From NCBI GenBank assembly GCA_031414955.1, contig JANOQV010000259.1, positions 1-23,198 of the forward strand: a stretch of 23,198 nt of DNA, in the 5' to 3' direction. Below are positions 1 through 23,198 of this stretch, one piece after another (the stretch's first letter is position 1; every line of letters starts with the position of its first letter). Made by a program: the position numbers and the translations under genes. The stretch comes from Pedosphaera sp. GTDB taxonomy: Bacteria; Verrucomicrobiota; Verrucomicrobiia; Limisphaerales; SIBH01. The notes under the pieces were generated by a model. That model was not told the origin of the DNA. It did not search any database and worked only from the letters and a program-made list of their open reading frames with translations.

Positions 1-2485
1 TGTGCTGAGTGAACTTCCACTCGGTCTGCGGCGGGAAGGGATGCGCGCCGGCGGGCGTGGTGTCGAGGTTGCCGCCCAGCACGAGCAGCGTGTCGCGGAT
101 GGCCTCGGCGTCGAGACGCTGGCGCGGGAAGGAACTGAGCAGTTCGTTGTTCACGTCGCGCGCGATGGCGTCTTCACTGCGCGCGCTCGCGAGCTGGTAA
201 GTGTGCGAGAGCATGATGACGCGGTGCATCGCCTTAACCGACCAGCCGGACTCGATGAACTTCGACGCCAGCCAGTCGAGCAGTTCGGGATGCGTCGGCG
301 GCTTGCCTTGCTTGCCGAAGTCGTTCGGCGTTGGCACCAAACCTTTGCCGAAATGATGCAGCCAGATGCGGTTCGCCATCACGCGGGCCGTGAGCGGATT
401 GTCGCGCGCCACAATCCATTCCGCGAGTTGGCGGCGTCCGCTCGACTTGTCGGTGGCGGGAATCTCCGCGCCATTCAGCACGGTGAGAAAGCGGCGCGGC
501 ACGACCGGACCGGGCTTGGCCGGATCGCCCTTCTGCTGGAGCGTGACGTTCTCGATCCTCTTCGACTCGGCCACGGCGTAGGCGAGTTCAAACGGCAGAC
601 CCTTCTTCACGAAATCTTTCAGCGCCTGCTCCGCGTCCTTGATTTGCGCTTCGACGGTTTTCTTTTCGTCGCCGGTCTTGTCCTTCACTGAGTCCTTGAG
701 CTTCTGGACGTTCTTGTCCAGGCGGCGCTTCTCCTCGTCGTGTGCCTTCCGCGCGGCGTCGGCCTCGGCGAGTTGGCCCGGCTCGACGAGCGGCACGAGG
801 TCGCGCTGCTTCTGCTCCAGTTCGATGCCCGGCCACGGATAGCGCGTGCTGTGAAAGATGCCGTAGAGCGCGTAGTAATCCGCCGCCGTGATGGGATCGA
901 ACTTATGGTCATGGCAGCGCGCGCAGTTGATCGTGAGGCCGAGGAAGGTGCGCCCGAGATTGTCGATGGTGTCCTCTATGGTGAGGTGCTGAGGGTAATC
1001 ATCCACGCGCGAACCGAAGCGCCGCGCGTTCGCGATGTAGCCGGTGGCGATGAGTCGCTCGTGCGTCTCCGGCGTCGTCGCGCCGGGGAGCAAGTCGCCG
1101 GCGAGTTGCTCCCGCACGAACTGATCGTAAGGCAGGTCGCGGTTGAACGCGCGAATGACCCAGTCGCGGTAGCGGTGCATTTGCGGAATGGGAAAGTCCG
1201 AGTTATCGCCCGCCGTGTCGGCATAGCGCACCACGTCGAGCCAGCAGCGACCCCAGCGTTCGCCGTAGTGCGGCGAGGCGAGCAGACGGTCCACGACCTT
1301 GGCGAAGGCGTTCGCGGATTTGTCTTTGAGAAACGCTTCCACTTCCTCCGGCGTCGGCGGCAAGCCGATCAAGTCGAAGGTCGCGCGGCGGATCAGCACG
1401 CGCTTCTCCGCATCGGCGGCAGGCTGGAGATTCTCCTTCTCCAAGCGCGCGAGGATGAAACGGTCCACGTCATTCGCCGGCCAGCGTTTCTGTTTCACGG
1501 CGGGCACCGGCGGCGCGACCAGCGGACGAAAGGACCACCACTCGCGCGCCTTGTTCCAATCAATCGCCGACTTCGCCTGCGCCGTCGCCACGGTGTCCTC
1601 CGTGCGCGGATCGGGCGCACCCATCTTCACCCACGCTTCCAAATCCGCGATGACGGAAGCCGGAAGTTTCTTCTTCGGCATCGCCAGCTCGGCATCGGTG
1701 TGGCGAATGGCTTGAATCAACAAACTGGCTTCGGGATCACCGGGCGTGATGGCCGCGCCGGTGTCGCCGCCCTTGATAACGCCAGCGCGTGAGTCGAGCA
1801 CGAGGCCGCCCTTGATCTTCTTCGCGCTCGCGCTGTGGCATTCGTAGCAATGCTCGACGAGCACGGGCCGCACCTTACGCTCGAAAAATTCCATATGCTC
1901 CGGCGTGAGCGTCATCACGAACTGCACGCCCGCCAGCACCGGAATCGCACCATCGCCCGACCACACTTCGAGTCCCGAGAGATTCGCCGCGCCGTGGCTC
2001 GACGCACGCGCAGACACTTTGAGTTTCCCTTTCACACTCTCGGCCTTCCACGGGCCGAGCTTCTTCCACGCGCCCGCCGTGCCGCTGTTGAACTTCTCCA
2101 GCACCGCCTTGTCGTTCACCAGCAAGTCGAACTGCTCGTTGATGGTGTCCTCCCAGACGTAGAGAAAAATCTGATACGCGCCCTCGGGCACGTTGGTCAG
2201 TTCCACGCTCACCTTGTCGCCCCAGACGCTGCTGCGAATCATCCGCGCGCGATTCGGATCGGTGGCCGGCTTGAGCGCCACGGCCTGGTTCTCAAACTTC
2301 TTTCCGCTGATGACGACGTTGGTGGCGTTGGTGCCCTCCCACGGGCGCCCGTCGATCTCCAGCGCCGGGCCATTCAGATTTACGCCCCGAAAGAAGGTCG
2401 CATCCGCCGCCCGCAAAGCGACCGGCAAAACGAGCCAGCCGATCAAAGGCAGGACACGAAGCATGAGCTGGCGAAAGAGTGGCAT
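1..2485 (-). CDS. PSD1/planctomycete cytochrome c domain protein (PSCyt1 + DUF1549 + DUF1553) with an extra N-terminal beta-rich domain; 3' end runs off the window
   Basis: Missing from the ORF track because it has no stop in the window. Manual translation from ATG 2485 gives signal peptide MPLFRQLMLRVLPLIGWLVLPVALRA, then FFERKVRPVLVEHCYECH (CxxCH), YGERWGRCWLDVVRYAD (DUF1549-like), CARCHDHKFDPI, and NPLTARVMANRIWLHHFGKGL...PTHPELLDWLA (DUF1553-like). Confidence 0.92.
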   Translation of the reverse strand, partial: MPLFRQLMLRVLPLIGWLVLPVALRAADATFFRGVNLNGPALEIDGRPWEGTNATNVVISGKKFENQAVALKPATDPNRARMIRSSVWGDKVSVELTNVPEGAYQIFLYVWEDTINEQFDLLVNDKAVLEKFNSGTAGAWKKLGPWKAESVKGKLKVSARASSHGAANLSGLEVWSGDGAIPVLAGVQFVMTLTPEHMEFFERKVRPVLVEHCYECHSASAKKIKGGLVLDSRAGVIKGGDTGAAITPGDPEASLLIQAIRHTDAELAMPKKKLPASVIADLEAWVKMGAPDPRTEDTVATAQAKSAIDWNKAREWWSFRPLVAPPVPAVKQKRWPANDVDRFILARLEKENLQPAADAEKRVLIRRATFDLIGLPPTPEEVEAFLKDKSANAFAKVVDRLLASPHYGERWGRCWLDVVRYADTAGDNSDFPIPQMHRYRDWVIRAFNRDLPYDQFVREQLAGDLLPGATTPETHERLIATGYIANARRFGSRVDDYPQHLTIEDTIDNLGRTFLGLTINCARCHDHKFDPITAADYYALYGIFHSTRYPWPGIELEQKQRDLVPLVEPGQLAEADAARKAHDEEKRRLDKNVQKLKDSVKDKTGDEKKTVEAQIKDAEQALKDFVKKGLPFELAYAVAESKRIENVTLQQKGDPAKPGPVVPRRFLTVLNGAEIPATDKSSGRRQLAEWIVARDNPLTARVMANRIWLHHFGKGLVPTPNDFGKQGKPPTHPELLDWLASKFIESGWSVKAMHRVIMLSHTYQLASARSEDAIARDVNNELLSSFPRQRLDAEAIRDTLLVLGGNLDTTPAGAHPFPPQTEWKFTQH

Positions 2486-2617
2486 AGGTGTGTTCGCAAG
2501 TTGGATAGCAAGGTCACCGGGCTGATTCAATCAAGTTGCCAGGTGACAGGTCTGCACGGGCCGCAGCGCAAATCAGAAGCGGGCTGGTTGGAGCAAAGCG
2601 TTTCATTTCTCGACTGC

Positions 2618-3793
2618 TCAACTCACGACCGGCCACTTGAAGGTCGAGTCGAGCGTGATGCGCCGGCCATTGGCCGATGACTCGCGCGCCGCCGTGATGA
2701 TTTCCAAAACGTGCAGCGCGTGCTCCGGCGTCGCGAGCAACTCCTTGCCGGTGACCAGGCACTCCGCCGCGAGTGCCGCCCCCTGCTGCCAGACATAGCC
2801 CTGCGCATCGGTGACGTGCCGCTCCAACTTCGGCTGGTCGTGGGTCGCGAAGTCCACGCCCAGCGGCGCCCAATCGTAGCCGACCAGGCCCATGAACCCG
2901 GCCGAACCGACGATGCTGATGGTGTGCCGCGTCTCCTTGCTGCCGTCGTGGCCGTGCGGGTTAAAGTAATTAAACCCGGACTGCACATGCGAAATAATCC
3001 CCTTCCCATGATCGAGCAACACCATCGCGTTGTCCTCCTCGGTCACCTTGATCCGGCCCTTGTCGCGGATGTCGCGCTCCGGCGTGACGATGCTCAACAT
3101 GGCGCTCACCCGCTGCCCCGGGCCGAGCAGTCCGGTGAGGGTGGTGAGATTGTAAACCGCGAGGTCGGGCAAACTCCCGCCGCCCTTCTCGTAGAAGAAC
3201 GACGACCAGTCCGGGCCTTCGTGTCCGTAATCCGCGTGCGCCGCCGCGACGCGACCGAGCTTGCCCGCCACGAGTTGCTTCGCCATGAAGGCGAACTGCG
3301 GACTCTGCACCGTGATGGGCGCGCCCCACAGGCGCAGCTTCTTCTTCAAGGCCAGTTGCAACAGCTTCTGTCCGGCGGCGAGCGAGTTGGCAATCGGCTT
3401 CTCGCTCCAGACATGTTTGCCTGCTTCGAGCGCGCGACGATTGATCTTCTCGTGCTCCTGCATGTCGGTGGTATCGACGAGGAAATCAAACGGCTCGCCG
3501 GCGAGCATCGCGTCGATGTGCGGATAATGATGCGCGACCTTGAACCGCTCCGCCTGGCGCTTGGCGCGCTCCGGCTTGATGTCGCACACGCTGACGACTT
3601 CGACGAACGGGCATTTCGTCAATTGCGGGAGGTATTGGTTTGAAACGCTCCCGCAGCCAATCAAGCCGGTGCGAATACGCTTCGCCGGCGCGTCCGCCGC
3701 GAGCGTGCCGACCGCGCCCGAGGCCAGCGCAGCCCCGGCGAGCAAAGTGGTTTTGGTGAAGTCACGACGAGTGAGTGCAGATGATGTGTTCAT
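2618..3793 (-). CDS. Gfo/Idh/MocA family oxidoreductase with Tat signal peptide
   Basis: LTRRDFTK twin-arginine motif followed by a hydrophobic stretch; GLIGCGSVS Rossmann motif; KHVWSEKP (EKP) motif. Confidence 0.92.
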   Translation of the reverse strand: MNTSSALTRRDFTKTTLLAGAALASGAVGTLAADAPAKRIRTGLIGCGSVSNQYLPQLTKCPFVEVVSVCDIKPERAKRQAERFKVAHHYPHIDAMLAGEPFDFLVDTTDMQEHEKINRRALEAGKHVWSEKPIANSLAAGQKLLQLALKKKLRLWGAPITVQSPQFAFMAKQLVAGKLGRVAAAHADYGHEGPDWSSFFYEKGGGSLPDLAVYNLTTLTGLLGPGQRVSAMLSIVTPERDIRDKGRIKVTEEDNAMVLLDHGKGIISHVQSGFNYFNPHGHDGSKETRHTISIVGSAGFMGLVGYDWAPLGVDFATHDQPKLERHVTDAQGYVWQQGAALAAECLVTGKELLATPEHALHVLEIITAARESSANGRRITLDSTFKWPVVS

Positions 3794-3863
3794 GGGCCTT
3801 GTTTGGTTTGGGGTTAATCAGTGCTGGGTTTCACCAGCAAACTCAGCAGGACAATTATAGTTC

Positions 3864-4637
3864 TCATTTGAACGCGGAGAAGTCCGTAGGTGTGAGTTTG
3901 TAGGCGGTAACGCCGGAACGGAGTTTGCCGCCGGCCTCGGTTTCCTTCTCGATGCGGATCCATTCCTCGTCTTTGTGGAATTTACTGATCGATTTCTGAA
4001 TCGCCGGGATGCTCTCTCCCGCCAGCAGACAGATGAATTGATCATTCCCGTCAGCATCCTTCTGCTCCGCGACCCACCAGCCTAGGCTGTGCAAGCCGTG
4101 GCGTTCGTAGATCGGCACGGTGAAATCGCGCCAGCGATTGCGGAAGGCGTCGAGCTTGCCGGGCAGCACGGAGTAGATGCGGAGGTCGAACGCACGCGCC
4201 GGATTTGCCGACGTGAAATCAAACTTCGCCGACGCATCCACCGTGAGCGGAAAAGTGACAATCTTGTCCACTGTCTTGCCGTGCTTCTCATTCGATGCTG
4301 CGTAGCCCTTCTTGAAATCCGGGTCGGCGCCGAACTCCTTCTCCTGTTTCTGCAACTTCTCCTTGCTCGTCGCCGCCATCAGATACGCGAACGTCCCGCC
4401 GTTTGTGATCCCCGTCGCGGACCAGTAGCCGACCGTCTTGATCCCATGCTTGCGCCGCACCGGCTCCACCGTGTCGCGGAACCGCTCCAACAGGCCGTCC
4501 ATCTTGTTCGAGGTGACGGTGTAGATGCGGAGTTCGTAATTGTTGCGCGCCGGCGGTTCCGCGCGGGCGGATGGATCCGGCAACGCGGCAACGGCCGCAA
4601 GCACGGCCCAGACGGATGCTATTGACACGCGGTTCAT
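3864..4637 (-). CDS. NIPSNAP family protein (two tandem NIPSNAP domains, signal peptide)
   Basis: Two copies: YELRIYTV...RFRD...KHGIKTVGYW and FDLRIYSV...RWRD...RHGLHSLGWW; C-terminal LTPTDFS. ATG at 4637 gives the hydrophobic leader MNRVSIASVWAVLAAVAA. Confidence 0.85.
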   Translation of the reverse strand: MNRVSIASVWAVLAAVAALPDPSARAEPPARNNYELRIYTVTSNKMDGLLERFRDTVEPVRRKHGIKTVGYWSATGITNGGTFAYLMAATSKEKLQKQEKEFGADPDFKKGYAASNEKHGKTVDKIVTFPLTVDASAKFDFTSANPARAFDLRIYSVLPGKLDAFRNRWRDFTVPIYERHGLHSLGWWVAEQKDADGNDQFICLLAGESIPAIQKSISKFHKDEEWIRIEKETEAGGKLRSGVTAYKLTPTDFSAFK

Positions 4638-4746
4638 GGCGTTACCTTCGCGAAACCGCCCGCCTGCGCCTAGCACAAGGGAGTTAAAAAACTAGGACGA
4701 TTTGTTTCATCGGCGGCTCGACAGATCGAGAAGGCGCGCCTGCCTG

Positions 4747-6165
4747 TCAGCGCCCGGGCTTCACTGCCAGCGGGGGACGATACACACGTATCGCTGCGAT
4801 GGGCGAGGCGTCGGAGCCGGAGATTTCCAGCGTGTGCTTCGTGTTCGGCAAGCCTTGGGCCAGCGTGACGGCGGTTTCGGTGGACGCATCTTTCACGCCC
4901 GGTGAGGAGAACTCATCCACGAAGCGTGGTTCGACGCGCCACTTCACATCGAACTTCTCAGGCACGGGCTTGATGCCCGCGAGGCTCATCGCGTAGGCGA
5001 CATTCCAATTATTCGTTTCGATCACGATGCGGCCGGACTTCGAGACGAAGCGCGCTTCGGACCGGCCTTCGCCATCGGGGCCAGTCTTCGATCCAGTGAG
5101 TGTGAAGCTGAAGAGCTTGTCGTGCGCAACGTCCTTCGCGACGGCCAGCGACCATTCCTCGACGAGCAATGGCTTCTGCGAACTGATGGGGGCGATGACC
5201 GGCCACTTCACGAGCCACTTGCCTTCCGGTTTCGACACGGCGCGGGTGAATCCGTAAAGCTCCGTGAACTCGGAGGGCTTGCGTCCGTCAATGAGCACGG
5301 TGGCCGGAGCGGCGGTTCCGGATTTGCAAATCACTTCCACGCGGCTGCCGTCGAAGTCGAGCCGCAGTTTGCCGTCCGTCCAGCGCACGTCCTTGCCCAC
5401 CTCGTAAGTCTTCACCCAACTCTCGGCGGGCGACGGGCCGAGCTTCGGATCGTAGCGCAGACAAGCCTTCACGCACTCGGCCATGAGCCATTCGCCGTAG
5501 GCATTGAGATGCACGCTGTCGCGCAGCAATGCCTTCGGCTCCAGCTTGTTCTCGGTGAGATACGCCTTCCAGAGCGCACGCTGGTCGCACAATTCCGCGC
5601 CATACTTCTTCGCGAGCGACGGCAGCCAGTTGTGATTCATGAAGGCGTCCCAATGCTTGCCTGCGGGCGGGAGCTTGGCCGCGTCCGTTTCCTCGGTGAA
5701 ATCCGCCGGCTTCGTGACGTGATCGTTCTGCATCAAGACCTCCGCCGTGGTGCGTTCGCGCGTGCGGCGGATGATGTCCTCATATTTGTCGTGCGCGCCA
5801 TAGACGTGGAAGATGAGCAGGTCGGGCTGGAACGGATACAGGTCGGTTTCCGCCGTCTTCACCAGCATCTGCGACGCGAACCCGCCGAGCGCGCGATTCT
5901 CGATGATGAGGTTCGCGTGCGGGAAGCGTCGCCGCAAATCCTCCTCCACCAACTTCGCCCACTTCTGCTCCGTGATGGATTGCCCGTAGAACAGAATGCG
6001 CACCGTGTTGCGCTGCTCCGCCGTGCTCGTGGCCAGCAGCCGCATCGTGCGCTGGATGCTCCCACCCCTCCCACCGAGATCGGGAAAATTTGGCGGCGGA
6101 TAAGCAGCGGCCGGGGCGCGCAAGAAGAACGGCAACAACAAGGCGATCAAGATTGGCGTGGGCAT
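4747..6165 (-). CDS. SGNH/GDSL-like hydrolase, secreted, with a C-terminal beta-rich domain
   Basis: Block I FYGQSIT, block II NRALGG, block V DSVHLN; N-terminal signal peptide. Start is ATG 6165 or TTG 6174. Confidence 0.78.
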   Translation of the reverse strand: MPTPILIALLLPFFLRAPAAAYPPPNFPDLGGRGGSIQRTMRLLATSTAEQRNTVRILFYGQSITEQKWAKLVEEDLRRRFPHANLIIENRALGGFASQMLVKTAETDLYPFQPDLLIFHVYGAHDKYEDIIRRTRERTTAEVLMQNDHVTKPADFTEETDAAKLPPAGKHWDAFMNHNWLPSLAKKYGAELCDQRALWKAYLTENKLEPKALLRDSVHLNAYGEWLMAECVKACLRYDPKLGPSPAESWVKTYEVGKDVRWTDGKLRLDFDGSRVEVICKSGTAAPATVLIDGRKPSEFTELYGFTRAVSKPEGKWLVKWPVIAPISSQKPLLVEEWSLAVAKDVAHDKLFSFTLTGSKTGPDGEGRSEARFVSKSGRIVIETNNWNVAYAMSLAGIKPVPEKFDVKWRVEPRFVDEFSSPGVKDASTETAVTLAQGLPNTKHTLEISGSDASPIAAIRVYRPPLAVKPGR

Positions 6166-6386
6166 CGTTTTCAAGGTGCGTTGGACGCTCCATCGCGCCG
6201 ATTCATTTGATGCACTTCACCCAGGAGAAACCCGCCGACTGAGGAGTCAAGGAGGCTGCGACGAGGCCAGACCAAGCTGATCATCCGTTGGAACAGGGGC
6301 GGGAGGAGGAACCGCGCTCGATAAACTCGCCCTGAGTCCGGAGCCTCTTGCTCAAAGGACGAGGCGATTTTGCCGACAGGCTTCTC

Positions 6387-7181
6387 ATGACAACACGCCC
6401 GCGGGCTGTAATCACGTTCTGGGCGGTCTATACTTTGGTGCTGGCCGCTGGTTCGCGCGCCTGGACGGCAGAGGCCGGAAACGTGGATTACGCCCAGCCG
6501 GAGTTGTTGACCGGCACGGTGTACGAAACGGCCTCGGGCACGAACAAGATTCTCTACCAATTCACGCGCACCGCCGCGCGGTCGAACCTCACCGTGCGCG
6601 TGACCCGGGAATTCTCTTATCCGAATGGCTCTCTCGCGGCGCGGGAGGAAATGGTTTACGAGCGGGGCCGCCTGGCCTCATTCCACCTGGAGGAGAAGCA
6701 GACTGGCGCGCACGGCAGCATGAAAGTTGGGCACGATCCGGAAAATCCCACGAAGAAAATGTTACTATTTGACTGGACCGCCAACGCCGACGAAAGCGGC
6801 ACGAGAAAAACAGATGACGAAGCGTTCCAGTCCGATTCTCTGGTCGCGGATATGATTCCCGAGTTCATCCGCGCCCATTGGAACGAGTTGGCGCGCGGCC
6901 AGGCCGTGAACTTTCGCTATGTGGCCCAGTCGCGGCTGGAGACGGTCGGCTTCAAGCTGGTGAAGGAATCCGAGGTGACCGCGCGCGGCCTTCCGGCGCT
7001 GCGGATCAGGATGCAGGCCTCGAGTTTCATTATCGCGCAGATTGTGGACCCGCTTTTCTTCGTGGTGGAAAAGGCTGATCCACATCGAATCCTGGAATAC
7101 GAGGGCCGCACCACGCCCAAGCGGCGCGAAGGCAGCAAGTGGAAGGACTTGGACGCGCGAACGGTTTACGACTGGAAGTAA
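6387..7181 (+). CDS. Hypothetical exported protein
   Basis: Typical codon usage; ATG 6387 is followed by a signal-peptide-like segment (MTTRPRAVITFWAVYTLVLAAGSRAWTA); beta-rich globular sequence; no family recognised with certainty. Confidence 0.75.
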   Translation: MTTRPRAVITFWAVYTLVLAAGSRAWTAEAGNVDYAQPELLTGTVYETASGTNKILYQFTRTAARSNLTVRVTREFSYPNGSLAAREEMVYERGRLASFHLEEKQTGAHGSMKVGHDPENPTKKMLLFDWTANADESGTRKTDDEAFQSDSLVADMIPEFIRAHWNELARGQAVNFRYVAQSRLETVGFKLVKESEVTARGLPALRIRMQASSFIIAQIVDPLFFVVEKADPHRILEYEGRTTPKRREGSKWKDLDARTVYDWK

Positions 7182-7216
7182 CAGCCCTGGGATTCAGGCG
7201 TCCGCGCGATCCTGGC

Positions 7217-8188
7217 TCAATCCGGATACCCGTTGGGGTTTTTGACATGCCAGTGCCAGGCGGAATCAACCATCTGGCCCAACTTGGGAAATTTAGGTCG
7301 CCAGCCCAGGTCCGTCTTGGCCCGGAAGGCGGTGGCCACAAGTCTCGGCGGATCGCCCGCCCGGCGTGGCATCGAGACAAAAGGGATTTTTTTACCGCTG
7401 ACTTCCTCACACATCCGGATGACCTCGCGCACGGAATAGCCATCGCCATTGCCGAGGTTGAAAAAGCCCTTCTTGGCCGGGTCGAGGGCGAGCATGTGGG
7501 CCTGCGCCAGGTCGATGATATGGATGTAATCACGGACGCAGGTGCCGTCGGGCGTCGGGTAATCCGTGCCGTAAATCTCGCACTGCTCGGACTGGCCGAG
7601 CGCGACCTTGAGCACATTGGGAATCAGGTGCGTTTCAACGCGGTGATGTTCCCCAAATTGCACCGAGGCTCCGGCGGCGTTGAAATAACGCAGCGCGACA
7701 AAATCGATGCCATGCAACTGTTGATACCATTGGAGAATCTTTTCAAACATGAGCTTGGATTCACCGTAGGGATTGATGGGGCGTTGCGGCGTGTCTTCTG
7801 AAATCGGCACCTTTTCCGGCGGGCCGTAGGTGGCGCAAGTCGAGCTGAAGATGAACTTTTTCACTCCGGCGGCGGCGCAGGCATCGAGCAGTTTCACGCC
7901 GTTGCCCACGTTGTTGCCAAAATACTTGCCGGGGTTGGTCATGGACTCGCCAACCAGGGCATTGGCGGCGAAATGCATGACCGCTTCGGCCTGGGCCGCG
8001 AGCAGGCAACTGGTCACCAAGTCCTGATCCGCCAGATCGCCCTGGATGAACTGCGCGCGCGGGTCCACGGCCGAACGGTGTCCCTCGGAAAGGTTGTCGA
8101 GCACGGTGACGGCATGGCCCGCGTTCAACATTTCCTCCACACAGATCGAACCGATGTAACCCGCCCCGCCCGTGACAAACACATTCAT
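7217..8188 (-). CDS. galE: UDP-glucose 4-epimerase
   Basis: MNVFVTGGAGYIGS, HFAA, FSSTCATYG, YGESK (YxxxK), LRYFNAAGA, DGTCVRDYIH. Start set at ATG 8188. Confidence 0.95.
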   Translation of the reverse strand: MNVFVTGGAGYIGSICVEEMLNAGHAVTVLDNLSEGHRSAVDPRAQFIQGDLADQDLVTSCLLAAQAEAVMHFAANALVGESMTNPGKYFGNNVGNGVKLLDACAAAGVKKFIFSSTCATYGPPEKVPISEDTPQRPINPYGESKLMFEKILQWYQQLHGIDFVALRYFNAAGASVQFGEHHRVETHLIPNVLKVALGQSEQCEIYGTDYPTPDGTCVRDYIHIIDLAQAHMLALDPAKKGFFNLGNGDGYSVREVIRMCEEVSGKKIPFVSMPRRAGDPPRLVATAFRAKTDLGWRPKFPKLGQMVDSAWHWHVKNPNGYPD

Positions 8189-8363
8189 GCGCGCGAAATA
8201 TGCGGCGCGGGCCGGCGAGCGCAATACGTTTCCCAGTGAAGAGAGCCGGAACCTGGCCCGGCCCTGCGACATGTCAGGCCGACGGGCGGCTACGCCCCGG
8301 AAAATTGCACCCGAACTGATTTACCGCTTGCACGCTCCCGGCTTGGCGAGCACAACACCGCCC

Positions 8364-8936
8364 ATGCTGCTCTGGCGCGAACCTCTGCCGGCCGACTGGC
8401 TGCCGAAGGTGCTCGGCAACCTGCCGGCCGTGCTGGTCGATCACGCCCACCTCGAACGCAAGGCGGCGACCAGCGCCCTCAACCTGGAGAAGTATCGCGA
8501 TCTCTATGGGCGGGTGGAGGAATTGAACGCGATTGCCATCGAGGAGTTGCAGCACTTCCAGCTCGTGCTCGACTTGCTGCGACGGCGCGGCATTGCCTTC
8601 GGCCAGCCTTATCCGAGCGCATGGATCGCGGGGCTGATGCGAGCGGTGCGCCCGGGCATTCGCCATCAGGCGGTGGATCACCTGATCTGCTGTTCGCTCA
8701 TCGAAGGGCGCAGTTGCGAGAAGTTTCAAATCCTGGCCCAAGCTCTGGCGCAGGTTGACCCTGAACTGGCGCGGTTCTACGCCAGTCTCGTCGAGTCCGA
8801 AGGGAATCATTACGCGACCTACCTTCTCATGGCGCGGGCCATCGACGACGCCGAGACCGACCGCCGGCTGGATTTTTTCCTCGATCTGGACGCGCAGTTG
8901 ATGCGCAAGCCGAATCCGCTGCCCATTCTGCACTGA
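8364..8936 (+). CDS. miaE: tRNA-(ms2io6A37) hydroxylase MiaE (ferritin-like di-iron protein)
   Basis: LVDHAHLERKAA, EELQHF, LIEGRSCEKF and YASLVESEGNHY match the MiaE di-iron ligand pattern; ATG at 8364. Confidence 0.88.
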   Translation: MLLWREPLPADWLPKVLGNLPAVLVDHAHLERKAATSALNLEKYRDLYGRVEELNAIAIEELQHFQLVLDLLRRRGIAFGQPYPSAWIAGLMRAVRPGIRHQAVDHLICCSLIEGRSCEKFQILAQALAQVDPELARFYASLVESEGNHYATYLLMARAIDDAETDRRLDFFLDLDAQLMRKPNPLPILH

Positions 8937-8985
8937 ATTCCCTGGGCGTGTTTCAGTTCCCCCGGTCGCCGCCGATAAGCAAGGC

Positions 8986-9357
8986 GTGGCTGAACCGCGC
9001 AAAACCATCATGGTGATAGAGGATAATCCCGAGCTGCGTTCCATGATCGCCGATCTGCTTTACGCCAGCGGCTACATCGTCTTTTCCGCCGAGGACGCCC
9101 CGGCGGCGTGCCATCTGGCGCGCACGCTGCGGCCGGCGGCGGTGCTGTGCGACGTCAAGCTGCCGACCGGGACTGGATTTGAGGCGGCCACGAAGCTGCA
9201 ACAAGATCCCGAGACGCGCCGCATTCCCATCATCCTCATGAGCGGCCACCACGAGTGCGAAGACCGGCGCCCGGCCACGGGTCGCTGGTTGAGCAAACCG
9301 TTCACGAGTGAACAGCTCAACCACGTCCTGGAAGAAGCCGTCGCGCTGCCGACCTGA
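8986..9357 (+). CDS. Single-domain response regulator (receiver domain)
   Basis: IMVIEDN acidic pocket, LCDVKLP phospho-acceptor Asp, LMSG, LSKPF; no output domain. Confidence 0.88.
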   Translation: MAEPRKTIMVIEDNPELRSMIADLLYASGYIVFSAEDAPAACHLARTLRPAAVLCDVKLPTGTGFEAATKLQQDPETRRIPIILMSGHHECEDRRPATGRWLSKPFTSEQLNHVLEEAVALPT

Positions 9358-9487
9358 GCCGGAGCTCCGCTGGCGGCGCTGCAAGCACGCCGTGCCCTCC
9401 CCACGCTGCGGCGGCAAAACGTGCCCGGCGTCGGCTCCATCACTTTTCGCGTTCCACCCCGCGCGATTCCCGCTACAACCTCGGCGC

Positions 9488-10198
9488 ATGAATCGAACCG
9501 TAGTCATCACCGGTGCCGGCAGCGGCGTGGGCCGGGCCACCGCCCTCGCGCTGGCGAAACAGAACTGGCAACTGGCCTTGCTCGGGCGCACCACGTCCAC
9601 GCTCGAAGAAACCGCCCGGCTGACCGGACTCTCCTCCGACCGGCTCCTGATTCACCGCTGTGACATCGGTCGCGCCGAAGAGGTGCAGGCGATGGCCGGT
9701 GCTGTTCTGGGCAAATTCCAAACCGTGGACGCACTGGTGAATGCCGCCGGCACCAACGCCCCCCAGCGCGCCCTCGAAGTGCTCTCCCTCGCCGACTATC
9801 ACGCGATGATCGATACCAACCTGCACGGCGCGTATTATTGCGTGCAGGCGTTTCTGCCCCAGATGCGCGCACGCCAGTCCGGCACCATCGTCAACATCGT
9901 TTCGGACGCGGGCAAACAGGCCAGTCCCAAGGCCGGGCCGGGCTACGTGATTTCCAAGTTTGGCCTGGCCGGCTTGACCCAGAGCATCAATGCCGAGGAG
10001 CGGGGCCACGGGGTGCGGGCCTGTGCCATTTTCCCCGGCGACATTGACACCCCGTTGCTCGACAAACGCCCCACCCCGCCACCCGCCGAGGCCCGCGCCC
10101 GCATGATGCTGCCCGAGGACATCGCGGAATGCGCACTGCTCGCCATCAATCTGCCGCCCCGGGCCATCGTGGAGGAACTCATTGTCCGCCCGCGTTGA
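9488..10198 (+). CDS. SDR family oxidoreductase
   Basis: VITGAGSGVG, LVNAAG, YVISK (YxxxK), FPGDIDT; ATG at 9488. Confidence 0.93.
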   Translation: MNRTVVITGAGSGVGRATALALAKQNWQLALLGRTTSTLEETARLTGLSSDRLLIHRCDIGRAEEVQAMAGAVLGKFQTVDALVNAAGTNAPQRALEVLSLADYHAMIDTNLHGAYYCVQAFLPQMRARQSGTIVNIVSDAGKQASPKAGPGYVISKFGLAGLTQSINAEERGHGVRACAIFPGDIDTPLLDKRPTPPPAEARARMMLPEDIAECALLAINLPPRAIVEELIVRPR

Positions 10199-10217
10199 AG
10201 CGCTGGCTTTCCTCATT

Positions 10218-10544
10218 ATGAACGACGCGATCGCACGCCACGAAAAAATGGTGGCTCAGTTTCCCCAGAACGAACTGGCCCGTTTCAGCCTGGGCAAGGC
10301 GCTCTTTGACGCGCAGGCCTTTGCCCCGGCGAAGGAGCATCTCTCCGTCGCGCTGGCGAAAAAGCCCGACTGGATGGTGGTGCAAATCCTCCTCGGCAAG
10401 TGCGAGCTGTCCCTGGGGGATCAGGCGGCGGCGAAGACGGCGTTTCAGCGCGCGCTGCAACTCGCCCTCGATCAGCACCACGAAGGTCCGCAGGCGGAGA
10501 TGGAGCAGGCGCTGGCGGAGCTTGCGCAAGCACACGACAGATGA
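10218..10544 (+). CDS. Small tetratricopeptide-repeat protein
   Basis: TPR-like helices ARFSLGKALFDAQ...AKEHL and ILLGKCELSLGDQAAAKTAFQRAL; starts 20 bp after the SDR stop, so probably co-transcribed. Confidence 0.8.
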   Translation: MNDAIARHEKMVAQFPQNELARFSLGKALFDAQAFAPAKEHLSVALAKKPDWMVVQILLGKCELSLGDQAAAKTAFQRALQLALDQHHEGPQAEMEQALAELAQAHDR

Positions 10545-10642
10545 AGTGGAACGGCGTGTGGAGGACTCCGGTCTGGTTGGTCGGCGTGCGGGTTTGGCTG
10601 GATCCGGGCCACGTTCCAGAAAACCTCTCCGGACGCGCCCTT

Positions 10643-12811
<2,169 letters not shown>

Positions 12812-12956
12812 TCCGCGACGATACGGTCAGCGTCGAGCGGGGCAACCCAAAGTTCGTCGTGGAAACGATTCCAGGAAATTCCATTTCTCTCCAGGCTCTC
12901 CCTGCACAATTGTTGGAACGCAGATTGAGAAATGGTTATCGAAACGTGAGAAAATT

Positions 12957-13655
12957 ATGATGCTCGGACTTATTTTGATGAGTTACTGGTGGCTGGTCAT
13001 CCCCGGCATATTGCTGGGACTTTGGGCGCAGTTCCGGCTCTCCTCCACCTACGGCACCTACAGCCGGATCGGCAATGCCCGCGGCCTGACCGGCGCGGAT
13101 GCCGCGCGCCAGATCCTGGACTCGGCCGGTCTCCACAACATGCCGGTGAACGAAGTCGGCGGACATCTGACCGATCACTACGACCCGACCAAGCGGGCGC
13201 TGTTTCTTTCGTCGGAGAATTATCACGGCCAGTCGCTGGCGGCCGTCGGCGTGGCGGCGCATGAAGCCGGGCACGCACTGCAACACAAGGCGGCTTACGC
13301 GCCGCTGCACATCCGCATGGCCATGGTGCCGATTACAAATTTCGCCAGCATCGCGTGGGGCATCCTCGCGCTCGTCGGCTTCCTGTTTCACATGCTGCCC
13401 ATGTTCCTCAATATCGCCATCATCCTGTTCACCATCATTGCCGCCTTCCAACTCATCACCCTGCCGGTGGAATACGACGCCAGCCGACGCGCCAAGGCCC
13501 AGTTATTCCGGCTGGGATTGATTCGCGAGGAGGAACGCTCCGGCGTGAGCAAGGTGCTGAACGCTGCCGCCCTGACCTACGTGGCCGCGCTCGTCACCTC
13601 CGTGCTGCAACTGCTCCAATTTGTCATGGCCGCGCGCGGCCGTGACCGGAGTTGA
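12957..13655 (+). CDS. Membrane zinc metallopeptidase (YugP/Zn_peptidase_2 family)
   Basis: LTDHYDP, VAAHEAGHALQ (HExxH), ITLPVEYDASRRA, LNAAALTYVAA; hydrophobic segments. Confidence 0.92.
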   Translation: MMLGLILMSYWWLVIPGILLGLWAQFRLSSTYGTYSRIGNARGLTGADAARQILDSAGLHNMPVNEVGGHLTDHYDPTKRALFLSSENYHGQSLAAVGVAAHEAGHALQHKAAYAPLHIRMAMVPITNFASIAWGILALVGFLFHMLPMFLNIAIILFTIIAAFQLITLPVEYDASRRAKAQLFRLGLIREEERSGVSKVLNAAALTYVAALVTSVLQLLQFVMAARGRDRS

Positions 13656-13720
13656 GGGTGCCTTCAGCCTGATAAACAACTTGCTGGCTCGCGTCGAGCG
13701 CCGGGGCTAATCATCCCCGC

Positions 13721-14605
13721 ATGATCACAGAACAGCCCAGCGTGGCACTGCGATGGCGGAGGTTCGGCGCGCTCCTCGCAGTGCTCTGCTTGGCGGGATG
13801 CGATTCCTCCACGAGAACGACCGCTCCTTCGACCGATGCTGGCATCACCTCCATCGCGCCGCTCACCAACCAGGCGGCGCTCACGCAGACAAACTTCCTT
13901 GAGCACATCCGCCACCTTCCCAGGAAGGCCGCTTACGAACCCCGTCACTTCACCAGCCTGACCACCGGGAAAGAGCAGTTGCGCTATCTCCTGCTCAAGC
14001 CCAAGAACTTTCAGCCGGCGCAATCTTATCCGCTCGTCTTGTCACTCCACGGCGGAGCGCCGACCAAGCAGTTCGATAATCTGCTGGAACCGTACCTGCC
14101 CGGACTCGCCTACGGCTTGGGCCGGTTGGCCGCGGACGAAACCCAGGACCAAAATCCCTGCTTCGTCGTCGCGCCCTGGAGCAACGGCCGCCGCTGGGAC
14201 GCGGAAAACATTCAGCTCGTGCTGGGACTGCTCGATGCCTTGCAGCAGGAATTCCACTACGATGCGAAGCGTGTCTATGTCACCGGCCAGTCGATGGGCG
14301 GCTTCGGAACGTGGGCGATCATCACACAACACCCGGAGCGATTCGCCGCCGCCGTGCCGATCTGCGGCGGGGGCGAACCAAAGGAAGCGGTGAAAGCCAG
14401 GGCCATTCCAATCTGGGCGTTTCACGGAGACAAGGATGCCGTGGTGCCGGTCCACTACACGCGCGAAATGATCGCGGCGCTGCGCCAGGCGGGCGCAACT
14501 CCACGTTACTGGGAATACGAAGGCGGCACCCACGCCGGCACCGCCGAGCGCGCCTACTGCGAGCCAGACCTCATCAACTGGCTATTCGAACAGCGGCGGC
14601 CCTGA
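13721..14605 (+). CDS. Alpha/beta-hydrolase (predicted peptidase/phospholipase-carboxylesterase), probable lipoprotein
   Basis: PLVLSLHGG, nucleophile elbow GQSMGG, FHGDKDAVVP, YEGGTH; lipobox LAGC. Confidence 0.88.
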   Translation: MITEQPSVALRWRRFGALLAVLCLAGCDSSTRTTAPSTDAGITSIAPLTNQAALTQTNFLEHIRHLPRKAAYEPRHFTSLTTGKEQLRYLLLKPKNFQPAQSYPLVLSLHGGAPTKQFDNLLEPYLPGLAYGLGRLAADETQDQNPCFVVAPWSNGRRWDAENIQLVLGLLDALQQEFHYDAKRVYVTGQSMGGFGTWAIITQHPERFAAAVPICGGGEPKEAVKARAIPIWAFHGDKDAVVPVHYTREMIAALRQAGATPRYWEYEGGTHAGTAERAYCEPDLINWLFEQRRP

Positions 14606-14618
14606 AGAGATTTCCGAG

Positions 14619-16844
14619 CTACCGCGCCGCATCTGTCAGCCGCGCCGCGTAAACTTTCCGCGCGTGTTCGTAGGCGGCTCGGGCGTCCTCCATCTCGGCC
14701 GGCTTGTAGGTGCGCTGCTTCTGGCCCCAGCACACGTCCACTCCCTTGAGGCACCACTCGATGCTCTGGCGCTCGCGCACAGGCTTGCCCTCCACCGTGA
14801 CCCAGATCGGATTACTGTGGGAGGTGGGGAAGATGCGCAGCGCCACCCAACTGCTACGGTCGATCTTCGCCTCGAAGGTCACGTCGCGCATTTTGCCGTC
14901 GGCCACGAATTCCTGCCTGGCCACGGACTGGCCGTTGACGATCAGTTCGATGGGCACGGTCTTGGTCTCACCAATGCGCGCTTTCTCGATCTGCCAGGTG
15001 AAACGATTCTTCGCCACCGTGTTGATTATGTCATCAAGCATTGCGGCGACTTTCGCCGTGGCCCGAATCGTCGTGGGTTTGTCCACCCGGAGTTCGCTGC
15101 CGTTCTCGCCCACCGCCGCGTCGTTCACCTTGAAGTCGATGAGATGGCTGTAGCCGTCGCTGACGTAAGTGCGGCCGAGGCGGACACCTTCGCACCAGTC
15201 GTCGTAGGTGAGCTTGCCGTCGAGTTTCACGTAGCTGCGCCCGAGACCGACGCGATCGCCATAGATGCACGGGAAATCTGTTTCGCCGCTGGCCCGGATG
15301 CGGAAGCCGACGTTCAAGCTGTGATACCACATGGTCAATTCTGCGGTCGGATCGGTATCGACGGTCGAAATGAAATCAACGGCCGGCACCAGCTTGCCGT
15401 CCGGCCCGGGCACGTCGTGGGTGATGTCCACGATGAACTCATTCGCGCCGATGCCGTCGTAGCGCGGCTGCTGGTAGCCCAGTGTTTCACCACGCGGCAC
15501 TTGAATGCCATTGCCGGAATGCGCCGGGCCGGTCACCGCGCCCTGCTTCTTCGCCCATTTAAGCGTGTTCAGCCCGAGCGTCGGCCAGTGATCCTTCGAG
15601 ACACCGCCGGGATACATCTGTTCCTTGAGCCGCAGCAGCACAAGGTGCCCGCTTTGGTGCGAACCGAACCCGCTCACTTCGATGTCGTAGCGCAGCAGGT
15701 AGGGATATTGCGAAACCTTGTCCACCGCGCCGCAGAAAAACTGCTTCTGAAAATCAAAACACGGCCCCCAGGTCAGGTTCGCGCCGATCTTCAAGTCTTC
15801 GCCCTTGCAGTGGCGGAACATGTCTTCGGCAAACACGCCTTCGGTCGGCTTCACGTAATGAGCGCAGCCCGCCGCGTGAATGTGATGGTCGCCCGACCAC
15901 CAGCCGAACTTCGCCGGGTCCACCCAACGGTCGGTCTTGAAGGACAGCTCCTTCGTGGCGGCGATGATGGCGTGCGAAGATTTCTTCACGATCGATTCCG
16001 GCCCGCGCGAAAGCTCCACCGTGTAACGGCCCGCCGGCAATTTCATTTTCTCGCCGTCGCCGCGATAAACCTGATCGTGGAACGCAAAGTCCGGAGCCAG
16101 GCGCTTGCTCCGCGCCGGGTAAACGCGGTTCTGCTGATCACGAATGACGAACGCCGCGATGGTCGGCTCGTTGCTGTCGTCGCGCACACGCAGCGTGACC
16201 TCCTGCGCCGGGCGCGCGGTGAACAGCACATCCACCTCGTTGCGATAGCCGATGTCCTGCGTCCCCTGCCCCACGTTGAAGGAGAACTTGCCTTCGCGCT
16301 TCCCTGCGTCGCGGCTGTAAAGCTGGATGATGCGATATTCGACCGCCAGGCCACCGAGTGTGGCGCTCATCGGCTGCGCATCGAACATGGCGAGATCTAG
16401 CCAGCGATTGGCCACGTCCTCGGCGGGAGAATTGAAGAGCCGCTGCGCATTCGGGCTTACAGCTTTTAGTGGCGCGGTCGTGCCGGATTCGTTCGCCACC
16501 TTGACCAGGAACACGCGCCAGCCCGATTCGTCCAGTTCTGGCTTGGCCTCACCCACCGCGACCTTCACCCGCATCTCGGGATTGATGCTCACGCCGAACA
16601 GCACATGCCGGTCGAGCACCGTCTGGATTTGCTGGCTGGCTTCGGCAGCGGGCAAGGCGGGCGCGTCCCTGAGTTGCTTCAACTCGGCGTCGCTCAATGG
16701 CGTGCCCAGATAAGCCAGCGCGTCGGTGACACGCGTGACTTGCGCCGCCAGCGGCTGCACTTCGACATTGGGAACGATGGGGAAGGATGCCGCAGTGGCA
16801 GCCAGCCCCAACAAGCACAGCAAGACGACAATGAGTTGGCGCAT
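14619..16844 (-). CDS. CehA/McbA family metallohydrolase (PHP-like), secreted
   Basis: GWWSGDHHIH, GHLVLL, GPAHSG, ASGETDFPC, SHSNPIW; signal peptide MRQLIVVLLCLLGLAATAA from ATG 16844. Confidence 0.85.
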   Translation of the reverse strand: MRQLIVVLLCLLGLAATAASFPIVPNVEVQPLAAQVTRVTDALAYLGTPLSDAELKQLRDAPALPAAEASQQIQTVLDRHVLFGVSINPEMRVKVAVGEAKPELDESGWRVFLVKVANESGTTAPLKAVSPNAQRLFNSPAEDVANRWLDLAMFDAQPMSATLGGLAVEYRIIQLYSRDAGKREGKFSFNVGQGTQDIGYRNEVDVLFTARPAQEVTLRVRDDSNEPTIAAFVIRDQQNRVYPARSKRLAPDFAFHDQVYRGDGEKMKLPAGRYTVELSRGPESIVKKSSHAIIAATKELSFKTDRWVDPAKFGWWSGDHHIHAAGCAHYVKPTEGVFAEDMFRHCKGEDLKIGANLTWGPCFDFQKQFFCGAVDKVSQYPYLLRYDIEVSGFGSHQSGHLVLLRLKEQMYPGGVSKDHWPTLGLNTLKWAKKQGAVTGPAHSGNGIQVPRGETLGYQQPRYDGIGANEFIVDITHDVPGPDGKLVPAVDFISTVDTDPTAELTMWYHSLNVGFRIRASGETDFPCIYGDRVGLGRSYVKLDGKLTYDDWCEGVRLGRTYVSDGYSHLIDFKVNDAAVGENGSELRVDKPTTIRATAKVAAMLDDIINTVAKNRFTWQIEKARIGETKTVPIELIVNGQSVARQEFVADGKMRDVTFEAKIDRSSWVALRIFPTSHSNPIWVTVEGKPVRERQSIEWCLKGVDVCWGQKQRTYKPAEMEDARAAYEHARKVYAARLTDAAR

Positions 16845-16914
16845 AATTCCTTTCGGGTGATTGCGGCGGATGATAGCGGGCGGCACGCAGAGGGGAAGCG
16901 CGATTCTCTGGAAC

Positions 16915-17014
16915 GACGACACTGGAAAGTGTCGTCACCTGCCGACAAGAATGTCGGCGCTACAAACGTAACGCCGGCTTTCCAGCCGGCAGGTGGCGAG
17001 ACTTTCCAGTCTCG
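16915..17014. repeat. REP/BIME-like cluster: two back-to-back GTAG/GTAA-led units, each with two hairpins
   Basis: Minus-strand unit GTAGCGCCGACATTCTTGTCGGC-AGGT-GACGACACTTTCCAGTGTCGTC; plus-strand unit GTAACGCCGGCTTTCCAGCCGGC-AGGT-GGCGAGACTTTCCAGTCTCG. They are separated by AAAC; 16921-16944 is inverted to 16987-17010 with 2 mismatches. Confidence 0.8.
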
Positions 17015-17106
17015 TGTCGGTGGCTCCTCGAAGCCGCACCCTCTCACAATTCACAGCCAACTCCCGCATTGCGCCACCGAATCCTTTCCCCCAAATTCCG
17101 CGCCCT

Positions 17107-20100
17107 ATGTCGAGCCGGAAGCAGTATCCGTTCAATCTCATCGAGCCGAAGTGGCAGCAGTTCTGGGAGGAACAGCAGTCCTTCCGCGCGTTCAATCCCG
17201 GCGAAGTGCTGCCGGCGGAACATCCCTTCGCGCAACGTCACGGACTTGCGGGCAAGAAAGTTTCCGCCGCCGATTTGCCGCCGAAGTTCTATGTGCTCGA
17301 CATGTTCCCCTACCCTTCCGGCGCGGGACTGCACGTCGGGCATCCCGAAGGCTACACGGCCACGGACATTCTCGCGCGCTACAAGCGCGCCGCTGGTTCG
17401 CATGTGCTGCATCCGATGGGCTGGGACGCCTTCGGCCTGCCCGCCGAGCAATACGCCATCAAGACCGGCCAGCATCCGCGCGCGACGACCGAGGCGAACA
17501 TCGCGAACTTCACCAAGCAGATCAAAAGCCTCGGCTTCAGCTACGACTGGTCGCGCGAGGTGGACACCACCGATCCGAAATACTTCCGCTGGACGCAGTG
17601 GATTTTCCTGAAGCTCTACAACTCGTGGTTCAACCCGGAGACGAACAAGGCCGAGCCGATTGAGACCCTGAAGTTTCCAGGGGAGCTGGAATTGCCGGGC
17701 GCACAGGTAGGGCGCGGTGTCCTCACCGCGCCGCGCCTCGAATCGGAGGAGCGCCCCGGAACTGCCAACGCCTCACCCCGGCGCGCTGAGACAGCGACGC
17801 CCTACCAACTCGAAGACAAACGCCGCGCCTATCGCGACTCCAAGCGTCTCGCGTTCAGCAGCGAAGCCCCAGTGAACTGGTGTCCGGAACTCGGCACCGT
17901 GCTGGCCAACGAGGAAGTCATCGACGGCAAGAGCGAAGTGGGCGGCTTCCCCGTGGTGCGCCGGCCCATGCGCCAATGGATGCTCCGCATCACCGCCTAC
18001 GCCGAGAAACTGCTCGACGATCTCAACACGATCGACTGGAGCGACTCGCTCAAGGAGATGCAGCGGAACTGGATTGGGAAGAGCGAAGGGGCGGAGGTGG
18101 ATTTTCAGATTGGTGGCCGTGCGGACAAGATTCGCGTTTTCACGACGCGCCCCGATACGCTGTTCGGTGCGACCTACATGGTGTTGTCGCCGGAGCACAA
18201 GTTGGTCGCGGAAATCACGACGGCCGAGCAGCGCGAAGCCGTGAAGCAGTATCAGCAGTTCGCCGCCGGCAAGAGCGATCTCGAACGCACGGAACTCGCG
18301 AAGGAGAAGACCGGTGTCTTCACCGGTTCGTATGCCATCAATCCGGTGAACGGGGAGAAGATGCCCATCTGGATAGCTGACTACGTGCTCGCGAGCTACG
18401 GCACAGGTGCGATCATGGCAGTTCCATCTCATGATGCGCGCGACATGGAGTTCGCGCTCAAGTTCGACATCACAACTCAGAACGTGGTGCTGCCGCCAGA
18501 CGCTTGGTTGCGCGAGCGAGTGAGTTCCACTTTTGCAGATAAGACGATTGAAGAAATCCGCGACGTTTACAAAACCACGAATGCCTACTTCGGACAGGAA
18601 GCATTCTGTGAAACTGGAACTGCGATCAATTCAGCCAATCCTGAAATCTCCCTCAACGGCCTCCCTACCGCCGAAGCCAAAGCGAAAATCACCGCCTGGC
18701 TCGAAGCGAAGAGCCTCGGCAAGAAGACCATCAACTACAAGCTGCGCGACTGGCTCTTCAGCCGGCAGCGTTACTGGGGCGAGCCGTTCCCCATCGTGTG
18801 GAAGAAGGACGCGAATGGGAACGCGTATCACGAGGCGCTGCCGGAGAGCGCGCTGCCGTTGCTGCCGCCCGCGCTGGACGATTACAAGCCCACGCCCGAC
18901 GGCCAACCGCCGCTCGCCCGCGCGCAGGACTGGGTGAACCGGCCCGACGGCTCCGTGCGCGAAACGAACACCATGCCGCAGTGGGCGGGCAGTTGCTGGT
19001 ATTACCTGCGCTATCTCGATGCGGGGAATGATGGCACCTTTTGTTCCGCCGAGGCTGAGGAGTATTGGATGGGCGCGCCAAGCGTCGCGCAACTCGGTTT
19101 CCACGAGTGGCAGACGCGGCTCAAGGCGCTTTATGCCTTCGCTCTTAACAATCCGGAGAACCGGAAGGATTTCGTCAGCTACGACGTGGTCAGCCCGGCG
19201 GAAGCGGATTTTCTCGCCGGGAAAACAGGGCTGCATCTCGCAGGATACCGGCGGATGATCGACAACTTTGCCATCCGTCACGTCATGAACCAGCATGGTG
19301 ATGCGGAGAAGGAGCGCCAGCGCGGGCTGCTCCCAGTCAGCTTTGATGACCTGCTCCAGATTCCAGCCATCATCCACTCGGCGGATGAAGTGCGCTCCGG
19401 CGGCAAGACCGCAACGAACCTGGATCTGATCCTCTACACAAAGCGCGTTAATGGATGGCTGTACTATTTCGAAGAAGTACGGACGGCGAATGATTTGTTG
19501 GCGGCCAAGACGTTGTACAAAAAACCGGCGACGGCGAGTCATGCCGGTGAAGGCCTTGCTCAAACGCCCGAAGCGCTCCGTCGCACTGGGGAGAATCTAG
19601 CGAACACAGGGCCGCGTGGCAAGGTCACGCCCGGCGTGGACCTCTACGTTGGCGGCACCGAGCACGCCGTGCTGCACCTGCTCTACGCGCGCTTCTGGCA
19701 CAAGGTGCTGTTCGACCTCGGCTATGTCTCCACGCCCGAGCCGTTCTTCAAGCTCGTGAACCAGGGACTCATCCTCGGCGAGGACGGCCAGAAGATGTCC
19801 AAGTCGCGCGGCAACACGGTCAACCCCGACGACATCCTCGTGGAATTCGGCGCGGATGCCTTCCGCCTTTACGAAATGTTCATGGGGCCGCTGGAGATGG
19901 TGAAGCCGTGGAACACGAAGGGCGTGGAAGGCGTGTATCGTTTCCTCGGCCGCGTCTGGCGTTTGTTCGTCGATGAAGCGAGCGAGACGGAGTTCGAGCA
20001 GACGCAGACCGCCACCGATCCGGCGCAGCAGCGCGAGTTGCTGAAGTTGATCAAGCTCCACGCCGGCATCAAGGACGCCGAGGCGACGAAGGAACAGCTC

Positions 20101-20616
20101 AAGGCACTGCACGCCTGCATCAAGAAGGTGACGGAAGATCTCGACGGCCTGCGCTTCAACACCGCCATCTCGGCCATGATGGTCTTCGCCAACGACGCCA
20201 TGAACTGGGAAACGAAGCCGGTCTCCGTGCTGCGCGAGTTCCTGATTCTGCTCCAGCCTTTCGCCCCGCACATCGCGGAGGAGTTGTGGGAGAAATTGTC
20301 CAAAGTCCAAAGTACAAAGTCCAAAGTCACGGACGACGGTGCGGCGACCTTGGACCTTGGACTTTGGACTTTGGACTTGTCCTACCAGCCCTGGCCGAAG
20401 CATGACCCCGCCCTGCTCGTCGAAGACACGCTGGAGATTCCCGTGCAGGTGAACGGCAAGCTCCGCGACGTAATCCGCGTGGCGGCGACGGCAACGCAGC
20501 CGGAGATCGAAGCCCTCGCGCTCGCTTCGGAGAAGGCGCAGCAGTTCATGGGCGGCAAGGCGGTGAAGAAAATCATCGTGGTACCCAAGAAGCTGGTGAA
20601 CATCGTGGTGACCTGA
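17107..20616 (+). CDS. leuS: Leucine--tRNA ligase (1169 aa) with multiple in-frame insertions
   Basis: [18 protein letters not shown] (HIGH), [14 protein letters not shown]1 editing motifs FTTRPDT and [60 protein letters not shown] at 17107. Confidence 0.97.
17706..17806. repeat. GTAG-type REP doublet inserted in frame within leuS
   Basis: GGTAGGGCGCGGTGTCCTCACCGCGCCG...CGGCGCGCTGAGACAGCGACGCCCTACC; terminal inverted GGTAGGGCG/CGCCCTACC; GTAG to CTAC spans 99 bp (33 codons). Confidence 0.82.
19525..19589. ncRNA. Candidate structured RNA element at the 3' end of the inserted nuclease domain
   Basis: Closing stem GCGACGG (19528-34) / CCGTCGC (19578-84) encloses GAGT-CAT-GCC-ggtgaa-GGC-CTT-GCTC and a CGC-ccgaa-GCG hairpin, a possible three-way junction. 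Folded by eye only. Confidence 0.4.
19594..19622 (-). promoter_or_regulatory. Putative antisense sigma70 promoter inside leuS at the right boundary of the nuclease insert
   Basis: The minus strand reads TTGCCA-N17-TAGATT (-35 at 19622-19617, -10 at 19599-19594), pointing into the structured element. Confidence 0.5.
20298..20376. repeat. Inverted heptamer tandem repeats forming a long hairpin, in frame in leuS
   Basis: (GTCCAAA)x4 (one copy GTACAAA) + GTC, a 17-nt loop, then GAC + (C/TTTGGAC)x4; translates as [26 protein letters not shown]. Confidence 0.88.
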
Positions 20617-20646
20617 CGCCGCGCGCGCCTGGGCTTCGAGCGGATG

Positions 20647-20678
20647 GAAAAGAGGAAACGGGCCGAGCCCGTTTCCTC
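20647..20678 (-). terminator. Intrinsic terminator between convergent leuS and the beta-propeller gene
   Basis: Perfect 12-bp stem GAGGAAACGGGC-cga-GCCCGTTTCCTC (20652-20678); a T-run follows on the minus strand; possibly bidirectional. Confidence 0.7.
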
Positions 20679-20753
20679 GTATCATTCCTGACTGACCACC
20701 AAGGAAGGACGGGCAGTCACCCGTTCCAAGGCCCTCGCCCCGTCACCGCCCGA

Positions 20754-22403
20754 CTATGGATGCGCCGATCGGTAGAAGGCCGAATTGGTCGCCGGATTGG
20801 GATCGGTGAACTGGAAAAGGCTGGCCGAGGCGTTGGTCGTCCACACCGTCACCCAAGTCACCGGCGGCACGAGGTTCGTGGATCGTTCCACCCGATAAGT
20901 GAAGCCCGGTGTGGCTGAGAAGGTAATCGTTGGGATGTTGCCATTGGCGGTGATGGACACGATGGAGTTGGTGCCGGCGGACACATTCGTCACCGTGAGC
21001 GTGGCGATGCTGCTGGTGATGGACCCGTAAGCGTTGGTCAGCACCACGAAGTAATTCCCCGCGTTGGCGAGAGTGACGTTGAACAGGCTCAACACGGAGA
21101 GGTTCTGCCCAGGCATCAGGTTGCCGGTGAAATACCATTGATAGTAGCTAGCCCCGCAACCATTGACCGTGACGCTGAAGAAGGTGTCGTCGCCCACGTT
21201 CACGCCGTGGCTCACGGGCTGGGAGACGATGCCGGGCGCGCAGTTGCTGGGCGAAGTCACCAGCCCGCTCCAGACAAACACGTCGTCCTCGTAAGTGAGA
21301 TCGCCGTTCACCAGATCGGAAGCACCACTGGCAAAAGCCACACCGCTGCCGTCGCTGCTGATCATCGCGGTGTAACTGCCGTTGTTGCCACCCCCGGCCG
21401 AGGTGCGGTTGCGGCTGACCAGTTCCGTGGTGCCGGCAAAGAGATCGCGGCGGAAAATGTTAAACTCATCAGAGGAAAAATCCCCGGACGTGAGGTTCTG
21501 CGCATCGCTCTCAAAAGCCACGAAGCGCCCATCCGCGCTGATGGTCGGAGCGTAGGAATCTCCGTCACTGCTGCCGGTGCCGGAGCAGTTCATGCTGACC
21601 AGCGTGGTGGTGCCCGCCACAAGGTCGCGCACGAAAACGTCCGTCAGGCCATTGGTGTCAGCCGCCGTCAGGTCGCTGGCGTCACTTTCGAAGACAACAT
21701 AGCGGCCGTTGGGAGTCATGCTTTGGTTGAGGCGATAGACCTGCAGAAACGAGCCGCCATTGCCGGAGCGGCTGGAGGGCGCGGCGCTGATCAGTTGCAC
21801 GGTGCCAAGCGTCGAGTCGTAGGCGAAGACATCGATGGCGCCGTTGGTGTCACCGGGCACGAGGTTGTCAGCAAAACTTTCAAAAACAATGTAGCGACCG
21901 TTGGCGCTGATGATGGGATCAAACGAACTGCCGTTGCCATTGCCCATGCCGTTCGTGTACCGGCTGCACAGGATGTTGATGCCGGACAGGCGGTCACGGA
22001 CATACACGTCGAGGAAGCCGTTGGTGTCGGTCGGTCCGAGGTTGCTGGCCGCGCTCTCGAAGGCCACGAAGCGCCCGTTGTCGCTCAACGACGCATCAAG
22101 GGACACTCCATTGGGCGCAACACCACCCGCGCCCACGGAAATCATTTCGGGCACGCCGTTGCTGAGGTCGCGCAGGAAAACGTTGAGGTAGCCGCCGGTG
22201 GCATTGGTCGCGAGATTGGAGGCGTAACTCTCGAATGAAACATAGCGACCATCGGGCGTGAGCCGCGCGTCGTCGGAGTAGCTATTGCCACTCCCAACCC
22301 CGGTCAGGTTCACACTCACGAGTCTTGTGGTACCCAGCGATGTGTCGCGGAGGAAAATGTCGCCCGTGAAATTTGGGTCGTTGATATGGCTGATTCCTGT
22401 CAA
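20754..22403 (-). CDS. TolB/PD40-like beta-propeller + immunoglobulin-domain surface protein, probably 5'-truncated
   Basis: Six repeats of [ST]xxGR[YF]VxFESxAxNL...DxN...D[VI]F.RD; Ig domain (IVSQPVS..V..G....FSV...YQWYF...AGNYFVVLTNAYGSITS); C-terminal YRVERSTNL...W...FTD...FYR. It has only a TTG start, no signal peptide, and begins mid-repeat. Confidence 0.8.
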   Translation of the reverse strand: MTGISHINDPNFTGDIFLRDTSLGTTRLVSVNLTGVGSGNSYSDDARLTPDGRYVSFESYASNLATNATGGYLNVFLRDLSNGVPEMISVGAGGVAPNGVSLDASLSDNGRFVAFESAASNLGPTDTNGFLDVYVRDRLSGINILCSRYTNGMGNGNGSSFDPIISANGRYIVFESFADNLVPGDTNGAIDVFAYDSTLGTVQLISAAPSSRSGNGGSFLQVYRLNQSMTPNGRYVVFESDASDLTAADTNGLTDVFVRDLVAGTTTLVSMNCSGTGSSDGDSYAPTISADGRFVAFESDAQNLTSGDFSSDEFNIFRRDLFAGTTELVSRNRTSAGGGNNGSYTAMISSDGSGVAFASGASDLVNGDLTYEDDVFVWSGLVTSPSNCAPGIVSQPVSHGVNVGDDTFFSVTVNGCGASYYQWYFTGNLMPGQNLSVLSLFNVTLANAGNYFVVLTNAYGSITSSIATLTVTNVSAGTNSIVSITANGNIPTITFSATPGFTYRVERSTNLVPPVTWVTVWTTNASASLFQFTDPNPATNSAFYRSAHP

Positions 22404-22544
22404 GCGAGCAGTTCTCCTGCACTCCGGAAAATTTCATTTCTTCCGGCTGCGCGTCACCGCGGCTTTTCTGAGTCAGAGGCAGGAACGCTTTATTCCTGCG
22501 GTTGTCCAATGCTGAGATGCGTGAGTCCTCTCGCGGGTCTCCCC

Positions 22545-23140
22545 GATCTCCTTGCCCCGACGCTCCCGCACCGTCTCGCCCCTCGCGGATGATTCCTCCC
22601 CCGCCCGCGTCGATTTCCCATTCCAACCTGTCATCACCGCCCGTCTTTCCGTCATCCTGCCGGCCGCCGGATTGGATTCTCCGGCCCCGGCTCGATTGGC
22701 CGCCCCGGCGAATTGGATTCCCTCACGAACCCGTGACCCACTCTCATCGCCCCGTCATCAACTTCGCCCGCCGGGTTGATTTCGCCCCCCTCCAGGTTGA
22801 TTTCCCGCCCGCCCAGGTTGAATTCGCCGCCGCCGGAGTCATCACTTCAGGTCGCAGATTGACTTCGTCGGTGTCCCGATTGCATTCGGCCCCGCGCAGA
22901 TGGATTTCGCCCCTCCGGTCAGTCACCAGCTCCGGCTCCAGATTGATTCCGACCCCGTCCGGGGTAATCCTTCCCGTGGCCCGATTGAATTCGCCGGGCC
23001 GGGAGGTCATCATTTGCCCTCGCCGAGTTGATTTCGCCGGTCGCCGGGTTGATTTTTCCAGAATCAGAGTTGATTGGGCCCTCTCCAGAGTTGAATCTTC
23101 CACTCCCAGAGTCGATTTCGGCACAAAACCTGTCGATCAC
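22545..23140. repeat. Degenerate 21-nt tandem repeat array (core GTTGATTTC)
   Basis: TTGATT/TTGAAT/TCGATT-like cores at 22776, 22797, 22818, 22859, 22880, 22901, 22943, 22985, 23028, 23049, 23070, 23091, 23112 and 23133, a 21-nt phase with two 1-nt slips. More degenerate copies extend left to about 22545. Confidence 0.8.
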
Positions 23141-23198
23141 CGTACGGAAATCATTCCGTCAAGGCGTTCTGTTCCTCTTGGATTCCTGCATCTTTTAC

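Follow-up and report, generated by a model that had tools for sequence, protein, structure and literature searches.

A predicted antisense RNA behind the PBECR3 domain of a bacterial leucyl-tRNA synthetase and behind related phage BECR domains

Predicted RNase domains of the BECR families, which occur in phage proteins, are followed by a predicted short structured RNA gene on the opposite strand. This conserved element is real, widespread and apparently undescribed. Domain and RNA together probably form a portable RNase-plus-RNA-antitoxin cassette (probability roughly 0.6), in which the RNA would bind and block the domain that it accompanies. The case described first lies in a window of 23,198 nucleotides, the whole stretch of Pedosphaera sp. 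DNA analysed here, where the cassette sits inside the gene for leucyl-tRNA synthetase (LeuRS). It is not special to this gene, and the same design reaches the PBECR1 and MuF_C families.

The cassette within leuS

The host gene leuS (17,107–20,616, plus strand) encodes a protein of 1169 aa with the Pfam tRNA-synt_1, editing and anticodon domains, and tblastn of the genome found no other copy. The cassette, which consists of a linker, a PBECR3 domain, an RNA gene and a promoter, is inserted in frame at 19,075–19,623 (plus strand), in a variable loop of LeuRS between YWMG and VTPGVDL. Its domain (19,096–19,524, plus strand) matches Pfam PF18812 (PBECR3) with an E value of 3.7e-19 and 69 bits against a cut-off of 30, and this is the sole Pfam family assigned to it at E≤1. 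The PBECR identity proposed by an earlier reading of the sequence alone (the sequence-only reading) was thus correct. In the available text of the paper that described them, PBECR active sites are defined by a His that lies within the N-terminal helix together with a Thr or Ser that is C-terminal (PMC5512222). The domain has both, and the predicted catalytic residues are H62 (19,279–19,281), H67 (19,294–19,296) and T139 (19,510–19,512). Both His and the Thr are present in all 18 LeuRS inserts. The conserved arginine R129 is kept in 11 of the 18 and changed in the other 7, so some inserts may be inactive yet retain their RNA.

The domain was modelled with a pLDDT of 95.6. Structure comparison returned BECR toxins as the best matches, led by BrnT (Z 6.8, rmsd 2.8, 74 residues aligned), with CdiA-CT, RelE and colicin D below it and all matches under Z 8; Foldseek with the same model gave no match at E≤0.001. 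PBECR3 is a predicted colicin D-like RNase domain, its RNase activity being a prediction of the literature. No family among the PADLOC 2.0 anti-phage profiles matched at E≤1. A model of the whole LeuRS reached a pTM of 0.34, with the domain at about 90 and the tail behind it below 50; parts of the LeuRS core also fell below 50, so this model is uninformative on disorder or fit of the tail.

Behind the domain, a small RNA of about 69 nt with a three-way junction is predicted on the minus strand from 19,587 to 19,519, its start taken from promoter spacing and its end from a U run. It is matched by a covariance model at 19,506–19,591 (minus strand), the window itself being among the training sequences. 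The closing stem P1 pairs a 5′ arm at 19,578–19,584 with a 3′ arm at 19,528–19,534. Between them lie a conserved small hairpin at 19,564–19,575 (CG-Y-UUCGG-R-CG-U in the RNA) and the P2 arm at 19,536–19,561, which has a covarying base stem, a conserved internal loop and a variable tip. The predicted 3′ end is a run of six U at 19,519–19,524, which on the other strand is a stretch of A that encodes the final lysines of the domain. The promoter has a −10 hexamer TAGATT at 19,594–19,599 and a −35 hexamer TTGCCA at 19,617–19,622, both on the minus strand, and 7 nt downstream of the −10 lies 19,587, an A on that strand.

The sequence-only reading had placed the fold and the promoter, with 17 nt between its hexamers and a start at about 19,587, exactly where they were found. 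The minimum-free-energy fold of the sense strand of 19,519–19,587 is its structure (stem 19,528–19,534/19,578–19,584, arm 19,536–19,561, hairpin 19,565–19,575). That reading is corrected on one point, in that the evidence described below favours the minus-strand copy of the fold, rather than the sense copy, as the functional RNA. An alternative minus-strand hairpin at 19,521–19,546, directly before the U run, excludes the three-way fold and is possibly a terminator conformation.

Taken singly, this sequence is at chance. Its fold scores z from +0.43 to −0.78 against shuffles for most cuts (the bare 57-nt core reaches −1.51), and 1 promoter-like site was found where 0.5 are expected in 3 kb, so the significance of fold and promoter comes from homologues only. 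A scan of the window against Rfam gave no credible match. Two RNA contig sets match 4–5% of words, and 19,052–19,623 lies outside their cover, so they are uninformative on strand.

Several other elements were seen around the cassette. Within leuS there are in-frame extras, which comprise a REP-like palindrome of the GTAG type, heptamer repeats in inverted orientation and, in the editing domain, an insert richer in AT, with positions given as 17,707–17,806, 20,300–20,380 and about 18,490–18,660. A long palindrome upstream of leuS (16,909–17,029) has a weak Rfam microRNA match and is probably a REP-like repeat. Degenerate repeats at the end of the window, at about 22,700–23,198, read as RRVDF-like peptides.

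Conservation, structure and strand of the RNA

PBECR3 loci were gathered from genome searches, viral contigs, annotated records, a protein-anchored metagenome pattern and a motif pattern. A profile anchored 79 domains (5 without an anchor were dropped), and removal of short tails and near-duplicates left 62 loci, 3 of which had been found by the motif itself. Because the loci are related to one another, p values from them are overstated. The hairpin motif occurs within one edit in 44 of the 62 non-redundant tails, or in 41 of 59 once the three motif-found loci are removed, compared to 1/62 inside the domains, 6/620 shuffles and 0/62 reverse complements.

The same DNA is read in all three frames, as TSET/TPEA, NVRN-type and RPKR-type peptides among the protein matches, and it is also found after stop codons. 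The TPEA/TSET tails that the sequence-only reading mentioned are real, and they are one of three translations of one nucleotide element. Its view that the peptide is read-through agrees with six pairs of LeuRS inserts, in which the uncorrected proportions of synonymous and nonsynonymous differences (pS and pN) are 0.20 and 0.19 in the tail, 0.69 and 0.27 in the domain, and 0.54 and 0.08 in LeuRS. These comparisons support selection on the nucleotides of the tail and not on its peptide.

Used alone, the 17-mer PBECR3 motif gave 21 viral loci, of which 3 have a PBECR3 domain and 1 a domain remnant, the rest apparently being chance. A strict window-like pattern had 0 matches in viral sequences, and a weak blastn match in the same genome (C132) proved to be coding sequence of an unrelated gene. 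The PBECR3 motif was absent behind LPD3 domains (0/3) and from the PBECR3 tail of a Helicobacter pylori phage protein (L033). Variants of the element were also seen. Six PBECR3 genes (L026, L098, L100, L122, L128 and L011) are followed by a closed multibranch element with a different inner sequence and by a reverse promoter-like site. Seven further loci (L079–L081, L090, L091, L097 and L127) have an RNA variant whose small hairpin contains a long insert, together with a TAnnTTTG-type reverse promoter and a separate terminator.

A covariance model was built from 32 sequences, and 61 matches, weak ones included, were aligned by fitting them to it. In this alignment covariation is 0.447, compared to 0.159 when shuffled and at most 0.204 when slid. 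P1 is paired in 83% of cells with two-sided changes at all 7 pairs, and the third pair of the small hairpin covaries as U-A, C-G and G-C. In 19 RNAs from outside LeuRS that were not among the training sequences, P1 is 84% paired compared to 49% after permutation. Both the MAFFT and the model alignments misregister P2 (57% paired), so P2 was tested separately from anchors; each half formed 5.1 bp with its own partner compared to 3.6 bp with a swapped one, and 0 of 2000 permutations reached as high. The conserved motif and the covariation that the sequence-only reading proposed to look for are thus present among homologues.

A search with the RNA model gave one strong match in the organism's own genome. 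Across 151 genomes it gave 15 places at E<1e-4, of which 12 adjoin PBECR3; the other three are an RNA-only leuS, a place without a domain and a probable chance match. Ten weaker matches looked like chance. In the RNA-only leuS (L146:1501–1580, genome G545) the RNA and the −35 of its promoter are kept and the domain is gone. Behind a phage protease-like gene (L053:637–728), RNA and promoter remain with only the last residues of the domain, and at L147 the RNA match has no neighbouring domain. A viral protein (L199) contains PBECR3 twice, and a separate RNA and promoter accompany each of the two domains; the second of these RNAs is a held-out match of the model. None of 20 PBECR1 and PBECR3 loci matched Rfam at E≤2.

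The promoter is the first indication of strand. Sites were scored with a hand-entered sigma-70 matrix. The motif occurs within two edits in 50 tails, of which 4 were left out; among the other 46, 36 have a reverse promoter at p≤0.05, with a median score of 8.8 on the reverse strand compared to 0.6 on the other. The −10 ends 13–28 nt before the small hairpin. Regardless of the motif, a reverse promoter is present in 36 of the 62 tails (20/44 outside LeuRS), with 26 below threshold, compared to 4 of 60 control windows 300 nt further on; conservation of the reverse −35 and −10 had also been proposed beforehand as a check. Several AT-rich metagenome loci have a TAnnTTTG box in place of the sigma-70 promoter. 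A box of this form is the Bacteroidetes promoter consensus.

Pairing and termination point the same way. In a strand-neutral search for stems, G-U to A-C pairs stood at 21:7 on the antisense strand (p 0.006). The antisense strand also folds better in 41 of 46 tails, which base composition may partly explain. In 26 of the 54 RNAs that were aligned, a U run is found no more than 14 nt from P1, and six loci in which the gene ends at a stop codon (L081, L090, L094, L105, L112 and L127) have separate antisense hairpin-plus-U terminators. Since promoter, wobble bias and terminators all indicate the antisense strand, a cis target in the mRNA, which the sequence-only reading had offered as one option, is the less likely of its two roles for the RNA. 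It is also very unlikely that the element acts as sense-strand RNA or DNA (as a structure in the mRNA that the nascent domain binds or cuts, or as a recombination site that folds and mobilizes the cassette, with the promoter incidental), for although the sense strand folds into the mirror structure, cassettes appear to move between leuS alleles and the LeuRS loop also gathers miniature repeats, the promoter is enriched on the antisense strand only, elements are placed after stop codons and terminators, and no recombinase was noted nearby.

Distribution among hosts and BECR families

The domain, RNA and promoter occur together in LeuRS, in phage portal proteins, in giant polyvalent proteins and in stand-alone genes, as expected of a unit that travels whole, and the hosts of PBECR3 are mostly virion proteins. 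Of 401 genomes from the order, 24 have PBECR3, and in 20 of those it occupies the same LeuRS loop. At 28 other LeuRS loci (L164–L192 without L184) the loop holds short filler only, often heptamer repeats or palindromes. A quick tree divides the LeuRS-borne domains into three groups, all present in the family of the window, and a single origin is possible.

Three close relatives have flanks 89–95% identical to the window and inserts only 32–42% identical. In a tree, cassette-bearing leuS alleles stand beside empty ones with strong support, although the bootstrap is unsettled. This suggests that the cassette has been repeatedly gained or replaced in leuS; fast change plus repeated loss is a possible alternative history. 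Insertion into housekeeping genes may not be limited to leuS. In a genome of the same genus (G007), a PBECR1 cassette together with its RNA and promoter is inserted in frame in a gene (L251:144–3305, minus strand) that, from its motifs, appears to be mutS. A glycosyltransferase family 2 protein (P0034) was seen to carry an internal PBECR3 domain and a TSET tail.

The design extends to other BECR families. A reverse promoter was found behind 20 of 29 MuF_C domains (one further MuF_C locus being too short) and 5 of 7 PBECR1 domains, compared to 2 of 38 non-BECR domains (ART-PolyVal 1/20, other polyvalent domains 1/18); behind LPD3 it was found in 0 of 3. The PBECR1 RNA is an antisense three-way structure with reverse promoter and U run, unlike the PBECR3 RNA in sequence (L193 at about aa 1953 of its ORF, L202 with three copies, L214–L216 and L218–L220). 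In MuF_C the predicted RNA is a long hairpin, whose 7-nt loop is conserved and whose closing pairs covary (L221–L250, L283–L362). When 8 MuF_C RNAs were folded jointly with RNAalifold, the 4-bp loop stem was all that was recovered. In 11 of the 29 MuF_C loci the −35 shows the same spacing, and a recurring GLQLP-type peptide is read-through of this RNA.

A 15-mer of the MuF_C loop alone, searched in viral contigs, led to at least 116 loci, of which 80 were retrieved. Removal of redundancy left 42, and these include 29 with a MuF_C-like domain upstream and 27 with a reverse promoter. Gene F of phage Mu is described as an inactive PBECR in the available text of PMC5512222, and neither such a promoter nor the motif was found behind this one domain.

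Comparison of these loci shows the predicted antisense design to be common to PBECR3, PBECR1 and MuF_C and specific to BECR domains. It also shows that each family has its own RNA, with one RNA per domain copy. Reverse promoters with folded stretches were also seen behind a domain of no assigned family (L208, at about aa 2082 of its ORF) and behind PBECR1/DUF3519 in the H. pylori phage protein (L033, at about aa 1113).

Possible roles of the RNA

The comparison of loci shows a common layout. At 50–190 nt behind a BECR-family domain whose predicted catalytic residues are intact stands a convergent promoter of host type, which points into a short, conserved fold with a U run at its end; fold and loop sequences are specific to the domain family. 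In the favoured reading, this promoter would yield a constitutive RNA of about 70 nt (in the window, the 69-nt RNA from 19,587), which would bind its cognate domain and block the RNase inside the DNA-bearing cell. For virion proteins (portal, MuF and polyvalent proteins), the producing cell would be protected, while in the next cell the protein would arrive with no newly made RNA. Since the RNA gene occupies the opposite strand and can be translated as a junk linker, the unit can fit any reading frame, and it could also enter permissive loops of housekeeping genes such as that of LeuRS. In leuS it is probably a tolerated passenger, repeatedly gained and lost, with the potential to kill the cell or halt its growth once host transcription ceases, in the manner of abortive infection.

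The antitoxin reading is preferred because it explains the family-specific conserved loops, one RNA per domain, RNA that outlives its domain, an intact domain in an essential gene and the lack of RNA behind an inactive one. That the RNA binds and neutralizes the protein is suggested by the family-specific conservation. Some observations do not fit as easily, namely the 26 of 62 tails below the promoter threshold, the close U run in only 26 of 54 RNAs, the R129-changed inserts that keep their RNA, the one RNA (L147) without a domain, the absence of the PBECR3 motif behind LPD3 and at L033, and the chance-level fold of the single sequence.

It is unlikely that the RNA is instead a cofactor, scaffold or cargo, in which case domain and RNA would make up one ribonucleoprotein, to be packaged or to act together, such as an RNA-activated or RNA-steered RNase or a tRNA-like decoy. 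The conserved loops imply recognition by the protein and leave the sign of the effect unstated; moreover, the 7-bp closing stem and two arms bear a loose likeness to tRNA, R129-changed inserts keep their RNA and the host proteins are mostly virion proteins. However, an active complex would be poorly tolerated within LeuRS, and the inactive domain of Mu, a single case, has no RNA. Guide and tRNA roles were considered and set aside; there is no long unpaired variable segment to serve as a guide, and the likeness to tRNA is loose.

Type I toxin-antitoxin systems offer another model, with convergent antisense examples in txpA/RatA, bsrG/SR4 and SymE/SymR; their toxin is a small stand-alone gene, and their kissing loops have a YUNR U-turn. 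By this model, which is rather improbable here, the RNA would pair with the 3′ flank of the domain mRNA and cause decay or a block of translation, to damp leaky expression in lysogens. The predicted convergent promoter, its conservation and a putative antisense RNA overlapping the toxin transcript are the type I pattern, the RNA overlaps the mRNA in most loci so that base pairing is possible, and loops with UUCG or UUGG fit a YUNR U-turn. On the other hand, cis-antisense pairing needs no conserved sequence, and these RNAs have a conserved, covarying, family-specific structure with loops shared across distant loci. Such pairing would also silence essential leuS, and at L105 and L112 a two-way hairpin lies between the stop codon and the RNA, so the overlap may be small or absent. 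The putative toxin, too, is different, being a 140-aa domain that in most cases is part of a large protein (LeuRS, portal or polyvalent).

Type III systems (ToxIN, AbiQ, CptIN and TenpIN) and AbiF/AbiFr resemble the cassette in combining a predicted RNase with a cis-encoded, structured, family-specific RNA. In the available text of the reports, AbiF is neutralized through direct RNA binding (10.1101/2025.04.15.648962, PMC12737573), and a type III antitoxin is an upstream repeat array co-transcribed with its toxin (10.1101/2025.04.15.648962). In contrast, the PBECR3 RNA is single, downstream and antisense, has its own promoter and often lies inside coding sequence. It has no Rfam match to a described antitoxin family, and the protein is of a predicted BECR fold and not of the ToxN/AbiQ or AbiF (HEPN) families. 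The cassette would thus probably work like type III and is laid out like type I, and belongs to neither.

The same domain families, hosts and active site were described for polyvalent phage proteins by Iyer et al. 2017 (PMC5512222). The main text of that paper contains no antisense, noncoding or small RNA, and its available text proposes no self-protection for PBECR domains and mentions no PBECR insertion in LeuRS or MutS. The word "antisense" is absent from the available text of both that paper and a second BECR paper (10.64898/2026.08.28.747851). For MuF polymorphic toxins, the available text of PMC5576092 states that phage head proteins need self-protection encoded just downstream; there it is a small immunity ORF on the same strand, whereas here it would be an antisense RNA. 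No description of such RNAs was found in the literature searched, most subscription papers and supplements being outside its scope.

A more general view, which is doubtful and put forward tentatively, is that these are domain-level ribonucleoprotein modules. Each phage BECR RNase family would have a co-evolved antisense RNA in a coding linker, the RNase domains would be shuffled through virion and housekeeping proteins with an RNA that, besides inhibiting them, travels with or programs them, and the LeuRS fusion would be a domesticated tRNA-cutting sensor of host transcription shut-off.

If the antitoxin reading is true, it would answer how a cell makes polyvalent proteins that contain several RNase domains and no immunity genes. 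It would bring at least three RNA families that Rfam lacks, each of them the counterpart of one protein family (with MuF_C loci outside the Rfam scan). An antitoxin hidden antisense inside coding sequence is a layout that current finders miss, and the "disordered linkers" after PBECR domains would be explained as translated RNA genes. Finally, compact RNA-switchable RNases would become available, with a domain of 430 bp and an RNA of 70 nt.

Follow-up and report, generated by a model that had tools for sequence, protein, structure and literature searches.

The leucyl-tRNA synthetase gene of this Pedosphaera genome is much longer than expected, and the locus raises the question of how an essential gene came to hold several unrelated in-frame inserts, and whether it acts as a dedicated site of exchange or has merely tolerated, in its loops, DNA of different kinds. 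The window, i.e., the whole stretch of DNA analysed, is 23,198 nt long, and the gene with its immediate setting is laid out as follows:

16916..17015, no strand assigned: intergenic inverted repeat 5' of leuS, a second dispersed repeat family with 43 HSPs genome-wide
17107..20616, forward strand: leuS, encoding a bacterial-type leucyl-tRNA synthetase of 1169 aa (open reading frame and profile score)
17332..17343, forward strand: HIGH motif, present as HVGH, aa 76-79
19792..19806, forward strand: KMSKS motif, aa 896-900
20642..20688, forward strand: hairpin right after the leuS stop codon, a likely terminator

The whole protein scores 922.7 bits against TIGR00396 leuS_bact (cut-off 548.4). The CP1 editing domain is recognized by PF13603 (E 4e-61) with TTRPDT at aa 346-351 and a GTG..HD-type editing motif, while the leucine-specific domain, which precedes KMSKS in T. 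thermophilus LeuRS, is missing. The description of an intact gene with its HIGH, KMSKS, and editing motifs, given earlier in a sequence-only reading of this DNA, is thus borne out, and the frame is unbroken across all inserts. A second, compact leuS, which that reading had named as evidence against itself, was not found in this genome, nor was any other leuS copy (95.9% complete, a 313-contig bin with 5.84% contamination). Given that no other leuS turned up in a genome of this completeness, we infer that the gene aminoacylates tRNA-Leu and is the single working LeuRS gene of the cell. Pfam searches of eight neighbouring or antisense ORFs revealed no immunity-like or mobile gene and no recombinase beside leuS.

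Mapping onto T. thermophilus LeuRS (1h3n, 878 aa) placed the extra residues at aa 173-245, in about 24 residues within aa 458-490, at aa 656-843, and at aa 1063-1086. These correspond to the following features:

17623..17841, forward strand: site A, a 73-aa stretch not present in T. thermophilus LeuRS (comparison with 1h3n and relatives)
17706..17806, forward strand: GTAG-type REP doublet (REPIN-like) of 101 nt, translated in frame
18487..18597, forward strand: site D cassette, aa 461-497, inside a patch of low GC3
19072..19635, forward strand: site E, a 188-aa PBECR3 insert with its Pfam core at aa 698-808
20298..20376, forward strand: site G, tandem-heptamer hairpin with GTCCAAA-type arms, read as KVQSTKSKV...

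About half of site A is common to the order and the remainder varies among relatives. The codon-atypical patch proposed at about 18370-18670 was recovered as a GC content of 0.51-0.535 at 18400-18700 against ∼0.6-0.7 elsewhere, and as a GC3 that drops from 80-95% in the LeuRS core to 50-68% at aa 441-520. The cassette within it is protein-like, not a hairpin, and is common to this genome (G000), G034 (83% identity), and P0158, while it is missing in same-genus relatives. A recent transfer of this cassette between G000 and G034 was considered and rejected, the third-position identity being just 42-49%. Two further stretches, 17200-17280 and 19975-20075, had been listed as extra loops; both are single-copy and of constant length in all relatives, and are therefore ordinary clade-wide sequence and not variable cargo. 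When leuS was cut into 40-nt tiles, two stretches alone proved multi-copy, 17692-17821 with up to 35 other places and 20287-20386 with 23. The AF2 model of the whole LeuRS, built with 24 close relatives, was too poor for insert placement (mean pLDDT 57.7, pTM 0.35); the insert-bearing loops are presumably exposed.

Two of the inserts are repeats found all over the genome. The REP doublet, predicted from inspection of the letters at 17706-17806, indeed consists of two inverted units with the outer ends GGTAGGGCG... and ...CGCCCTACC, each arm forming a stem-loop, and nhmmer located 50 distinct loci of the family, which end sharply at shared points and lie in unrelated surroundings. It was not found at site A in the relatives examined. 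Copies lie in frame within at least six other real genes of the genome, including uvrA and a dnaE-like gene; in five of these they sit between or beside domains (DUF7133/HEAT, DNA_pol3 finger/HHH_6, Fer4_11/DmsC, Molybdopterin/Molydop_binding, and UvrA) and in the sixth at the C-terminal tail of NuoJ. The other synthetase genes, for which a scan had been proposed, gave one dispersed repeat in valS, one in metG, and none in ileS. Among the 12 Y1_Tnp matches in the genome only one (C89:1058-1402) has a REP copy nearby, 290 nt off and on a single side; a link of the family to RAYTs is only suggested. The heptamer hairpin likewise stood up to scrutiny, with arms 81-95% complementary, a DNA fold z-score of -6.4 versus shuffles, and matches at ∼23 other places in the genome. 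It is shared at site G with G008, G007, and G009, and the four rows group in the core tree. Across differing relatives, hairpin-type DNA (fold z <= -2.5) occupies sites A, B, E, and G and never C or D. Since the repeats that occupy a given site belong to different families and have different ends, separate insertions of genome-wide mobile repeats, not swaps, are the likely source of these inserts.

The insert at site E is of another kind. What had been read as a nuclease cassette matches PF18812 PBECR3, a family of predicted BECR-fold RNases, over aa 698-808 (E 6e-18, 65.2 bits, gathering cut-off 30), and the insert also matches phage polyvalent proteins (E 6e-12). The PBECR3 library search returned 1817 matches; among the 36 top representatives scanned, 34 bear no aaRS domain, many of them having phage or conjugative polyvalent-protein domains instead, and two are LeuRS fragments. 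The AF2 model of the insert is confident (pLDDT 90), and its best solved-structure matches are BECR RNase toxins, namely BrnT (Z 6.3), CdiA-CT (Z 5.6), and colicin D (Z 4.4), although these are modest, with the top rows ranging from Z 6.3 to 3.6 and all below 8; Foldseek of the model against the PDB gave no match at E <= 1e-3. In the 20 embedded copies, columns at least 95% conserved in free PBECR3, which include D719, H725, H730, E736, D748, K779, E790, and R792, show the top residue at a frequency of 80-100%; neither H725 nor H730 varies in any of the 20, and T802/T820 are conserved in all of them. An intein or homing insert was rejected as an identity for this block: the junctions WMG|APS... 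and ...KVTP|GVDLY lack splicing motifs, and Pfam reports no Hint, intein, or LAGLIDADG family. Because the conserved His, Glu, Lys, Arg, and Thr positions of the family are kept and the domain evolves under moderate purifying selection, the embedded PBECR3 is likely a working RNA-binding or RNA-cutting module and not debris. A phage or conjugative element is the best explanation for its origin.

Among the relatives, PBECR3 occurs at the same leuS loop in 22 of the 401 genomes sampled from the order (16 of 165 genera), and the insert query did not detect it in the remaining ∼95%. No leuS of a phylum-wide sample contained PBECR3, and a pattern search of genome contigs with the PBECR3 insert gave 599 matches, none of which was confirmed. 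G000, like four of the five high-quality PBECR3-bearing genomes, was found to have no leuS other than the one with PBECR3. An alignment of leuS from relatives with the cargo catalogued per site, as the sequence-only reading had suggested, yielded six variable sites with unrelated cargo, the block lengths being 0-39, 0-39, 0-66, 8-71, 0-182, and 2-22 aa; depending on the relative, a loop is filled by a different repeat or by an IF3_N or MshEN domain, the last two sitting in the editing domain. In public runs X1-X4 we also noticed contigs that omit parts of the gene; in X3 and X4, for example, the stretch from 19012 to 19635 is skipped. These contigs have short sides matched at 90% likeness, may derive from other organisms, and were left out of the analysis.

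The histories of cassette and core are in conflict. In a quick tree, 17 of the 20 embedded PBECR3 copies form one clade, which is compatible with a single origin. On the core tree, the presence of PBECR3 implies at least 10 changes, at least seven of them forced by starred branches. The inserts of G008 and P0161 pair at 99* support and the core data reject this clade (AU p 2e-6, for groups picked after the trees were seen). The grouping of G016 with P0159/P0160, tried as a second tree conflict, was discarded as the core data do not reject it (AU p 0.48, again for groups picked with the trees in view). In P0154 and P0158 the inserts are 97% identical versus 86% for the core; window by window, identity over the 3' halves (aa 621-1169) is 78-100% and mostly 92-100%, whereas the 5' halves have diverged. 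This pattern is indicative of mosaic alleles, although these come from metagenome contigs and a chimeric assembly is conceivable. Given this conflict and the mosaic allele pair, it is likely that intragenic recombination moves protein cassettes between leuS alleles. The idea that cargo is swapped by recombination is supported for the protein cassettes and not supported for the repeats.

Taken together, the explanation that fits best, and which we consider probable, is that of a single LeuRS whose loops hold two kinds of in-frame insert, selfish repeats and acquired protein modules. The dispersed hairpin repeats are likely selfish DNA that inserts all over the genome; an essential gene would retain only those copies that fall in a tolerant loop with a stop-free frame, and their translation would yield passenger peptides. 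PBECR3 probably entered leuS once within the order, at a loop that directly precedes the second half of the catalytic fold. Many later losses are likely, as are some transfers from one leuS allele to another through homologous recombination via near-invariant flanks.

Wrong joining of repeats or foreign fragments during metagenome assembly or binning could mimic such a gene, and the bin is indeed made of 313 contigs with 5.84% contamination, while in four bins of the same genus contig ends interrupt leuS. This reading is nevertheless very improbable: no insert breaks the frame, the right REP junction and both PBECR3 junctions are bridged by exact unitigs in two public runs (perhaps the source sample), and the same inserts are met again elsewhere, the heptamer hairpin at its site in three other genomes and PBECR3 in more than 30 other records. 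The sequence-only reading had regarded leuS as a landing pad in the sense of a dedicated gene-internal accessory-module system, in which loops are slots and cassettes are perhaps swapped via conserved flanks. This view is partly supported: the same loops do bear different cargo in relatives, and the six variable sites, the patchiness of PBECR3 on the core tree, the G008/P0161 conflict, the P0154/P0158 mosaic, and the presence of the site D cassette in G000, G034, and P0158 but not in nearer relatives all speak for exchange. As a dedicated system, however, it is unlikely. The same repeat families are also in valS, metG, uvrA, the dnaE-like gene, and others, so nothing about them is specific to leuS and the gene is not a special slot system; a given site holds repeats of different families with different ends, which fits separate insertions; the site D DNA shared by G000 and G034 is old by its third-position identity; and no recombinase or other machinery adjoins the gene.

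The PBECR3 insert might instead have no function and be tolerated as a passenger on its way to decay and loss, which we consider doubtful. Its dN/dS (0.34-0.58) is three to five times higher than that of the LeuRS core (0.09-0.18), its GC3 lies below that of the core, identity between copies falls to as low as 29%, and most lineages do without it. Against this, the family-conserved columns are kept in the embedded copies to the extent given above, the predicted fold is confident, no stop codon or frame break occurs in any embedded copy examined, and dN/dS is well under 1, leaving aside the near-identical pair G012/G013, which has too few differences for the estimate.

The REP and hairpin insertions illustrate how much selfish DNA an essential enzyme can absorb, which is documented in Verrucomicrobia and Rickettsia. 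Less expected is a domain of the phage-conflict RNase type, with its conserved residues intact, inside the sole LeuRS of dozens of species. If PBECR3 is active, tRNA charging would be coupled to RNA cleavage, and the protein would be a natural case of domain insertion with the aaRS still functional; the mosaic alleles, moreover, suggest shuffling of modules by recombination inside an essential gene. Conceivably, PBECR3 is an active RNase that cuts tRNA-Leu or synthetase-presented phage RNA as a defence or stress switch, making LeuRS a conflict effector, the cassette an intragenic mobile module passed between leuS alleles of the order via near-invariant flanks, and LeuRS a general scaffold for PBECR3, MshEN, and IF3_N; we hold this extended scenario to be rather improbable.

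In-frame intragenic repeats are already known from Rickettsia RPEs and intragenic GTAG REPs. According to the available text of the GTAG REP survey, intragenic copies were most numerous in the verrucomicrobium Opitutus terrae, and uvrA was recorded as a site of REP dimers (Di Nocera et al., 2013, PMC3733652). These elements resemble the REP of the window in being GTAG-tagged palindromes that form inverted doublets in tens of dispersed copies, some of them inside known genes and read through, with uvrA among the targets in both. The available portions of the survey, including Additional file 3, contain no leucyl-tRNA synthetase entry, and unlike the cases they describe, leuS here unites two repeat families and protein-domain inserts in one gene. 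As reviewed in the portions of PMC10969869 at hand, RPEs (Ogata et al., 2000, 2002) are likewise palindromic mobile elements lying in frame in many unrelated functional genes, where they add a peptide and do not destroy the protein; they differ in family, phylum, and size (∼150 bp, against ∼101-102 nt here), the present element being REP-doublet-like. For the protein modules, IleRS with a GNAT domain (NCBIfam NF040702, a low-scoring match) is comparable as a class I synthetase with an extra, non-canonical enzyme-like domain, although domain, enzyme, and position differ. The literature searched contained no case of PBECR3 inside a LeuRS, and the synthetase and tRNA passages of Iyer et al. (2017, PMC5512222) make no mention of an aaRS fusion of PBECR. 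The closest parallel is the PBECR of phage and conjugative polyvalent proteins, which, in the sections of that study at our disposal, belongs to the same Pfam family (PF18812) and whose RNase activity is itself a prediction; the nearest relatives of our insert in sequence and fold are polyvalent proteins with DarA_N, LPD3, ART-PolyVal, and MuF-C. In those systems, as described there, PBECR is part of an injected multi-effector protein, whereas here it is an internal insert of a chromosomal housekeeping enzyme.

A single open frame was confirmed as a class I synthetase gene, the only leuS found in its genome:

17107-20616, + strand: leuS, single open frame of 1169 aa

With 922.7 bits, the encoded leucyl-tRNA synthetase (LeuRS) clears the 548.4 cut-off of the bacterial LeuRS model, and Pfam recognises in it the editing domain of LeuRS, the catalytic pieces of class I enzymes and an anticodon-binding domain. 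The editing motifs are there, as are HIGH at aa 76-79 and KMSKS at aa 896-900, which bears out the sequence-only reading of an intact frame with intact motifs. A compact second leuS, which that reading had named as grounds for rejecting its view, was sought by a family search of the whole genome (6.55 Mb, 313 contigs, 95.9% complete) and none was found, the weaker matches being other class I synthetases. The window gene is thus a single intact leuS. Alignment with the Thermus thermophilus LeuRS (878 aa) breaks in four places, at aa 173-245, 458-490 (∼24 residues), 656-843, and 1063-1086. The window LeuRS has no counterpart of that enzyme's leucine-specific domain; at the corresponding position (site F, aa 892-895), a leucine-specific domain of 76-78 aa occurs in only four aligned relatives (G026, G027, G031, and G040). 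Divergent from leuS lies a 767-aa ORF (14619-16922, - strand) with no Pfam family at E ≤ 1e-3. Exact unitigs from two public sediment-metagenome runs, maybe the source sample, cover 17709-17913 and 18964-19680, stretches that cross insert junctions. In four bins of the same genus leuS is split over contig ends; in one (G010) the break coincides with the repeat position at site A, the first variable loop, and in the other three it falls further into the gene.

Two of the leuS inserts are copies of dispersed repeats, and here too the REP doublet and heptamer hairpin noticed earlier inside the gene proved real. When leuS was scanned in 40-nt tiles against its own genome, only 17692-17821 (with matches at up to 35 other places) and 20287-20386 (with matches at 23) were multi-copy. 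The first element, the REP doublet, is ∼102 nt long with sharp ends, GGTAGGGCG... and ...CGCCCTACC, and consists of two inverted stem-loop units with a variable spacer between them; the flanks are unrelated among copies, and a profile made from seven copies recovered 50 distinct loci. One G present in most copies is missing from the leuS copy (17789). Several other intragenic copies show single-base differences in the same arm, with the encoded tail changing from ...DSDALP to ...(T/A)PY. In the second element, a hairpin, both arms consist of tandem heptamers; the genome has 41 heptamer runs, some paired as hairpins and some within frames. An inverted repeat in the upstream intergenic region (16916-17015) is a member of a second family of dispersed repeats (43 HSPs), and a Y1_Tnp match (G000:C241:38515-38748) has several copies of that family on both sides. 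Probably, the repeats are selfish insertions, the survivors being those that sit in tolerant loops of leuS.

The largest insert, of 188 aa (site E), is of a different nature, being a phage-type domain. The nuclease-type cassette suspected at 19072-19635 turned out to be a predicted-RNase PBECR3 domain (Pfam, aa 698-808). Searching 1.84 billion representatives in full with HMMER gave 1,817 matches. When the best 36 of these were scanned, 34 had no aaRS domain and two were LeuRS fragments; many of the 34 were of polyvalent type (with DarA_N, LPD3, LPD37, SLT, RadC, ART-PolyVal, or PBECR1), and the remainder carried PBECR3 alone, save one glycosyltransferase. This protein (P0035, 526 aa) is a family 2 glycosyltransferase with PBECR3 between its two halves, which again places the domain within an enzyme of housekeeping type. 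Phage polyvalent proteins match the insert at E 6e-12. The domain was modelled with confidence (pLDDT 90.2, pTM 0.80), and the closest solved structures, all below Z 8, are the BECR RNase toxins BrnT (Z 6.3), a Salmonella toxin (Z 5.8), CdiA-CT (Z 5.6), and colicin D (Z 4.4); a Foldseek search of the PDB yielded no significant match. In an alignment of 20 embedded copies with 39 free domains, 80-100% of the embedded ones carry the top residue at the columns that are at least 95% conserved among free domains, including D719, H725, H730, E736, D748, K779, E790, and R792. The insert is therefore a PBECR3 domain retaining the conserved residues of its family, and its predicted activity on RNA is probably still exerted within LeuRS.

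The same loops hold different cargo in related genomes, as had been proposed, and an alignment of leuS from 36 relatives resolved six variable blocks.

Lengths of the variable blocks of leuS
Site A: 0-39 aa
Site B: 0-39 aa
Site C: 0-66 aa
Site D: 8-71 aa
Site E: 0-182 aa
Site G: 2-22 aa

Inserts that count as hairpin-type when their DNA is folded and compared with shuffles were seen, in one genome or another, at sites A, B, E, and G, but not once at C or D. At site A, several lineages hold GTAG-type repeats, and these belong to different families. Site C, within the editing domain, holds an IF3_N domain (PF05198, E 4e-17) in the LeuRS of G034 (L061:623-3913). In P0161, a LeuRS protein of 1282 aa, the site is occupied by an MshEN domain (PF05157, E 9e-18); P0161 also has PBECR3 at site E and hence two unrelated folded inserts in one LeuRS. 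At site B, the G034 gene additionally carries a hairpin-type insert of 39 aa (DNA fold z -8.8). The window's site D, its low-GC3 patch, is shared with G034 (83% identity; all others 43% or less) and with another LeuRS protein, P0158; its third-position identity of 42-49% indicates that this DNA is old. As for PBECR3, 12 further LeuRS with the insert were found in a collection of 5.8 billion proteins, those with names being from Verrucomicrobiae or Verrucomicrobiota bins. A query across both junctions matched 22 of 401 genomes (this one included) and 16 of 165 genera in an order-wide sample, at least 18 of the 22 within leuS-length frames, and 2 of 401 in a phylum-wide sample, namely this genome and one with its match outside leuS. 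The carrier gene is the sole leuS in four of five high-quality carriers; the exception, G131, has a compact second leuS (G131:C5:134885-137422) whose family match is unbroken across the site E position.

Whether such cargo descends with the gene or is exchanged was judged against a tree of the LeuRS core, built from 45 rows and 878 columns after removal of the variable blocks. On this tree, PBECR3 presence requires at least 10 changes, at least seven of them forced by starred branches, and a quick domain tree, for which the careful search is incomplete, unites 17 of the 20 embedded copies in one clade, compatible with a single origin. The incongruence of cargo and core anticipated earlier is present in at least one case: G008 and P0161 pair in the domain tree (99*), a pairing rejected by the core data (delta lnL 174, AU p 2e-6). 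A further conflict of this sort is not upheld by the core data (p 0.48), both AU-tested groups having been chosen after the trees were seen. The insert generally diverges faster than the core, with 46% against 87% identity between the window gene and G008, dS of 0.91 against 0.49, and dN/dS of 0.52 against 0.15, although the dS of the insert may be inflated by weaker codon bias there. The opposite holds for P0154 and P0158 (insert 97%, core 86%), whose windows show 78-100% identity, mostly 92-100%, from aa 621 to the C terminus and 18-100% upstream of aa 621; by their sequences these would be mosaics, unless the metagenome contigs are chimeric. Insert and core histories thus disagree in at least one case, and PBECR3 probably entered leuS once, was lost many times later, and moved occasionally by recombination.

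leuS is not the only gene to carry such repeats. Of the other synthetase genes, which the sequence-only reading had proposed to scan for similar inserts, valS and metG each have one multi-copy segment and ileS, in the same tile scan, has none. The REP also adjoins or separates Pfam domains in further genes, in the same frame (VGRGVLTAP...RRAE...).

Genes of the genome with in-frame repeats
valS: one in-frame segment (G000:C122:198-312), 28 other places in the genome
metG: one internal in-frame segment (G000:C126:16448-16502), 23 other places
UvrA, G000:C12:38186-41287 (L084): REP
NuoJ: REP at the tail
DUF7133/HEAT/cytochrome c protein: REP
DnaE-like polymerase: REP
Fer4/DmsC protein: REP
molybdopterin oxidoreductase: REP

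In the UvrA gene, two distinct peptides that stem from repeats are encoded in frame, VGRAVLSAPR... and ...TRRDAGGT.... The passages on synthetases and tRNA in Iyer et al. 2017 (PMC5512222) contain no aaRS fusion. For the repeats, the paper of Di Nocera et al. 2013 (PMC3733652) describes intragenic GTAG REP copies, which it finds mostly in the verrucomicrobium Opitutus terrae, with REP dimers in uvrA, which the UvrA repeats seen here resemble; leucyl-tRNA synthetase is absent from its hit-gene list. The GTAG tag and doublet form of the leuS element agree with the GTAG REP dimers described there, and a general precedent is offered by the Rickettsia palindromic elements, as outlined in a review (PMC10969869).

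Follow-up and report, generated by a model that had tools for sequence, protein, structure and literature searches.

What is a run of 188 extra codons doing inside the catalytic body of a leucyl-tRNA synthetase (LeuRS), and where could it have come from? The question is posed by leuS in a stretch of 23,198 nucleotides of Pedosphaera sp. DNA, the whole of which is referred to here as the window. A first-pass annotation, made from the letters alone, had proposed that a toxin-like PBECR nuclease domain is inserted there in frame.

The LeuRS host gene and its insertion site

The host protein carries every hallmark of a bacterial LeuRS, namely the equivalog score, the HIGH-type and KMSKS motifs, and the CP1 editing and anticodon-binding domains. 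It scores 922.7 bits against TIGR00396 (bacterial leucyl-tRNA synthetase equivalog; cut-off 548.4), Pfam recovers the editing domain PF13603 (E 4.4e-61) and the anticodon-binding domain PF08264 (E 9.3e-18), and HVGH and KMSKS are both present in the translation. The open frame extends from 16993 to 20616 on the forward strand, and ORF reading with translation places the likely start at 17107, giving a protein of 1169 residues (Table 1). The segment preceding KMSKS is short and lacks a leucine-specific domain. No other leuS was found in its own assembly, which is 95.9% complete (one full match), and searches of 15 more cassette genomes with the C-terminal flank as query likewise gave a single leuS in 14. 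A second, cassette-free leuS in genome G131 and a second leuS fragment in genome G012 mean that the host gene is not always without backup. The gene is flanked by a 767-residue protein with no Pfam match and by a PD40/Ig-repeat protein, both on the opposite strand. Housekeeping genes surround it, phage and plasmid genes are absent from the neighbourhood, and no immunity gene was seen among the flanking genes. The same leuS carries two separate in-frame features, a MITE-like element (arms 17706-17733 and 17779-17806; 54 matches in its own genome) and a hairpin repeat.

Table 1. Features of leuS and its PBECR3 cassette in the window (aa, amino acids)
Feature	Position	Strand	Evidence
leuS, leucyl-tRNA synthetase, 1169 aa + stop	17107..20616	+	TIGR00396, Pfam, own-genome search
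MITE-like repeat, 101 nt, 28-nt inverted ends, in frame (LeuRS aa ~200-234)	17706..17806	+	
Upstream junction YWM, final LeuRS residues before the insert	19063..19071	+	conserved in all LeuRS loci read
PBECR3 cassette, in-frame insert, 188 codons	19072..19635	+	translation, Pfam, homologue search
N-terminal linker, insert aa 1-9, no secondary structure	19072..19098	+	first 10-residue block mean pLDDT 75; DSSP
N-terminal extension: helix 10-26, strand 34-39, helix 42-52, strand 60-64	19099..19263	+	pLDDT 94-98
BECR core: two-His helix, then four strands	19264..19527	+	Pfam, alignment, AF2, fold matches
Invariant His H70 and H75 (LeuRS H725 and H730), helix of core	19279-19281; 19294-19296	+	
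Last core strand: T147 and K150	19510-19512; 19519-19521	+	
C-terminal tail/tether, insert aa 155-188	19534..19635	+	low confidence, pLDDT 58-64
Downstream junction, 10-residue motif on Rossmann-fold strand, LeuRS resumes	19636..19665	+	translation, loci, 3ziu
Heptamer-repeat hairpin, 42-nt arms 81% complementary, in frame near LeuRS C-terminus	20287..20387	+	

As the first-pass annotation had described, leuS stays open through 188 additional codons after YWM: the translated insert is stop-free and lies exactly between EEYWM (residues 651-655) and the downstream motif VDLYVGGxEH (residues 844-853), beginning with Gly-Ala-Pro and finishing with Thr-Pro-Gly ahead of Val. The spacing of about one residue that had been taken as normal is too tight for this lineage, since 23 of the 29 LeuRS loci with both flanking motifs have 8-46 mostly low-complexity residues at the site and the solved Mycoplasma-type LeuRS 3ziu has ~10 residues between the two aligned flanks. 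The long form, of 182-196 residues, occupies the site at six of those 29 loci, window included, and ten more long-frame LeuRS genes of the order have short loops only. The extra domain amounts to ~150-180 residues beyond the normal loop, which we take to lie at the N-terminal end of the Rossmann-fold strand, on the side opposite the active site. In cassette-free relatives this loop also hosts short repeat-like peptides. The suggestion that alternative cargo might occupy the same site was not borne out in the 33 cassette-free loops read. The preference of the insert for A/T-ending codons is real, with GC3 at 0.70 as against 0.82 in the rest of leuS, but it is not unique, because leuS codons ~320-420 are equally low (0.69-0.71).

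The earlier worry about misassembly at the junctions is dispelled by single Logan contigs from two runs of one study, possibly of the source sample, which span 18964-19680 and 18982-19680 with no differences and bridge both junctions. The same architecture recurs in 19 further genomes and ten metagenome proteins. Contig joints that skip ~600 bases over the insert were considered as empty alleles and rejected, as their intervening content is not given. In the one metatranscriptome searched, cover fell on the conserved flanks only, probably from other organisms, and none over the insert.

Several classes of mobile or removable element were tested and excluded. Inteins start with Cys, Ser or Thr and end in His-Asn followed by Cys, Ser or Thr. 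The insert has no Hint or intein match in Pfam at E <= 1, and its ends (Gly...Pro-Gly, then Val) are without splicing residues. Rfam gave no match over leuS at E <= 0.1, and no intron. These results uphold the earlier reading that the domain should stay in the protein. It is not a transposable element, as repeats are only 10-18 nt long at 72-91% identity, none lies at the junctions and the genome has one PBECR3 copy. Nor is it a polymorphic toxin or toxin-antitoxin module, in which the toxin is C-terminal in a delivery protein or is a small gene of its own beside an immunity or antitoxin gene; here the domain is internal and the flanking genes lie on the other strand with no immunity gene seen. 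A polyvalent protein of a phage or conjugative element, that is large, injected and joins PBECR to domains such as MPTase, ART, DarA-N and lysozyme, is excluded by the host protein, which is LeuRS, and by its housekeeping neighbours.

Identity and conservation of the inserted domain

PBECR3 is a colicin-like domain of the BECR fold, predicted to be a metal-independent RNase, which otherwise occurs in proteins injected by phages and conjugative elements. Residues 43-153 of the insert match the corresponding Pfam family PF18812 at E 3.5e-19 and 69.3 bits (cut-off 30), covering profile positions 6-110 of 115, and a genome scan with PBECR3 returned a single copy at 70.3 bits, with no match in any of 14 control genomes. 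The AlphaFold (AF2) model of the insert (pLDDT 90.3) has the layout of a BECR core, with a helix at 65-75 and strands at 106-112, 118-126, 129-137 and 142-152; the definition of the core as a helix plus four strands follows the available part of PMC5512222. When 48,161 chains were compared with the model, the three ranking highest were BECR RNase toxins, namely BrnT 3u97 (Z 6.3), 7vd7 (Z 5.8) and 5i4q (Z 5.7; the CdiA-CT of an EF-Tu complex, 88 residues aligned), and RelE and colicin D (5znm, Z 4.3) rank next, all with Z below 8. The family assignment of the first-pass annotation was correct, and the insert is, as judged from its sequence and model, a complete PBECR3 module with a BECR fold. 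The N-terminal extension that precedes the core is common to the copies in polyvalent proteins, where matches begin at about query residue 12-30, and the C-terminal tail holds a T-S/P-E motif that those copies also have.

Other searches with the insert were less informative. Foldseek against the PDB with the insert model found nothing at E <= 0.001, the domain profile matched no sequence of a solved structure at E <= 1, NCBIfam and the PADLOC models gave no match, and PHROGs returned weak matches only (best E 6.2e-4), all of them to families without an assigned function. The AlphaFold model of the full-length 1169-residue LeuRS is poor (mean pLDDT 54.1, pTM 0.40, 21-row alignment); within it the PBECR3 core alone reaches pLDDT 79-91, and the domain is not placed relative to tRNA.

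The active-site residues are strongly conserved. In all 28 LeuRS-borne copies D719, H725, H730, E736, G740, L798 and T802 are kept, and each of K779, E789, E790, P753, D760 and G783 is retained by 27 copies. Across 162 copies outside LeuRS, the polar and proline residues among these are 86-100% conserved, T802 is present in 75% (Ser in another 23%) and G783 in 79%. A histidine in the helix together with Thr or Ser in the last strand is the PBECR pattern according to the available part of PMC5512222, and H725, H730 and T802 provide it in 28 of 28 LeuRS-borne copies. Three other positions are well conserved elsewhere but changed within LeuRS: of the 28 copies, 7 retain D710, 10 retain Q741, and 14 have Arg in place of H716. 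To judge from the sequences, these changes may have weakened or retargeted the activity, which for the PBECR3 family as a whole is itself a prediction of endoribonuclease function in that part of PMC5512222.

Substitution patterns tell the same regions of the gene apart. The core has dN/dS of 0.13-0.46 in 10 of 14 pairs (three pairs have saturated dS, and a near-identical pair gives 1.04 at a dS of 0.009), the LeuRS flanks 0.06-0.18 in 13 of 14 pairs and the cassette tail a near-neutral 0.47-1.10 in 13 of 14, the near-identical pair not being computable. By this estimate the core of the LeuRS-borne PBECR3 is under purifying selection.

Distribution, origin and exchange of the cassette

Within the order, 22 of 401 genomes match the insert, 20 of them within LeuRS at one site (two of these cut by contig ends), so that, in line with the patchiness proposed at first, this is not a universal LeuRS domain of the lineage. 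In the rest of the phylum sample, one of 400 other genomes matches, outside LeuRS. Among the genomes and metagenome proteins searched, no housekeeping gene other than leuS was seen to contain PBECR3. A search for relatives with the single insert sequence found nothing, and a five-row alignment of close cassettes retrieved six MAG records titled Verrucomicrobiota, Verrucomicrobiia, Spartobacteria or bacterium.

Relatives outside LeuRS suggest where the cassette came from. In all, 1818 library representatives match the insert. PBECR3 was detected in 27 of the 27 nearest non-LeuRS proteins scanned and further Pfam domains in 12 of them, and eight of these 12 multidomain proteins bear polyvalent or phage domains (DarA_N, InPase, ART-PolyVal, PBECR1/2, LPD3, phage lysozyme, Pam3 gp59, Mu-like protease). 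On this sequence relationship, the cassette is regarded as captured from the pool of polyvalent proteins. The 28 LeuRS-borne copies form nearly one clade, with one interloper, and the AU test (p 0.475) does not reject a single clade, which is compatible with one capture followed by evolution inside the LeuRS of one Verrucomicrobiota order.

The cassette and its host gene do not share one history. Three deep cassette types are scattered across the LeuRS tree, and in the tree of LeuRS flanks (36 rows, 14 with the insert) the presence of the insert requires 12 changes, at least five of them forced by well-supported branches. How similar two inserts are does not follow from how similar their flanks are (Spearman 0.09 over 120 non-independent pairs): between genomes G000 and G008 the flanks are 89/86% identical and the inserts 44%, and in close pairs the flank and insert identities are equal (98/98 and 95/97). 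At the DNA level, identity is 90-98% in the flanks as against 53-63% inside the cassette; it follows that the cassette has been exchanged laterally, and two further genera show this mosaic too. Congeners vary in the presence and type of the cassette, about 5% of the genomes of the order carry it, and the cassette together with ~15-25 upstream codons has a history unlike that of the surrounding leuS. These patterns point to lateral exchange via homologous recombination through near-identical leuS flanks, and in sequence terms the cassette acts like an accessory gene, which is swapped, kept or absent among related bacteria.

Proposed function and relation to known systems

We are highly confident of the following joint statement: a complete PBECR3 module of polyvalent origin sits in frame in a surface loop of LeuRS that is hypervariable and tolerates insertions, is retained in the mature enzyme, is under purifying selection with its active-site pattern kept, and is exchanged laterally as an accessory element. 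For what it does, the reading that we favour, as an inference, is a tRNase of conflict origin that is tethered to LeuRS and used conditionally. We hold it slightly more probable than not that the insert is an active RNase. It would be held by LeuRS on a flexible tether beside bound RNA, and its likeliest substrate would be tRNA-Leu, because LeuRS would tether the domain next to the RNA that it binds. Activity would be conditional, with tRNA being cleaved against phages or mobile elements, and such a conditional conflict role would account for the optional presence, the diversification and the exchange of the cassette. Several points weigh against this account: without regulation, a tRNase on the sole LeuRS is expected to be harmful, and no immunity gene was seen beside leuS; the fold matches have Z below 8; the PADLOC models do not match; D710, Q741 and H716 are changed in many LeuRS copies; the loop would lie on the side opposite the active site; and a second leuS or leuS fragment occurs in G131 and G012. 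We regard the whole account, from the inserted module to a working tethered RNase, a tRNA-Leu target and a conditional conflict role, as evenly balanced between right and wrong, and a defence or conflict role taken by itself as possible though rather less than probable. It is conceivable, but in our judgement doubtful, that LeuRS acts as the scaffold of a latent phage-derived tRNase and brings it its substrate, making a defence or conflict module without a gene of its own, whose three ancient types and empty alleles are maintained by balancing selection together with lateral exchange via the conserved leuS flanks, and which upon a trigger would cut tRNA-Leu and stop translation.

Other readings have to be weighed against this one. 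The first-pass annotation had left the function open between a selfish element, an anti-phage or tRNA quality-control effector and an inactive domesticated domain; the last is argued against by the active-site pattern in 28 of 28 copies, and a fixed housekeeping role by the patchy presence and lateral exchange. A selfish, homing-like passenger would bring no benefit to its host, would spread among leuS alleles with its nuclease aiding that spread and would persist in a tolerant loop of an undeletable gene. The constant site, the variable presence within genera, the co-travelling upstream codons, which resemble co-conversion tracts, a loop that tolerates other junk (the short repeat-like peptides) and a leuS that also bears the MITE-like element and the hairpin repeat in frame all agree with such a passenger. 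However, BECR enzymes are metal-independent RNases in the available part of PMC5512222, and cleavage of an empty DNA site is implausible because their chemistry requires a 2'-OH. The cassette also lacks terminal inverted repeats or hairpins, is present once in its own genome and in none of the other housekeeping genes searched, and its active site, which in the absence of drive should decay over the 25-50% identity range, has not done so. We consider a selfish passenger unlikely.

Quite unlikely, too, is a domesticated, non-cutting RNA-binding module that helps a LeuRS without a leucine-specific domain before KMSKS to hold tRNA-Leu or to tell it apart. The window LeuRS does run directly into KMSKS, D710 and Q741 are mostly lost although well conserved elsewhere, and an RNA-binding role has been proposed for an inactive PBECR in the MuF protein of phage Mu (PMC5512222, available part). 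Yet the cassette-free relatives share the short segment before KMSKS and manage without the domain, as does ~95% of the order; the two His, the Thr, the Lys and the Glu-Glu pair are kept in 27-28 of 28 copies; and swaps of deep types between close leuS alleles are unexpected for a tuned housekeeping part. The host PBECR3 might instead be a decoy or shield, protecting translation by competing with injected phage PBECR3 for its RNA site or by soaking up a phage factor. Derivation from the pool of injected effectors and a patchy, diversified pattern as in an arms race would suit this reading, but a decoy has no need of the full catalytic set, and LeuRS as the carrier is unexplained unless the effectors target tRNA-Leu, so we hold it very improbable. 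Hardly credible is an artefact or removable element (misassembly, intein or intron) that would leave mature LeuRS without the domain: the lower GC3 of the insert is all that speaks for it, and it is countered by the junction-bridging contigs of both runs, the recurrence in other genomes and metagenome proteins, purifying selection at the protein level, boundary residues unlike those of inteins and the lack of Hint, intein or Rfam intron matches.

If the tethered RNase is active, the cassette would be a natural case of a synthetase delivering a tRNase to its substrate, and it would hint at defence functions, possibly a whole class of them, inside housekeeping genes, invisible to screens that rely on gene neighbourhoods and defence islands. 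If it is inert, it still illustrates clearly the tolerance of this LeuRS loop. The cassette also shows that a core translation gene can hold a within-genus structural polymorphism maintained by recombination, and the LeuRS host offers a tractable handle on the PBECR3 family, because the host protein suggests a likely substrate. RNases of conflict systems have been described among secreted toxins, among the toxins of toxin-antitoxin pairs and among the effectors that phages inject, and synthetases are known to gain accessory domains. A toxin-type RNase domain with an intact pattern, exchangeable and lodged in the catalytic body of the sole LeuRS, joins the two. We found no description of a LeuRS-borne PBECR3 cassette in the literature searched, and in the main text of PMC5512222, as far as available, one of the two mentions of 'synthetase' concerns nonribosomal peptide and polyketide synthetases.

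Known systems resemble the LeuRS cassette in part.
Inteins and homing endonucleases in essential genes are in-frame nuclease inserts at one conserved site, with patchy presence and co-variation of the flanks. The cassette resembles them in occupying one site of an essential gene, in its patchiness and in its co-varying flanks, and differs in having no Hint domain, an RNase fold in place of a DNA endonuclease fold, and retention in the protein. PrrC and RloC are latent anticodon nucleases of the host that cut its own tRNA during infection, as separate proteins restrained by partners; the logic that we propose for the cassette is the same, whereas the folds are different and the PADLOC models do not match. 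A closer parallel in fold may be drawn with the CdiA-CT tRNases that need EF-Tu/EF-Ts (E. coli NC101, 5i4q; EC869, PMC9071432, available part), in which a BECR-type RNase reaches tRNA via a tRNA-binding translation protein, as proposed for LeuRS. Those toxins are secreted, come with immunity proteins and bind their helper non-covalently in the victim cell, whereas the predicted RNase of the cassette lies covalently inside a tRNA-binding enzyme of its own cell, with no immunity gene seen nearby. The accessible part of a recent preprint (bioRxiv 10.64898/2026.08.28.747851) places PBECR3 with colicins D and E5 in a 'colicin-like' BECR group and states that the members characterised so far mostly cleave tRNAs, with specificity for isoacceptors. 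The fold matches of the insert include colicin D, yet there is no sequence-level match to any solved chain. The closest relatives are the PBECR3 domains of the polyvalent proteins of phages and conjugative elements (Iyer et al. 2017, PMC5512222, available part), with which the cassette shares its HMM family, module length, N-terminal extension, T-S-E tail motif and His/Thr pattern. Those copies reside in giant injected multidomain proteins or in solo phage proteins, whereas the LeuRS-borne copies, which differ at D710 and Q741 in most cases, form a near-exclusive clade of their own inside a chromosomal housekeeping enzyme.

The additional domain of LeuRS and its family

The open frame that contains leuS likely has its start codon at 17107, giving a LeuRS of 1169 aa that matches TIGR00396 at 922.7 bits (cut-off 548.4), carries class I catalytic, CP1 editing (PF13603, E 4.4e-61) and anticodon-binding domains in Pfam, and shows HVGH and KMSKS in translation. 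The first-pass annotation had described a PBECR domain in frame within this enzyme, and our analysis confirms that observation, together with the stated coordinates and length of the anomaly (188 residues after ...EEYWM). Its remark that the bounding motifs, YWM and VDLYVGGxEH, normally lie about one residue apart correctly signalled an extra domain but was too tight for this lineage: among 29 loci of the window and its relatives with both flanking motifs, 23 hold 8-46 residues, mostly low-complexity, at the cassette site. Short loops occur there in all ten further long-frame LeuRS genes of the same order, and about 10 residues separate the aligned flanks in the solved LeuRS 3ziu. The cassette-site loop is hypervariable in this lineage. 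We take it to lie at the N-terminal end of a Rossmann-fold strand, away from the synthetic site; Aquifex LeuRS, presumably split naturally not far from the cassette region, would fit a tolerant site.

Features of leuS and its upstream neighbour in the window
Feature	Coordinates	Strand	Remarks
767-aa protein	14619-16922	-	directly upstream of leuS; no Pfam match at E <= 0.001
Open frame	16993..20616	+	contains leuS
101-nt element, 28-nt inverted ends	17706-17806		in frame, leuS aa ~200-234
In-frame insert, 188 residues	19072-19635	+	directly after ...EEYWM
Insert tail	19534-19635		34 codons
Hairpin built from heptamer repeats (CCAAAGT type); arms of 42 nt, 81% complementary	20287-20387		in frame, leuS aa ~1061-1094

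More A/T-ending codons had also been reported for the insert. Its GC3 is indeed below that of the remaining leuS (0.70 vs 0.82), but leuS codons ~320-420 are equally low. Misassembly at the junctions had been raised as a check, and the insert is bridged with zero differences by single contigs (18964-19680 and 18982-19680) from two sequencing runs that belong to one study and may represent the source sample. Given these contigs, and with no intein family match in Pfam, no intein-like boundary residues and no Rfam match over leuS, an artefact, an intein and an intron are excluded for practical purposes. The expectation that a domain without intein termini stays in the mature protein is thereby upheld, and LeuRS retains a complete PBECR3 module.

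PF18812 (PBECR3) covers insert residues 43-153 (E 3.5e-19, 69.3 bits, cut-off 30); a whole-genome scan found this one copy in the genome itself, and PBECR3 matched in none of the 14 control genomes. At E <= 0.001, a full HMMER search of 1.84 billion representatives recovered 1818 relatives; the best 150 include many proteins of 2000-4500 residues, whose matches run from query residues ~12-30 through ~150-180, beyond the Pfam span, so that all 188 residues form a single module that exceeds the Pfam model in length. PBECR3 is present in each of the 27 nearest non-LeuRS proteins scanned, and 12 of them have further Pfam domains: DarA_N, InPase, ART-PolyVal, RadC, SLT, phage lysozyme, PBECR1/2, LPD3, ParB-HTH, Pam3 gp59 and Mu-like protease. 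Such company is that of the polyvalent proteins reported in Iyer et al. 2017 (PMC5512222).

The AlphaFold model of the insert is confident (pLDDT 90.3, pTM 0.80, 49-row alignment), with a predicted N-terminal helix/strand extension that leads into a helix spanning 65-75 and four strands within 106-152; beyond about residue 155, confidence is low and the chain forms a tail. No solved chain matched the insert by sequence, and Foldseek with the model gave none at E <= 0.001. In an all-against-all structural comparison covering 48,161 chains, BECR RNase toxins led the ranking: BrnT 3u97 at Z 6.3 (76 residues aligned at rmsd 3.0), 7vd7 at Z 5.8, and, at Z 5.7 over 88 aligned residues, the CdiA-CT in complex with EF-Tu (5i4q). 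A further CdiA-CT, RelE and colicin D ranked next. Since the Z values are moderate, the BECR fold call is supported rather than proved; together with the Pfam score, these matches support the earlier assignment to the PBECR3-type BECR nucleases. The preprint 10.64898/2026.08.28.747851 assigns PBECR3 to a colicin-like BECR group whose characterised members mostly cut tRNAs.

Precomputed Pfam tables list PF18812 on some LeuRS proteins. Among the papers searched, we found no mention of LeuRS in those on PBECR3, nor the architecture in those on LeuRS and nuclease insertion, synthetases and BECR, or synthetases and polymorphic toxins, and the supplements of PMC5512222 and 10.64898/2026.08.28.747851 could list one. 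The finding joins two known kinds, a conflict-type RNase domain and a synthetase accessory domain, and its function is predicted.

Carriers and exchange of the cassette

The cassette is LeuRS-specific, optional and laterally exchanged. Among 401 genomes of the order, including the window's own and G316 (flagged unpublished, one cassette-free row), 22 matched the insert at E <= 1e-8, in 20 of them within LeuRS at the same site; contig ends truncate the copies in G338 and G089, and the matches in G108 and G229 are not LeuRS. One of 400 other genomes of the phylum matches, in a 2776-residue non-LeuRS frame. Ten more LeuRS-borne copies occur among metagenome proteins; six related loci come from MAGs of Verrucomicrobiota, Verrucomicrobiia or Spartobacteria, one labelled merely 'bacterium', and no cultured carrier was seen among the carriers found. 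Within one genus, types A and C and a second subtype of A occur alongside eight genomes that lack the cassette.

When 28 LeuRS-borne copies were placed in a tree with 60 others, they clustered with a single interloper, a domain of a 4362-residue protein (P0059), and fell into three deep types (15, 10 and 3 copies). A single clade is not rejected by the AU test (lnL difference 1.29, p 0.475); an initial FastTree of 178 rows placed one pair apart. On a tree of LeuRS flanks (36 rows, 14 with insert), 12 changes are required to explain where the cassette is present, and well-supported branches force at least 5. Carriers cluster no more strongly than under label shuffling, where 392 of 500 shuffles scored as low. 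Identity in the insert does not track identity in the flanks (Spearman 0.09, 120 non-independent pairs): the window and its congener G008 share 44% in the inserts vs 89/86% in the flanks, and G008 and the protein P0010 share 65% and 67%, respectively. Close pairs have similar insert and flank identities (98/98 and 95/97), and faster evolution alone does not account for the insert divergence.

The DNA itself is mosaic. Between the window and G008, codons 515-625 and 843-933 are 90-98% identical, and codons ~640-800 only 53-63%; the same pattern recurs in G346/G393 of one genus (cassette 42-52%, flanks 82-100%) and in G336/G042, and some 15-25 codons 5' of YWM co-vary with cassette type. Patchy presence, uncoupled identities and these mosaics together show that the cassette is laterally replaced and lost, with recombination acting through conserved leuS flanks, while leuS itself is vertically inherited.

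The window's genome has one leuS, as do 14 of 15 other cassette genomes queried with the C-terminal flank. G131 has a cassette-free second leuS (G131:C5, locus L076) directly 3' of a 2-isopropylmalate-synthase-like frame, with no intervening stop and a joint open frame of 1642 residues; its cassette-bearing leuS has one of the most divergent cassettes (HG -> HH). G012 has a second, N-terminal leuS fragment on a different contig. The other genes of the window are ordinary chromosomal ones (PSCyt/PSD1, oxidoreductases, peptidases, epimerase), and no small, co-directional candidate immunity gene adjoins leuS there.

The 101-nt element, with 54 matches elsewhere in its genome (74-100% identity, ~25 near full length), resembles a MITE/REP-type repeat inserted into another variable loop of LeuRS, and the LeuRS alignments of relatives break there (aa ~190-235). 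The heptamer hairpin lies near the LeuRS C-terminus, where the full-length model is of low confidence. Cassette-site fillers of cassette-free relatives (L015-L042, L066-L075) often resemble translated palindromic repeats (FKVQSS...LNLEPRTLN, GRESRVESRV...STLDPRPST, HEADTAASANPPPHVGGY), so this loop seems to serve the order as a general landing site for small repeats. In the LeuRS of G042 and G101, alignment of the C-terminal flank is split in two, ~50 additional residues following ...KLVNQG; this suggests an insertion at the leucine-specific-domain position of both these cassette-bearing enzymes.

Active site, selection and proposed role

Nearly invariant in 162 non-LeuRS copies are D719, H725, H730, G731, E736, G740, D748, P753, D760, K779, E789, E790, R792 and K805 (LeuRS numbering). 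All 28 LeuRS-borne copies keep D719, H725, H730, E736, G740, L798 and T802; K779, E789, E790, P753, D760 and G783 are kept in 27, D748 in 26 and R739 in 24. The PBECR active-site pattern, given in PMC5512222 as an N-terminal-helix His and a last-strand Thr/Ser, is conserved. The LeuRS-borne copies depart from the family at D710 (kept in 7 of 28), Q741 (10 of 28) and H716 (Arg in 14 of 28), so the specificity or strength of the predicted RNase may differ.

Pairwise comparison puts core dN/dS at 0.13-0.46 for 10 of 14 pairs; dS was saturated in three, and the near-identical pair G012/G013 gave a value of 1.04 at dS 0.009. The ratio is 0.06-0.18 for the flanks and 0.47-1.10 for the insert tail, each in 13 of 14 pairs. 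By these ratios the folded core is under purifying selection within LeuRS, and the tail acts like a linker. Tail dS (0.33-0.69 in 13 pairs) is below core dS (1.06-2.2 for the 10 of those 13 pairs that allowed a value) and, between the window's genome and G008, equals that of the flanks (0.33 vs 0.31). A recombination breakpoint may thus separate core from tail; the sample, 34 codons, is small.

We propose that the domain would be a working RNase on a short N-terminal linker and a ~35-residue C-terminal tether. LeuRS would concentrate tRNA-Leu locally, making it the likeliest substrate. A selfish, homing-like passenger would account for the single site, the patchiness and the co-variation of the flank, but seems unlikely: BECR chemistry acts on RNA and so provides no mechanism for it, it leaves the preserved active site unexplained, and the cassette has no second copy and no element ends, neither terminal inverted repeats nor hairpins having been found there. 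The changes at D710 and Q741 would suit a non-catalytic RNA-binding helper, an unlikely reading at odds with absence from 95% of the order and with the swapping of cassettes. A decoy role against injected PBECR3 effectors, though possible, has no support.

The optional, diversified and exchanged pattern would be easier to square with a role in conflict or defence than with housekeeping. For a tethered RNase supplied with tRNA-Leu by LeuRS, a parallel is offered by the EF-Tu-dependent CdiA-CT tRNases (5i4q; PMC9071432).
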